A DNA stretch of 64,000 nt. Origin: Microcoleus sp. Its GTDB lineage: Bacteria > Cyanobacteriota > Cyanobacteriia > Cyanobacteriales > Microcoleaceae. The position numbers and the translations under genes were made by a program. Positions 1-64,000 of this stretch are shown here, one piece after another; within the stretch, counting starts at the first letter, position 1; every line of letters starts with the position of its first letter. The stretch is taken from positions 512,001 to 576,000 of the forward strand of contig JAYFMW010000017.1 of NCBI GenBank assembly GCA_042408215.1, read 5' to 3'. The notes beneath the pieces were generated by a model. It made no database searches. It was not told the DNA's origin and saw only the letters and a program-made list of their open reading frames with translations.

Positions 1-255
1 TGTGGGATGTACGAATTTCAGCGACAACTAGAATACAAAACTGAAAAGTTTTCTAGTCAGTTGATTCTAGTTGACCGCTTTTTTCCGAGTTCTCAGATTT
101 GCTCAAATTGTGGAAATCACCGCCACAAAATGCCATTAAAGAATCGAGTTTATGTGTGTCCTGATTGCGGTCACACAGAAGACAGAGACTTGAATGCTGC
201 TAAAAATATCGAGCGATGGTTTGAAGGAATTCACGTTCCGATTCGCTCAGATTGA
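1..255 (+). CDS. tnpB: TnpB RNA-guided endonuclease, C-terminal part (5' end lies outside the window)
   Basis: FxRQLEYK motif, FPSSQICSNCG...CPDCG zinc ribbon, and DRDLNAAKNI RuvC-III motif. Confidence 0.9.
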   Translation, partial: CGMYEFQRQLEYKTEKFSSQLILVDRFFPSSQICSNCGNHRHKMPLKNRVYVCPDCGHTEDRDLNAAKNIERWFEGIHVPIRSD

Positions 256-401
256 ATGAATCAAACGGTAAGCTCTACCGAGATTGCCTGTGGAGTAGAC
301 AAACCCTCAGAAGTCATTCTGAGACTACGCTGAAACAGGAAATAAGCATCAGAGTAAAAACATCTAACGGTGTCTAACTTTGTCTAAGTCTTATAGAGCG
401 G
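256..401 (+). ncRNA. Putative TnpB omega-RNA scaffold / transposon right end (IS607-like, ends ...AGAGCGG)
   Basis: Non-coding tail homologous to 61604-61750 on the minus strand (shared TGTGGAGTAGACAAAC, GAGACTACG and terminal AGAGCGG); homology stops at 401. Confidence 0.65.
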
Positions 402-638
402 CTATGTACTAACAAAGCCAAACTCAATATTTTTTGCAGAAACCGCGTTTGTGAGCGTAAATCATACCTAGATTAATGATTTTTAGCGTTTTTTGCGGAA
501 AATGGCATTATTTGCCATTTTGCATTAGTATGCACTATGGTATATAGTTAAATTAATGCACCTGTATGCAAAAAGCTGGTTTTTAGGCAAACTACATAAA
601 AATGTCAAAATGTATATGTTGTAAAGCCTTGAGCCTGT

Positions 639-824
639 ATGGATGACAAGAAGACTGTGGCTATTAGAGTAGAAATGCCGCCGGAGCTGCGGAATCGATT
701 TAAGTCGGCTGTTGCTAGGGATGGTAAAAATATGAGGGATGTTTTGCTGGAATTTATGGAGGGATATGTCAAGCAGGCTGAGCAACCTAAAATAGAAGCA
801 AGTCAAAACCAAAACAACACATAG
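639..824 (+). CDS. Ribbon-helix-helix DNA-binding protein (ParG/CopG-like)
   Basis: 61 aa; beta strand VAIRVEM, then PELRNRFKSAVARDGKNMRDVLLEFMEGYV, a typical RHH pattern. Confidence 0.7.
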   Translation: MDDKKTVAIRVEMPPELRNRFKSAVARDGKNMRDVLLEFMEGYVKQAEQPKIEASQNQNNT

Positions 825-898
825 CTGCTGCGTGCAGGGGTGGAGCGAAGGCATACAGGGCAAGACATTTAGTTGTTCAATTGTAAGGGAAGTCTGAA

Positions 899-1102
899 GT
901 GAGGAGCGATCGCGTACCGAATCCAAAGCCAGAAAACGTACATCATGTTACAGAGCCTGAACTCTGTGAAAAGATGGGCGAAAAATACAACTGGCGGCTA
1001 AAAGAAATCCGAGTGACTCGTAACAGCCCCCCTGATGTGGCTTGCGTGTTTGACGGGGAACAAACCTCGTTTCAGGATATGTGGCAAGATTACCAAGATT
1101 AA
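899..1102 (+). CDS. Small hypothetical protein
   Basis: 67-aa ORF, co-oriented between the RHH gene and 1119..1493. Confidence 0.5.
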   Translation: MRSDRVPNPKPENVHHVTEPELCEKMGEKYNWRLKEIRVTRNSPPDVACVFDGEQTSFQDMWQDYQD

Positions 1103-1118
1103 AGTAAAGGGAGGAAAA

Positions 1119-1493
1119 ATGGCTAAAAAAATCTGGATTGTCTACAAAACCGAAAGCATGAGTGCTCCCGGCTGGGAAGAACGTCAACTCATGCCGAGGG
1201 GCGGTTTAACTAATATACTTTGGGAGAATTGGACTTGGGAAGAAAACCCAGAAATTCCTCAAGTAGGGGAGAAAACTCGCGATTACGAGAATCTATCTGA
1301 CCCCGGTAATGGAGTTACTCACGGGAAAGATGGAGACTGGGTAGTTACTCGCGTTCAGCAGTTTTCTGCTTTGGATACTGAGGAACGCATTGTGGTTTGT
1401 TACTGTTCTTACCAACCTGTCGCATCTGATTGGGAACCCCTAACACAAAGTGAGTCTGTCAATGAAATGCTAGCAACTATCGAGCAATATTGA
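1119..1493 (+). CDS. Hypothetical protein
   Basis: ATG at 1119 preceded by the SD-like GGAGG; 124 aa, Trp/Glu-rich. Confidence 0.65.
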   Translation: MAKKIWIVYKTESMSAPGWEERQLMPRGGLTNILWENWTWEENPEIPQVGEKTRDYENLSDPGNGVTHGKDGDWVVTRVQQFSALDTEERIVVCYCSYQPVASDWEPLTQSESVNEMLATIEQY

Positions 1494-1523
1494 CTGGGTA
1501 ATTATTCAGTAAAATGCGATCGC

Positions 1524-1736
1524 CTATTCCTGGACAATTTCCACCAAGTCTTCAATCATCACATCAAAGGTGCGGGCCAATTTCTGTATGGAAATGAAGT
1601 CAATGGTTGACACTCCCGGACATCTGGCGTAGTGTCTGACGGTGCTGTAAATTACTCCCGATCGCTCGGAAACCTCTTTTAGCGTCCAACCTTTTTCAGC
1701 AGCAAATTCCCTGACTTTTAGTCTGACTAAACCCAT
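1524..1736 (-). CDS. XRE/Cro-family HTH regulator, copy 1
   Basis: MGLVRLKVREFAAEKGWTLKEVSERSGVIYSTVRHYAR; start set by alignment to copies 2 and 3. Confidence 0.85.
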   Translation of the reverse strand: MGLVRLKVREFAAEKGWTLKEVSERSGVIYSTVRHYARCPGVSTIDFISIQKLARTFDVMIEDLVEIVQE

Positions 1737-1738
1737 AC

Positions 1739-1768
1739 TTGACAAATGATGGTGTACCATCATAAGAT
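1739..1768 (+). promoter_or_regulatory. Sigma70-like promoter TTGACA-18-TAAGAT with an 8-2-8 palindrome ATGATGGT-GT-ACCATCAT (1746-1763)
   Basis: Read directly from the sequence. Confidence 0.55.
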
Positions 1769-1792
1769 ATTTTTATCCCAAAAGGCGATCGA

Positions 1793-2005
1793 CTATTCCT
1801 GCACAATCTCATACAAATCTTCGACCATCACGTCAAAAGTCCTCGCCAACTTGTCCAAGGCTGTCACGTCAATTGTTGCTAATCCGGGCGATCGGGCATA
1901 GGTTCTCAGCGTACTGTAGACTACACCCGATCGCTCTGAAACCTCTTTGATTGTCCAGCCTTTCTCAGCAGCAAACTCTCGAATCCGCAATCTAATTAAG
2001 CCCAT
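1793..2005 (-). CDS. XRE/Cro-family HTH regulator, copy 2
   Basis: 70 aa, MGLIRLRIREFAAEKGWTIKEVSERSGVVYSTLRTYAR. Confidence 0.85.
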   Translation of the reverse strand: MGLIRLRIREFAAEKGWTIKEVSERSGVVYSTLRTYARSPGLATIDVTALDKLARTFDVMVEDLYEIVQE

Positions 2006-2011
2006 AAGCTA

Positions 2012-2045
2012 TTGATGCCTGACTAATATCAGTCATAAAATTATA
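2012..2045. promoter_or_regulatory. Plus-strand TTGATG-18-TAAAAT promoter enclosing palindrome TGACTAATATCAGTCA (2020-2035); minus-strand TATAAT at 2040-2045
   Basis: Read directly; same position within the cassette as the 1739 and 2275 elements. Confidence 0.5.
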
Positions 2046-2062
2046 CTACAAAACGCGATCGG

Positions 2063-2275
2063 CTACTCTTTGACGACCTCAACCAAATCTTCCACCATCA
2101 CGTCAAAAGTACGTGCCAACTTGAGCAAACAAGTAAAATCAACCATTGCCATTCCTGGAGAACGCGAATAGGTGCTGAGGGTGCTGTAGTTGACTCCCGA
2201 TCGGTCAGAAACCTCTTTGATCGTCCAGCCTTTCTCACCAGCAAATTCTCTAACCCGCAATCTAATTAAACCCAT
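2063..2275 (-). CDS. XRE/Cro-family HTH regulator, copy 3
   Basis: 70 aa, MGLIRLRVREFAGEKGWTIKEVSDRSGVNYSTLSTYSR. Confidence 0.85.
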   Translation of the reverse strand: MGLIRLRVREFAGEKGWTIKEVSDRSGVNYSTLSTYSRSPGMAMVDFTCLLKLARTFDVMVEDLVEVVKE

Positions 2276-2305
2276 TGACAGACCACTAGATTTAGTATAC
2301 GATCA
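2275..2305 (+). promoter_or_regulatory. Sigma70-like promoter TTGACA-17-TACGAT facing 2474..2917, with a weak palindrome centred on GTATAC
   Basis: Near-consensus boxes and spacing; overlaps the start codon of HTH copy 3. Confidence 0.6.
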
Positions 2306-2397
2306 TTTTATCGTAAAAAGCGATCGCCCCAAGGTCTGGAAAACTGAAAGGCGATCGCCTGTCCAAAGCAGGAAACTTATCAACTAAATTTCCAAAT

Positions 2398-2473
2398 AAC
2401 CAAGGGCATCAATTCTCAATAACCAAGAATATCAACCAAGATCAACCAAGAATATCAACCAAGGATATCAACC
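2398..2473 (+). repeat. Short direct repeats (ATC)AACCAAG, 5 copies plus AACCATG at the start codon
   Basis: aaccaagaatatc-aaccaagatc-aaccaagaatatc-aaccaaggatatc-aaccATG. Confidence 0.7.
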
Positions 2474-2917
2474 ATGTTAACAAAATTTTCGCGAAAATCA
2501 ACCCCCAGAAACAAATTGAGCCGGTTTGTCACCAAAGAGGCGATCGCGCGGCTGCTGAAAATCAAGGTAGAACAGATATATCGCTTCGAGTGCTGGGCGC
2601 ATATCCTGTACGTGCACGCCGAAGGGATGAGTCGGTTTGTGAGTTATGCGGATTTGCCGCCAGTGGTGGGAGTGGAAGCGCCCTCTGGTTTAGATTTTGG
2701 TTATTGGAAGCGGCGGATGGCGAGTCTGAAGGAGAGATACGCGCCGGATTTTTGGGTGGATTTCTATGGGGATAAATTTCGGGAGGCTGTTTCTGTTTCT
2801 GAATTGTTGGAGTGGGGGGAGTTGGTGGGAGTGGTTAAATGGATGTTAAGTGCGATCGCCCTGGAGTCGCTGCGAAAAGTTTACGCACAAGAGAAATCTC
2901 TGCTGGAACATTTTTAA
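2474..2917 (+). CDS. Hypothetical protein divergent from the HTH array
   Basis: 147-aa ORF downstream of the consensus promoter; possible HTH-like segment KEAIARLLKIKVEQI. Confidence 0.7.
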   Translation: MLTKFSRKSTPRNKLSRFVTKEAIARLLKIKVEQIYRFECWAHILYVHAEGMSRFVSYADLPPVVGVEAPSGLDFGYWKRRMASLKERYAPDFWVDFYGDKFREAVSVSELLEWGELVGVVKWMLSAIALESLRKVYAQEKSLLEHF

Positions 2918-3452
2918 ATGCTGTCTGAACTCTTGTCCCCCCCTTGTTAAGGGGGGCTAGGGGGGATCTGAGCTCTGTTAAGTGCGATCGCCCTGGAGTC
3001 GCTGCGAAAAGTTTACGCACAAGAGAAATCTCTGCTGGAACATTTTTAAATGCTGTCTGAACTCTTGTCCCCCCCTTGTTAAGGGGGGCTAGGGGGGATC
3101 TGAGCTCTGTTAAGTGCGATCGCCCTGGAGTCGCTGCGAAAAGTTTACGCACAAGAGAAATCTCTGCTGGAACATTTTTAAATGCTGTCTGAACTCTTGT
3201 CCCCCCCTTGTTAAGGGGGGCTAGGGGGGATCTGAGCTCTGTTAAGTGCGATCGCCCTGGAGTCGCTGCGAAAAGTTTACGCCCAAGAGAAATCTCTGCT
3301 GGAACATTTTTAAATGCTGTCTGAACTCTTGTCCCCCCCTTGTTAAGGGGGGCTAGGGGGGATCTGAGCTCTGTTAAGTGCGATCGCCCTGGAGTCGCTG
3401 CGAAAAGTTTACGCACAAGAGAAATCTCTGCTGGAACATTTCTAAACGCTGT
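2844..3452. repeat. Tandem repeat, 132-bp unit, about 4.6 near-identical copies
   Basis: Units start at 2844, 2976, 3108, 3240 and 3372; each holds the gene 3' end, a HIP1 site and a CCCCCCTTGTTAAGGGGGG dispersed repeat. Confidence 0.95.
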
Positions 3453-3537
3453 GTTTTTTTATAACTGGACTTACGAACTCGTGACCTAAAAAGTAGTGCT
3501 ACAAGATTGTACCCCATATCCGTAGGGAAACGGCAAT

Positions 3538-3750
3538 GCCCATTGGTGTCAACTTAAGCCTGAAACCCTTGGTATCTCTCGCTTTTACCTAAGTCTAGAT
3601 CCCCCTAAATCCCCCTTAAGAAGGGGAGTAGGGGGTGACTTTGAGAAGACTCTTGTCCCCCCCTTCTTAAGGGGGGCTAGGGGGGATCTAGATTTAATAG
3701 TCAAACAACAGTCTCTGACTGGGTTTGACCTTAAGTTGACACCAATGGGC
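3538..3750. mobile_element. MITE (family A) with perfect 21-bp terminal inverted repeats
   Basis: GCCCATTGGTGTCAACTTAAG ... CTTAAGTTGACACCAATGGGC, with internal CCCCCTTAAGAAGGGG repeats. Confidence 0.8.
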
Positions 3751-3848
3751 TCTTGGAGTGTCCGGTGCCGGGAGCTACGACTTTTAAGAATTGACATAAG
3801 TTCAGGGCAAGAAACCAAGGTGATGATACCATGCAGGATCATTCCAGT

Positions 3849-6800
3849 CTAAGAGTCCATAATATCTTCCTCCCCTATTCCCAAACTCGGCAAACTGCCG
3901 ACAATTTGCACAGTTTCCAAACTGACTGCGATGACTTGGCCAATTAACCGGACAATGTATTGTTCGTCATCCAAGCGATTCGGGTCATTAACAATTCCAC
4001 TCCGTTTATCAGTTTTGAATTGATACTGGTCTATTATCCAATCTAACGCAGAACGGTTCCCCAGACGGTACTCAAATGCTGAAGAGGGAATGCCGCTTAA
4101 GGTGAGAAAATCGTTGTAAATCAGTTGAGTTTTATCTTTACTCAATCTCATCTTTTCTACCCGCCAATTTAACGGCACGTCAGTATTTTCTATCCACTTA
4201 AGGGGATATTCGGGTTGCTGTTCGTAATTGACGTGAATTTCTGCTAAACGTTTGCCCGCATTAGCGAAAGAATGAAAATCGGGAGTGTAGGGAATATGGG
4301 GCAATTCCCGTTTCAAATTGGCGGCGTAGCGAGTGCAATAGGTGGGATGGTGCAAAACAGCATAAACGTAGTAGAAAATATCCCATTTGCTAATCCTGTC
4401 GTCTCCGTAGTGGCGGCGGAATTCTGTTAGCGCCCAGTCTGTGATATTTTCGCGGCGGTTTGTACCGTCTTCATCGTAGATGTAGAATGGGAAACATTGA
4501 GTTTTTTCCAGGAGATCTAGCCCCCCTACTCCCACATCAGATAATACAATCAGTCATCTGTACTAGAAAGGGAATTTGGGACTAGCTATGCCACGAACGC
4601 AAATAACTCGATTTTCTTTCTCAGTATCTGGTACAGGAAATATATATGGAAATTGATATCGACGCTCGTTTAATCTAGCATCAAAGTAGAGAAAAGAGGC
4701 AGTAAATGGTCGGTAGAGTCGATCGCCTCCTTAAATCGGGATTATATTCTATTTTGACACCCCGACTTAAAAAGGTTTTTAAAGTTCCAGACCAACTAAC
4801 TTTAGTATCATCGTCAGTCACAAAATCATCAATATTGACTGAGCGATCGCACCGCTGACTCCACCTGACCATCTGTTCGTTGTATGTTGCGATCGTTCGT
4901 TTGACATTTTCTGCAATAGCATCCTCATTAAAATTATATACCCAGGTATCGCGATTTGTTTTGACTCCATTACTATATAACTTAAAAATGACTCTTTCAT
5001 CAATTTTATTAGAAGCTTTAGCTTCTTTACCACCAATCGGTATCAACTTTTCAAAATCATCTTGCAATCCTTCAGTTAGCCAATTATATTTTAGATCTGG
5101 CTGAATTAATTGCCATTCAACCCCACCTCGATGTTGATACTTTTCTAAATACTCATACTTTTCTTCTTTTCGCCACAACTCATCAACCCGTGCATAGTAA
5201 ATTTGTGCAGGTTTAGAATTTTGACCATTTTTATTCCTGACAAACAGGTTAATACTAACTCCTACTTGAATGCCGAATACATTATGAGTTGTACCTGAAA
5301 GTTGGGGATTTTTTCTAACATTTCCTCCTAAATCCAAGATATAAAGCGCATCAAAATCTTTCTGAAGATGTTTTCTCATTCCATCAAAAGCAATATCATT
5401 AACAAAGCTGTTATTCGTTACAAGAGCTACAATTCCCTCATCACCAATTCTATCCGATGCCCAACGAATCGCTTTCACATAAGGATCTGACAGTGCATTT
5501 TTATTAGTTGCTTTCGAGTCTTTAGAATAAGTTTCGGCAACGCGGCGGTCTATTTCTTCATACTTGCGATTTTTATTGTTATCATTTTCACTAGACTTTG
5601 AAAAGCATTATAAGGCGGATTGCCAACAACAACAAAAATAGGCGAACTTCTCTGCCTCTCTACCCTCGCTGTATTTGCCGCCGTAAACAAAGAAAGTTGC
5701 TGTACTTTTTGGTCAGAAAAAGTATCAACTAAACAAATACCTTCAAATGGTTGATAAGTCCCCGTTGCCTCAAAATACTCATGTTCGATATTCATCGAAG
5801 CAATGTAATAAGGCAGTAACATCAATTCATTGCAGTGCAATTCGTCAGCATATTTCTGCGGTAGTGCCGTTTTCCGAATCTCCCGCATTACCCGCATCAT
5901 AAAATTCCCTGTCCCCACAAAAGGATCGAGGATATGCACTCCTTTATCGCTTAAGGATTTGCCAAACTCTTTTTGCAAGATATCCTCAACACTTTTGACC
6001 ATGAAATTTACAATCGGTTGAGGAGTGTAAACGATGCCGTGAGTGTCCGCAACCTTGATAGCAAATCCTTGGAAAAACTTCTCGTAAATGGTGTTTAGAA
6101 AGTGCTGTTTTTCGCTAAATTCATCAATTGTCGCGGCGGTTTCTTCTAAGGCACGGTAAAAATAGTCAACTTCTCCGAGGAAATGGTCGCGACTGAATGA
6201 TTTAGAAGTTAAAGCATTAATAACTTTTTCTATTTCAACAGCGATGATATTGCGGTTGGTAAAATCTTGGTTGTCAAAGATGCGGCGAAAAATGCGTTCG
6301 GTGAGGATGTGCTGAATTAGCATTTCCTCGACAGCAGCTTCGGAGAGATTGGGGTTAATTGATTGGCGGCAGACGGCGGTAAAGTCATTAAATGCTTGAA
6401 TAAATCTTTTGTTAGTTTTGCGTTGTCCGTCAATCAGACTAATCATTTTTCCTGCTAAATCTTTGACTCTGCTGCCAAATTCAGCGGCGGCGACTTCCCA
6501 CTGGGCGATAGCGGGAGTTCGGTATTCAAAAAATAGCTTCAGCGTATCGACTAGGGATTGCGGTTTTGTGATATCTTCATCACAGAGTTGCTTGCCGCCT
6601 TGCCAAATAATTGCCCGTTCCGGTGCTTGAAAAATAATGTTATCTTTGGGATAGCCAACAGCAAATTTTTGTTTAACTTCGCGTTCCAGCTTGTCATGGG
6701 TGTCTTTTGCTTCCCAGATACCGTGTCTGAGACTGTCGGCCCGCACTAATTCCCCATCAACTCTGATTCGCTTATTGCCGATTTTCATCTCTTTTTCGGG

Positions 6801-6962
6801 CACCAGCGTCCACCCAAATTGCTGACAGCAAGACTTTAGCAAATCGGCAAAAGCATCCTTTACTGCTAATTCGTGAGATATCCCCAATTTCGCAAATTGT
6901 CCCAGGGCATTGTAATATGCTTTAACAGGTTGGTGGGTTGGCTTGAGGTTGAGATTTGGCAT
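3849..6962 (-). pseudogene. Type ISP/IIL-like restriction-modification enzyme (N6-adenine MTase plus C-terminal specificity domain), split by at least 3 disruptions
   Basis: GIVYTPQPIV, ILDPFVGTG and GNPPY motifs, then KAIRWASDRI, THNVFGIQVGV and EYRLGNRSALDWIIDQY; frame breaks near 5593, 4718 and 4540-4570. Confidence 0.8.
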
Positions 6963-7083
6963 GGGGGATGGGCGATCGCAAATTGCTGATTTAATTTTAA
7001 GCGATATTGTAACTTTTTTACCGTCAAACAAAAGCAAAATAAAAGTACAGGCGGCGTAGCTATCCCCTAGGGAATTGCCCGCA

Positions 7084-7302
7084 CCCATAGGTGTCAACTT
7101 AACGTCAAACCCAGTCACATACTGCTGTTTGACGATTAAGGCCAGATCCCCCCTAACCCCCCTTAAGAAGGGGGGGACAGGAGTCTTCTCTTTCGTCAAC
7201 CCCTACTCACACCCTACTCCCTTCTTAAGGGGGATTTAGGGGGATCTAGACTTAGGTAAAAACGAAATTTATCAAGGCTTTCAGGCTTAAGTTGACACCA
7301 AT
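7084..7302. mobile_element. MITE (family A), inverted relative to 3538..3750
   Basis: GGTGTCAACTTAA ... TTAAGTTGACACC ends; internal sequence is the reverse-complement homologue; AATTGCCCGCACC occurs on both sides (7073, 7300). Confidence 0.8.
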
Positions 7303-7385
7303 TGCCCGCACCTATCGCCCCCAACAATTCCCACGGCATCAGCGATAATAGTATTAGCGAACTATTTAAAATCGAGGAAACACCT

Positions 7386-7970
7386 ATGCTCGCGACTACC
7401 AGCGAACTACCCAAAATCGAGGAAACACCTATGCTCGCGACTGCCGCCCTACAGGATAATTTTACTCTAGAAGACTTCATGGCTCATCCGCCCGACAACA
7501 TGAAATTGGTAGACGGACAACTCGTTGAGAAAAATGGAGCCACGCTCAAGCATGGTAAAATTCAATCAAGCCTGGGTTGTGCTTGGGCAAATTACATGAT
7601 TTCCAGCGGACAAGGGGGAGAAACTTATGTCGAAGTTCCTTGCCGCACAAACCGACAAATTCGCCGCCCCGATGTCGCTTATCTCACACCAGAATTAGTT
7701 GCACAATTTGGCAATCTTGCCACTTTACCCCAAAGTTTCCCCTTAATTGCCGAAATAGTTTCACCCACCGATATTGCTGAAGATGTCTTTCTCAAAGCAC
7801 AGGAATATTTAGCATCTAGCTGTCAGGAAGTCTGGTTAGTTTTTCCCGAAAGTCGTTTAATATTTGTGATGACTCAAAATCAAATATTGACATTTAGATC
7901 CGGCGATACCGCCACCACTCAACAAATCCTGCTCGGTTTTAGCATCGAGGTCGATCGCCTACTAGCTTAA
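7386..7970 (+). CDS. Uma2 family (DUF820) PD-(D/E)XK endonuclease-like protein
   Basis: LVDGQLVEK, RRPDVAY, PLIAEIVSP, KAQEYL and EVWLVFPE motifs; alternative start at 7431. Confidence 0.85.
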   Translation: MLATTSELPKIEETPMLATAALQDNFTLEDFMAHPPDNMKLVDGQLVEKNGATLKHGKIQSSLGCAWANYMISSGQGGETYVEVPCRTNRQIRRPDVAYLTPELVAQFGNLATLPQSFPLIAEIVSPTDIAEDVFLKAQEYLASSCQEVWLVFPESRLIFVMTQNQILTFRSGDTATTQQILLGFSIEVDRLLA

Positions 7971-8045
7971 ACTAAATTATGAAATCAGAAACTCAGTCTA
8001 GTACAATATTCTTAGGTTGATGACTAAGAAAGGGAGTCAAACAAA

Positions 8046-8543
8046 ATGACAACTATCCAATCAATGACAACTGGAATAACATCCCTTTATGAACAGGATT
8101 TTTATCTGTGGTTACAGACAACTATCAACTTATTAAAAGAGGGAAAGTTTTCTGAAATAGATTTAGAGAACTTACTAGAGGAACTGGAAAGTATGGGGAG
8201 AAGCGATAAGAATGCTTTAAAAAGTAATTTGAGGGTACTTTTAATGCACTTACTTAAGTATAAATATCAGCCAGAAAAAAGAACAAACAGTTGGATATAC
8301 ACCATTCGCGAACATCGTAAACGCATCCGAGATACCTTCAAAACCAGTCCGAGTTTATATCGTTTTTTTGAAGAAATTTTCAATGAATCTTATCAAGATG
8401 CTAGGGAATTAGCCGCAGATGAAACTGGTTTATCTATTGCGACATTTCCCCCAGAGTCTCCCTTTACTGAAGAAGAAGTTCTTAATCCTGATTTTTTACC
8501 GCCTGAGTGCGATCGGCCTGAAAATCCTGAAAATATTGAATAA
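8046..8543 (+). CDS. DUF29 domain protein
   Basis: LYEQDFYLW...IDLENLLEELESMGRS...LLMHLLKYKYQP...PSL...ETGL...FP. Confidence 0.9.
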   Translation: MTTIQSMTTGITSLYEQDFYLWLQTTINLLKEGKFSEIDLENLLEELESMGRSDKNALKSNLRVLLMHLLKYKYQPEKRTNSWIYTIREHRKRIRDTFKTSPSLYRFFEEIFNESYQDARELAADETGLSIATFPPESPFTEEEVLNPDFLPPECDRPENPENIE

Positions 8544-8607
8544 TTGAATCAGATATCCTTTCCACTTGTTCTGAAATCAAATTGCTACAATATTCTTAAG
8601 ACTCCCC

Positions 8608-8702
8608 AGTCCGCGTAGGCGGACTTCGTTTGTATAGCCCCGAATTATATTCGGCGGGCTTAACATTAACTTCGTTTGTATAGCCCCGAATTCTCTTCGG
8701 TG
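8608..8702. repeat. Small dispersed palindromic repeat (AGTCCGC..GCGGACTTCGTTTG family), partly duplicated
   Basis: Same family recurs at about 24920-24990 and 37425-37580. Confidence 0.7.
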
Positions 8703-8740
8703 GTGTTTAATTAATATCCCACACCATTCTAGAAACCACC

Positions 8741-9913
8741 ATGTCAGACGACTTTTCCCTAGACGACCTTTTAAACAACAGTTACGACGCCTTCAAAGAC
8801 GCAGAAAATCAAGTGGGACAATGCAATGTTTTAGTCATCGGTAAAACAGGCGTAGGCAAAAGTACCCTGATCAATGCTGTTTTTCGCCAACGCTTAGCAG
8901 AAACCGGAGTCGGCCGCCCCATCACTCAAGGTATTCGCCAATATACCAAACCAAATTGCCCGATCGCAGTTTACGACACTCCCGGACTCGAACTCAACGC
9001 CGAACAAATTAAAATTATTCAATTAAACGTTGCTAAACTGATTGAAGACCAAAGACTTCTGCACCCCAAAGAACACATTCACGTCATCTGGTACTGTATC
9101 AATCACGGCGCAAATAGAATAGAATCTGTGGAGGAAGGCTGGCTAAGAGAAATGGAAATCATCGATGTACCAGTTATTTTAGTTCTCACTCAAACTACAT
9201 CAAAAAAACCCAGCGAGTTTTTCAAGCAACTGGAACACATGAATTTGCCAGTCAGTCAAGTTATCCCTGTCATGGCAGAACCGGAAGAAATTGATGAGGA
9301 TTATACAGTAAAATCTCACGGTTTAGATAAGTTGGTTGATGCCACTTTTCAACTACTACCGGAAGTAGCTCAAAAAGCTTTTGTCAAAGAACAAATTGCC
9401 AATATTGCGCTTAAATCCGACATGGCATTTAAGTATGTAACTGCTTATGTTGCCGGTTCTGCGATTGTCGGTGCAACTCCTGTGCCGTTTGCTGATGCGC
9501 CAATTTTGATGGCTATGCAAACGGCAATGATTGCTAATATTACTGTGATTTTTGGAATGCCTTTTGATCGGGGATTTATCTCGGCGATGCTGTCTGCTAT
9601 TAGCGGTGCTGGTGGGGTGACTGCTGTTGGCAGAAGTATTGTGACTAATTTGATTAAAATGATTCCCGGTGCGGGTACAATTGTGGGTGGTGCTATCTCC
9701 GGTGCAACGGCGGCAACTCTTACGCTTGCTCTCGGTTTGGCTTACATTGAAGTGCTTAAAGTTTATATGAAATCTCAAATTAATGGGGAACAACTTTCTT
9801 TGTCGCAGTTAACCAAGATGTTTGTGGATTTGTATAAGGATTATGCAGCTTCTGGGCGTAAAACTTTGAAGGATGAGCAACCGAAGGCTCCTAATCAAAT
9901 TAATATTGAATAA
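8741..9913 (+). CDS. P-loop GTPase with C-terminal DUF697/YcjF-like domain
   Basis: GKTGVGKS (G1), DTPG (G3) and a hydrophobic C-terminus with PVPFAD. Confidence 0.85.
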   Translation: MSDDFSLDDLLNNSYDAFKDAENQVGQCNVLVIGKTGVGKSTLINAVFRQRLAETGVGRPITQGIRQYTKPNCPIAVYDTPGLELNAEQIKIIQLNVAKLIEDQRLLHPKEHIHVIWYCINHGANRIESVEEGWLREMEIIDVPVILVLTQTTSKKPSEFFKQLEHMNLPVSQVIPVMAEPEEIDEDYTVKSHGLDKLVDATFQLLPEVAQKAFVKEQIANIALKSDMAFKYVTAYVAGSAIVGATPVPFADAPILMAMQTAMIANITVIFGMPFDRGFISAMLSAISGAGGVTAVGRSIVTNLIKMIPGAGTIVGGAISGATAATLTLALGLAYIEVLKVYMKSQINGEQLSLSQLTKMFVDLYKDYAASGRKTLKDEQPKAPNQINIE

Positions 9914-9932
9914 ATTGGGCATGAGCATGGGG

Positions 9933-10103
9933 CCTAGGGCGTGTTTTCAAACTACTGATTATGAACCGAATCTCTCGAAGCTCCCCCTCCCATCCCCTGA
10001 AAAAGGGAGTAGGGTGTGAGTATGGGTTGACGAAAGAGACTCTTTCTCCCCCCTTGTTAAGGGGGGCCGGGGGGGATCTTAGAGTTTGAAAACACGCCCT
10101 AGG
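9933..10103. mobile_element. MITE (family B) with 21-bp terminal inverted repeats
   Basis: CCTAGGGCGTGTTTTCAAACT ... AGTTTGAAAACACGCCCTAGG. Confidence 0.8.
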
Positions 10104-10207
10104 GTATTACTAAAGACTTGACAAATTGCCGATTGTTTGCTGATTAATTTAATAGAAGATATTGGCAATAAACAATAAATCAGTTCGCGATCGCACTTCG
10201 ACTCCTC

Positions 10208-10271
10208 GAAACCGGGTTTTTACCGAAGCTAAGGGCTGCAACCCGTCTTTTCGTAAAAAAACCAGGTTTCT
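10208..10271. repeat. Single copy of the GAAACCGGGTTTT...AAAACCCGGTTTC palindromic repeat
   Basis: Same family as the arrays at 12798 and 33602. Confidence 0.7.
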
Positions 10272-10401
10272 GGGCCCCCATGCGTCCTGGACTATAAATT
10301 TGGTAAATTTGCAGAAAATCTCCCAGGGGGGTAAGATATCTATTGCTTTGTTTGCAGATATAGCGTAAATTCCGATCGCCCTTAAAACCAATAATCAAAA
10401 T

Positions 10402-10719
10402 ATGTCCAAGACTTACACCGTTGAGTTTCTCCACCAAGGCCGTACCTACACCGTAGAAGTGCCAGAAGATCAACAACTTCTGCGCGCAGCCAACGCCGCC
10501 GGCATTGATTTGCCGAATTCTTGCAATGCAGGGGTTTGTACTACCTGTGCTGCTAAAGTTATTGAAGGCGAGGTTGACCAAAGCGGTGGTATGGGGGTGA
10601 GTGCTGAACTTCAGGCGGAAGGTTACGTGTTGTTGTGCATTGCTTATCCCCGATCGAACTTGAAGATAGAAACAGAAAAAGAAGATATTGTCTACGATCG
10701 CCAGTTCGGTAAACCCTAG
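10402..10719 (+). CDS. Plant-type 2Fe-2S ferredoxin
   Basis: LPNSCNAGVCTTC...LLCIAYPRS. Confidence 0.95.
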   Translation: MSKTYTVEFLHQGRTYTVEVPEDQQLLRAANAAGIDLPNSCNAGVCTTCAAKVIEGEVDQSGGMGVSAELQAEGYVLLCIAYPRSNLKIETEKEDIVYDRQFGKP

Positions 10720-10775
10720 AACTACGTTAAAATAGACACAACTACCGAGAGCGGTAAAAAACTATGGATCGCCCT

Positions 10776-10979
10776 ATGACTACCCATTTCATTTCCGCAG
10801 AAGTTGACCTCCAGAATACAGCCGAGGAACTTGACTCGGCGATCAAAATTGAACTGCAAAAGCACGGCGAACCCCTGCGCTGGGCTGTTACAGACGTGGA
10901 TGTCGATCGCCAAAAAGCAGTGGTAGAAGGCTACGTGCTCGTGGAATTACCGGCTACAGCATCAAGAGCAACAGCGTGA
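10776..10979 (+). CDS. Conserved small cyanobacterial hypothetical protein
   Basis: GEPLRWAVT motif; stop overlaps the next start (GTGA). Confidence 0.75.
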   Translation: MTTHFISAEVDLQNTAEELDSAIKIELQKHGEPLRWAVTDVDVDRQKAVVEGYVLVELPATASRATA

Positions 10980-12094
10980 ACCTGCGTCCTTTCACAGTGG
11001 TTTTGATAGTCCCCACAGGCGTTGGAGCGTCGATCGGGGGCTTTGCGGGAGATGCGTTACCTGTTGCTAGGGCGATCGCCCAAATTTCAGATACCCTGAT
11101 TACTCACCCCAACGTCCTCAACGGCGCTCAACTTTATTGGCCCATACCTAACGCTCTCTATGTCGAAGGCTACGCCCTTGACAAATTTGCACAAGGATGC
11201 TGGGGGCTCCAACCAGTACATCAAAATCGCATCGGCTTAATCCTCGATCGCGGCATTGAACCGGAATTGCAACTGCGCCAACTGCAAGCTGCTGATGCTG
11301 CTAGAGCTACATTAGGTTTGAATATAACAGATTATGTTTTAACCGATCGCCCTCTGGAAGTAGAATTGCGAATGTCGGAATCAGGCGCATCTTGGGGGAC
11401 GATCGCGAATCCCGACAGTCTATTACGCGCTGCTGAAAAATTAATTACCCAAGCAAAAGTCCAGGCGATCGCAGTTGTAGCCAGATTTCCCGAAGACGAA
11501 GGCAGCAAAGCCCTCGAAAACTACCGCCACGGCACGGGAGTTGACCCTCTGGCTGGCGCTGAAGCAGCGATCAGTCACCTGATTGTTAGAACATTTAAAA
11601 TCCCCTGTGCTCACGCTCCCGCCCTGTTACCGCTTCCCCTCGATCCGCATCTGTCACCGCGATCGGCCGCTGAGGAAATCGGGTATACTTTTTTACCTTG
11701 CGTACTCGCGGGTCTCAGTAAAGCCCCGCAGTTTGTCACTCCTACTGTGGGACAGGCATCTTGCCTGTCGCAGGTATTAGGCGGGCAAGATGCCCGCACC
11801 ACACAGATATGGGCCGATGGAGTCGATGCCGTTGTCATACCCGCCACAGCCTGCGGTGGCAGTGCTATTCTGAGTTTGAGCGGGCGATCGACAGTACAAA
11901 TTATTGCAGTGGGCGACAACAAAACCCAAATGCAAGCTCCTCCAGAAAAACTCGGAATCAAAGCTTTGCAGGTAAACTCATATTTAGAGGCGATCGGAGT
12001 CTTAGTCGCTTTGCGAGCCGGCATCACCACCGCCTCCTTGGGTGCAGACATCTCTCCCCTAGGATGTTTGTCTGATTCAACTAAACAAATCTAA
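10976..12094 (+). CDS. DUF3326 domain protein
   Basis: IVPTGVGASIGGFAGDA, ITHPNVLN, GVDPLAGAEAAISH and PCAHAP motifs. Confidence 0.9.
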   Translation: MNLRPFTVVLIVPTGVGASIGGFAGDALPVARAIAQISDTLITHPNVLNGAQLYWPIPNALYVEGYALDKFAQGCWGLQPVHQNRIGLILDRGIEPELQLRQLQAADAARATLGLNITDYVLTDRPLEVELRMSESGASWGTIANPDSLLRAAEKLITQAKVQAIAVVARFPEDEGSKALENYRHGTGVDPLAGAEAAISHLIVRTFKIPCAHAPALLPLPLDPHLSPRSAAEEIGYTFLPCVLAGLSKAPQFVTPTVGQASCLSQVLGGQDARTTQIWADGVDAVVIPATACGGSAILSLSGRSTVQIIAVGDNKTQMQAPPEKLGIKALQVNSYLEAIGVLVALRAGITTASLGADISPLGCLSDSTKQI

Positions 12095-12127
12095 AATCTA
12101 AAAATCTAAAAATCTAAAATTGATTAA

Positions 12128-12724
12128 GTGGCAGAAAAACTTCCCGAAAATCCCGAATTTGAACCCTTGACACGCACCCAAGTTTTAATAGCAATGGCTG
12201 TGACAGCAGTAATATTGCTGGCGGTAGCTAAATTGTGGTTGCAATTTGGAGCCGTATCGCTTTTGCCGGTCAAATTAATCGGAATTGATTTGCTCAAAGG
12301 ATGTGCGATCGGATTAGCAATTTCCGGCGTTAGTGCGATCGTTTATCACCTCTGGCCCGGCTATCGGCGCAGTGCCGACGTTTACCTAGAAGTAGTCCTC
12401 AAACCCTTATTTTGGCCTGATTTAATCTGGTTGGGATTGCTACCCGGACTTAGTGAAGAATTGCTATTTCGAGGCGTGATGATATCTGCTTTAGGATTAA
12501 ATATTACTGCTTTAGTTTTATCGAGTTTGTCTTTTGGCATTTTACACTTAGGCGGAATGCAGCAATGGCCCTATGCAGTGTGGGCGACAGCAGTAGGATT
12601 GCTGTTAGGTTACAGTGTTTTAGATACTGGTAATTTGTTAATCCCAATTGTAGCTCATATTTGTACAAATTTAATTTCTAGCTGTATTTGGAAGTGGGAA
12701 AACCAGGCCGTCAAGCGATTTTGA
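12128..12724 (+). CDS. CPBP (CAAX/Abi) intramembrane metalloprotease
   Basis: SEELLFRG, FGILH and AHICTN motifs; multiple TM segments. Confidence 0.9.
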   Translation: MAEKLPENPEFEPLTRTQVLIAMAVTAVILLAVAKLWLQFGAVSLLPVKLIGIDLLKGCAIGLAISGVSAIVYHLWPGYRRSADVYLEVVLKPLFWPDLIWLGLLPGLSEELLFRGVMISALGLNITALVLSSLSFGILHLGGMQQWPYAVWATAVGLLLGYSVLDTGNLLIPIVAHICTNLISSCIWKWENQAVKRF

Positions 12725-12774
12725 ACCCCGCGCCTCTAGACCGGGTTCCCGTCGGGTGCCCGAGTTTTCGCCCC

Positions 12775-13037
12775 GGTCTGAGCCCCATGCGTAAATCAAA
12801 GAAACCGGGTTTTTTACTGAATCTGTTGGTGACAACGAAGTATTTCGGAAAAACCCGGTTTCTGAGCCCCATGCGTAAATCCAAGAAACCGGGTTTTTTC
12901 CCGAATCTGTTGGTGACAACGAAGTATTTCGCAAAAACCCGGTTTCTGAACCCCATGGGTAAATCAAAGAAACCGGGTTTTTTACTGAATCTGTTGGTAA
13001 CAACGAAGTATTTGGCAAAAACCCGGTTTCTGAGCCC
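12775..13037. repeat. Tandem array of three 84-bp palindromic units between convergent genes
   Basis: AAGAAACCGGGTTTTT...AAAACCCGGTTTCT at about 12798, 12882 and 12966. Confidence 0.9.
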
Positions 13038-13080
13038 CTCGACTCCGCCCAAGAAACGTGCGTAAGTCTTAATACAAAAA

Positions 13081-14622
13081 CTACAATTCTTCTTCCTCCA
13101 CGTCAACTCCATGAATCTGAGCCGGAGTTGCGGGAATTGCGGCAATGATTGCATCAATCACCTTGGCTACTGGAATAATCTGCATTCCCAAATCTGGCAC
13201 CGGTTGATTCTTGGGAATAATCGCTCTTTTAAAACCTAGTTTCGCGGCCTCTCTTAGCCTTAATTCTAATTGGGAAACAGGGCGAACTTGTCCACCTAAA
13301 CCGACTTCTCCCAGTAAAATTGTCCTCGCATCGACAATGCGATCGCGAAAACTGGCCACAACGGCGATCGCAATTGCCAAATCCGCCGCCGGTTCCTCCA
13401 CCTTCAACCCCCCCACCGATGCTACAATCGTATCCAATTTAGACAAAGGAATCCCGACTCTTTTCTCCAAAACAGCCAGAATTTGCTGCAATCTACTATT
13501 ATCCACCCCCGTAGTAGAACGGCGGGGCGAACCAAAACTCGCAGGACTGACTAAGGCCTGAATTTCAACTAAAATCGGTCTAGTTCCTTCGCAAGTAACA
13601 GTCGTCGAAGTACCGGGCGAAAACTCGTCCCGATTTCCTAAAAATAACTCCGATGGATTATCTACTTCTCGCAATCCGTGTGCTACCATTTCAAAGACAC
13701 CGATTTCGTGAGTTGCTCCAAAACGGTTTTTCATCGATCGCAAAAGTCGATGAGAAGCAAAGCGATCGCCCTCAAAATAAAGTACAGTATCTACTAGATG
13801 TTCCAAAACCCTCGGCCCCGCCAAAGATCCATCTTTAGTAACATGACCGACAATAAATAAAGTAATATTTTCTCTTTTTGCAACCTGCATCAAAGCCGAC
13901 GTACATTCCCGCACCTGAGCCACCGAACCCGGAGCCGATGTTAAACTAGCAAAATAAATAGTCTGGATACTATCAATCACCGCCACATGAGGTTTCAGCG
14001 CTTCCAACTCCCGCAAAACTACTTCTAAATCCGTCTCCGGTAGCAAATAGAAATTCTCCGCTGAATTGTCAACATCCGCCTCAACTGAACCCTGAACTGT
14101 TCCCCCATTGCGATCGGATTTATGTGCAGCATCACTTGACAAATCAACCGGATTAGCCACTCCCAAACGCTGCGATCGCAACTTCACCTGCTGGCCAGAC
14201 TCTTCCGCACTGACATACAGTATGCGATCCTTACGCGCCAACTGATTCGCCACCTGTAACAACAGCGTCGATTTCCCAATCCCCGGTTCCCCCCCAATCA
14301 ACACCAGGGAACCGGGAACAATACCACCTCCCAAAACTCGATCGAGTTCAGCATAGCCCGAAGGCCAACGAGACTGAGTTTGGTCAGCAATCTGCGATAA
14401 TCTAAAAGATACCCTGGCTTGACCCTTCGACTTATCAGGAGGCGAACCGCCCGGTTGCCTAGTCGTTACCCCAGTCAAGCCAGCTCGTGGCACAGCAGAA
14501 GTAGGCGTTTCTACCTGCTCGTCAAAAGAATCCCACTTCTGACAGCTAGGACACCTGCCAAAATATTGTGGCGAATCATACCCACATTCCCGACAAATAT
14601 ATTGTATCCGAGGCTTTGCCAT
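13081..14622 (-). CDS. radA: DNA repair protein RadA/Sms
   Basis: C4 zinc finger, GGEPGIGKS, KNRFG and Lon-like C-terminus. Confidence 0.97.
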   Translation of the reverse strand: MAKPRIQYICRECGYDSPQYFGRCPSCQKWDSFDEQVETPTSAVPRAGLTGVTTRQPGGSPPDKSKGQARVSFRLSQIADQTQSRWPSGYAELDRVLGGGIVPGSLVLIGGEPGIGKSTLLLQVANQLARKDRILYVSAEESGQQVKLRSQRLGVANPVDLSSDAAHKSDRNGGTVQGSVEADVDNSAENFYLLPETDLEVVLRELEALKPHVAVIDSIQTIYFASLTSAPGSVAQVRECTSALMQVAKRENITLFIVGHVTKDGSLAGPRVLEHLVDTVLYFEGDRFASHRLLRSMKNRFGATHEIGVFEMVAHGLREVDNPSELFLGNRDEFSPGTSTTVTCEGTRPILVEIQALVSPASFGSPRRSTTGVDNSRLQQILAVLEKRVGIPLSKLDTIVASVGGLKVEEPAADLAIAIAVVASFRDRIVDARTILLGEVGLGGQVRPVSQLELRLREAAKLGFKRAIIPKNQPVPDLGMQIIPVAKVIDAIIAAIPATPAQIHGVDVEEEEL

Positions 14623-14786
14623 TGTTTACAATAATAAATAATCACCTTAACATTGTGTCAAAGTCTGAACAAAAGCAATCATCAAGCTTTCAGACCAGTC
14701 GCGACAGGCGGATCGGTTTGTGTCTTAATCATAGGGTACAAAAAATTAAGATTATCTGAAATGTAACTTAAGGAGTGTTCAGTAAC

Positions 14787-15515
14787 TTGGAAAACCATAA
14801 AGAAAAAATTCTGGTAGTCGATGACGAAGCCAGCATCCGCCGCATCCTGGAAACTCGCCTTTCGATGATTGGCTACGATGTCGTCACCGCAGCAGACGGT
14901 GAAGAAGCTCTCGATATATTTCGCAACACCGAACCAGATTTAGTGGTTTTGGACGTGATGATGCCAAAACTAGACGGCTATGGCGTTTGTCAGGAGTTGC
15001 GGAAGGAATCCGACGTGCCTATCATCATGCTAACCGCTTTGGGAGACGTAGCCGATCGCATCACCGGTTTAGAATTAGGCGCCGACGATTACGTCGTCAA
15101 ACCTTTTTCTCCCAAAGAATTAGAAGCCCGCATCCGTTCAGTGCTGCGTCGCGTTGACAAAAACGGCTCCTCTGGAATTCCCAGTTCGGGAGTCATCCAA
15201 GTCACTAATATTAGGATAGACACCAACAAGCGCCAAGTTTATAAAGGTGACGAACGAATTCGGCTCACAGGCATGGAATTCAGCTTGTTAGAGCTGCTTG
15301 TCAGCCGTTCTGGAGAGCCTTTTTCGCGATCGGAAATTTTGCAGGAAGTTTGGGGATATACGCCTGAGCGCCACGTAGACACCCGTGTAGTGGACGTTCA
15401 CATCTCGCGGCTTAGGGCAAAGTTAGAAGACGACCCTAGCAATCCCGAATTAATTCTCACCGCCCGCGGCACAGGCTATCTATTCCAGCGAATTGTCCAG
15501 CCTGGGGAAGCTTGA
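14787..15515 (+). CDS. rpaB: OmpR-family response regulator RpaB (Ycf27)
   Basis: ENHKEKILVVDDEASIRRILETRLSMIGY...LTARGTGYLFQR; TTG start at 14787 assumed (GTG at 14775 possible). Confidence 0.95.
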   Translation: MENHKEKILVVDDEASIRRILETRLSMIGYDVVTAADGEEALDIFRNTEPDLVVLDVMMPKLDGYGVCQELRKESDVPIIMLTALGDVADRITGLELGADDYVVKPFSPKELEARIRSVLRRVDKNGSSGIPSSGVIQVTNIRIDTNKRQVYKGDERIRLTGMEFSLLELLVSRSGEPFSRSEILQEVWGYTPERHVDTRVVDVHISRLRAKLEDDPSNPELILTARGTGYLFQRIVQPGEA

Positions 15516-15522
15516 TCAAGCC

Positions 15523-15717
15523 AGTTGACAGTTGATGGTTGACAGTTAACGGTTAACAGTTGACGGTTGACAGCCAACAGCCAACAGTCAACAGCCAACA
15601 GCCAACAGTCAACAGTCAACAGCCAACAGCCAACAGTCAACAGCCAACAGCCAACAGCCAACAGCCAACAGCCAACAGTCAACAGCCAACAGCCAACAGT
15701 CAACAGCCAACTGACCA
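15523..15717. repeat. Heptamer STRR array (GTTGACA arm, then complementary CAACAGY arm)
   Basis: Tandem heptamers running up to the next start codon. Confidence 0.9.
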
Positions 15718-16368
15718 ATGACTAAATCTGACCCAAATCGAGTTTTGCGACAATTGCCCTTAGTTGCAGGAGGATTAGCAGGTACGCTGCTGATGGTCAA
15801 TCGCTTGCTAACAGAGCAAATAACAGACTCTCAAGCTCGCTCCGATGCTTTGGGAGTCATTGTCAGCGCCCTGCTGATTTTAACAGGTTTGCTGTGGCAG
15901 CAAGTACAAGCGCGATCGCCCGATTCCGTAAAACTCATGGGCGAAGAAGGTTTTGAATTTGCGCCGGATTTGCCGGATGTTGTCAAAATAGAATTGGCTT
16001 GGGTGTCACGTTTGCTGTTGACAAATACTGCCACAAGGGCGATCGTGATTGTGTATCAAGGAAAAGTCCTATTGCGGCGTGGCATTTTAGGCATCAATCC
16101 CGAAGTAAAACCAGGGCCAATCTTGCAGCGAGTCTTTGACAAAAACAAGCCAATTTATTTAGTAAATCTCAATATTTATCCAGGGCGAATTGAATTTGAC
16201 TATTTGCCAGAAAATACCCAAGGAGTCATCTGTCAGCCCATCGGTAGTCAAGGCGTTTTAATTTTAGGTGCTAACGCGCCCCGCAGCTATACAAAACAAG
16301 ATGAAAACTGGGTTGAAGGCATTGCCGAAAAACTAGAAAATACCCTCAGTCAGCACCTAAATTCCTAA
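15718..16368 (+). CDS. Cofactor assembly of complex C subunit B (CCB2/CCB4 family)
   Basis: SQARSDALG, ELAW, LYPGRIEF-like and APRSYTKQDENW motifs; usual position after rpaB. Confidence 0.85.
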   Translation: MTKSDPNRVLRQLPLVAGGLAGTLLMVNRLLTEQITDSQARSDALGVIVSALLILTGLLWQQVQARSPDSVKLMGEEGFEFAPDLPDVVKIELAWVSRLLLTNTATRAIVIVYQGKVLLRRGILGINPEVKPGPILQRVFDKNKPIYLVNLNIYPGRIEFDYLPENTQGVICQPIGSQGVLILGANAPRSYTKQDENWVEGIAEKLENTLSQHLNS

Positions 16369-16454
16369 GTAAAGAGTATTCTAAAATTTAAAATCTAAGA
16401 TCGAAAATTCCATGACTTCAGAAACATTGCGTATCTTTCTATATCCAGTCATAT

Positions 16455-16620
16455 TGTAGGGGCGGGTTTACCAACCATATAGATGGAAAACCCAAAATTC
16501 CATAAACCCGCCCCAACCCCACCAACAATCTAAATGTACATTCATATTTAGCGTGGGGCGGGGGCGGGTTTATTTAGATTGTTCGTCATTGTTATATATG
16601 GTTGGTGAACCCGCCCCTAG
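16455..16620. repeat. GGGGCGGGTT...AACCCGCCCC palindromic repeats, two pairs
   Basis: Inverted pairs seen directly between convergent genes. Confidence 0.7.
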
Positions 16621-16642
16621 GAATATTGAAATGGCTGGACTA

Positions 16643-17320
16643 CTACCGAGCCCAATCAGTACCGCGCCACATCATAAAAAACAAAACTGCCGAAATCAGC
16701 GCGCCCAGCAGCCACTTAACAGCATTTTTGAATAGCGCCAACCGCTGATTTGACTGAACCGCTGCGCTTTGCGTCTGCAAGCGTTCCTTAGCCGGAGTAA
16801 TTCTCGAAAGAATTTGGTTTTTCAGTTCCTGCGGGTTTTTCGTATCCGCTTGTACCCCCAAACGAGTAAGTTCACTCGCCAAATTATTTAAATCTTCAGG
16901 AGTACCTTTCTTCAAACGTTCTTCTACCTGCTGCAACTGAGCTAATTGTTGCTTTGCTTGAGTAGTAATTTGCTGGTTGTTTTGGTTGTTGACAGAGATA
17001 GTGCCAAAAATTCCCAAAGGCAGCATCAAGATAAATATCAGGGCCAGCAGCAGACACACCCAAGACAACATCTTTAAAAAAATGTCTTCGAAACGTCTGC
17101 GATCGTAATCCTCTCCAAAAAAGATCAGCGCCATTGCTAATAGAGGAACTGGTATCCGTTCCACGAGAGCTCCAATCGTCTGCAATTCCCAGAGACGGTT
17201 GCCAAAATTTGCCGGTGTCAGAACAGCGATCGTATCTAATAACGACAAAATTAATAGACCGTAACCAACCCAGCGCAGCCTATATATAGAAAAACCTTGT
17301 TCGCCTTGTATCTCATTCAT
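16643..17320 (-). CDS. hpsJ: HpsJ-like protein, cyanoexosortase A-associated
   Basis: LRWVGYGLL, WELQTIGALVER.PVPLL, four TM segments and a Gln-rich loop; lies downstream of crtA. Confidence 0.8.
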   Translation of the reverse strand: MNEIQGEQGFSIYRLRWVGYGLLILSLLDTIAVLTPANFGNRLWELQTIGALVERIPVPLLAMALIFFGEDYDRRRFEDIFLKMLSWVCLLLALIFILMLPLGIFGTISVNNQNNQQITTQAKQQLAQLQQVEERLKKGTPEDLNNLASELTRLGVQADTKNPQELKNQILSRITPAKERLQTQSAAVQSNQRLALFKNAVKWLLGALISAVLFFMMWRGTDWAR

Positions 17321-17721
17321 CAGAAAAATGGGTAGAAACCCCGTCCTTTTAGGACGGCTTTACATTTTTGATTTACTACCGCCTTGGGACTGGTTGGCGG
17401 GAGTGTGCTTTTGTGTTGCACTTTCAACGGGACAATTACCGCCTCAAACTTCCCAGCCCTGTACGCATAGTGTTTTGCTCTTTCGAGCCTCCCTTGCGGG
17501 GTAAAGTTAGCCTCGCCAAGGTTTAATGAGCTTGTGCCGGCCCGTAGCACTGTCTCAGTTACCTTAAGACTGTTTAACTACCAGCGACAGAGCTCTTAAC
17601 TAGCTTCGCATTCTCCCGGTGTCGTGACTCAAAAAACGTAGCCAGTTAAGACTTAGGCTGGTCAGAACGGCTTGTTAGATTTTTCCTTCAAGCCTCATGC
17701 CTTTAGGCTGAGGTTCCTGAC
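17321..17721 (-). mobile_element. Non-autonomous IS200/IS605 IscB-type mini-element (omega-RNA plus internally deleted iscB)
   Basis: Subterminal hairpins CCTCAGCCTAAAGGCATGAGG and CCGTCCTAAAAGGACGG; no intact nuclease ORF. Confidence 0.8.
17480..17721 (-). ncRNA. IscB omega-RNA (HEARO-like) scaffold; 3' boundary approximate
   Basis: 5' GTCAGGAAC hairpin, TGACCAGCCTAAG, CTACGTT, GTTAAACAG and TTGGCGAGG motifs in HEARO order. Confidence 0.75.
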
Positions 17722-17779
17722 AGAATAATAGACCTGTTGTTAACAAAATGTCGATCGAAACCACCGTACAGCAATTGAC

Positions 17780-18448
17780 TCAAGGTTCAGGAAATCGCGG
17801 CTGCCACCACTCATACCAAGAAACCCAAGCATTCTCTAGAATTTTCTTGGCATTTTCGGGAGTTGTTTTATCCAACGGCACAGACATCTGAGTCCACAAA
17901 CAGCGCTTGTCTTGAATATTTCCCCTACCCGACAGCCAAAATACAATGCGGTTGAACTGCAAGTCACGAGTATTCCGATTGTATCTAAACTGTTCGTCAG
18001 TCACTGTAGTACGGCCGCGAGGATTGATACAGGAACTCAGATATAGTCGATTTTGCTGTTGCAAAATTCCGTGAAAGCCCACCCTTTGAGTATTTGCTAA
18101 TTCTAGTTTACCAGGAGACGACTTGAGAACAGTATGTCCTTTCATCATACTTTCCACATCCCCACTGGTTCCTACCACATAGCGCATCTCTATTGCTAGA
18201 GCCTGGTTATTTTTTTGATATTCATATTTCCTCCCCACCTTAACTTGTGAAGTATCGCTAATTTTCAGGGGTGCGCTCTTCTGCATTTGCCACTCAGCTA
18301 GAGGCACTGACTCGGGAAACTCAAACGGGGTTGCAGAAAGATTGCCAGCCGATGGGTAGAATGTCAACTTTCCTACAACTAATAAAACCCCTGCAAATGT
18401 CACCGCTAAAATAGAAATTCTAGCTGTTTTCCAATAGGTAATAGCCAT
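17780..18448 (-). CDS. Cyanoexosortase A system-associated protein
   Basis: YLSSCINPRG.TTVT..QF and RCLW motifs; TAATG coupling with crtA. Confidence 0.85.
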   Translation of the reverse strand: MAITYWKTARISILAVTFAGVLLVVGKLTFYPSAGNLSATPFEFPESVPLAEWQMQKSAPLKISDTSQVKVGRKYEYQKNNQALAIEMRYVVGTSGDVESMMKGHTVLKSSPGKLELANTQRVGFHGILQQQNRLYLSSCINPRGRTTVTDEQFRYNRNTRDLQFNRIVFWLSGRGNIQDKRCLWTQMSVPLDKTTPENAKKILENAWVSWYEWWQPRFPEP

Positions 18449-19296
18449 TAGCAATTTGGTTTTTTCTTATTTTGCGGTTCTGGCAAGATGGCAAACCAGC
18501 AGAATAACCCGAAAATGAATACAGCAATCATTGAAAAAATTACTGACCCATTTCCTTCGTGCCAGTATTTAAATGCTTCGGGTTGAGATAGCGATACCAG
18601 CACAGCCATGAGAGCAACTCGCGCTGCATTCACTATAAATCCAATCAGGACTGCAATGATAGGTACTACAATTTTCTGTCCCACAGTTGTAGGAAACATT
18701 AGTAAAAAAACTAGCGCTAGTCCTAACACTTGTAGGATGGCATTGACTCCCGAACAGCCGTGATAGACTTCCACGCTGCCTTTTTCTAATACAAGAAATA
18801 CTCCTTGACGAACTACTTCAAATCCTAAATAGTGCAGGATAAAAGCCGAAAATTTAGCAGTTAATAGGGCGACATTAACAAATACTCCTATCAACCCTGG
18901 AGGAATAGCTGTATAGGCAAGAATTAGCAATTCCTGCCAATATTGTTTCAGTCCTTTTGTTCCTGAAGCCAGCAAAGCGAGACTTATTCCCGACAAGAAA
19001 GGCGTTGCTCTGATAAAAAAGTCGTAGCCAGATATCGACGAACTTTTGAGCAAGATTAAAGCAATTAGCGAAGCCCCAAAGCAACTGCCGAAAACCCCGC
19101 TTTCTAAAGTTAAGGATTCGTGTCTTTCCCAAATTAGAAAGCACACGACTCCCCAAAATAGTAGCATTGTGCCGAATAGGTCGGTGTTTTCTGTTCTCGA
19201 AGTCAGAGTTAGGTGCAGGGCGATCAAACCTGCTGCTATCCCTAATAGCCAGTATTTAGGTTCTTGGAGGTGCTTGAGCCAGTTGATTTCGGTCAT
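18448..19296 (-). CDS. crtA: Cyanoexosortase A
   Basis: Multi-TM; VEVYHGCSG (Cys), NAARV (Arg) and YWHEG (His) exosortase triad. Confidence 0.9.
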   Translation of the reverse strand: MTEINWLKHLQEPKYWLLGIAAGLIALHLTLTSRTENTDLFGTMLLFWGVVCFLIWERHESLTLESGVFGSCFGASLIALILLKSSSISGYDFFIRATPFLSGISLALLASGTKGLKQYWQELLILAYTAIPPGLIGVFVNVALLTAKFSAFILHYLGFEVVRQGVFLVLEKGSVEVYHGCSGVNAILQVLGLALVFLLMFPTTVGQKIVVPIIAVLIGFIVNAARVALMAVLVSLSQPEAFKYWHEGNGSVIFSMIAVFIFGLFCWFAILPEPQNKKKPNC

Positions 19297-19508
19297 TCGA
19301 TTTGAGATTTTAGATTTTAGATTTTAGATTTTGGAGGCGACCCCACGGATAAATTCTCTTTCTTGAGGATTTTAGAGGTTGCAGGGCACAGCGAACAATG
19401 CTTCACAATGCAAGGATTGATTCCACGGATAAATCACGTGGCGGGTACCATCAAGAAATTCACAGGTCATGGCTAGTTTTTGTTGGTAGTATAATCTGAG
19501 AAAGTGTG

Positions 19509-19665
19509 TCAGTAGTTATTGGTGATTGGTGATTGGTTTTCGATCGCAGCCAACAACCAATAACTAATGACTGCTGACTGATGACTAATGACTAATGACT
19601 AATGACTAATGACTAATGACTAATGACTAATGACTAATGACTAATGACTAATGACTAATGACTAA
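19509..19665. repeat. Heptamer STRR array (CTAATGA)n with a short complementary arm
   Basis: Tandem heptamers overlapping the rfbB stop codon. Confidence 0.9.
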
Positions 19666-20759
19666 TGAGCGTAAACCTTGCGGTAGTATGTCTGATATTC
19701 CTCGGAAAGCAGGGGTTCCCACCAATCGCGATTGGCTAAATACCATTCTACGGTGCGCCGCAAACCTTCTTCAACTGTTACTGATGGAGTCCAACCTAAC
19801 TCTGTTTTAATTTTGGTTGCATCGATCGCATAACGTCGATCGTGCCCGGCTCGATCTTTCACAAAGGTAATTAATTGTTCGCAAGGACGCGCCGGCAAAT
19901 CTTCAGCCAATTCGTCCATTAGCTGGCACAGCATCTTGACTAAATCGAGATTTTTTACCTCGTTGTTGCCACCAACATTGTATGTTTCCCCTGGTTGGCC
20001 GCGGTGAATTACGGCATCTAAAGCGTGGCAGTGGTCGAGTACGTAAAGCCAATCTCGGACGTTTTGACCGTCGCCGTAAACGGGTAGTGGCTTGCCCAAA
20101 AGCATATTGAGACACATGAGGGGAATCAGCTTTTCTGGGAAGTGATAGGGGCCGTAATTGTTGGAGCAATTGGTGATAATTGTGGGGAGGCCGTAGGTGT
20201 GGAAATAGGCGCGGGCGAGGTGGTCACTGCCAGCTTTTGAAGCTGAGTAGGGACTGTTGGGAGCATAAGGTGTCGTTTCTGTAAAGGCTGGATCGTCGGG
20301 GCCGAGACTGCCATAAACTTCGTCGGTGGAAACGTGCAGAAAGCGATCGCCCTCTGGTTGTCCTTTGGCGATCCACTGTTGGCGGAAGGCTTCGAGGAGG
20401 GTGAAGGTACCGATCACATTTGTTTGGACGAAAGCTTCGGGCCCTAAAATTGACCTGTCTACGTGAGATTCAGCCGCAAAGTGGGCGACTGTATTGATGT
20501 TTTCTGATTGCAGCAAGCTATCGACGAGGGCGCGATCGCAGATATTCCCCTGTACAAACCGAAAATTTTCTCCCCCTTCCAAGCTTGCTAGGGTTTGCTT
20601 GTTTCCGGCGTAGGTTAAAGCGTCGAGTACGACTACTCGATCGCCCGGATAGCTACAGCACCAGTGATGCACAAAATTCGAGCCGATAAATCCAGCGCCG
20701 CCCGTCACTAAGATCCGGCGAGGCGTGAGCTCAATGCCTTGATTCTTGCTGTCTGTCAT
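19662..20759 (-). CDS. rfbB: dTDP-glucose 4,6-dehydratase
   Basis: GGAGFIG, AAESHVDRS, STDEVYG, YSASK and GHDRRYAID. Confidence 0.97.
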   Translation of the reverse strand: MTDSKNQGIELTPRRILVTGGAGFIGSNFVHHWCCSYPGDRVVVLDALTYAGNKQTLASLEGGENFRFVQGNICDRALVDSLLQSENINTVAHFAAESHVDRSILGPEAFVQTNVIGTFTLLEAFRQQWIAKGQPEGDRFLHVSTDEVYGSLGPDDPAFTETTPYAPNSPYSASKAGSDHLARAYFHTYGLPTIITNCSNNYGPYHFPEKLIPLMCLNMLLGKPLPVYGDGQNVRDWLYVLDHCHALDAVIHRGQPGETYNVGGNNEVKNLDLVKMLCQLMDELAEDLPARPCEQLITFVKDRAGHDRRYAIDATKIKTELGWTPSVTVEEGLRRTVEWYLANRDWWEPLLSEEYQTYYRKVYAH

Positions 20760-20975
20760 ATAAATAACAATTTTTCCAATAACTAAGCCTTCTCAAAAAT
20801 AGCCTTAAAAGTAGCTTGTCACCAACTGTTCACCGCATTTGCCTTCTGCCTTCAACATCCGCTATAGTTGGCAGATGCGATCGATCCGTGATGTCGATCA
20901 GTCCCCTGTTGATAGATTTGTAAAGAGCTGTTACCATTAATTTTTTAATGATCCTTTACAGATTTCCAGAGCACC

Positions 20976-21512
20976 ATGAAAAAGTTTCAAGTGTTAGCTG
21001 GCATTGTTTCGACAGTCGCGATCGCAGGTAGTATAGCCTTCGGTGAGGCTGCATCTGCTGAGACCTGTTTTTATAACAAATCCGGCGCTCCTAAATCCGG
21101 TTTTGGGACAACTCTGGTTGGTTCCGGGGGCGAGGCTCAAATGAATCCATGTAAATCTTACTACAAAGCAGCAGCCCTAGGTTTCCTCGGCTTGGCTGGG
21201 GTTTTGGGTGGCGGTGCTGGGTACATGAGTTATCGCGTCGGTAAGCGGGCTAGTGCTGCTTGCGCTGCGATGAGCGACAATTTTGAAGTTTTTGAAGAGT
21301 CGATCGCTCCGATCGCAGAGAATGGTGTTGCTGAATACCTGGAAGTTCCCGGCGAACTCGATTTCGCTGCGGATGCCGTGAGGAAGCCTAATGTGGCTGT
21401 AACTGAGTCAGCAGAAGCCGTTGCAGTCGTTCGCGAACACCCGGAAGCACCGGGCGGCGAACTGGATTTACCCGTTGTTGAAGTTGTCGAGTTGCTATCC
21501 CCGAAGCATTGA
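20976..21512 (+). CDS. Hypothetical membrane-anchored protein
   Basis: Signal peptide, one TM segment and an acidic C-terminus. Confidence 0.65.
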   Translation: MKKFQVLAGIVSTVAIAGSIAFGEAASAETCFYNKSGAPKSGFGTTLVGSGGEAQMNPCKSYYKAAALGFLGLAGVLGGGAGYMSYRVGKRASAACAAMSDNFEVFEESIAPIAENGVAEYLEVPGELDFAADAVRKPNVAVTESAEAVAVVREHPEAPGGELDLPVVEVVELLSPKH

Positions 21513-21765
21513 ACAAAACTCGACAATTTACGATCGTCCTGAAAGATGTCTTGTCTAAGGCGATCGTCAATGAGTTAGTTTAAATCCAAGTATTCGCCCT
21601 TTTGCCTTCAGTCTTTAAAGGCTGGGGGCTTGTTTGCGAAATTCTGGATCGTGCGAGTCCCATATTCACGATCGATCTAAGGATAGAGGGCAAAGGCTAA
21701 ACTTGGCTGCTATGGTATAAAATAAATCCCTATAAACCTAGTTTCCACATTAATCACAACATTTT

Positions 21766-22371
21766 ATGAGTTCTTTGCGCGATCGATTCAATCAATTTAC
21801 AGGTAAAACCCGATTCGCAGTTTGCCGCGTGTTCGTTCACCTAACCGGTGAGGAAGTCGCACCAGTGTTGGGAGTTCTCAACAGCACTGCTAGAGACGCA
21901 ATTGATGCCGATGGCGACTTAACAGTTTTAGGAGAATGCCTCGTAGAAGTTTGCAATCACCTATTGCAATACGATAACTACTGGCAATCAGCTGCCAACG
22001 AAGGTGATGTTTTTTGGGATGAAGGGGAAGCCGGCGATTATGTAGAGGAACTGTTTACTGATTCAGCGGAACGCTATCTCAGCGAACCTCAATATACCGA
22101 CTCTGTTTATGATAAAAATTCCCCCTTATCTTTGCCTGTCACCAGCAATGTAGTGGTGATGCTTACATTCGCTTATGAAGGCGAAGTTCCGGCACTGGAA
22201 ACAGACCTCGCCAATATCAGCGCGCTGAAATTAGGTTTGAAAGCAATGATTAATTTACATTACCAGCAAAAGCTTCGTGCTGTCCAAGTTCATTTTTCTC
22301 CCGCACAGTTGGGAGACGAACTTACTAACGATCAATTGTTGGTAAATTTCCCCGAACTCATTCCCCTTTAA
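21766..22371 (+). CDS. DUF1517-like conserved cyanobacterial protein
   Basis: YWQSAANEGDVFWDEGEA and C-terminal LLVNFPELIPL. Confidence 0.75.
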   Translation: MSSLRDRFNQFTGKTRFAVCRVFVHLTGEEVAPVLGVLNSTARDAIDADGDLTVLGECLVEVCNHLLQYDNYWQSAANEGDVFWDEGEAGDYVEELFTDSAERYLSEPQYTDSVYDKNSPLSLPVTSNVVVMLTFAYEGEVPALETDLANISALKLGLKAMINLHYQQKLRAVQVHFSPAQLGDELTNDQLLVNFPELIPL

Positions 22372-22379
22372 GGAAGTGA

Positions 22380-22607
22380 TTAGTCAGTAGTCAGGAGTCA
22401 TTAGTTATTAGTCATTAGTCATTAGTCAGTAGTCATTGGTTATTTGTTGGTTGTTATAATAACCAATTCCCGATTCCCAATTCCCAATTCCCAATTCCCA
22501 ATTCCCGATTCCCAATTCCCAATTCCCAATTCCCAATTCCCAATTCCCAATTCCCGATTCCCAATTCCCGATTCCCAATTCCCAATTCCCAATTCCCAAT
22601 TCCCAAT
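22380..22607. repeat. STRR arrays (TAGTCAT)n and (ATTCCCA)n
   Basis: Tandem heptamers. Confidence 0.9.
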
Positions 22608-22615
22608 TAGTATTT

Positions 22616-23485
22616 ATGCTGCGAAAGTTGATAGTTTATTTCATGGCTTTAAGTTTGTGTTTGACTACTCTAGCCTGCGGTTCAGAAGAGCCAACAGCTT
22701 CTGTAAATCGCAATGTCAATAATCCCACGGCTACCAGGGCTAACATCAAGAGTGTAACTCAAGGGCAATATCCCGTACAGCAAGCTACCTACGATGATGT
22801 GGAGGGCGAGTACAGTTTGATGTTGCTGAATACTCCCCCCGGAACTTCGTCTGTTTACCGTTCTACGGATTTGCAAATGGCTCGGTTAACTGATGCAGAA
22901 AGATCGGGAGGTAAGAAAAGTTATCTAAATCTGGAGAACAATAAAGCGAGCTTGCATTTGACAGAAGATTTTAAAATAGAGTACGTTCATAACGTGACTG
23001 AAACTGTCAATAACCCTCAAACTGGTCAGCCTCAAACGGTGGTAGTGAGACAACAATCAGGCTTCTGGGCACCGTTTGCTGGGGCTGTGGCTGGTCAGGC
23101 GATCGGCAGTTTGTTGTTTACACCGCGATATTATATGCCGCCAGCCTATCAGCCGGGGATTATGACCGGATATGGTGGGTATGGTAATACTTACGGCGAA
23201 GCTGTTAACCAATATCAAACTCGCTACCAAACTCCCCCTGCTGCGGTGAGAAACCGTCAAACTTTAAGAACGACTGGCCGCTTGCGATCGCCCACATCGA
23301 ACGTACCAGCAACACGCCAAGCATCGCCAAATGCTAATCGCTCGACGGGTTCGGGTTACGGTGGTAGCAATTTGAGGCGATCGCAAAATCCAACTTCCCC
23401 GCAAAGGCGTAGTCCGAGTTTTGGTAGCGGCGGGGCTTCTCGTCAACCGAGTCGGAGTGGCTCTTTCGGGAGCAGAAGGCGCTGA
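22616..23485 (+). CDS. Conserved hypothetical lipoprotein with Ser/Gly/Arg-rich tail
   Basis: Lipobox [18 protein letters not shown] motif. Confidence 0.8.
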
Positions 23486-23500
23486 ATAATCTAGGTTTAG

Positions 23501-23538
23501 ACTGTAGGAAAGTTTGCCTTTCCTTGCAGTTTATTTTG
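23501..23538 (+). terminator. Probable intrinsic terminator
   Basis: ACTGTAGGAAAG/CTTTCCTTGCAGT hairpin followed by TTATTTT. Confidence 0.55.
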
Positions 23539-23828
23539 ATGATTCAAAAACCAGATAAGTTCTGCGACAATCCCGAATGGGTAAAAAAAGGAAGACTAAT
23601 TCTGTAGCGCAATGCGTCGCTTTTGAGTCCAAGACTGTTCAATCACAACCAGACCCAAAAATATGTGATTTAATTTCTATAGCGGTTTTCAAGGAAGTGA
23701 GGTACTGGAGGCAATTGGCAATTCACTTCTATGAAAAGGAAACATCTATGCCCTATGCCCTATGCCCTATGCCCATGAGCACCTTATTTACCTGAGAAAA
23801 GCTATACATTAGTATGTAGGTGACAAGT

Positions 23829-24836
23829 ATGTCTTCTTCACAACCCCCGTCCAGAGAAAAAAAACCTTTAGGATTGGATGAATTAATTGCGATCGTCGTT
23901 GCATTCGGCACGATAGGAGCAATTTTCTTTTGGGTAACAGGCAGAAATCCAGAGCGATTACGCACCGCAAATTGGCAATTTCCAGCGGTTTTTTCTCAAC
24001 CTGCTGTTACACCGGAGAGTCCAAGAATATTAACGCCAGCCCGGCCGAATTCGGCTGGGCGATCGCCCGCCGCGCCAATTCCCTCTCCCTCTCCATCACC
24101 AGCCCCTGTTGCACCATTACCGGAAGAAGTAGTCACTCCAATTCCTTTGGTTCCTCCGGTTAGCGTTGCACCAAAACAGCCAATTGGGCGATCGACTCAG
24201 CCCCCAGCAACTACCAAACCTAAAGCCACTAAAGCAAAAGTTGGCCCCGTCAAATTCTCCGATGTTCCTGATAAATATTGGGCGCGTCCATTTATTCTAG
24301 CTTTAGTCGATCGGAAAATCTTTGCTGATGTCACCGACAGCAAATTTCGTCCCGACGAACCGATAACGCGAGCCGAACTAGCCGGTTTAATTCAGCGAAT
24401 GTCGGACAAAGAACCGCGCCGAAAACCGATTGATTTTAAAGACGTAAAAGACAAGAGTCCTGTCGCTCCTTCCATCAACCACAGCGTCAAAACCGGATAT
24501 CTTAAAGGATACCCAAACAATGAGTTCCGTCCCGATAAACAAGTTCCCCGTGTAGAAGTAATCGCAGCTTTGGCCAGCGGTTTGAACCTGAAACCATCAA
24601 CGAAAGCAACCAAAACTTTACAAGTTTATACAGACAGAAAAAAAGTCCCGAAATGGGCCATTGACAAAGTAGCAGCAGCCACGGAAGCGGGGATTGTTGT
24701 CAACCATCCGAAGCGCCAACTTTTGCAGCCAAATCGCACAGCAACTCGCGCTGAAGTAGCGGCCATGATTTACCAAGCTATGGCAAAACAAGGAAAAGTA
24801 CCAGCTAAACCTTCTCAATACGTTGTCCGGCTTTAA
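23829..24836 (+). CDS. S-layer homology (SLH) domain protein
   Basis: N-terminal TM, Pro-rich linker, then FSDVP..YWA, FRPDEPITRAE and ATRAEVAAMIYQ. Confidence 0.9.
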   Translation: MSSSQPPSREKKPLGLDELIAIVVAFGTIGAIFFWVTGRNPERLRTANWQFPAVFSQPAVTPESPRILTPARPNSAGRSPAAPIPSPSPSPAPVAPLPEEVVTPIPLVPPVSVAPKQPIGRSTQPPATTKPKATKAKVGPVKFSDVPDKYWARPFILALVDRKIFADVTDSKFRPDEPITRAELAGLIQRMSDKEPRRKPIDFKDVKDKSPVAPSINHSVKTGYLKGYPNNEFRPDKQVPRVEVIAALASGLNLKPSTKATKTLQVYTDRKKVPKWAIDKVAAATEAGIVVNHPKRQLLQPNRTATRAEVAAMIYQAMAKQGKVPAKPSQYVVRL

Positions 24837-25022
24837 TTAGAGGAATGAAGTCATCACTACGAACCTGTTTGTAGCGATCGCTTCATACCAAATCCGGCTT
24901 AAATATCCCCTTATTTCTTAGTCCGTCCGCCTCCGTTCGAGGATAAACTCCGGCGGACTTCGTTTGTGTAGACGCGATTTCAATCGCCGAGTGATAAAGG
25001 GGATAACTACGAACAAACTAGA

Positions 25023-26564
25023 TTAATCTTGAAACACCATAATACTCCCCGAATAACAAGCCACCCAAACCTGATTAGTTTGCGGATCGTAAGTAATGCC
25101 GATCGGACTTGCATTCACATTCACCGTTTGCAGCACCTTCAGATCGCTCGTGCGAACCTTACTGACACTATTGGAGAAATAATTGACCACATAAATTAGT
25201 TTACCATCATCAGAAATCGCCATGCTGCGAGGAGCACTACCCGTCGAAACTTTATCCACAACCTCACCAGTTTTCAAGTCAATTTTTGCTACATTCCCTT
25301 CACCGTTTAAAGTCGCATAAAGATACTTACCATTAGGATCGATCGCCAAATGACGCGGCGCATTGCCAATATTTCGCAGCCATTTTACCGAAAAATCTCT
25401 GAGATTAACTTTAGCAATATCCGAAGAACCCATGACAGCAACGTAGGCAGTTTTTGAGTCGGGAGTAACAACAATACCGCGAGGATATGCACCCAATTTC
25501 ACCCGCTCGATTTCGCGGTTTTGATCGGTGTCAACTACGCTCAAATCCCAACTGCACCAATTACTCGCCAGCACCAAGCGATTGTCTGGCGAAACCGCAT
25601 TGAATTTCGGAACAGCACCCACAGGAATTACTTTTTCAATTTTCAGAGTTGCGGTATTAATTCTGTAGAGGAAACTTTGGTCATGTTTTGCTCCGGGAGA
25701 ACACCTGTCACTTCCCGGATTGTCAAACCCCGAACCATACATTTGATAGTTCGATACATAGGCGTATTTGCCATCACTTGAAAACGCAGCTTCAACGGGG
25801 GAACCTTGATAATTACCCTTGAATTTGGAAAAGCCGAACTTTGACAAATTTACTCGATCGGGAATAGTCTTGACTAACTTAAAGTTCCTGTCGTAAACTG
25901 TAATTGTGTGGCTGTACATCATGTTTTGAGCAAAAAACAAACCCGCTCCTGAATAAACTATTGATTTGGGCGATATGCTGCCATATATAGTTTTTTTCAG
26001 CGTCATTTTGCTGTTATTGTTGGCGCGAGGAGGAACCAGCTTTTTGGGTGTTTCTGGAGTGGGATTTGCGATCGCAGGCGCTGGTGAAGGCTGAGTTTTA
26101 GTGGTATCTTCTGATTTTTTTTGATTTTCGGTTTCAGTAGGAGATGGGGAAGAGCGATCGACTTTGGGAGAGATTTTTGCCGCAGGTGCTGATTTAGTGT
26201 CTTCCGGCTTAATTTTGAGTGCTGATAAAGTTTTATGGCCGACAATTCCGTCAACTTTGAGATTATTTTCTGCTTGGAACTTTCTCACAGCAGCAGCAGT
26301 GACAGAACCGTAAAATCCGGTAGCGCGGCCGCGAAAATATCCTGCATTTTGTAAAGTCTTCTGGAGTTCGGCAACTTCCGGGCCTGAATCGCCTCTTCTG
26401 ATGGCGAGTGCGGGATTGACCAAATTTAAGATTGTGAGAGCGATCGTCAAGAATAGTAAAGCAGTTGCAGCTAAATTCAGATGCGTTTTAGAATTAGTTC
26501 TTTGAAGCTGACTTGCAGGGGTTTCCCAAGTTTCAGCTAAATGCAGGTAAGCCAGTCCGTCCAT
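25023..26564 (-). CDS. Peptidoglycan-binding domain plus YVTN/YncE beta-propeller protein
   Basis: GDSGPEVAELQ..L...GFYGSVT..AV..FQ...DGIVG followed by repeated P.GI...PDG..YV blades. Confidence 0.9.
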   Translation of the reverse strand: MDGLAYLHLAETWETPASQLQRTNSKTHLNLAATALLFLTIALTILNLVNPALAIRRGDSGPEVAELQKTLQNAGYFRGRATGFYGSVTAAAVRKFQAENNLKVDGIVGHKTLSALKIKPEDTKSAPAAKISPKVDRSSPSPTETENQKKSEDTTKTQPSPAPAIANPTPETPKKLVPPRANNNSKMTLKKTIYGSISPKSIVYSGAGLFFAQNMMYSHTITVYDRNFKLVKTIPDRVNLSKFGFSKFKGNYQGSPVEAAFSSDGKYAYVSNYQMYGSGFDNPGSDRCSPGAKHDQSFLYRINTATLKIEKVIPVGAVPKFNAVSPDNRLVLASNWCSWDLSVVDTDQNREIERVKLGAYPRGIVVTPDSKTAYVAVMGSSDIAKVNLRDFSVKWLRNIGNAPRHLAIDPNGKYLYATLNGEGNVAKIDLKTGEVVDKVSTGSAPRSMAISDDGKLIYVVNYFSNSVSKVRTSDLKVLQTVNVNASPIGITYDPQTNQVWVACYSGSIMVFQD

Positions 26565-26699
26565 AATTTTTACCAAGTAGTTTTGGCACTATGCTACACC
26601 AGTTAACAGTTGAAAATATAGAAAATACTATTATAATTAAATGCAGTGTAAAATGTGCGAACAGTTTTTAATGGTGTCAGCCAGTAGGAGTCAGCAATC

Positions 26700-27902
26700 A
26701 TGTTGAGTTGGGAACAAACACCCGCAGAAGCAACGACAAAAGAATGCCCCCCGATAGTACAATATGACGGTTACGGCGGACTTTGCCAGCGGGCTTGGGT
26801 AGAAATCGATTTAGCAGCTTTAACCTATAATATAAAACAGCTTAAAAATATCTTATCTCCCGAAACAGAATTGATGGCAATTGTCAAGGCAGATGCTTAC
26901 GGCCACGGTGCGATCGCAGTTAGTCAAACAGCCTTGTCAGCAGGTGCTAGTTGGCTGGGAGTGGCGACAATTCCAGAGGGAATTGAATTGCGAGAAGCGG
27001 GGATAGAAGCTCCGATTTTACTATTGGGTGCAACTCATACAGCGGAACAGGTAAAAGCGATCGCCCATTGGCACTTGCAGCCGACTATTTGTACTCCCAA
27101 ACAAGCCCTAATTTTTTCCGAGTTGCTCGTCACGATCAACCAATCTTTGCCAGTTCACGCTAAGTTGGATACGGGAATGTCTCGCTTGGGTACACCAGGG
27201 CGGGAAGCAACAGAATTTGTGCAGTTGGTGCAGCGGTTGCCTAATTTGCAATTAGCTAGCGTTTACTCTCACTTGGCTACGGCAGATCATCCCGATCGCA
27301 CTATTATGTTACAGCAGCACCAGCACTTTGAACAAGCGATCGCCCAAATTAAGATAGCAGGAATTAATCCCGATCGCCTGCACTTGGCAAACTCTGCTGC
27401 TACCCTCACGAACCCCGATTTACATTACGATTTAGTGCGAGTCGGTTTAGCTACTTACGGTCTTTATCCAGCCCCTCACTTGCAAAGTGCGATCGATTTA
27501 AAGCCTGTAATGCAGGTAAAAGCTAGGGTAACGCAGGTGAAAACCATAGAACCAGGAACCGGTGTCAGTTACGGTCATCAATTCGTGGCCGAGCAACAGA
27601 CGCAGATTGCTGTAGTTGGCATCGGTTATGCCGATGGCATTCCGCGCAATCTTTCTAATAAAATGAAGGTTTTAATTAGGGGTAATTTTGTGCAGCAAGT
27701 GGGAGCAGTGACGATGGATCAATTAATGCTCGATGTAACCGATATTCCAGATTTAGAAGTCGGTGAAGTGGTGACTTTGTTGGGTCAAGATGGGGAAAAT
27801 CAGATTTCTGCTGATGATTGGGCTGCGACTTTAGGAACTATTTCGTGGGAAATTCTCTGCGGTTTTAAACACCGATTGCCACGCGTAGGAGTAAACTATT
27901 AA
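26700..27902 (+). CDS. alr: Alanine racemase
   Basis: VKADAYGHG PLP-lysine motif, KLDTGMSRLG and GYADG. Confidence 0.97.
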   Translation: MLSWEQTPAEATTKECPPIVQYDGYGGLCQRAWVEIDLAALTYNIKQLKNILSPETELMAIVKADAYGHGAIAVSQTALSAGASWLGVATIPEGIELREAGIEAPILLLGATHTAEQVKAIAHWHLQPTICTPKQALIFSELLVTINQSLPVHAKLDTGMSRLGTPGREATEFVQLVQRLPNLQLASVYSHLATADHPDRTIMLQQHQHFEQAIAQIKIAGINPDRLHLANSAATLTNPDLHYDLVRVGLATYGLYPAPHLQSAIDLKPVMQVKARVTQVKTIEPGTGVSYGHQFVAEQQTQIAVVGIGYADGIPRNLSNKMKVLIRGNFVQQVGAVTMDQLMLDVTDIPDLEVGEVVTLLGQDGENQISADDWAATLGTISWEILCGFKHRLPRVGVNY

Positions 27903-28221
27903 CTGTTTTTAGATGACTTGAGCTATGAGACAGTCCGGCTGGGGTTTAAACCCCTGTCGGACTGTCGGACTCTTGGAGCGATCGAAAAGACTGAGACTGC
28001 ATTTACCAATTCCCAATACTTCGGCTACGCTTAGTACAAGTTCCCAATTCCCAAGTTATATGACAGTATTGGGATTTTTTCAACTCTCACAGTCCAGGAC
28101 GCACAGCATCTACATATAGCGTTTTGTAGGGGCAATCCCCCGTGGTTGCCCCTATCCATAGGATTGTTGCGTCCAGGACTATTTCAAATCTCAAATATCC
28201 AATCAATCCGAGGTATTTTCT

Positions 28222-29343
28222 ATGAGCAAGTGGTATCCGCAGGAAATTTTGCAAGAAGCAGGTGTCAGGATTTCCCCAGCCGAAAAAAAAACAATTCTCA
28301 GCAAATTTCCGCCTCCAGACGAAAACGGTCAAATCTATGCAGACGGCATCTTTGAAGGCGGCGGCGTGCGGGGAGTTGCATTTTTAGGAGCACTCAGATG
28401 CTGTAGCGATTTGGGCATCCGCTGGCGAAAACTAGCCGGCACTTCTGCCGGTGCAATTACCGCCGCAGTATTAGCAACAGACTTGTCAATGGATGACTTA
28501 GAAGAACTGTTGGGACAGCTCGATTATAGCATATTCTTGAGCAAAAAAAACAGTCCTTTAATTATCAATGGCGACCCAGCAGACGACTTGCAATCCCCGG
28601 TTTGGACGCTATTTTTCCTAACAATTAGTCGCCAGATGGGAGAATATTCTTCCTTGCCTTTCCGCCAGTGGCTGGAAGCAACCCTCGCCCAAGGTCATTT
28701 GCGAACTTTTGCCGATGTTAAACAGGTAAAAGACCGCGAATTAAAAGTAGTAATATCCAACCTCAGTCGCGGTGAAATGTTGGTGCTACCAGACGATTTG
28801 CAGCGGCGCGAATCGGCGGATTCCGATGCTTTGTACCAGCAGTTACGACTCAACAGCGCCGAAGATTTTAGCGTAGCTGAAGCAGTGCGGTTGTCGATGA
28901 GTATTCCGCTATTTTTTGAACCGGGAAAACTCGGCAATGACCTAATTGTAGATGGGGGAATTCTGAGCAATTTCCCACTGTGGATTTATGACAGACAATC
29001 CGGTTCGACTCCCGTTGCACCCCGCTGGTTTACCTTTGGGTTTCGATTAGTTGATACTGGAATTGAGAATCAAGTTAACATTAACAGTCCGGTGTCGATA
29101 CTGGCGGCAATGTTCACAACTATGATGAAAGCAAGAGACCGCTATCACCAGCGGGAGATGGATAAAGGCAGAGTTATTAATATTGATGTGACAGAAGCCC
29201 AGGTGACGACGACAGACTTCAATCTAGATGCCGATCGCAAGGCTAAACTGTATCGGTTAGGATACTTGTATACTAAGAGGTTCTTCTTGAGTGCCAATTT
29301 TAGCTGGGAAAAGCACTTAAAGGCCAGGGGATTTGGGGAATAG
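28222..29343 (+). CDS. Patatin-like phospholipase
   Basis: GGGVRG, GTSAG and DGG motifs. Confidence 0.92.
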   Translation: MSKWYPQEILQEAGVRISPAEKKTILSKFPPPDENGQIYADGIFEGGGVRGVAFLGALRCCSDLGIRWRKLAGTSAGAITAAVLATDLSMDDLEELLGQLDYSIFLSKKNSPLIINGDPADDLQSPVWTLFFLTISRQMGEYSSLPFRQWLEATLAQGHLRTFADVKQVKDRELKVVISNLSRGEMLVLPDDLQRRESADSDALYQQLRLNSAEDFSVAEAVRLSMSIPLFFEPGKLGNDLIVDGGILSNFPLWIYDRQSGSTPVAPRWFTFGFRLVDTGIENQVNINSPVSILAAMFTTMMKARDRYHQREMDKGRVINIDVTEAQVTTTDFNLDADRKAKLYRLGYLYTKRFFLSANFSWEKHLKARGFGE

Positions 29344-29405
29344 GCATCGGTTCAGATGCCAGATGCTAAACAGAGTCAGGCTTTCAGGAAATTTTAAATT
29401 TGGGG

Positions 29406-29435
29406 TTGCCAAAGCCTGAATGTGTGTGCTATGAT
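29406..29435 (+). promoter_or_regulatory. tRNA promoter TTGCCA-18-TATGAT with extended -10 TG
   Basis: Ends 15 bp upstream of the tRNA. Confidence 0.6.
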
Positions 29436-29450
29436 TAGTTGCTGTCATCT

Positions 29451-29539
29451 GGAGAGGTGGCTGAGTGGTCGAAAGCGGCAGATTGCTAATCTGTTAAGGG
29501 TGTTATCACCCTTCGGGGGTTCGAATCCCCCCCTCTCCG
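29451..29539 (+). tRNA. trnS: tRNA-Ser(GCT)
   Basis: GGAGAGG/CCTCTCC acceptor stem, GCAGA-TTGCTAA-TCTGT anticodon arm, long variable arm and GTTCGAATC T loop; CCA not encoded. Confidence 0.97.
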
Positions 29540-29608
29540 TTCTACGGATATTTCAACTTAACAGTGAATAAGATATGTCAAAATATCTTATCTATGTTGG
29601 TATATCTT

Positions 29609-30743
29609 ATGCGTGATTTTGGGGAAGAACTGGGGAAGGTTAACCGTTCGTTAGATAAAGTGCAAATCAGGCAAAAGGGCGATCGCCTCTACGTCAGAGC
29701 CACTCTCCCAGCCAAACCGGGAGAGGGGGAAAAACCAAAGCGATACGAACTGAGCACCGGATACGGCACTCACTCAGAAGGACTGAAATTTGCCAAAGCA
29801 AAAGCCTTAGAAATTGAAGGGCAGTTGTTGCGAGAAAATTTTGAGTGGACTCCTTGGCTTAGAGGTAAGCAAAAACCACCAGAAACCGTTGGCGAGTGGT
29901 TGGTAAAATTTGAAAATAATTACTGGGAGTCGCGGGAAAAATCTCTAGCAAAAATATCAACATGGAAAGCCTCTTATCAAGAAGCGTTCGATCGCCTGGA
30001 TGCGGAAAAGCCGCTAACTGAAGGATTGTTGAAAGCGGAAATCTTGGCATCCAAAGCCGGCACTCGCACCAGGGAAAAACTTTGTTTTGCTTACGGTGCA
30101 ATTGCCAGATTTTCAGGGCTTGAGGTTAAATTTTCCGAGCTAGCTGTTGGGTGCGGGGCTAAAATCCAGAGAGAATTACCCTCGGATTTAGAGATTGAAG
30201 CAATGCACGACACGATCGCCAACCCTGCTTGGCAGTGGGTATTTGGAATGCTAGCAACTTACGGTCTCAGACCTCATGAGGTTTTTAAGCTTGACTGCTC
30301 AGAACTCAATTCAGAACCTGGCTGGCTGCGAGTATTGCCAGACACCAAAACTAAAGAGCGGTTAATTTTGCCACTAAAACCAAATTGGCGATCGGATTGG
30401 AAACTTTGGGAAGTAAGCCTGCCCCAACACAATTACAGAAAACAGAACCAACCAACAAATAGGAGGAAAAGTTACCCCCAGCTTGCACGAACAGGGAATC
30501 GCGCTGACAGCCTACCATTTGCGCGATGCCTACGCGGTCAGGGGTTCCGTGCTTGGAATCGATCCGGCAATCGTCGCGCGATGGATGGGACACTCGCTCC
30601 AAATCCACTTTGACAAATACCACAAACACATCAGCAAGCGCGATTTTGAGCAAGCTTGGAGAAAAGCCACAGCTAGCGATTTTCCGGTGAAATTTTGCCA
30701 AGCAACCACATTAATTAATATCCTGTTCCCATTAAAGCTGTAA
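29609..30743 (+). pseudogene. Tyrosine recombinase/integrase, frameshifted near 30425
   Basis: ATYGLRPHE and TKT in the first frame; YHLRDAYA, MGHS and H..Y in the second frame; one extra C in the GCCCC run. Confidence 0.85.
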
Positions 30744-30946
30744 TGAATACCAGCTTTAATACAGTGATTTCGAGGATTCAACCGGGCGGCATTTACCATT
30801 TTTCTTAGTTTTGACTCAGATTGACCTAAAGCAATCGCGGCTAATTTAATAGGCTGATTTTCCTGCATTAAACCGTAACTTCTGATGATAGTTTCTAGCG
30901 CTTTTACTCGTTCTTTAAGTTGTTCGATGTCTTGCCGATCGCTCAT
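30530..30946 (-). CDS. Putative excisionase-like DNA-binding protein; C-terminal third probably read-through
   Basis: AAIALGQSESKLRKMV...GIHY...INV winged-HTH-like segment; convergent with and overlapping the integrase. Confidence 0.5.
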   Translation of the reverse strand: MSDRQDIEQLKERVKALETIIRSYGLMQENQPIKLAAIALGQSESKLRKMVNAARLNPRNHCIKAGIHYSFNGNRILINVVAWQNFTGKSLAVAFLQACSKSRLLMCLWYLSKWIWSECPIHRATIAGSIPSTEPLTA

Positions 30947-31009
30947 TTTACCTTCCTCAAAAATCAAATGGTTTTAACTGTCCTTTAGGAAATCGCGCTT
31001 GGTCTGCGA

Positions 31010-31198
31010 TTAAATTGTCTGTCCCGCCAACTCGCGTACCAGTCGGCAGGCAATTCTTAGCGCCAAAACGGGTAGCAATTTTGCTGATACCCATTTGGCA
31101 GTGGAAGCATTCAACGCTCCAATTTCTAATTCGTATTTGATGAGACCTTTCTTGATCGCGTAAATGTAATCTTGAGTCCACTCAGATTTCTCAACCAT
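31010..31198 (-). CDS. Small hypothetical protein of the integrated element
   Basis: 62-aa ORF with AAGGA upstream, co-oriented with its neighbours. Confidence 0.4.
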   Translation of the reverse strand: MVEKSEWTQDYIYAIKKGLIKYELEIGALNASTAKWVSAKLLPVLALRIACRLVRELAGQTI

Positions 31199-31268
31199 TT
31201 TGCTAATCCTTCAAGTTTTTAATTCTTATCAGTTCAGAAATTCGATCGCGCACTAACTCGTTTTCTGT

Positions 31269-31871
31269 TTATAGCCACTGATAGATGATTTCTTGAGAAT
31301 ATTTAGTGCCTGGTGATTGCCGACCAAACATCTGAGTAATCAGACTTTGTATGTGCTCAGGGTAATATTCAGTCCAGAAAATATTAGCAATGTCTCGCAT
31401 CTTCTCGGCGTCGATCGGATCTATATCTATGGGTGGCGGCGGCGATTTTTGGGCCTCTGCTTCCTGTGCCGATTTGAAGAGTTTGCCGATTCTCACCAAT
31501 TCTTCGCGAGGGAGCGCGGCTTTAATTCGATCTTTGAGCTCGGTATCTTTGCCCCAAACCGCTTCGCATTCGGCCCAGGTTTGGGCTGCTTGGAGTCTGG
31601 ATATTGAATTGCCTAAAGAATCGTCCCCGTTGTCCCCAATAGACCGCAAACTGTTATCGGATAACGGTTTGGAACCGCCGACGGCAGTGGGGATAGCTTC
31701 GTCCCCGGTACGTGTTTTGTCCCCACTGACAAAATTTGCTGGGGACAACTGGGGATGATTAGAATTGCCAGTGGGGACGGCTACAATCCTTGATAAATCT
31801 TGATTGTAGCCTGCTGGGGACAACGGGGTCGGGGATAGAGGGTGTTTGGTAGTTTCAAAGCAATGTACCAC
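31269..31871 (-). pseudogene. Probable C-terminal fragment of a phage/plasmid replication-type protein
   Basis: Low-complexity LSP/GD-rich region followed by a helical domain; no convincing N-terminus. Confidence 0.35.
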
Positions 31872-31935
31872 TGAGGTTATTTTTGGGAAACGCAGCCTTA
31901 TATACTTTTAAGTAAAAGACCGACTGCAAAAACCT

Positions 31936-32505
31936 ATGAAAACCAACCAAATATTCCCAAAAGCACTGACAGTTTTTTTGACGTTATCAATCATCGGATC
32001 GATGGCTGATGTAGTTTGGGCAAGCAGTGGGCGCACTGATAGCAACGGGTGTCATACCAGCAAAAAAGAAGGGTATCACTGTCATGGTTCCGGTTCCTCT
32101 CCAAGCACAACTCCCAACACAACACCAAAAGGCACAGGCGGCTCCGGCGGTTTAGGAAGCGTTTGCTTGACATATGCCGATTGCATGAATCGTGGCAAAA
32201 TTGAGATAAATATTAATGCAGATCAAGCATTAAATTATTTTCAACAAGCTCTCATTTTAAAACCTAACGATATTGAAGCTTTCACAAGCATTCACTTTGT
32301 AGAACCTTCTGTTATGCCAATATTGGGTTCTTGTACGGACTATAAAAATTGCATGGATTTAGGCAATTTAGCAACAAACCAAAAAAATTACCAAACGGGT
32401 TTAGTTAATTTCAAAAGAGCCCTAGCTTTTAAATTGGGAGATAAATACGCACTTGAAGCGATTCGTAATGTCTGTCGGTACATTCAGGAATCTCGCACTT
32501 CCTAA
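31936..32505 (+). CDS. Secreted protein with a YHYH-like His/Cys motif and two TPR-like repeats
   Basis: Signal peptide; SGRTDSNGCH...GYHCH; twice Y..CM..G...AL..F..AL...P/G.D..A. Confidence 0.75.
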   Translation: MKTNQIFPKALTVFLTLSIIGSMADVVWASSGRTDSNGCHTSKKEGYHCHGSGSSPSTTPNTTPKGTGGSGGLGSVCLTYADCMNRGKIEININADQALNYFQQALILKPNDIEAFTSIHFVEPSVMPILGSCTDYKNCMDLGNLATNQKNYQTGLVNFKRALAFKLGDKYALEAIRNVCRYIQESRTS

Positions 32506-32619
32506 GTGAAGGGCAACAGTTACATCATCTGATTATTTTTTGTGGGGGCGGCTCTCCTATGTATCGGTTGCCCCCTCAAATCTGACAGCCTGGCGGTGTT
32601 ATTGCAGCGGGTTGATCGG

Positions 32620-33433
32620 CAAGGTGTCCAGTCAGCCTTCAGATACCCTACCAAACGCCCAATTTGAATGCGAACAAATCGCGCAATTTTACAACATTCC
32701 CGAAAACCTACGCTTAAAAGGTCGCAGCCAAGCTACAGTGATCAATTATCGCCAACTCGTGAAACAAGTGCAAGTCTTACACTCCAGCCATCACGCCTCA
32801 TCTCGCCTCGATAGTCCCTTAGAATCCTACCTACTTCTTGCTGATGGGAAGATTACTTTAGGTCAAATCATGAGTCCCGGTTTTCGACTTCCCAATCTCT
32901 TAGATGTGTTCCTTTCCTGTTGCGAAACTAACCTCGGTGTGGCTGGTATTAGTGATGATATTTTATCATTATCCACGGGCTTTTTATGTGCGGGGGCGCG
33001 GAGTGTTGTCAGTACATTGTGGTCAGTTGATGATTTAGCCACAGCTTTATTTTGCATTTTTTACTATCAGAATCGGCGACAAGGTTTAAATCGTCCTGAA
33101 GCCTTGAGAAAAGCGCAAATCGAACTCCGCACCATGACGGGAAAAACCCTCGCAGATCAATATTATTCTGATTTGAATAATTATCTGGAACAGCAATTAA
33201 AGCAATTAGATCCTGTGCGTTTGGAAGCTAAGGCGCAGCTAAAACAACAAGCTAAAAATACGGATGGTTATCGCGAATGGAAAGCGGAGGTTAATCGGTT
33301 AACAAAAATTGAGAATAGGATTAAGGGGGATCGGGATAAGATTAAGAAAGTATTACCCAGCTTTTGTCTGGAAGCTTTTCCGTTTGCTAAGCCTTTCTAT
33401 TGGGCTGGTTTTATTTGTTCTGGTTTGAGTTAA
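32620..33433 (+). pseudogene. CHAT (caspase-like) domain, C-terminal fragment
   Basis: LHSSHHA, FLSCCET, AGARSVVSTLWSVDD and PFYWAGF; no credible start, 5' boundary approximate. Confidence 0.75.
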
Positions 33434-33442
33434 TTAGGAATT

Positions 33443-33587
33443 ATACCAATTTAATGGGTCGTTGCACATATTCCGATCCCCCTAAATCCCCCTTAAGAAG
33501 GGGGACTTTGATTGGACTCTTGTCCCCCCCTTCTTAAGGGGGGTTAGGGGGGATCGAATTCTATGCAGCTTCATAAAAAATTGGTAT
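33443..33587. mobile_element. MITE-like element (family C)
   Basis: ATACCAATTT ... AAATTGGTAT ends around an inverted pair of GATCCCCCTAA.CCCCCTTAAGAAGGGGG. Confidence 0.7.
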
Positions 33588-33601
33588 TACGCATTAAAAT
33601 C

Positions 33602-34260
33602 AAAGAAACCGGGTTTTTGCTGAGTCTGTGGGTTGTTACCAAATATTTTCGCAAAAACCCGGTTTCTGGCTACTCGTAAATACTAAAGAAACCGGGTTTT
33701 TTGCTGAGTCTGTGGGTTGTAATGAAGTATCTCGTAAAAAACCCGGTTTCTGGCTACTCGTAAATACTAAAGAAACCGGGTTTTTTGCTGAGTCTGTGGG
33801 TTGTTACCAAATATTTTCGCAAAAACCCGGTTTCTGGCTACTCGTAAATACTAAAGAAACCGGGTTTTTTACTGAGTCTGTGGGTTGTTACCAAATATTT
33901 TCGCAAAAACCCGGTTTCTGGCTAGTCGTAAATACTCAAGAAACCGGGTTTTTTGCTGAGTCTGTCGGTTGTTACCAAATATTTTCGCAAAAACCCGGTT
34001 TCTGGCTACTCGTAAATACTCAAGAAACCGGGTTTTTGCTGAAGCTGTGGGTTGTAATGAAGTATCTCGTAAAAAACCCGGTTTCTGGCTACTCGTAAAT
34101 ACTCAAGAAACCGGGTTTTTTCCCGAATCTGTGGGTTGTAATGAAGTATCTCGTAAAAAACCCGGTTTCTGGCTAGTCGTAAATACTAAAGAAACCGGGT
34201 TTTTTCCCGAATCTGTGGGTTGTAATGAAGTATCTCGTAAAAAACCCGGTTTCTGGCTAC
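33602..34260. repeat. Tandem array of eight ~84-bp palindromic units
   Basis: Units at about 33602, 33685, 33769, 33853, 33937, 34021, 34104 and 34188. Confidence 0.95.
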
Positions 34261-34297
34261 AAAACCCGAAGGCTCAAGATGGGCTGCAATAATTAAT

Positions 34298-35236
34298 CTA
34301 ATTAAGCACTTTCATCGCTTCGACAACTTGTCGCGATATAAAAGGCAAAATCTGTTCATTCTTACTATTCTCTTTCCCTTCTGTAAATACCACTAACAAA
34401 TATGGCCGCAAATTCGGTATTTCAATATATGCCGCATCGTGGCGCACTTGACTTGTCAATCCCGCTTTTGACCACAAATTCGCTTCTAATGGTAATCCGC
34501 TACCTAAAAAACCAGTTACTTGATTTTCGGGATCAGCCTCTAATTCCGCTGGTTCTAAACTGCGTTTCATTAAACCCATCATTTCTTGGGATGCTTTCGC
34601 GGAAACAGCTACGCCACCTATGATACTGTGCAGCAAAATCGCTGCTGCATTTGTGGTCAGCATATTTCTATTTTCCATTAATTCTCCCAGCAATGCTCGA
34701 TCGCGACCATAGGGGCCGTCGCACCAGGTTTTTTGGTTGATGTTAATGTCTTGTAAGTCTAGCCAATTCAATGATTGAAAGTAACGGTTGACGATATTTC
34801 GCTGCTGTTTCCAGGTTTCAAAGGGGCCTGATGGCAATTCTGGGCCACTGGTGGTGCCGGTTAGTACATCTACTACTAAACTGGTGGCATCGTTGCTGGA
34901 ATCTACTATCATGTCTCTGATAGCGCGTTCTAATTCTGGCGATGTTTTAATCATGCCTTTTTCTGCCCATTCCCAGATGGCAACAAGGTAGAATAGTTTG
35001 ATGATGCTGGCTGGATATACTCGTTCTGTAGCTCTGTTACCAAAACCTCTGGGTTGATATTTCCAAAATTCTTCTGGGCTCAGGGCGCCACCTGTGTTGA
35101 CTCGCACCGGTGGATCGTAGACTATCCAGGTAAGGGCGATGCGATCGCCTGCTAATTCTGTAAATTCTGCCTGGGCTGCTTCTATAATGCTAGTGCCGAG
35201 GGTTTCTAATTGTTCGTCTTGCCGGAAAAATGTCAT
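34298..35236 (-). CDS. Serine hydrolase, class A beta-lactamase-like
   Basis: PASIIK (SxxK), SSNDAT and SKAG motifs. Confidence 0.9.
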   Translation of the reverse strand: MTFFRQDEQLETLGTSIIEAAQAEFTELAGDRIALTWIVYDPPVRVNTGGALSPEEFWKYQPRGFGNRATERVYPASIIKLFYLVAIWEWAEKGMIKTSPELERAIRDMIVDSSNDATSLVVDVLTGTTSGPELPSGPFETWKQQRNIVNRYFQSLNWLDLQDININQKTWCDGPYGRDRALLGELMENRNMLTTNAAAILLHSIIGGVAVSAKASQEMMGLMKRSLEPAELEADPENQVTGFLGSGLPLEANLWSKAGLTSQVRHDAAYIEIPNLRPYLLVVFTEGKENSKNEQILPFISRQVVEAMKVLN

Positions 35237-35260
35237 GGTTAATGGCTGATGGGTGACGAC

Positions 35261-35418
35261 TAAGGCGTGTTTTCTTGCCCCGGAGATCCCCCCTAACCCC
35301 CCTTAAAAAGGGGGGGATCGGGAGCGGTCAAAGTCAACCTCTACTCATACCCTACTCCCTTATTAAGGGGGATGCGAGGGGGTTCTGAATCGAGGTCAAA
35401 GCAAGAAAACACGCCCTA
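35261..35418. mobile_element. MITE (family B variant)
   Basis: TAAGGCGTGTTTTCTTGC ... GCAAGAAAACACGCCCTA. Confidence 0.75.
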
Positions 35419-35487
35419 AGGGCTAAGGGCTAACGCCTGATGGCAATCAATCGCTATATGGGAACAATCAACAGCAAACAATTAGCA

Positions 35488-36213
35488 ATGACCAATTATC
35501 AATTATCTGATGTTCTGGAGTATCGGACTCGATCGCACATAAATATTTACGATTCCCCAAAGTGCGATCGCCTCGCAACTCAGGCGGAGGCTGGGCGACA
35601 CTTGCGAATAGTCGATCGCCCGCTGATTGACTATGAGAGAGGTGTAAACTTTGATACAACGGCAGTGATGGTGCGGCTGTGCGAGGATGATTATCCGGGA
35701 TGGCTGGATGTTCGAGATGTTGAGTTGCTGGATGTGGCACAAACAGTCTATCATCCTGAGATATTTTCTGAGGCTGAAATTCGGGAGAAATTACCAAGGG
35801 CGATCGAATTTGCCGATCGGGCGATGCACCAATCCAATTATTATCTTTGGGGTGGCACTGTCGCACCAAATTATGATTGTTCTGGATTAATGCAAGCTGC
35901 TTTTGTTTCTACGGGTATCTGGTTGCCGAGGGATGCCTATCAGCAAGAAGCTTTTACTCAGCCTGTTAGTAGTATAAGTGATTTAGAACCGGGAGATTTA
36001 GTGTTTTTTGGAACTCCACAAAAGGCTACTCATGTGGGATTATATCTGGGAGATAATCGTTATATTCATAGTTCAGGAAAAGAACAAGGTCGCAATGGTA
36101 TCAGCCTAGATATTTTGTCGGAGGATGGGGATAAAGTTAGTCAAGCTTATTATCGGCAATTGCGAGGATATGGTAAAGTGGTGGGAAGTTATCAATCTGG
36201 GCATAGGGAATAG
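35488..36213 (+). CDS. NlpC/P60 (C40) peptidase
   Basis: YLWGG...YDCSGL, LPRDA.QQ, GDLVFF, HVGLY and YIHSS; start uncertain (35440-35488). Confidence 0.9.
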   Translation: MTNYQLSDVLEYRTRSHINIYDSPKCDRLATQAEAGRHLRIVDRPLIDYERGVNFDTTAVMVRLCEDDYPGWLDVRDVELLDVAQTVYHPEIFSEAEIREKLPRAIEFADRAMHQSNYYLWGGTVAPNYDCSGLMQAAFVSTGIWLPRDAYQQEAFTQPVSSISDLEPGDLVFFGTPQKATHVGLYLGDNRYIHSSGKEQGRNGISLDILSEDGDKVSQAYYRQLRGYGKVVGSYQSGHRE

Positions 36214-36404
36214 GGCATAGGGAATAGGGCATAGGGCATAGGGCATAGGGAATTGGAAATTGGCAATTGGGAATTAGAACCAAAAACTAACAACAAACAT
36301 AGGACAAATAATATAGGATAACCAAAAGCTAACTAATGCCCAATGCCCAAGGCCCAAGGCCCAATGCCCATGACTACTTACTGTTAGTATTATCGCATAA
36401 AGAA

Positions 36405-37409
36405 ATGGACGCTGCATTGTTTTTGGAAAAATTGGCGAAACAGCAAGCTGAGGCTGAGGTGGTTCTGGATGTTTCGGCGGTAGTGCCAGTGTATAATGAG
36501 GTGGAAAGTTTGCCTCCTTTGATTGAGGCGATCGCCACTTCGATCCAAGCATCTGGACTCAGCTATCAAATTATTTGCGTGGATGATGGTTCAAAAGACG
36601 GTTCTGCTGAACTTCTCCAACAGTTAGCTAGCAGTCGCGATGACCTTTGTGCAGTAATTTTACGCCGCAATTACGGGCAAACTGCGGCCATGTCGGCGGG
36701 TTTCGATCGCGCTCGTGGTCGTGCTATTGTGACGCTAGACGGAGATTTGCAAAATGACCCGGCTGACATTCCGCTCTTGTTGGCAAAGTTAGATGAAGGC
36801 TACGATTTAGTTAGCGGTTGGCGAAAAAATCGGCAAGATCATACTATTAGCCGCCTGATTCCTTCTAAAATGGCTAACTGGCTAATTGGCCGCGTTACAG
36901 GCGTGACTTTGCATGACTATGGCTGTTCTTTGAAAGCTTATCGATCGGAGTTGGTGGCAGATTTGAATCTCTACGGGGAATTGCACCGATTTTTGCCGGC
37001 TTTGGCGTTTATTGAAGGGGCGAGAATTGCGGAACTGCCGGTGCGACACCACGCCCGCCGTTTTGGTAAAAGTAAGTATGGGATTTGGCGGACTTTTCGG
37101 GTGTTGATGGATTTGCTGACTATTTCTTTTATGAAGAAGTTCCTAACTCGACCGATGCACGTTTTTGGACTTTTGGGAATGAGTTCTATGGCTTTGGGAA
37201 CGGTTTTAGGGATTTATTTGACCGTCCTGAAATTGGGTTTTGGTCAAAGTATTGGCAATCGTCCTTTGCTGATTTTGGCTGTGGTTTTGCTGTTGACTGG
37301 GGTGCAGTTATTTTGTTTTGGTTTGTTGGCAGAAGTGATGATGCGGACTTATCATGAATCCCAGGGGAAACCAATTTATCGGGTACGTGAGGTGTTTGGT
37401 TATAAGTAA
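36405..37409 (+). CDS. Glycosyltransferase family 2 (ArnC/DPM-like)
   Basis: VVPVYNE, VDDGSKD, RNYGQTAA and DGDLQNDP; two C-terminal TM segments; start uncertain. Confidence 0.92.
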   Translation: MDAALFLEKLAKQQAEAEVVLDVSAVVPVYNEVESLPPLIEAIATSIQASGLSYQIICVDDGSKDGSAELLQQLASSRDDLCAVILRRNYGQTAAMSAGFDRARGRAIVTLDGDLQNDPADIPLLLAKLDEGYDLVSGWRKNRQDHTISRLIPSKMANWLIGRVTGVTLHDYGCSLKAYRSELVADLNLYGELHRFLPALAFIEGARIAELPVRHHARRFGKSKYGIWRTFRVLMDLLTISFMKKFLTRPMHVFGLLGMSSMALGTVLGIYLTVLKLGFGQSIGNRPLLILAVVLLLTGVQLFCFGLLAEVMMRTYHESQGKPIYRVREVFGYK

Positions 37410-37583
37410 GGGTGTCGATTATACTCGGCGATTGAAATCGCTGCTACACAAACAAAGTCCGCCTTCGCGGACTGAAGAAATAGGAAAGTTTTAATACCAA
37501 ATCCGGGTTTAAAACCCCCTCGATCTCTTAGTCCGCGGAGGCGGACTTCGTTTGACAAGACGCGGTTTCAACCGCCGAATGAT

Positions 37584-38753
37584 CTAACTCATTACTTTTT
37601 GAGCTTGTCGGAGAGATGTAATAGTGGCGATCGCGTGTTGGGAGACTGCATCTATTTCTGCTGCGGTATTGAAGCGGCCAATACCAAAGCGAATTGAAGC
37701 GTAAGCTAATTTGTCCGATCGCCCGATCGCTGCTAAAACATGAGATGGCGATATTTTCGCCGAAGTGCAAGCAGAACCGGAAGAAACCGCCGCTGCTGAC
37801 TGCAAGCCTAACAGCAATGCTTGACCGTCAACGCCACCTACACTAACATTGAGATTCCCCGGCAATCTCTTAGTCGCGTGACCATTGATCGCAATATCAC
37901 CTAATTCTGCCAAATTCCCCCACAAACGCTCACGCAAACTCACAACTCGTGCTGTTTCCGCCTCCATTTCCGCAATGCCTAATTCCACTGCTTTAGCAAA
38001 TCCTACTATTTGCGGTGTGTACAGTGTACCCGATCGCATTCCCCGTTCATGGCCACCTCCGTGCATTTGCGGTGCTAGCTGCACTCTCGGTTTGTGGCGG
38101 CGCACGTAGAGAGCACCAATGCCTTTTGGCCCGTAAATTTTGTGGGCTGTCAAGGACATTAAATCAATATTCATCTCCTGCACATCGAGGGGAATTTTGC
38201 CGATCGCCTGTGCAGCATCTGTGTGGAAAAGAATGTCATTTCCGCGACATATTGCAGCAATTTCGGCGATCGGTTGGATGACACCAATTTCGTTATTAGC
38301 CGTCATCACTGAAACTAAAATCGTCTCGGCCCGAATCGCTTTGATCAAATCCCCTATATCAATCAGCCCGTCACTTTTTACTGGTAAAACAGTAATCTCA
38401 AATCCCAATTTTTCCAAATATGTACAGGGGTCAAGAATCGCATTATGTTCAGTTTTTACTGTTATAATGTGCTTGCCTTTGCTGAAATAGGCTTCGGCGA
38501 TGCCTTTAATCGCTAAGTTATTTGCCTCCGTTGCACCGCTGGTAAAAACAATTTCTTCTGGCGAGGCATTGATCGCTTCTGCTAAAATTTGTCGTGACTG
38601 TTTTACCGCTGCTTCAGATTCCCAGCCGTAGACGTGGTTGATACTGGCTGCGTTGCCGAATTGTTCGGTGAAATACGGCAGCATCGCATCAAGTACCCGC
38701 TTGTCTACGGGGGTTGTCGAGTGGTTGTCGAGATAGATAGGACGTGCGGACAT
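37584..38753 (-). CDS. iscS: Cysteine desulfurase (IscS/NifS family)
   Basis: IYLDNHSTT, HTDAAQ, AHKIYGPKG and SSGSACTS. Confidence 0.92.
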   Translation of the reverse strand: MSARPIYLDNHSTTPVDKRVLDAMLPYFTEQFGNAASINHVYGWESEAAVKQSRQILAEAINASPEEIVFTSGATEANNLAIKGIAEAYFSKGKHIITVKTEHNAILDPCTYLEKLGFEITVLPVKSDGLIDIGDLIKAIRAETILVSVMTANNEIGVIQPIAEIAAICRGNDILFHTDAAQAIGKIPLDVQEMNIDLMSLTAHKIYGPKGIGALYVRRHKPRVQLAPQMHGGGHERGMRSGTLYTPQIVGFAKAVELGIAEMEAETARVVSLRERLWGNLAELGDIAINGHATKRLPGNLNVSVGGVDGQALLLGLQSAAAVSSGSACTSAKISPSHVLAAIGRSDKLAYASIRFGIGRFNTAAEIDAVSQHAIATITSLRQAQKVMS

Positions 38754-38849
38754 AGTGGATATTTCGTGAAAAAAGGTGTTATATTTATTGTAGACGAGCC
38801 TTTTGTTATACAACTAAACTTTATATTTAGCAAATATTTGTGAAGATTT

Positions 38850-39548
38850 ATGCGCTCTGACATCCAGGGATTAGAAATTACTGTCGGTGAACTCAAGCAC
38901 CTCAGCGGTGCAGGGCCCGATCGCCTGTATCGACCGGCGACAGCGACTAAATTTGCCCGCGAAGGTTTGAAAACAGTCGGCTTGATTATTTTGGTTCTGA
39001 TCAGTTGTTTGCTGCTGGTGATGATATTTCCCAGGGCTTACTTGTTTTGGTTCGCCATCCACCTCACGGCGATCGGCGGTTTAATCTTTGAGGATATCTG
39101 GAAAATTAGGTGCAGCCGCCAAAACAAACATTTAATCAATCTTTTTGATGATGTCGATCGCTACAATGGTATAATTAAAGCGATCGAAATTAATGACCAA
39201 ATAGAAAATGCCGGTAATTCGGGAGTCAAAATAGGCGGGCGATCAAAAGTCATTCAAGCGTTGCAGCTCATCAGAGACGATTTAGTCCGAGCTTTGAAAA
39301 CCGAGAGAATTTTCAGGGAAAACAAAAAATTTGTGGCGACTAACTCAGAACTGTTTACCACTAACTTAATCTCGTTAAATGCCCTGCAAATTAGCGATCG
39401 AGCCAGCGAACAAGGGCGACTGCTCAACGAAGCTTTGCAGGTAGCCTTGGGAGTGCAAGCAGAAATGAAAAAGTTGCAAAACCCAGACTCTGCTAAAAAA
39501 AAAACATGGAAAATATTAGTAAGGTGTGCCGCATTGGTGTCAACTTAA
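38850..39548 (+). CDS. Hypothetical membrane protein
   Basis: Two TM segments and a helical C-terminus (RALKTERI.REN); its stop codon lies inside a MITE end. Confidence 0.75.
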   Translation: MRSDIQGLEITVGELKHLSGAGPDRLYRPATATKFAREGLKTVGLIILVLISCLLLVMIFPRAYLFWFAIHLTAIGGLIFEDIWKIRCSRQNKHLINLFDDVDRYNGIIKAIEINDQIENAGNSGVKIGGRSKVIQALQLIRDDLVRALKTERIFRENKKFVATNSELFTTNLISLNALQISDRASEQGRLLNEALQVALGVQAEMKKLQNPDSAKKKTWKILVRCAALVST

Positions 39549-39852
39549 GTCAAACTTATTACCAGTCTACTGTCTGAGTCCACAGTCCGATCGAACCCCT
39601 AGGGCGTGCTTTCTTGCCCCGGAGATCCCCCCTAGCCCCCCTTAACAAGGGGAGTAGGGGAGTAGGGGGTGTGGGACAAGAGTATTCTATTTTCCCTTAA
39701 TCAGGGGGGAGAATGAGCATCAAAGTCCCCCTTAATAAGGGGAGTAGGGGGTGAGTAGGGGGCAAGAATGCGGGGGTTCTCATTCTCCCCCTTAATAAGG
39801 GGGAGAATGAGCGTCAAAGTCCCCCTTATTAAGGGGGATTTAGGGGGATCGA
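39531..39852. mobile_element. Composite of truncated MITE ends and dispersed repeats
   Basis: Family A end CATTGGTGTCAACTTAAG, then family B end CTAGGGCGTGCTTTCTTGC, then several CCCCTTAA.AAGGGG units. Confidence 0.65.
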
Positions 39853-39984
39853 GACTCGACTACAAGGGACATTTTTTTTGAGAACTGAAAATTGTTAAGC
39901 AATACAACCCGAATTGTAAATTTTTTCCTGTGACGTAACGGGGTCAGGATATCTTGGAAAGGTGACGTTAACAAACAGGTCAGT

Positions 39985-41304
39985 ATGTCTGCTAAACCTA
40001 AGATTATAGTTCTCGATGACGATCCCACCGGTTCTCAAACCGTGCACAGTTGCTTGCTGCTGACACGTTGGGACGAAGAAACCCTGCGTTTGGGACTGCG
40101 GGACAAGTCGCCGATTTTCTTTATACTGACAAATACTCGATCGCTAACTCCCGAAAACGCAGCTTCCGTCACCCGCGAAGTCTGCCAAAACCTCAAAGTT
40201 GCGATCGCCGCCGAAGCAATCCACGACTTCCTGATCGTTAGCCGTTCCGATTCTACCCTGCGCGGTCACTATCCCATCGAAACCGACGCGATCGCCGAAG
40301 AACTCGGTCCCTTCGACGGTCATTTTCTAATTCCCGCCTTTTTTGAAGGAGGAAGAATTACCCGCGACAGCGTGCATTACCTGATGGTTAACAGCGTCGA
40401 AACACCAGTTCACGAAACCGAATTTGCCAAAGATTCAGTCTTCGGCTACCATCACAGTTACCTCCCAGACTATGTAGCAGAAAAAACCAAAGGTCGCATC
40501 CAGGCCGAGCAAGTCGATCGCATCTTACTCGCAGACATTCGCCACGGAAATTTAGAGCGACTAATGGACATGACAAACAACCAATGTGCAGTAGTAGATT
40601 GCGAAAATCAAAGCGATTTAGACACCTTTGCCAAACACATTCTCGACGCAGCCAGTCAAGGCAAAAAGTTTTTATTCCGTAGTGGAGCAAGCATTTTAAC
40701 ATCCTTAGCCGACCTAGGCCCCCAGCCAATTGCAGCCGACAATATGGCAAAATATGTGAAGGACGGCAAACCCGGTGCAGTAATAGTTGGTTCCCACGTC
40801 AAGAAAACTACAGAACAATTGGAATACTTGTTAAAAGAAGCCCAGACAGTTAGCATTGAAATAGACGTATCTCACTTGCTAGAAGATTCACCAGAATATC
40901 GGACAGACCTGTTGAATAAAACTCTAGAAAAAGTCCGCAGTGCTCACAGCGATGGCAAAACCCCTGTAATTTATACCAGTCGCCAAGAACTACAATTTAA
41001 AAATACCGAAATCCGGTTAAAATTTGGAGAGGCGGTTTCTGGTTTATTGATGGATATAGTGCGGGGACTGCCTGCGGATATCGGATTTTTAATTAGCAAA
41101 GGCGGCATCACTTCCAATGATGTTTTGAGTACAGGTTTATCCCTCAAAAGTGTCAGACTGCTAGGTCAAATTATCGCAGGTTGTTCAGTAGTAAAAACCG
41201 AGGCAGATCATCCTTTGTTTCCCAATTTACCAGTAGTTTTGTTTCCCGGAAATGTGGGAGATAGTAATGCTTTGGCTACGGCTTACAAGCGGCTGAGCAA
41301 GTAA
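39985..41304 (+). CDS. Four-carbon acid sugar kinase family protein (DUF1537/YgbK-like)
   Basis: VLDDDPTG, RSDSTLRGH, KGGITS and PGNVG. Confidence 0.9.
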   Translation: MSAKPKIIVLDDDPTGSQTVHSCLLLTRWDEETLRLGLRDKSPIFFILTNTRSLTPENAASVTREVCQNLKVAIAAEAIHDFLIVSRSDSTLRGHYPIETDAIAEELGPFDGHFLIPAFFEGGRITRDSVHYLMVNSVETPVHETEFAKDSVFGYHHSYLPDYVAEKTKGRIQAEQVDRILLADIRHGNLERLMDMTNNQCAVVDCENQSDLDTFAKHILDAASQGKKFLFRSGASILTSLADLGPQPIAADNMAKYVKDGKPGAVIVGSHVKKTTEQLEYLLKEAQTVSIEIDVSHLLEDSPEYRTDLLNKTLEKVRSAHSDGKTPVIYTSRQELQFKNTEIRLKFGEAVSGLLMDIVRGLPADIGFLISKGGITSNDVLSTGLSLKSVRLLGQIIAGCSVVKTEADHPLFPNLPVVLFPGNVGDSNALATAYKRLSK

Positions 41305-41335
41305 CCAGCAGACTGAGTTCAAAAAACACCACACT

Positions 41336-41370
41336 TAGATACCCGACTTCTTAGAGAAGTCAGGTATCTA
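41336..41370. repeat. Palindromic dispersed repeat / possible terminator hairpin
   Basis: TAGATACCCGACTTCT-TAG-AGAAGTCAGGTATCTA. Confidence 0.6.
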
Positions 41371-41726
41371 ACATATTGAAATTTTAATGCCAGAGCGTAT
41401 CTTGACAATCCCCTCAAATAAGCCCAATGCTGCAACTCCTGTAAAAATCGCTCTTCAGATTACGAATAAAACGGCAGCCTCGTTGCGCTTCCAATAGTTA
41501 AATACAACGTTACAGATTCTAGGGCAAGATGGTAAAAAACTGCGGTGGATTGTATCGGTCGCTACTTTGTGGACTAAGCATTAGAGAGAGCCGTTATACT
41601 GCTGATAGTAGGGAAAATTGGTCTAAAAAACTTCAGTATTTTTACGGTTAAAAGATTAATATATTTGTCCTAATATATATAGTCAAATAGCAATGAGTCA
41701 CTTTAAAAAAAGCAGAGCTAATTCAT

Positions 41727-42596
41727 GTGATTAAGCATTTTGCCTTGTTTTTATTGGCTTTAATCATTTCGGGTGTAATCGCACTGAGCCATAGGTCCGC
41801 AGGAGGGACAACGCCCTCTGATATAGGAATAACCAGGGTGATTGAGTTGAAATCCGCTGAAATTGATGGCATCCGCTTTGAAAGCATAATGCCAGAGCCT
41901 GTATTGACCCTCCCCAAAAAACAACCTGACACGAATGGTGTAATCGCGCTCGGCCATGTACCCAGATTGTTAGCTGGGGCTGTTGATTCGGAACTGGGGA
42001 GGGCAACTGAATTGACATCCTTTGAATCAACACATAGCAATATCGATAGCAATGCAGTTGAAAGAAATGGTATTAGGTTGGAAATTTTAGCACCGGAGCG
42101 GGTGTGGCGCATACCTGAAAACCAGCCAAATACTACTACTCCTGTTCGGATCGGTTTTCAACTTACAAACAATACACCTTACCCTATTCGCTTGCCTCAT
42201 CTCGATCCCCTTTTTGTATTTCCACTAGAAATAGTGGATGCTAATGGTAATTTATTACAGCGCTCTGGAGCTAGAGTTATGCTTTTCAACTCTCCGCAAC
42301 TGGCTTGTCCCTTACTTCAACCACGAGAAAGTCTAACCTTTTTCTTGCAAGCACAACTTTTGTGGCAAAACAATCAGCTTCTCTTCGGAGGCGCTGATGG
42401 ATTAGGTGGCGGATGGAATTTTGATATTAGGCCTGGTAACTATCAAATTAGGTTGAGATACATCAATTCTCGCCCTTTATTATATTGTGATGAACCTCAA
42501 CAGCAGGAGTACAACAAATTAACACGAGGGATTTGGACGGGTCAGATAGTAACACCCTTTGTGAAGTTCCGCGTCGTCCAGTCTGAATCTCAATAG
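41727..42596 (+). CDS. Secreted hypothetical protein with a duplicated N-terminal segment
   Basis: Signal peptide; beta-rich domain ending WTGQIVTPFV. Confidence 0.7.
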   Translation: MIKHFALFLLALIISGVIALSHRSAGGTTPSDIGITRVIELKSAEIDGIRFESIMPEPVLTLPKKQPDTNGVIALGHVPRLLAGAVDSELGRATELTSFESTHSNIDSNAVERNGIRLEILAPERVWRIPENQPNTTTPVRIGFQLTNNTPYPIRLPHLDPLFVFPLEIVDANGNLLQRSGARVMLFNSPQLACPLLQPRESLTFFLQAQLLWQNNQLLFGGADGLGGGWNFDIRPGNYQIRLRYINSRPLLYCDEPQQQEYNKLTRGIWTGQIVTPFVKFRVVQSESQ

Positions 42597-42670
42597 AACT
42601 TAAGACCCAATTTTTACTCGATTTCAAGCTGAGACACAGATTTCCTACCCATACAAAGGAGTTGCCAACA

Positions 42671-44386
42671 ATGAAACTATCACAATACTGGACAATTTTA
42701 TTAAGTTCGCCCTTACTGATGTTGCTAACAAGTAGAGCCAGTTTCGCGTTTTCTTTCACATTGCCATCCCAACAACCAAACCCGATATGCACTCCTACCT
42801 CGCCTTACTGTTCCTCAATATCCCATACAAAGCCCGGTGTAGGTACTGTGACTGTCTCTACTACCTCAGTCTCAGCACTCCCACTAGGCGGCACCAATGA
42901 TTTTTTTAACCTGCTAACGTCATCTGTATGGGCACAAAATGGTTGGACGTTTAACAAGGCGCAACCTGTAGAGTCTTTAACAGGTAGGTTTGATGTTGGG
43001 GTTTATGCTCCCTTTATTTTTCTTACTAACCCTAACCCAGAAACTGTTGGAGCTGAAATACAAGTTCTTTATAACCCTGGTGCTGGTTTAGATCCCGTAG
43101 GAAGTAACGTTCATTTTATCCAACGGGTAGTTAACAATCATGCTTACACTGTTACCCTACAGGGAGTCATTAAGCAGCCACCAGGAACTCCTGACGATAA
43201 AATTGATACGCTACTAGAGCAAACTCAACCAGGTTTTATCGACCCCCAAAAACCCACATTTAACCCTTTTTACGACACCTATGGTCGGGTGATAAGGCCT
43301 CCCGCCGATCAAAGAATTCTTTTTGTGGATACTCCATCCCGAGATGATATCTATTATAACAACAAAAACTGGAGTGCAGAACTTTATCTTGCTGAGGTCA
43401 AAGATCCCATTAATAACCCAACTCAAGTGACAATATATAATGGGATATCATGGGGTTAGAAAAGCATATTTACTCCTCCTAAAACCACTAAAAAGTTCTC
43501 CGACAGCCTCGCCTCCGGTTTTGAAGTAGACCGTTTTAACCTCTCTGACCTTACCCCTGGTTCAAAATATATAGCCTGGACTAACAACGACCTCCCTTCC
43601 AACCGCTGCAACCCCAACACATTCTTAAGCACTCATAATGACTCAGGTTTTCAGCTAGGATTTGACGACGACAGTAGCCCTCTAGGAGATGGTTTTGCCT
43701 CCGCACTAACCGGTACTGTAGGCAGTAGCGGCAATATCAACCTCAATGTCGGTGCTGCTGGTGGAGGTGCTCGCGGTCAAGACACAGGCAATTACGAGCT
43801 TTTTGTTGATGTTTACGACCCACAAGAATCGCCAGATTTTAGCGTAGCAAGTAGCGGCGGCGGCGGATTCGGAAAAGAAAAGCGGGGCCTCACACAGCAA
43901 AACCCCATCCTTCCCAATTCTATCCAAAACGGCTGGCAAGTCTTCAACAAAGTTCCCGGCTGTCGCTGGTTTGACCCTCCAACTACTTACGGCTTTGAAT
44001 TCCAATCTCTGGAAGACACTTTATTTACTGAAATTCTCGATTGTCCTGCGGGCGATGACCAGCAATTTACTGTTGCAGTAGGAGATTCGATCCTCGGTAA
44101 TTTCAGTCCTGGAGATAAATTAGACTTTGTTTCTTTATTGGGTTATCCAGTAGATAATTTTAGAATCACTGGGATTGATTCATTATTTGGTGAGACAGCA
44201 GAAACAGCATTTCCAATTCAATTAGCTTTTCAGGAACGGGAAGGAAGTTTCAAGATGCGGCAAATTCCCAAGCCAATTGATGCGGAAGCTGTGCCAGAAC
44301 CTGGGAGCATTTTGGCTGCTTCGGGAATGCTGCTGTGGTTTGCTGGGATGCGGCATATTTTGCGGAAAAAGCGACAGGCTGGTTAA
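42671..44386 (+). pseudogene. PEP-CTERM sorting domain protein interrupted by a single in-frame TAG (43457-43459)
   Basis: Signal peptide; the frame stays open from 43460 to VPEPGSILAASGMLLWFAGMRHILRKKR. Confidence 0.85.
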
Positions 44387-44525
44387 ACAGTTGACAGTTG
44401 ACAGTTGACTGTTGACAGTTGACAGGGAGGTTTTTAAACAGTGACATAACTATCTTTCCGATCGCAATGATGAAACATAGATTCTGCGATCGCGAGACAC
44501 AACCAATAATGACACAAAGCTCGCA

Positions 44526-45797
44526 ATGACACAAATGAAAAATCTTTACACTCTGCTATATGCTTTCAGCCTCATTCTCATCAACCCTTGGGGAGGCAGC
44601 CGCGGCGAAATTTGGACGCAACCTAAAGTTTTTGTTGTTCTGCTGATTGTGCTTTCAAATTTATCATTTTTATGGGAAGAAAGGAAATTTTTAACTTTTT
44701 CCCGGCAGTGGAAAGTCTGCCTGATTTTGTGGGGAGTTTTTTTGACTGTGGGAGCGATTTCTACCCTCAACAGTCCTTTCCCGGAACGTTCTTTTTGGGG
44801 ACAAGACCAAATGGGAGACGGCTGGCTGTACTGGCTGTTAATTTCTCTTTTTAGCCTCACCAATAGGCTGCTATTCAAACTGCATCCAGAATTGTTTCTC
44901 TCTCAAATGCGGGGTTTGCTGATAGGAGGGGCGGTTGTAGCTGTTAGCGTTTTTCCGCAAGTTGTCAACTGGCAAATTGATTATACTGCTACTTCCGGTC
45001 AGTCGATCGCACATGATGTTTTGGCTAGTACGATTTTTCGGGGACAGCAGCCGATCGCACTTTTCTCGCACCGCGGTCACGCAGCCATAGTATTGGCTCT
45101 GACAGCCGTGATTTGTGCGGTAGGTTGGAAGTGGAAATTAATTAACGATCGCACTTCCACTCTGATTTTATTCATAATTCTCCCCGCTTTGCTATTTACC
45201 AACACTCGCACAGCAATTTTATCTTTAATTATAGCACTATTTTACTTATTGGGATGGCAATACTATAAATTAATGATTGCAGTTATTGCGCTCGGCTTAG
45301 TAGCAATTAGTGCAATGACCTTTACTAGACCTCTGGACTGGAATCGGGTATCTGTTGCACAAGTAATGTCCAGCCGATCGCCCCTGTGGGAACTTGCTGT
45401 GCGCGGGATTCAAAAACGACCTCTCTTTGGCTGGGGTTTTAACGGATTTGGCATCGCATATCCTTTCGTCGCCAATCCCAATAAGGTTCCTGAAATTGTG
45501 AATTTAGGTCAGTTTTCTTACGATTACCTGGATATAAACGGACAGATTCGTACTGAAAAAATACCGAGTTATAAAGCTCACAATTGGATTTTAGATACTG
45601 CTATTTCTACAGGCATTCTGGGTGTGATCGCTAGTTTTGCTTTGTGGGGATATTGCTTGCACTGTGCGATCGTGTCGCTAAATACCGACATATCAGCAAT
45701 GGCGATCGGCTATTTAACTTTCATTCTGCCTTGGTTTGAGTGCGCTCAATACGCCCAGGTGCTTTGGTGGGCGCTAGATGGCTCCGAATCGAGTTAA
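44526..45797 (+). CDS. O-antigen ligase family membrane protein
   Basis: Multi-TM; SHRGH, TRTA, RPLFGWG and KAHN motifs. Confidence 0.85.
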   Translation: MTQMKNLYTLLYAFSLILINPWGGSRGEIWTQPKVFVVLLIVLSNLSFLWEERKFLTFSRQWKVCLILWGVFLTVGAISTLNSPFPERSFWGQDQMGDGWLYWLLISLFSLTNRLLFKLHPELFLSQMRGLLIGGAVVAVSVFPQVVNWQIDYTATSGQSIAHDVLASTIFRGQQPIALFSHRGHAAIVLALTAVICAVGWKWKLINDRTSTLILFIILPALLFTNTRTAILSLIIALFYLLGWQYYKLMIAVIALGLVAISAMTFTRPLDWNRVSVAQVMSSRSPLWELAVRGIQKRPLFGWGFNGFGIAYPFVANPNKVPEIVNLGQFSYDYLDINGQIRTEKIPSYKAHNWILDTAISTGILGVIASFALWGYCLHCAIVSLNTDISAMAIGYLTFILPWFECAQYAQVLWWALDGSESS

Positions 45798-46106
45798 GAG
45801 ATTCCAAAACTCTCAATCCTGCAATAATAGTCGGCTTTTATCTTGCACCCACCGCTAACAAATGATAGTATTATAAGTCTGCCTAAAATTAAAACCTCAG
45901 CCAACAATTAAAAATCGCACCCGCAACAAAAAATCTTAAAAAAATTAGATTGCCAAAAAAGTAATGGTTGATACTCCACATCTGGGGCTGCCCCCCCAAG
46001 TCCCACTCCTATCGGTAGCGTTTTGATCCTTGTATCTGTCTGAGTCGGAAAACTCAGTTGAAATTTTTGCCTCGCAATTTTTAGCTCAAAACGTTAGCAT
46101 ATAAAG

Positions 46107-47258
46107 GTGACAGAACATTACCAGCCCCTAAACTCATTAAAAGGTGGCCATTGGTTCAAGCTGATCTGTGGGGCCAGCTTTCAACACCTGCCTGCGGTGC
46201 GGAACCTGACCTTGGCTTACACCTTAGCAGGCGCTGACTGTATTGATGTCGCGGCAGATCCGGCCGCGATCGCAGCAGCGAAAGAAGCCCTACAGGTGGC
46301 CAGCATCATACAGGCTCAAACCCAAAACCCCAGGTTTGGCGGCCAAGGTTTGCCCTGGCTGATGGTCAGTTTAAATGATGGAGAAGACCCGCATTTTCGT
46401 AAAGCCGAATTCAACCCAGCCGAGTGTCCGGCGGACTGCTGGCGACCGTGCGAAAAAATTTGTCCAGCCGAAGCAATCGTTTTTCCGGGTGCTGGCGGTG
46501 GTGTTTCCGGGGTGATAGACCAGCGCTGCTATGGTTGCGGTCGTTGTCTACCGGTTTGTCCCAGCCAACTAATTTACACTCGTTCTTACGTGTCTGCTCC
46601 CGCTGCGATCGCACCTTTAATCTTGCCCTACGGTGTGGACGCCCTAGAAATCCACACGCAAGTAGGCAGAGAAACAGATTTTGCAAGACTTTGGTCAAGC
46701 ATAAATCCCTGGGTGCATCAACTCAAATTAATAGCCATTAGTTGCCCCGATGGAGACAATTTGATTGATTATTTACGGACACTCTATCAAATAATTTCTC
46801 CCCTTCCTTGTCCCCTAATTTGGCAAACCGACGGTAGGCCCATGAGTGGAGATATTGGCACCGGAGCCACTAGAGCCGCAGTCAAACTCGGTCAAAAAGT
46901 CTTGGCCGCCGGCTTACCGGGATACGTGCAACTTGCTGGTGGCACTAATGCTCATACTGTCAGCAAACTTAGAGCCTCTGGACTGATGAGGGAGCGCAGG
47001 AAAAATTTGTTAATTCCTGATACCCCATACATTGCAGGTATAGCTTATGGCAGCTATGCCCGTGCTCTGCTGTCGCCAATTTTAGAACAATTAGAAACAA
47101 TGCAGATCGATCGAGCCTTGGCGATTCCAAACGCGATCGCGCCACCAGCAGCCGGAGCCCACATACCAGGACTGACTCAGCTCGAAGCCTTCCCAGAACT
47201 TCTCTGGCCGGCCGTGAGTTTAGCTCATTCTCTAGTTTCCCAACTGAAAGAATATTAG
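46107..47258 (+). CDS. ldpA: Circadian input Fe-S protein LdpA
   Basis: WFKLICGAS, EDPHFRKA, two Cys clusters and QTDGRPMSGDIG. Confidence 0.93.
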   Translation: MTEHYQPLNSLKGGHWFKLICGASFQHLPAVRNLTLAYTLAGADCIDVAADPAAIAAAKEALQVASIIQAQTQNPRFGGQGLPWLMVSLNDGEDPHFRKAEFNPAECPADCWRPCEKICPAEAIVFPGAGGGVSGVIDQRCYGCGRCLPVCPSQLIYTRSYVSAPAAIAPLILPYGVDALEIHTQVGRETDFARLWSSINPWVHQLKLIAISCPDGDNLIDYLRTLYQIISPLPCPLIWQTDGRPMSGDIGTGATRAAVKLGQKVLAAGLPGYVQLAGGTNAHTVSKLRASGLMRERRKNLLIPDTPYIAGIAYGSYARALLSPILEQLETMQIDRALAIPNAIAPPAAGAHIPGLTQLEAFPELLWPAVSLAHSLVSQLKEY

Positions 47259-47545
47259 TCAGTAGTCAGTAGTCATTAGTCAGTAGTCATTAGTCAGTAG
47301 TCATTAGTCAGTAGTCGTTGGTTAGTAGTTACACCAGTCGCCAAGGCGCTTTGAGCATCGCTCAGGGAGCGGAGTCGAAGGGCAGGATAAACGCAGTCAT
47401 TGGGTTCAATGATTATAAATGCCTTGACCACATTGGCGATTGCTATAGTTCCAATAACTAATAACCAATACCTAATAACTAATAACCAATAACCAATAAC
47501 TAATAACTAATAACCAATGACTAATAACTAATGACTAATGACTAA
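47255..47545. repeat. Complementary STRR arms (TAGTCAK)n and (TRACYAA)n flanking a small inverted-repeat element
   Basis: Seen directly. Confidence 0.8.
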
Positions 47546-47581
47546 AAAGGTTGAAAACGTCACCGAACAGATGGACGGCGA

Positions 47582-49345
47582 ATGCAGATTACAGACGACC
47601 TCAATAAATTACTCGACATCGTGCCAGATGAGATCCGGCAACCCCTAGAACAGCACCCGCAGCGTAACAATCTGATCGAGATTGTGATGGATTTGGGTCG
47701 CCTTCCAGAAGCTCGTTTTCCATCAAAGGCCGAACACCTTTCCCAAACGCCGATTTCTAAGGCAGACCTCAGTTACTGTATTGAGCGAGTCGGCCATTTC
47801 GGCGGCGACAACCGAGCCGGCATCGAGCAAACCCTGCACCGGATTAGCGCCCTTCGCAACCGCAGTGGCGAGATTATCGGCTTGACTTTGAGGGTTGGTC
47901 GCGCTGTGTTTGGGACGATCAAGATTATCCGCGATTTGGTGGAAACTGGCCAATCTATTCTGATGCTCGGCCGCCCCGGAGTTGGCAAAACTACTGCGCT
48001 GCGGGAAATAGCCCGCGTGCTCGCCGATGATTTGGAAAAACGTGTGGTGATTATCGACACCTCTAACGAAATTGCCGGAGATGGAGATATTCCTCACCCG
48101 GCGATCGGCAGAGCTCGCAGAATGCAAGTTTCCCGTCCCGAACTCCAGCACCAAGTCATGATTGAAGCAGTGGAAAACCATATGCCCGAAGTGATCGTGA
48201 TTGACGAAATCGGTACGGAATTGGAAGCTTTGGCGGCTCGGACGATCGCCGAAAGGGGGGTGCAGTTAGTCGGTACCGCCCACGGGAACCGGATCGAAAA
48301 CTTGATGAAAAACCCGACTCTGGCCGATTTAATTGGGGGTATCCAAGCGGTGACGCTGGGAGATGATGAGGCCCGGCGTCGCGGTTCTCAAAAGACGGTT
48401 TTGGAGCGCAAATCACCCCCAACTTTTGCAATTGCGATCGAAATGCTCGAACGCCAGCGCTGGGTAGTGCACGAGCAAGTTGCAGATTCGATCGACAGTC
48501 TACTACGGGGACGGCAACCGAACCAGCAAATCAGAAGCATCAGCGAGACTGGAGAAGTGATTATCGCCCACGAGTCAGGCACTCCCCCAGCCAGGTTTCC
48601 AGGGAACTCAGGTGCTGCGCCGGCTGCTGTATCGGCAATCCGGCCCGTTGCACCGCCCACCGGGTGGCGGAGTGCTGGCAAAATGGTCCCCATGCCCCCT
48701 CCCAGTCAGAAATTGCCTGCTAACGGTGATCCTGTTTCTGAGACTAAATATTTTGAGCAATTGCTCGAAGAATCCCTGGCCGTGGAACCTGTCGCCCAGC
48801 CCGGACGTTTTTCTCAGAATGTCGGCCCTAACGGCGAAGATTTGCCACTCCACGTTTATCCTTATGGCATAGCTCGCCATCAACTAGAGCAGGTAATTTC
48901 GACGCTGAATCTGCCCGTGCTGTTGACTAAGGACATTGACACTGCTGACGTGGTTTTGGCTTTGCGTTCTAATGTTCGGAACCAGTCGAAATTGCGGCAC
49001 TTGGCCAAAACTCGCCAAGTTCCCCTGCACACAATTAAGGCCAGCACTCTTCCCCATGTAGCGAGAGCTTTGCGGCGCTTGTTGGATATGGAAGACCCAA
49101 GCACCCCGGAAATCGCAGACCTCAACTTATTTGCCCGCAGCGGTTCTTCTGACGAGCTCGAAGCTCTCGAAGAAACCCGCTTGGCGGTTGAGCAAATTGT
49201 GATTCCCAAGGGACAGCCGGTGGAACTCTTGCCCCGTTCTCCTAACGTCCGCAAAATGCAGCATGAACTTGTGGAGCACTATCACCTGAAATCCGACAGT
49301 TTTGGTGAAGAACCCGATCGCCGCTTGCGGATATATCCAGCTTAA
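47582..49345 (+). CDS. Ycf45/SpoIIIAA-like AAA ATPase with R3H domain
   Basis: [25 protein letters not shown] and RKMQH (R3H). Confidence 0.92.
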
Positions 49346-49504
49346 AGTTGGGGATTCAAGCCTTTTCAGGTAGAAGGTAGAAGGTAGAAGGTAGAAGGCA
49401 GAATTTTTTTCCTGTTTTCTGTTTTCTAGCTTTTGCCTTTGAGTAGATGACAAATTTCTGATATGATGTTATGTGACACTGTTCTTGTTAATGCGATCGG
49501 CTAA

Positions 49505-49623
49505 ATTCCCAATTCCCCATTCCCCATTCCCAATTCCCAATTCCCCATTCCCAATTCCCCATGACCAATTCCCCATTCCCCATGACCAATTCCCCATTCC
49601 CAATTCCCCATTCCCAATTCCCA
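49505..49623. repeat. STRR (ATTCCCM)n
   Basis: Tandem heptamers. Confidence 0.9.
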
Positions 49624-49644
49624 AACGAATCTACCTGATTTGAT

Positions 49645-51313
49645 ATGAATGATTCACTAATTCAGCTATTTATTAACTTAATTACTGCTCAGATTGGTTT
49701 GCGAATTCGGCCGCAAGATCGCTCGGCTTTGTCTCAAAAAATTTTGAATCGGATGAAATCCGCAAAAATAGCAGAACCCGAAAAATATTATCAACTTTTA
49801 ACGGCCAAAAGCTTTGAAAGTCAAAACGAATGGCGCGAATTAGTATTGTTATTAACAACTATTGAAAGTTATTTCATGCGAGATAAAGGACAGTTTGCTC
49901 TGCTAAAAAGAGTAATTTTTCCTGAATTGATAGAGCTGAAAAGAAACTTGCACAAGACCTTGGGAATTCAGCCGACACTGCGAATCTGGAGTGCGGGATG
50001 CTCCACTGGTGAAGAACCTTATTCTTTAGCTATTATTTTAAAACAGTTGATTCCCGATTGGGACCAATGGACAATATTAATTTTAGGTACTGATCTCAAT
50101 GAAAAAGTAATCGAAAAAGCGCAACAGGGAGTTTACAGCCATTGGTCGTTTCGCTTGGTTGACCCGCAGCTCCAAAAGGAGTATTTTAATCAGCGGGAAA
50201 TTGAATGGGAAATCAATCGAGAATTGCGCCAAAGTGTAAACTTTAGCTGTGTAAATTTAATCACAGATGAGCTTCCTAATATGTACAAAAATATTTATAA
50301 CATAGACTTAATTTTGTGTAGAAACGTTTTTGTTTATTTTGAACCTCAGTATATTTCACTGGTCCTGAAAAAATTTGCCAATACCCTGAAACCCGGAGGA
50401 TATTTAATCACGGGTCACGCTGAAGTTTACGGTCAAATTATGAAGGAGTTTCAACCAAAGATTTTCCCCGAGTCGGTTGTTTATCAGCGTCGGGATGCAG
50501 TACCGGAGGAATGCTGTCAAATAGAGTCTAGGGTTGCGATTTTAGGGGAACCCAACTCGGTGTTTCGGGAATTGGGGAAAGCAGAGACTGTGGGCGATGA
50601 GAGTGGTGAGTTGCTAGCAGGGGAAACGAGGCCAGCTAGTTTTGGTAATGGCAATTTTCCTAGAGATCACGCCCCTATTAACAGTAACTAATCCCCTGGG
50701 GAAGATGCTGCGAGCTCGCTATCTGGAGGACGGCTTGGCGGGCAATGCCGTGTCAGTTTCACAGACAATAATAGCAGAAAATACTCAAGAGCCAACCCCT
50801 AAAATGCTAATTTTAGAGGCTAAAAAATCCTTTAAAAATAAAGATTATGCTGAGGCGATTAACAAGGCACAAGAGGCAATAGACTTGCAGGGACATAATT
50901 TTGATGCTTATTATTTAATCGCTCAAGTTCATGCAAATTCAGGCAATTATTCTCAGGCAATAGAATACTGTAAGCGAGCGAGGAAAGTAGATCCTGGATC
51001 GGTATTTACTGATTATTTACAAGCTCACATTGCTGAAGAACAGGGGGAATTGGAAACAGCGAAAAATTTATTAAAGAGGAGTATTTATCTTTGCCCATCT
51101 TTTGTTTCAGCTTATCTAGAACTCGGGCATATATACCATAAAGAAGGTCAAGTAAAAAGAGCAATTAAAATGTACAATTCATCTTGTGAAATCCTGAAAG
51201 GACTACCGCCAAACACTCCGATAGAGCCCCAAGGTAAAATGACAGCTAGTCAAGTGCTGATGGATGTCAAACAAATTTTGCTAAGATTATACAGTAAATA
51301 CACTGTACACTGA
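49645..51313 (+). pseudogene. cheR: CheR methyltransferase with C-terminal TPR domain, split by a frameshift near 50660
   Basis: ESYFMRD, WSAGCSTGEEPYS and ILCRNV in 49645..50691; TPR repeats in overlapping 50642..51313; the CheR domain itself is complete. Confidence 0.8.
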
Positions 51314-51316
51314 AAT

Positions 51317-52444
51317 ATGGAAACTAAACCGTATCTTATCTTTGAACAGAACGGTTTTCTCTACGGTGTAGAAGCCTACTGTGTTCGGGAAATTTTCTTT
51401 CTGCCAGAGTTGACAGCAATTGCAGAAGCGCCTCAAGATATTGTTGGGGCGATCGACCTTCGGGGCGAAATTCTGCCCGTGATGGATCTGAATCTCCGTT
51501 TTGGATACGTTTGGCAGGAGTATTCTGTAACAGATAGTGCGATCGTCATAGAGTGGGAAGCATGGAAAGTGGGTATGATTGTCAATGAAGTTCGCGAAGT
51601 TAAGGAACTCTCAGAAGATGCCATCACTCCGCAGTTATCTTACGGGCGAGAGGATTCAGCAGCCTCTCATCATTTTGTAGCTGGATTAGCCCGCTGCGAA
51701 GCCGATATTGTCATGCTGCTGAATCTCGATCGCCTAATTCGATATTCTCCCGAAAAATCCGAGGAAAGCTTGCCTGTTTATCCAAGCGATGCAGGTAGTG
51801 AAGAAACAGCAGGTGAGGCAGAGACGGAAAATTTGCCTGGGCAAATAAATGCAAAATTGTTAGGCAAAAATCCTAAACTTTTGAGCAAGCGTCACGTTTT
51901 TTGCCCGCAGGCTACGCCGGAAGAAAAGGCAATTTTTCAATCGCGGGCGAAGAATTTGAGGCCGCAAGGCGAGGCGGAAAATTCTGCTGCTAATATGTCC
52001 CTGGCGGTGTTTGCTTTGAATGGCGAATACTTTGGTATTCATCTAGATCTAGTGCGCGAATTTACTGACATTAGCCAAGTAACTCCGGTTCCTTGCACTC
52101 CCGATCGCATAGTTGGAAATATGAATTTACGGGGAGAAATTGTGACGCTAGTTGATATTCGCAATGTTTTAAATATGTCTTTAAATATGTCGGGGGCTGC
52201 AAATAATCTCTCTCAGGCGATCGTTGTTGAAGTTGCGGATTTGGTCACTGGTATAGTTGTTGACGAAATATTAGATATTATATACTTAAGTGTTTCGGAA
52301 ATTGCGGCTGTTCCGGCTGCACTGCATTCTGCCAACCGCGAATATCTACGGGGGACAGCTCTTTACGGGGAAAAAATGATGGCTATTCTAAACTTGCAAA
52401 AACTGCTGACAAAAGGAGGAGTAGTTGTTGATGAGGAGGTTTGA
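51317..52444 (+). CDS. cheW: CheW with two CheW domains
   Basis: G.IDLRGEILPVMDL and GNMNLRGEIVTLVDI. Confidence 0.92.
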   Translation: METKPYLIFEQNGFLYGVEAYCVREIFFLPELTAIAEAPQDIVGAIDLRGEILPVMDLNLRFGYVWQEYSVTDSAIVIEWEAWKVGMIVNEVREVKELSEDAITPQLSYGREDSAASHHFVAGLARCEADIVMLLNLDRLIRYSPEKSEESLPVYPSDAGSEETAGEAETENLPGQINAKLLGKNPKLLSKRHVFCPQATPEEKAIFQSRAKNLRPQGEAENSAANMSLAVFALNGEYFGIHLDLVREFTDISQVTPVPCTPDRIVGNMNLRGEIVTLVDIRNVLNMSLNMSGAANNLSQAIVVEVADLVTGIVVDEILDIIYLSVSEIAAVPAALHSANREYLRGTALYGEKMMAILNLQKLLTKGGVVVDEEV

Positions 52445-52852
52445 ATCAACAAGTTATATCAATTCCGGTTACACTCTTGGAGATGATTGTTGACGGTTGA
52501 CCAATAATTTCAAAGGTGGTACAAGCCCCCGGATTTATCCGTGGAATCAATCCAAAATCCCAAATCTAAAATCCTCAAGCCCCCGCATTTATACGTGGGG
52601 TAAATCTAAAATCTAAAATCTAAAATCTAAAATCGATTGACGGTCGGAGGTTGACAGTTGACAGTTGACGATTGACAGTGAGTCTAAAAACTGAAAATTG
52701 CGCTTGATATATCGAAGATACATATGGTTACCACTTGACTCGACTTTACCAGGACGATGCTAGCAGATTTTAGCTTATACCAAATCCGCTTTTCAAGATA
52801 TCTTTGACTAAGGAATCTAATTCGTGCACTTGCTAAAAATAAGGAGAAAAAT

Positions 52853-54313
52853 ATGTTTGCTAAGTTAATAAAATTAAATATTAGAAATAGAATGCTGCTT
52901 GCCTATGTAGCGCCAGCAGCTATCTACTTAGGTTTTCCTGTGCTAGTTTATACAACCACTAATCAGGTGTTGAATAATTTTCAAGAAGTAGAAAGGATCG
53001 AAAATGTGATCAGAAAAACCAATGATATGTCCGCAGGTGCTGAGCAAATGGTACGGGGGATGCGCGGGTATTTAATTAATAAAAATCCGCTGTTTTTAAA
53101 GGATTTTCAAAAAGGTGGAGAATTAGCTCGCCAGTCGGCTGATAGTGTGGAGTTGATCGTCGAAAATTCTGAACAGAGAATGCGTTTAGAGAGGATGCTA
53201 GCTCTCTGCGACGAATATTATGAGAGTTCTAACGAAATAGTTCGTTTATTACAACAAAATAAGAGAGCGGAAGCCTTGGCTATATTTAACACAGGAAAAC
53301 AGACAAAATTTGTGGATGAATTTGTGAAAGTGAATCAGCAATTTCGCGATTTAGAAGTAAAATCGATTAAGCAAGCCACAGAAAAAACGAAGGAATCTTT
53401 AGTTTTCTTGATATCGTCGTTGGTATTTGGTTCCGTGTTTTTATTACTGTTAGGTGCGCTTCTAGCTTGGCTGATTTCGTCAGGAATTGCCGAAACTATC
53501 GATCGGGCAGTTAGCTCGATCGCAAGTTCTTCCACTGAGATTGCAGCCACCGTCGAAGAACAGGAACGTATGGCAAGTCAGCAAGCAGCTTCAGTCAATC
53601 AAACTACTACTACAATGGACGAATTGGGAGCATCTTCAAGGGCGACAGCACAGCAGATAGAAACAGCCGTGATTCAAGCAATGCAAGCTTTGAATTTAGC
53701 TGGAGGCGGCACAAAAGCTGTAGAACAAACTTTAGAAGCAATGGCAACTCTGAAAACTAAAGTTCAGGATATGCAAGGACAAATTATGCAGTTGAGCGAA
53801 CAAACCGATCGCATTGGTAATATCTCAACTTTAGTTAGCGATTTGGCCAATCAAACTAATATGTTAGCACTCAATGCTGCTGTTGAAGCAGTGCGGGCGG
53901 GGGAACACGGCAAGGGGTTTGGCGTTGTGGCGTCAGAAATTCGCAAACTTGCCGATCGCAGTAAAAAATCAGGAACACAAATTAATCTATTAGTTGCTGA
54001 TATTCAAAGGGCGATTAACTCAACGGTAATGGTCACAGACGAAGGGACTAAAACTGTGGAAGCGGGCGTGAATATTGCCTCAGAAACCGCAGCCGCATTT
54101 GCAGGGGTTGCCAATGCAATTAACAATGTGGTTTTGAACTCTCAGCAAATTTCGCTGAATGCCAAACAGCAAACGATCGCGATCGAACAGGTAGTGCAAG
54201 CTATGAACTCCCTCAATCAAGCCGCAGCCCAAACAGCTTGCGGTATCAGTCAAACTAAAGTCGGCACTCAAAAATTGAATGAAGCAGCCTTAGATTTGAA
54301 AGCAATTTTGTAG
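52853..54313 (+). CDS. Methyl-accepting chemotaxis protein, CHASE3-like sensor
   Basis: RGMRGYLI sensor motif; [23 protein letters not shown] hairpin tip. Confidence 0.92.
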
Positions 54314-54442
54314 GATATTTAGTCCTGGAGGCACTAATAACCTAATTATGTCATTCTGAGGGAACCGAAGCATCTCAAACCCTTGCCACACAGTTATAAT
54401 GCGTAAGTCCTGATATTTATGAATTAGGAGTAGTCAAAAAAA

Positions 54443-55009
54443 ATGCCAAATATATCCTTAAGAATTAAAGCGATTGCTTTGGCGATCGACCAAGGTACAA
54501 TTCCAGCGATCTTAACAGGATCAATAACTTTTTTTTACCAATCAGAACCTAACTAGCTATGCAATTAAATATCAAGCAGCGCGGGCGATATCGCCGATTA
54601 TTCCTCACAGATTGCTGTCACCGTCAGCAAGAAACCCTCGCCAGCCAACAACTATACAATGTCGAGGGAACTGCTACTACAATGGATGAATTGGGAGAAT
54701 CAAGCAGGGCTTGTACCTCGCAAGCAGAAGCCGCTGATTTCGGAGCCAAACTGGCTCTTGCGCTCACCGCAGGAAGCCGTCAAGCACTAGACAATACCCT
54801 GAAAGCAATGGTAACTTTGACACAAATCGCATTGTTTTGAACAAATTTATTTGACTGCGAGAAACCAGGCGATCGCGATTCAGGATGTAGTTGAAGCAGT
54901 GAACTCTCTCAACCTAGCCGCTCAGGAAAATGCCACCAGCATTTCTCAAGTCAAACTCGGCATCGAACAGCTTAACCAAGTCGCCCAAAATCTCAAATCA
55001 GCAGTGTAG
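54443..55009 (+). pseudogene. Heavily deleted MCP relic
   Basis: AGGAG SD and MPNISLRIKAIALAI start, a TATTMDELGESSR block and a C-terminal ISQVKLGIEQLNQVAQNLKSAV block; sensor and hairpin tip missing. Confidence 0.75.
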
Positions 55010-55058
55010 TCAGTTGTCAGTAGGCGGTAGTTGTCAGTAGGCCGTTGTCAATAGTTAA

Positions 55059-55226
55059 ATTCCCAATTCCCAATTCCCCATTCCCCATTCCCAATTCCCA
55101 ATTCCCAATTCCCCATTCCCAATTCCCCATTCCCCATTCCCCATTCCCAATTCCCCATTCCCCATTCCCCATTCCCCATTCCCCATTCCCCATTCCCCAT
55201 TCCCAATTCCCCATTCCCCATTCCCA
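55059..55226. repeat. STRR (ATTCCCM)n abutting the MCP start
   Basis: Tandem heptamers. Confidence 0.9.
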
Positions 55227-57110
55227 ATGATTAACAAATTTCTCAAAAAAATGCAGCACCGACTGCTGCTGCTCCTAATTTTAAGTACCTTGATTCCAGT
55301 ATCTATTGTTGGTTGGTATGGAATTTCTTCTTCCACAGCAGCACTGCAAAATTTAGCATTAATAACTCTTAGTGACAGTGTTAATTCCAGCGCCAATCAA
55401 ATGATTAACAAGTTTGAAAATCTGAGAGCAGATGTTTTGTTTCTCCGCAAAACTCCCCCGGTTCAGGGAATGATTAGAGCTAGAGAAGGAAATGGAGTAG
55501 ACACAAAAACTAATTCAAGTTATCAAGATTGGGTTTATCGAATGCAACTCACATTTTCATCCATGATGGAAGCCAAGCCATATTATATGCAATTGCGTTA
55601 CATAGATAACAAAGGTAAGGAGATCGTGCGCGTAGATTCTGACGGCACAAATATCAAACTTATTCCAGATTCTCAACTAGAAAATAAAGCAGACAGAGAT
55701 TACTTTCTGGCAACTATGAAGCTAAAACCAGGAGAAGTCTATGTGTCTTCATTAAATCTGAATCAGGAAAGCGGGAAAATAGAAATTCCTTACAAGCCAA
55801 CAATTCGCTACGCAACTCCAATTTTTAATACCAAAGGAGAAAGACAAGGCATGGTGATTACCAATGCTCTGGGTAGCACTCTGATCGATATGGTTAAAAA
55901 TTTCAATCCTGAACTATCAGACCAATCTTTTATCTTAAATCAAGATGGGTATTATCTGGCTCATCCCAATCCTAAAAAACCCTGGGGATTGGAACTGAAA
56001 ACTAACGAAAATGTCAAAAATGATTATTCAGCAGACATAGTTGCTAAAATACTCTCCCGTGGTAAAGGAAATATTGACAATAGGGATCTAGTGATTAGCT
56101 ATCATACAGTTTTTCCCAGCAAACAAAATACAAATAAATTTTTAGTAATTGTGGATACTTCACCCAAAAGTTTGCTATTTTCTTCGATCGATTCTCTCCA
56201 GAAAATTGCTGCGCTTATTGCTATTGTTTCCCTGGCTGTGGTGCTGGGATTCGGATGGTTTTTTCTGCAACAAATTGTAGCTCTCATTCGGGGATTGATC
56301 TACCAAATATCGTCATTTTCAATGCAAATAGAATCTAATATGAACCGGCAAGAGCAAATAGCCGATCGGCAATTTCTCTCAGTCAATCAAACAACTATAA
56401 CTCTAGACAATTTGGGCAGATCTTCTCAGCAAACAGCCGAGCAAGCTGAGGCTGTTGCATCTGCCGCTCGCCAAGCTTTAATTCTCGCCGAAGAAGGGAC
56501 TCAAATGGTAGAGCAAACTCTCAATCAAATGCTGAATCTTAGAGAAGCTGTGGTGGCAATTTCTAAGCAAAATCATCGACTCGACGACAGCACAAGTCAG
56601 ATTGGCAATATCTCGACTCTCGCAAGTTTGGTTAGCGATTTAGCCAGCCAAACCAATATGCTGGCTCTCAACGCCGCTGTCGAAGCAGTCAGAGCCGGCG
56701 AGTACGGTAAAGGTTTTGCGGTGGTAGCAAGCGAAATTCGTAAGTTAGCAGATGAAAGCCAACAAGCAGCGCAAAAGATTAATGGTATTATTCCAGAAAT
56801 TAAGGGCGCGATCGACTCGACGGTGAAAGCAACAGAAGATAGTCGCAAAACGGTTGCAGCAGGAGTGAAAACAGCACGAGATACGGCAGAAGCTTTTACG
56901 GGTGTGAGGGAAGCTTGCAATCTGGTGTTTGGGAGCAACCAGCAAATTTCTTTTAATATTAAACAGCAGGCGATCGCGATTCAGCAAGTAGGTGATGCCA
57001 TGAGTTCTCTGAAGGAATCCGCGTCTCAAACAGTCAGCGGCATTACTCAAGTTAAAATCGGTACTCAAAAACTCACAGAAGCTGCATTTAATCTCAAGTC
57101 TGTAGTGTAG
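55227..57110 (+). CDS. Methyl-accepting chemotaxis protein with dCache-like sensor
   Basis: [16 protein letters not shown] and [21 protein letters not shown]. Confidence 0.92.
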
Positions 57111-57189
57111 TCATTAGTCAGTTAGTCATTAGTCATTAGTCATTAGTCATTAGTCATTAGTCATTAGTCATTAGTCATTAGTCATTAGC
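57108..57189. repeat. STRR (TAGTCAT)n
   Basis: Tandem heptamers. Confidence 0.9.
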
Positions 57190-57269
57190 AATCGACTGAG
57201 TATTCAACATAATTATCATTACCAATTACCCATGAGCCATGCTCGCCAACCTATTACTCAATAACATAT

Positions 57270-59768
57270 ATGATGATTGAAGATCGAGAACTTCGAGATG
57301 TATTTAAAGTCGCTAGTCAAGAACACTTACAGAAACTCGACGACGGATTGCTGTACTTGGAACAACACCCAAGCGACTTAGCTAAGTTAGAAGAATTGTT
57401 GCGGGCTACCCATTCTCTTAAAGGTGATGCTGGGATGCTGGGAGTAAAAAATGTAGCATCTTTAGCTCATCAAATGGAGCATATTTTGGGAGGTGTCAAG
57501 CGGGGAGAAACTCAACTGAATTCAGAGCTTAGCGATCGACTTTCGCAAGGTTTAGATGCCATGCGCCAACTCGTTAATGAAGCCGTCACCGGCGAAGATT
57601 CCGGCGTTAATACATTTTACATCCTCGCTAGTATGATGGGTGCTTCTAGTGAGCCACAGCCACAGGCTGCCGCCCTAATAGTAGAGCCATCATCTTCACA
57701 AGTACCAGAACAACCGTTGTTAGAACCGCAATTTACTGCTCCTCCTACCCAAGAACCAGAAACAAATGTTGAAACTTCAGAAGTCGTTAACTTCGAGAAG
57801 AATTCCTCTTTTTTACCCCTACAATCCGAGCCAGAAATTCTCCTGCAAGCTCAAAACTTGCCTACCCCTTCTGGGCCCGCCACTCCGTCGGTTTCCCAGT
57901 CCGCTGTTACTGCATCCTCTACCTCATCTTACCGCATTGAAACCATTCGCGTTGCCACCCAAAATTTAGATGATTTAATGACTCAAGCAGGGGAACTTAC
58001 TGTCACAAAAACTCGGCTAGGACACCGAGTTGCAGATCTCGAAGAAATTACAACTTTGTGGGAAGAGTGGAGCCGAGAATCTGTTGTAAATAGCTTGAAT
58101 TTTCAGCAGATGCAAATAGGTGAAAATGGTATTAAAGCCAACGGTAAATTGATGCAATTGCAGGATTACTGTCAGCGTACAGAAGAACGTTTAGAACGTC
58201 TCGGAACTTTAGTCAACCGCTTGAGAAATCGAGTTTATGAAGATACTGCCAGACTCGAATTAATCGCCGAGGCATTAGCATCAGGAATTCGCACTCTGAG
58301 ACTGCTGCCTTTGTCTACTATTTTTAATTTATTTCCTCGAACTGTACGAGACTTAGCGAAACGGGAAGGTAAAGAAGTAGCCTTAGTGATTGAAGGAGGC
58401 GAAACTACAGCAGATAAACGCATTTTAGAGGAAATGAAAGACCCTTTAATGCACATGATTCGGAATGCGATCGACCACGGTATTGAAACTGTTGGAGAGC
58501 GGGAAAAACTAGGCAAACCTCCCGTGGCGACTCTCCGAATTAAAGGCTATAATATGGCCAGCAATATTATTATTGAAGTGGCTGATGATGGCTGGGGATT
58601 AAATCTAGATCGCATTAAAGAAACGGCTGTAAAACGTAATGTTTGTACGCTAGAAGAACTGGCAGAAATGACAGATAATCAAGTGCAATCTCTGATTTTT
58701 ACTCCTGGTTTTACGACCAAAACATTTGTGACCGAAGTCTCTGGGCGCGGGGTGGGTTTAGATGTAGTTCGCACTAATGTTGAAGCCCTAAAAGGTAGTA
58801 TTCAAGTAGAGTCTTTACCGGGAATAGGATGCACTTTTCGGCTGCAAATCAGCACGTCTTTAGCTACAGCTAATGTATTAATTGTAGTAGTTGAAGACAT
58901 TGCTTATGCTCTGCCAGTCGAGTTTGTAGAGACGGCAAAACTGGTGTCTCAGTCTGATATCTTTGCTATAGAAGGTAAGGAAACTATACTTTCAAACGGT
59001 CAGCCTCTGTCAGTTGCTCATCTGACAGATTTACTAGAATTAAACAATAGAGAATGGCTGCCAAAAAATCGGGAGTCGAGCCAGGAAAATGGGAGCGAAA
59101 TTAAGAGAAAAAATCAGGAAAAATTCCTAAGTTCAAGTTATTCAAAAATGCCTTGTATTGTTGTGAAAGTCGGGGAGGAAAGATTGGGATTATTTGTAGA
59201 TGCTTTGATAGACCAACAGGATGTGGTGATTAAACCTCAAAGTCAATTGCTGAAACGGGTGCGAAATGTTTCCGGTGCAACAATTCTCGGTACTGGGGAA
59301 GTTTGTATGGTACTGAATCCCCAGGATTTGATAAAATCTGTACGCAAGCAAGTTTTGTCGCGTACTGTTTCTGGTTCGCGATCGCCAATTGAGACGGCCA
59401 GCCGAAAACAAGTTATACTCTTAGTAGAAGACTCGATCGCCACGCGCACTCAAGAAAAGCGCATCCTGGAAGGTGCGGGTTACGATGTTGTGACAGCGGT
59501 AGATGGATTGGATGCTTTCCATAAATTGAAAACTCGCGATTTTGATGCCGTGATTTCTGACGTGCAAATGCCAAATTTAGACGGTTTGGCGCTGACTGTT
59601 AAGATTCGGGAGCAAAAAGAATACAGTGAGTTGCCGATAATTTTAGTGACATCTTTGGCTTCGGATGAAGATAGAAAAAGAGGGGCTGATGCCGGGGCAA
59701 ATGCTTATATTACTAAAGGTACTTTCAATCAAGATGTGCTGGTAGAGACATTGAAAAGGTTAGTTTAG
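57270..59768 (+). CDS. cheA: Hybrid CheA histidine kinase (Hpt-HATPase-CheW-REC)
   Basis: THSLKG, HMIRNAIDHG, SGRGVGLDVV and a C-terminal receiver domain. Confidence 0.95.
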   Translation: MMIEDRELRDVFKVASQEHLQKLDDGLLYLEQHPSDLAKLEELLRATHSLKGDAGMLGVKNVASLAHQMEHILGGVKRGETQLNSELSDRLSQGLDAMRQLVNEAVTGEDSGVNTFYILASMMGASSEPQPQAAALIVEPSSSQVPEQPLLEPQFTAPPTQEPETNVETSEVVNFEKNSSFLPLQSEPEILLQAQNLPTPSGPATPSVSQSAVTASSTSSYRIETIRVATQNLDDLMTQAGELTVTKTRLGHRVADLEEITTLWEEWSRESVVNSLNFQQMQIGENGIKANGKLMQLQDYCQRTEERLERLGTLVNRLRNRVYEDTARLELIAEALASGIRTLRLLPLSTIFNLFPRTVRDLAKREGKEVALVIEGGETTADKRILEEMKDPLMHMIRNAIDHGIETVGEREKLGKPPVATLRIKGYNMASNIIIEVADDGWGLNLDRIKETAVKRNVCTLEELAEMTDNQVQSLIFTPGFTTKTFVTEVSGRGVGLDVVRTNVEALKGSIQVESLPGIGCTFRLQISTSLATANVLIVVVEDIAYALPVEFVETAKLVSQSDIFAIEGKETILSNGQPLSVAHLTDLLELNNREWLPKNRESSQENGSEIKRKNQEKFLSSSYSKMPCIVVKVGEERLGLFVDALIDQQDVVIKPQSQLLKRVRNVSGATILGTGEVCMVLNPQDLIKSVRKQVLSRTVSGSRSPIETASRKQVILLVEDSIATRTQEKRILEGAGYDVVTAVDGLDAFHKLKTRDFDAVISDVQMPNLDGLALTVKIREQKEYSELPIILVTSLASDEDRKRGADAGANAYITKGTFNQDVLVETLKRLV

Positions 59769-59908
59769 TCAGTAGTCAGTAGTCCTTAGTCAGTAGTCCT
59801 TAGTCAGTAGTCAGTAGTCAACAGTCAATAGTCAACAGTCAACAGTTAACAGTTAACAGTTAACAGTCAACAATGCCCCATTCCCAATTCCCCATTCCCC
59901 ATTCCCAA
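59766..59908. repeat. Mixed STRR arrays
   Basis: TAGTCAG, AACAGTY and ATTCCCM heptamers. Confidence 0.85.
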
Positions 59909-59916
59909 TCAAACTG

Positions 59917-61002
59917 ATGTTATCGCCCATTAAAGTATTGTTAGTTGAAGATTCTCCAGTAGTTACGATCGTCCTCAAACGAATTTTTGATTCCTCGCCA
60001 GAAATCCAAGTTGTAGGAACCGCTTGCAACGGATTAGAAGCACTAGAATTAATCCCGAAACTTCAGCCAGATGTCATCTGTACGGATTTGAACATGGCAC
60101 CAATGAACGGGTTAGAATTCACGCAAAAAGTAATGAAGAAATATCCGCTACCAATTTTAGTAATTAGTGCTTCAGTGCAAGCAAATGATACTCAGAATGT
60201 ATTTCAAGTGTTAAAAGCAGGTGCAGTGGATGTTTTTCCGAAACCGATTGGCGGGTTGGTATCAGATTACGAGAGCCTGGCGAATGAATTAATCGCTAAA
60301 ATTAAAATACTCTCAGGAGTTAAAGTATTTACACGGCATCAAAAAAGGGTGCAAACAGAAGATAATCACAAAATTGTAAAAATTAACCAAGTACCAGTTC
60401 CTCATTACAAATTCTCCAAGGAAAATGTTAAATCTCCAACTATTAAAGTATTGGCGATCGGGGCTTCGACAGGGGGGCCGCAAGCACTGCACGCGATTAT
60501 TTCTAAGCTTCCGGCTAATTTTCCAGTGCCTGTAATTTGCGTTCAGCACATCAGTGAAGGTTTTTTGCAAGGATTAGTTGATTGGCTGGGTTATGAATCG
60601 AAACTGCCTGTTAAGATAGCTTCTTTTGGGGAATTGCCACAAGCTGGTATTGTTTATTTTCCGCCAGAAAAACGTCATTTAGAATTGGACTCTAAAGGGC
60701 GATTTGTTTATTCAGAAGCTGCTCATGTCGCGGGACACTGCCCTTCTGTAACGGTGACATTTAAGTCGGTAGCTAATTTTTATAGTCGGGCGGCAGCGGG
60801 GGTTTTGCTGACAGGAATGGGTAGAGATGGTGCTGACGGAATGTTGGCGATCGCCCAACTTGGCGGTTTGACAATCGCCCAAGACGAAGCTAGCTGCATT
60901 GTCTTCGGAATGCCCAAGGAGGCGATCGCCCTCGGTGCCGCCCAATATGTTCTACCCGTCAGTGCGATCGCTCCCCTACTCCTGGCTAAATTAAAAATTT
61001 AG
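59917..61002 (+). CDS. cheB: Chemotaxis methylesterase CheB
   Basis: REC domain plus IGASTGGP, VQH and LTGMGRDG. Confidence 0.95.
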   Translation: MLSPIKVLLVEDSPVVTIVLKRIFDSSPEIQVVGTACNGLEALELIPKLQPDVICTDLNMAPMNGLEFTQKVMKKYPLPILVISASVQANDTQNVFQVLKAGAVDVFPKPIGGLVSDYESLANELIAKIKILSGVKVFTRHQKRVQTEDNHKIVKINQVPVPHYKFSKENVKSPTIKVLAIGASTGGPQALHAIISKLPANFPVPVICVQHISEGFLQGLVDWLGYESKLPVKIASFGELPQAGIVYFPPEKRHLELDSKGRFVYSEAAHVAGHCPSVTVTFKSVANFYSRAAAGVLLTGMGRDGADGMLAIAQLGGLTIAQDEASCIVFGMPKEAIALGAAQYVLPVSAIAPLLLAKLKI

Positions 61003-61137
61003 GACTTAGGTCACAAACAGTTTTGAGTTTTGAGTTTGCTTAGTGACTCCCCAGGCGTAGCGCCGTGAGTGAATTAAACAGTTAAAAACTTTTTAGCTGA
61101 TTAATTACTCAAAACTGAACTCTTTTTCTAAGTCCGA

Positions 61138-61524
61138 TTATTTAATTTTGATAAACTTACCAATTACCTCGCGCAACTTATCAGCATCAAATGGCTTAGT
61201 TAAATACTCCGTTGCTCCCGCCAAACGCCCTTGTACTTTATCAAAAGCTCCATCTCGCGCTGTCAGCATCACGATCGGCAAGTTGTGAAACTGAGGCAAA
61301 CTGCGTACTGTGCGGCAGAGCTCCAATCCATCAATACCGGGCATCGAAACATCCAGCAGTAAAACCGCAACTTGTTCGTGATAAATCGTTGACAAAGCAT
61401 CTACTGCATTGTCAGTCACCAGCACCCTAAACTCTTTGCTTAAAGCCTGTTTAACAAGTTCTTGCATCACGACGCTATCATCGACTGCCAGAATAGTTGG
61501 TACTTGACTGCTACTTGCAGACAT
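61138..61524 (-). CDS. Single-domain CheY-like response regulator
   Basis: AVDDS, LLDVSMPGIDG, MLT and YLTKPF. Confidence 0.92.
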   Translation of the reverse strand: MSASSSQVPTILAVDDSVVMQELVKQALSKEFRVLVTDNAVDALSTIYHEQVAVLLLDVSMPGIDGLELCRTVRSLPQFHNLPIVMLTARDGAFDKVQGRLAGATEYLTKPFDADKLREVIGKFIKIK

Positions 61525-61603
61525 ATTCTTCTCTCCGGTCTATTTATAGTTCTTGAAAATAGGGAATAGAATTTTATTCCTCAATTTGTGCAATAATTGC
61601 AAA

Positions 61604-62211
61604 CCGCTCTGTAAAACCTATGCAAATCCTTAACAGGGTTAACTGAACAGGCTGGCTGTTTACTGCTTGCTTCAACGTAGTCTCAAAATGACTCTTGAGA
61701 GGTTTGTCTACTCCACAAGCTTTTCGAGGCTCTTCTTGCCGTTTGATCCGAACGCATCGGAATATAAATTCCTTCAAACCATCCTTCGATATTCTTGGCC
61801 GCATTTAAGTCTCTGTCTTCGGTGTGTCCACAATCAGGGCATACATAGACTCGATCTTTAAGGGGCATCTTATGTCTGTGATTGCCAATTGTAACAGCAA
61901 GTTTTGAGAACTCGAGAACATCCGAGCGATGGAGACAAGCTGACTAGAAAACTTTTCACTCTTGTACTCAAGCTGCCTTCTGAATTCGTACATCCCACAG
62001 TCCGCTGCGCCAGCTAATTTATGATTCTTCAGAAATGCTTTAATTGACAATTCTTCAATCTTGACAATGCCGTGGTTTTTGGCAAGGTGATGAGTTAACT
62101 TATGGATCGCATTCTTGCGAATATTGGCAACTATGGCATGAAGTTTCCCTAATTTAGACACAGCTTTAGCGCGATTCTTGGAACTTTTAACTTTTTTACT
62201 GACACCACGTT
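61604..62211 (-). pseudogene. tnpB: Outer TnpB element: frameshifted tnpB 3' half plus right end, paralog of 1..401
   Basis: CGMYEFRRQLEYK and MPLKDRVYVCPDCGHTEDRDLNAAKNI lie in different frames; ends ...ACAGAGCGG at 61604. Confidence 0.85.
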
Positions 62212-63075
62212 TTGACATACTCCCCACCGATGAATCGGGGGGATTCTAATTCATGACTCATTGAAGTCCACTTGCTACTTCAGGTTTCCCATCGATAGTA
62301 GAGGCGGTCTTCTCCTCATGCTTTCCCTCTTGCGAGGCAGATTCCTTTTTCCCAAATGTACTGTTTTGCCACTCCATCCCTAGCATCTTCATGCCCTTTT
62401 TGAGGATATTAATAGCCGCATTTGTATCACGACAAATCTCTATTCCACAGTGAGAACATGAATGAGTTCTGGTACTGAGTGACTTGGATACTCGATGACC
62501 ACAATTAGAACAATCTTGAGATGTGTAGTTAGGCGAAACTGCCACAACTGCCTTGTCCAAAATTTTTCCGTAGTAGTCCGACCATTGAGTGAATTGATAC
62601 CAACTAGCGTCGGAAATTGACCTAGCCAAGTGATGATTCTTGACCCTAGTCGCAATCTGCAAATCTTCATACACCACGAGATCGTTTGAGAACACTACGT
62701 TTCGGGCTTGCTGAATCGCCCAATCTTTCCGCTGGCGTTGAATTTTGAGATGAACTCTACCTAGTCTTTTTCGAGCTTTGTGATAGTTGTTTGACTGAGG
62801 TTTTGCACCTTTGACAAACTTTTTACTCAACCGTCGTTGCGCTTTTTTTAATTTGCGTTCTGACTTTCTGAGGACTTGGGGATAGATAACAGCATTGTCG
62901 TTTTGGTCTTTGGTGAAATATTTCAACCCTAGGTCCAAACCAACAACATTGCCTGTGTACACTCCTCCCTCTTTGCGTGTGGCATCAAAGCAAAATTGGG
63001 CATAATACCCGTCTGCTCTTTTGATCGCTCCCACAGGGTTGATTTTCAATGTGTGCAGATCTGCCCGCGTTTCAT
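62212..63075 (-). mobile_element. tnpB: IS200/IS605 TnpB element (3' portion; CDS stop at 62258), interrupted at 63075
   Basis: KRADGYY, GLDLG, VYEDL, CSNC..CSHC and RDTNAAINI; right-end hairpin GAATCCCCCCGATTCATCGGTGGGGAG followed by TCAA. Confidence 0.88.
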
Positions 63076-63147
63076 CTGTCTTCCCCCTTGGAGACTCCCA
63101 CTGTACCTGTACCCAGGTCAGTGGCGAGAGGAAAAGGGGGGCAAGGT
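63076..63147 (-). mobile_element. Terminal hairpin of the IscB element
   Basis: CCACTG-ACCT-GGGTAC-AGGT-A-CAGTGG after the iscB stop, followed by ATGAA. Confidence 0.65.
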
Positions 63148-64000
63148 TTATGCTGCATACGAATAACCATCTTTTCTGTGAATAAGTGAACAATATTTTT
63201 GACTAACTCCCGACACCAATTCGGATGCGGAAATATTGAATGAACCACTCGTTCTTACGGCAACACGTCCAACGTATTTACCAATTTTCTTGCCGGAGGT
63301 TACAATCGCTTTAACGATATCTCCCGTTTGAAAACCTTTGACAAATTTAAACCTGGGGACATAGCGAGATGGAAATCCAAACTTATCGGTACGACACATT
63401 TGACCTGTCCCATGCCCAGTCGCTTTAATTAACAATGGCTTGTTTGTCAAGATTTCCAACGAATCAACGTTCCCAACACAAGCTGCATCTAACCAGTGAG
63501 TTTTAGCTAAATTCAATCGAGTGCGGTTGAACTTTGTTAGACCACCACTGCCAGTAGAAACTGGTAAGCCAGTCATGCGGAGTCCATTAAATAATGCCCA
63601 ACGAGTCGAATTAACTGCTGCTGCATCTTTTAACGGACGATGAGCTTGAGATAGAATCTGCTTCAAAATCTCTGGATTTTTAGAGAGGAATTGCTCAATA
63701 CCTTGAGTTCCTTTCTTTTTATTGCATCTTTCACAAGCAAGGCAAAGATTAGAAATGCGATTAGAACCACCCTTAGCTTTAGGATGAATATGTTCGACTT
63801 GTAATGGTGTATTTGTAACACCACAGTAAGCACACTTTCTATCCCACTTGTTGAGCAAGTATTCCCGAACCTCATAGCCACACAAAACGCCTTGCTGGTA
63901 CTCGATTCCCGAAATTTCTGGGTTTTCTACTTGTTGTAAGTCGAACCGTACAAGTTCTTGAACAATAGAGGCAATGGGGGAAAGTTTCATCAATCTAGTC
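63148..64000 (-). CDS. iscB: IscB RNA-guided HNH/RuvC endonuclease (5' end lies outside the window)
   Basis: ELVRFD, EYQQG, CAYCG...EHIHP..GGSNR..NL...C..CN (HNH), HWLDAAC and FQTGDIV. Confidence 0.93.
   Translation of the reverse strand, partial: TRLMKLSPIASIVQELVRFDLQQVENPEISGIEYQQGVLCGYEVREYLLNKWDRKCAYCGVTNTPLQVEHIHPKAKGGSNRISNLCLACERCNKKKGTQGIEQFLSKNPEILKQILSQAHRPLKDAAAVNSTRWALFNGLRMTGLPVSTGSGGLTKFNRTRLNLAKTHWLDAACVGNVDSLEILTNKPLLIKATGHGTGQMCRTDKFGFPSRYVPRFKFVKGFQTGDIVKAIVTSGKKIGKYVGRVAVRTSGSFNISASELVSGVSQKYCSLIHRKDGYSYAA

Follow-up and report, generated by a model that had tools for sequence, protein, structure and literature searches.

Cyanobacteria carry ISC transposons with an N|ATGA target, an example being ISC1-1_MA of Microcystis (Kapitonov et al. 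2016, PMC4810608). Meers et al. (10.1101/2023.03.14.532601) described and tested the DNA-guide pairing of the Y1 transposase TnpA, and the sections of their paper used here further state, in a passage written for TnpB, that protein-less PATEs carry omega-RNAs for use in trans. The same sections report that transcription of IscB guides has to come from outside the element, that there is a bias toward co-oriented upstream genes, that the TAM of GstIscB is TTCAT, and that the Rfam HEARO model, RF02033, lacks downstream structural elements, a longer model having been built. Going by the portions of these two papers drawn on here, the element class, the N|ATGA target, the use of orphan guides in trans and omega-RNA-bearing PATEs have thus already been published. 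The 2009 HEARO paper of Weinberg et al. reportedly notes that some HEAROs lack an ORF and that integration takes place before ATGA; 3′ domains may be drawn in its supplement.

Here, we describe an element in a 64,000-nt stretch of Microcoleus DNA (the window) that is a HEARO by model score and a non-autonomous IS200/IS605 element, and is neither an iscB-encoding ISC nor an IStron. Like ISC1-1_MA, as presented in PMC4810608, it starts with 5′-GTCA, is inserted without duplication before ATGA and has Y1 hairpins, and its left end, as in the ISC transposons of that paper, is common to TnpB elements. Unlike ISC1-1_MA, it has no iscB ORF and carries a structured module, which we call L, instead. 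The phrase "start codon" occurs nowhere in the main text of PMC4810608. With the PATEs and the IscB of ISGst5 from Geobacillus, as treated in the sections of Meers et al. used here, the element shares the TAM TTCAT, a guide beyond the right end and, by analogy, mobilization in trans and retention by cutting of the donor joint, whereas those sections describe neither a module replacing iscB nor docking at the starts of housekeeping genes. IStrons, which combine a group I intron with an IS200/IS605 or IS607 element, are likewise described, in the accounts used here, as mobile elements with an extra RNA domain within host transcripts; unlike them, our element has no group I intron match and sits at start codons, not inside reading frames. 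What is new is the L module, for which we infer a function. Searches of titles and abstracts found neither L, nor a second module (S), nor start-codon docking, and the supplements of Weinberg 2009 and of Meers et al. may bear on L. The match to RF02033 is full-length and the model ends at 17501, L lying outside it; since RF02033 is said to lack downstream elements, L may overlap with the longer model.

Results

A 401-bp element between a leader and a start codon

The element and its genomic context are as follows.

17321..17721, minus strand: whole element, a protein-less ISC/IS200-IS605 element of 401 bp, without target duplication
16643..17320, minus strand: intact HpsJ-like A gene (cyanoexosortase-A-associated), 225 aa (NF050013, 299 bits), the host gene
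17780-18454, minus strand: gene for a cyanoexosortase A-associated protein (TIGR04153)
18448-19296, minus strand: gene for cyanoexosortase A (TIGR03763)

A first-pass annotation had placed the insertion exactly at the start codon of hpsJ. The element does lie directly before an ATG, but the gene that this ATG opens is the HpsJ-like A paralogue: its score against NF050014 (hpsJ) was 65 bits, below the equivalog cut-off of 260, and the NF050014 hpsJ of this genome is located on contig C6 (351 bits). The stop codon of the upstream gene is 58 nt upstream of the element, and the upstream operon genes (17780..19296) are the likely source of read-through. A promoter-like site at 17754-17725 was not counted, because one such site was found against 0.7 expected. 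The window also contains a tRNA gene whose variable arm is long (29451-29539, plus strand).

The borders were examined at 30 loci fetched with the HpsJ-like A protein, 22 of which came from other genomes of the same genus; the element was absent from all 22. In genomes G005 and G008, where the protein is 99% identical, the leader runs straight into ATGAATGAG with no element between, thereby indicating that the insert comprises 17321-17721 and is free of duplication. These two genomes read TATTATTTT and the window reads TATTATTCT, with a single mismatch at position -2. The precise empty allele that the first-pass annotation had proposed to seek in relatives therefore exists, and the size of 401 bp proposed there agrees both with these empty sites and with a contig of RNA run X1 that omits precisely 17321-17721. 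The insertion site is polymorphic among close kin. Units 95–96% identical over their whole length occupy another site in four other genomes, indicating that the unit of about 400 bp moves as a block.

The X1 contig could be taken to mean that L is catalytic, either cleaving itself to free the omega-RNA or helping to splice the element from the mRNA and so restoring the native leader; in the latter form this would be an IStron-like tolerance without a group I intron. We consider catalysis by L quite improbable. With 6 differing letters in 500 overall, and with three listed differences on the leader side but none at -2, the X1 contig is most simply the empty allele of a relative, and X2, the other RNA library, contained the filled left junction and no skip. 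Filled left junctions were present in X2, X19 and X21, with 44, 44 and 38 letters within the element, respectively, and the right junction was bridged by just 30 letters in X2 and X21. The contigs of X19 and X21 (runs whose kind is not on record) show the filled allele and contained no excision joint, but contigs lose rare variants. Two coverage signals, a higher HEARO depth over flanking genes in X1 and X2 than in X19 and X21 and a coverage gap over L in X2, were not taken as evidence; the depth sums many contigs and organisms.

The insertion had also been said to displace the native ribosome-binding region. The leader is indeed displaced, but its Shine-Dalgarno match is weak (-3.7 kcal/mol; element end, -2.7) and the leader is not conserved among relatives. 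Over 29 sites, the displaced leaders had a median of -3.7 kcal/mol versus -2.2 for the element ends (p=0.009), and a strong native Shine-Dalgarno sequence lies upstream of several sister elements, as would be expected if splicing restored the native leader. A Shine-Dalgarno sequence supplied by the element was not supported for the type-A and type-B ends.

A 76-codon frame on the minus strand (window 17320-17550) has a stop codon that overlaps the host ATG (TGATG). It is probably incidental, because it had no NCBIfam match and the variation by codon position was nearly flat (0.15/0.12/0.12); given also that the most open frame contained a stop in 10 of 38 copies, a coding role was rejected.

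Ends and target motif

17321..17362, plus strand: left end (type A), with DNA guide GAAA at 17335-17338 and hairpin at 17341-17357, assigned from guide/target covariation and DNA fold
17689..17721, plus strand (transposase top strand): right end, with guide CAAG at 17689-17692, hairpin at 17693-17713 and TGAC at 17718-17721, assigned from the sequence
17316..17320, plus strand: target motif and TAM, TTCAT (ATGAA on the minus strand), which includes the host start codon

The order on the transposase top strand is TCAT|...GAAA-hairpin at the left end and CAAG-hairpin...TGAC at the right. Both of the end hairpins seen in the first-pass annotation are present, the DNA fold of the left-end stretch having a z of -3.8 (0 of 200 shuffles as good) and that of the right-end stretch a z of -1.4 (16 of 200). 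Pairing of TGAC with CAAG was seen in 42 of the 70 HEARO copies of this genome. Among its type-A left ends the guide tracks the target, in the combinations TCAT-GAAA (at least 21 ends), TTAT-AAAA, TTAC-AAAG and TCAC-GAAG, and because the Y1 guide at the left end, GAAA, reads TCAT, the element lands exactly at the ATG. As in non-autonomous, PATE-like IS200/IS605 elements, the guides match the cleavage motifs, the target is not duplicated and there is no protein gene. The genome contains 20 matches to the Y1 transposase family PF01797, and an intact 135-aa Y1 TnpA ends inside a type-A left-end hairpin. A TnpA lies near 496.1 kb of contig C20. A type-B left end (G000:C8:73225-73284, G000 being this genome) adjoins an ORF that resembles an IS607-type serine recombinase. 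Read on the mRNA strand, the left end of the element is a U-rich tail without a Shine-Dalgarno sequence, directly before the host ATG.

Omega-RNA scaffold and guide

17501..17721, minus strand: HEARO/IscB omega-RNA scaffold (RF02033), which begins with the right-end hairpin
17722..17741, minus strand: predicted guide, placed by the published IscB geometry; it is the native leader of the host gene and lies outside the element

The HEARO/omega-RNA motifs recognized in the first pass were confirmed by the covariance model, RF02033 matching at 125.6 bits against a gathering score of 83 over model positions 1-211, the full model; this is one of two Rfam matches in the window. The proposed geometry also agreed with our analysis, the guide lying beyond the right end and the TAM, ATGA(A), 3′ of the target. 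A search of this genome for other targets of the guide gave no ATGA-adjacent match of at least 10 nt with at most one mismatch. Sixteen iscB ORFs longer than 380 aa are present in the genome, the RuvC and HNH motifs being kept in 14 of them as judged by eye from an alignment, and the IscB whose scaffold is closest to this copy (78% identity) scored 468 bits on NF040563. The closest IscBs of the genome lie near 38.3 kb of contig C8 and near 407 kb of contig C3. All 16 iscB elements with a located left end adjoin ATGA. Since the anatomy of the element and the published mechanism agree, it is plausible that intact IscBs of this genome would use the guide of this copy in trans.

A different view would be that the element is an inert passenger, mobile by its ends, whose omega-RNA no longer guides and whose docking reflects host tolerance alone, L being kept for the mobility or RNA stability of the family rather than for the host gene. 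This view, which we consider unlikely, gains from a scaffold helix at element positions ~105-135, in which four consecutive pairs are broken in this copy (AAGA, versus CCCT in the nearest sisters) and the segment misfolds. The helix is intact in 95% identical sisters, and 10 of 47 copies are equally weak or weaker there. This copy may therefore be a weakened guide. Against an inert omega-RNA, the scaffolds of 18 orphans (HEAROs with no iscB start behind them) showed compensatory change at 30 of 61 predicted pairs, a conservation of structure that reaches far past the end hairpin and argues for continued use of IscB by the family. In addition, the highest HEARO scores in the genome belong to orphans, and the score of this copy remains above the gathering score.

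L, a structured RNA module at the place of iscB

17366..17506, minus strand: L module, in place of iscB, with two small hairpins and a long stem leading to a three-way junction, and with invariant loops

This segment had been read as a short iscB remnant. That identity was rejected, because tblastn of the 16 long IscB ORFs of the genome against the element gave chance matches alone (best E 0.16); the segment is a conserved, covarying RNA structure of about 140 nt. In 14 copies from the same genome, 15 of 35 pairs were compensatory and 94.3% of cells were paired; none of 500 shuffles was as good, and slid controls reached 35–42%. In 38 copies, 37 of them from other genomes, 15 of 28 pairs were compensatory and 93.8% of cells were paired; because the structure was derived from the same alignments and the copies were found with its model, both sets of counts lean in its favor. 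G-U cells outnumbered A-C cells by 97 to 5, indicating that L folds on the transcribed strand and not on the strand read by TnpA. L is under selection as RNA, and the role proposed for it below is drawn from its position and conservation. Such covariation of L, like that of the scaffold, extends across many orphans and beyond the needs of the end hairpins, contrary to what an inert passenger would be expected to show.

The unpaired loops around the three-way junction are invariant, as would suit a catalytic RNA. In a search of 17250-17800 against Rfam at E<=10, however, HEARO alone was found, with no ribozyme, riboswitch or group I intron match for L. A likeness to RNase P was rejected as not significant: 43 of 1000 shuffles were as good and nhmmer gave no match. 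Within iscB-bearing loci (model R2, 17 sources), L gave only weak matches, to the shared first hairpin (E>=0.088).

The covariance model detected L in all 24 genomes of the same genus, and in 3 of 16 other genomes of the order; of 150 genomes sampled from the phylum, 15 contained it. An exact scan for the L motif in 185,579 species genomes returned at least 116 stretches, and the 80 matches listed were all cyanobacterial by title, including Microcoleus, Tychonema, Nostoc, Anabaena and Dolichospermum; three contigs of viral collections also matched. Among the 119 L loci from these stretches and viral contigs, HEARO was directly upstream of L at 109 of the 112 loci with enough flank, and 60 of 95 distinct junctions from other cyanobacteria (11 loci without a located end and 8 duplicates having been dropped) open a long frame versus 18% expected. 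L also occurs behind more distant scaffolds (L239, L294), and at locus L318 it precedes the last codons of iscB, as if the gene had been replaced.

In this genome, L was present in 20 orphans and in two more places without a HEARO match. At G000:C6:981478 and C30:395423, L was kept and the omega-RNA scaffold was mostly or wholly lost. Conversely, one start-codon insertion that other species share retains its ends in G000 but no longer has L or most of the scaffold. Host expression thus does not depend on L at every site, and L is not needed once the omega-RNA is gone. That the insertion stayed at this old site after losing L would also be in keeping with an inert passenger.

Docking at start codons across the family

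The genome contained 70 HEARO matches, 64 of them above the cut-off. By a start-motif rule, 26 were followed by an iscB start and the other 44 were classed as orphans, of which 39 were retained after two without a left end and three with a non-ATGA junction were dropped. Twenty-seven of these 39 ATGA-docked orphans open a called gene by a fixed rule, or 29 when petL and petM are included, whereas by the same rule 2393 of 15809 ATGA sites outside genes do so (15%; 27% in the most AT-rich leaders). Gene starts were taken from our own crude hexamer-model gene finder and the copies are related, so that p-values for docking overstate the case. Nine of 16 iscB-bearing elements were at starts (10 of the 26 had no located end), as were 8 of 22 non-HEARO elements with ATGA ends, and one of 79 same-type ends with ATAA or GTAA targets had a start no more than 30 nt away. 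Enrichment of the non-HEARO ATGA ends indicates that part of the start bias is independent of omega-RNA transcription, as host tolerance of an inert passenger would predict. The docking site is therefore not special to hpsJ; the present element is one of about 40 sisters, most of them at starts, and it docks via the transposase target motif.

The genes behind the sisters, named from 20 downstream ORFs scanned of 30 fetched, include rpsP, rplS, fusA, chlB, psb27, petL, petM and those for signal peptidase I and DAHP synthase, and rpsP and rplS are single-copy genes. Copies that are not at starts have closer paralogues (median 0.88 versus 0.84, p=0.02) and look younger, which suggests retention at starts rather than targeting. 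Of 42 orphans, all but one leave long frames uninterrupted, although precise splicing by a catalytic L would permit intragenic insertions.

Twenty-two orphans of this genome, two of them assigned by eye, carry module S instead of L (L111-L130 are examples). In S, two hairpins follow one another, alike in an almost invariant CAACCAUA loop but with differing stems, and GNRA-type hairpins lie on both sides. Four S-type elements (G000:C28:196231, the C30:557131 region, the C4:3901 region and C30:231083) run past the type-A left end into a second end-like segment of about 100 nt, which adjoins the start of a long ORF in three of them. In a HEARO tree, L, S and iscB elements were intermixed with mostly weak support, and we claim no order of events.

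The kinds of gene involved raise the question of whether the element is a domesticated regulator, in which translation of a set of host genes is tuned, either by IscB on the leader omega-RNA or by a ligand of L. Besides the sisters at the starts of rpsP, rplS, fusA, petL, petM, chlB and psb27, this would fit the greater share of L-type copies at starts (17 of 20, versus 12 of 22 S-type; p=0.047) and the several insertion sites common to more than one species. We nevertheless regard regulation as very improbable, because the target genes are functionally unrelated, 99% relatives differ in whether the present site is filled, G000 lacks an insertion at 22 of the 37 comparable sites of relatives (some of them weakly aligned), and L has no riboswitch match.

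Individual start codons showed further rearrangements. Different element types occupy one start codon in different genomes at L163/L164/L074, at L175/L178 and at L134/G000:C17:185218 (psb27), suggesting repeated independent insertion; from their translations, we take the first of these genes to be psbD-like and the second gatB-like. At the DAHP synthase gene in L166 (G017) and L167 (G008), unlike at G000:C29:113166, the first four codons flank the element on both sides. This 12-nt duplication, which leaves a 12-nt self-match beside the TAM, possibly arose by recombination between insertions at Met1 and Met5.

Discussion

The account that we favor, and hold to be probable, is that the insert is a non-autonomous ISC-type IS200/IS605 element in which iscB has been replaced by a structured RNA module. 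A Y1 TnpA encoded elsewhere would move the element, and pairing of GAAA with TCAT would let it land before ATGA alone; here the motif is evident from sequence covariation, the activity of TnpA is presumed, and the mechanism is established in other systems. Copies would then persist where ATGA is a start codon, since no frame is broken there and the host promoter transcribes the element. The enrichment at starts was observed directly, and retention of this kind is its presumed cause. By extension from Meers et al., the host transcript would contain the 20-nt leader guide joined to the scaffold. An IscB encoded elsewhere would bind it and cut the empty allele, whether produced by excision or brought in by kin, and repair would restore the element. 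L, as RNA on the transcribed strand, would most likely form a processing or stabilizing boundary between the omega-RNA and the host mRNA, and the host gene would stay translated, with initiation from the U-rich tail of the element. The boundary role is suggested by the lack of an element-borne Shine-Dalgarno sequence, even though essential genes sit behind such elements.

More tentatively, and with considerable doubt, guide-only OMEGA transposons might have evolved RNA domains (L, and S with its two CAACCAUA-loop hairpins) which take the place of the nuclease gene and which process the host transcript or recruit a factor, thereby freeing a trans-acting guide for IscB and keeping essential genes such as rpsP and rplS translated. 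If this were true, the L and S domains would represent functional RNAs of a new class and might be catalytic; if L were without effect, the element would be an ordinary omega-RNA PATE. The new part of these observations is a widespread and strongly covarying RNA module at the place of iscB, in elements that lie between leader and start codon. Dozens of genes carry such elements, some of them single-copy and essential, and the family thus lends itself to testing directly how host genes escape silencing by a structured insert of 400 nt, and by what route IscB guides are excised from host mRNAs. L may also serve IscB tools as a natural 3′ stabilizer or processing signal.
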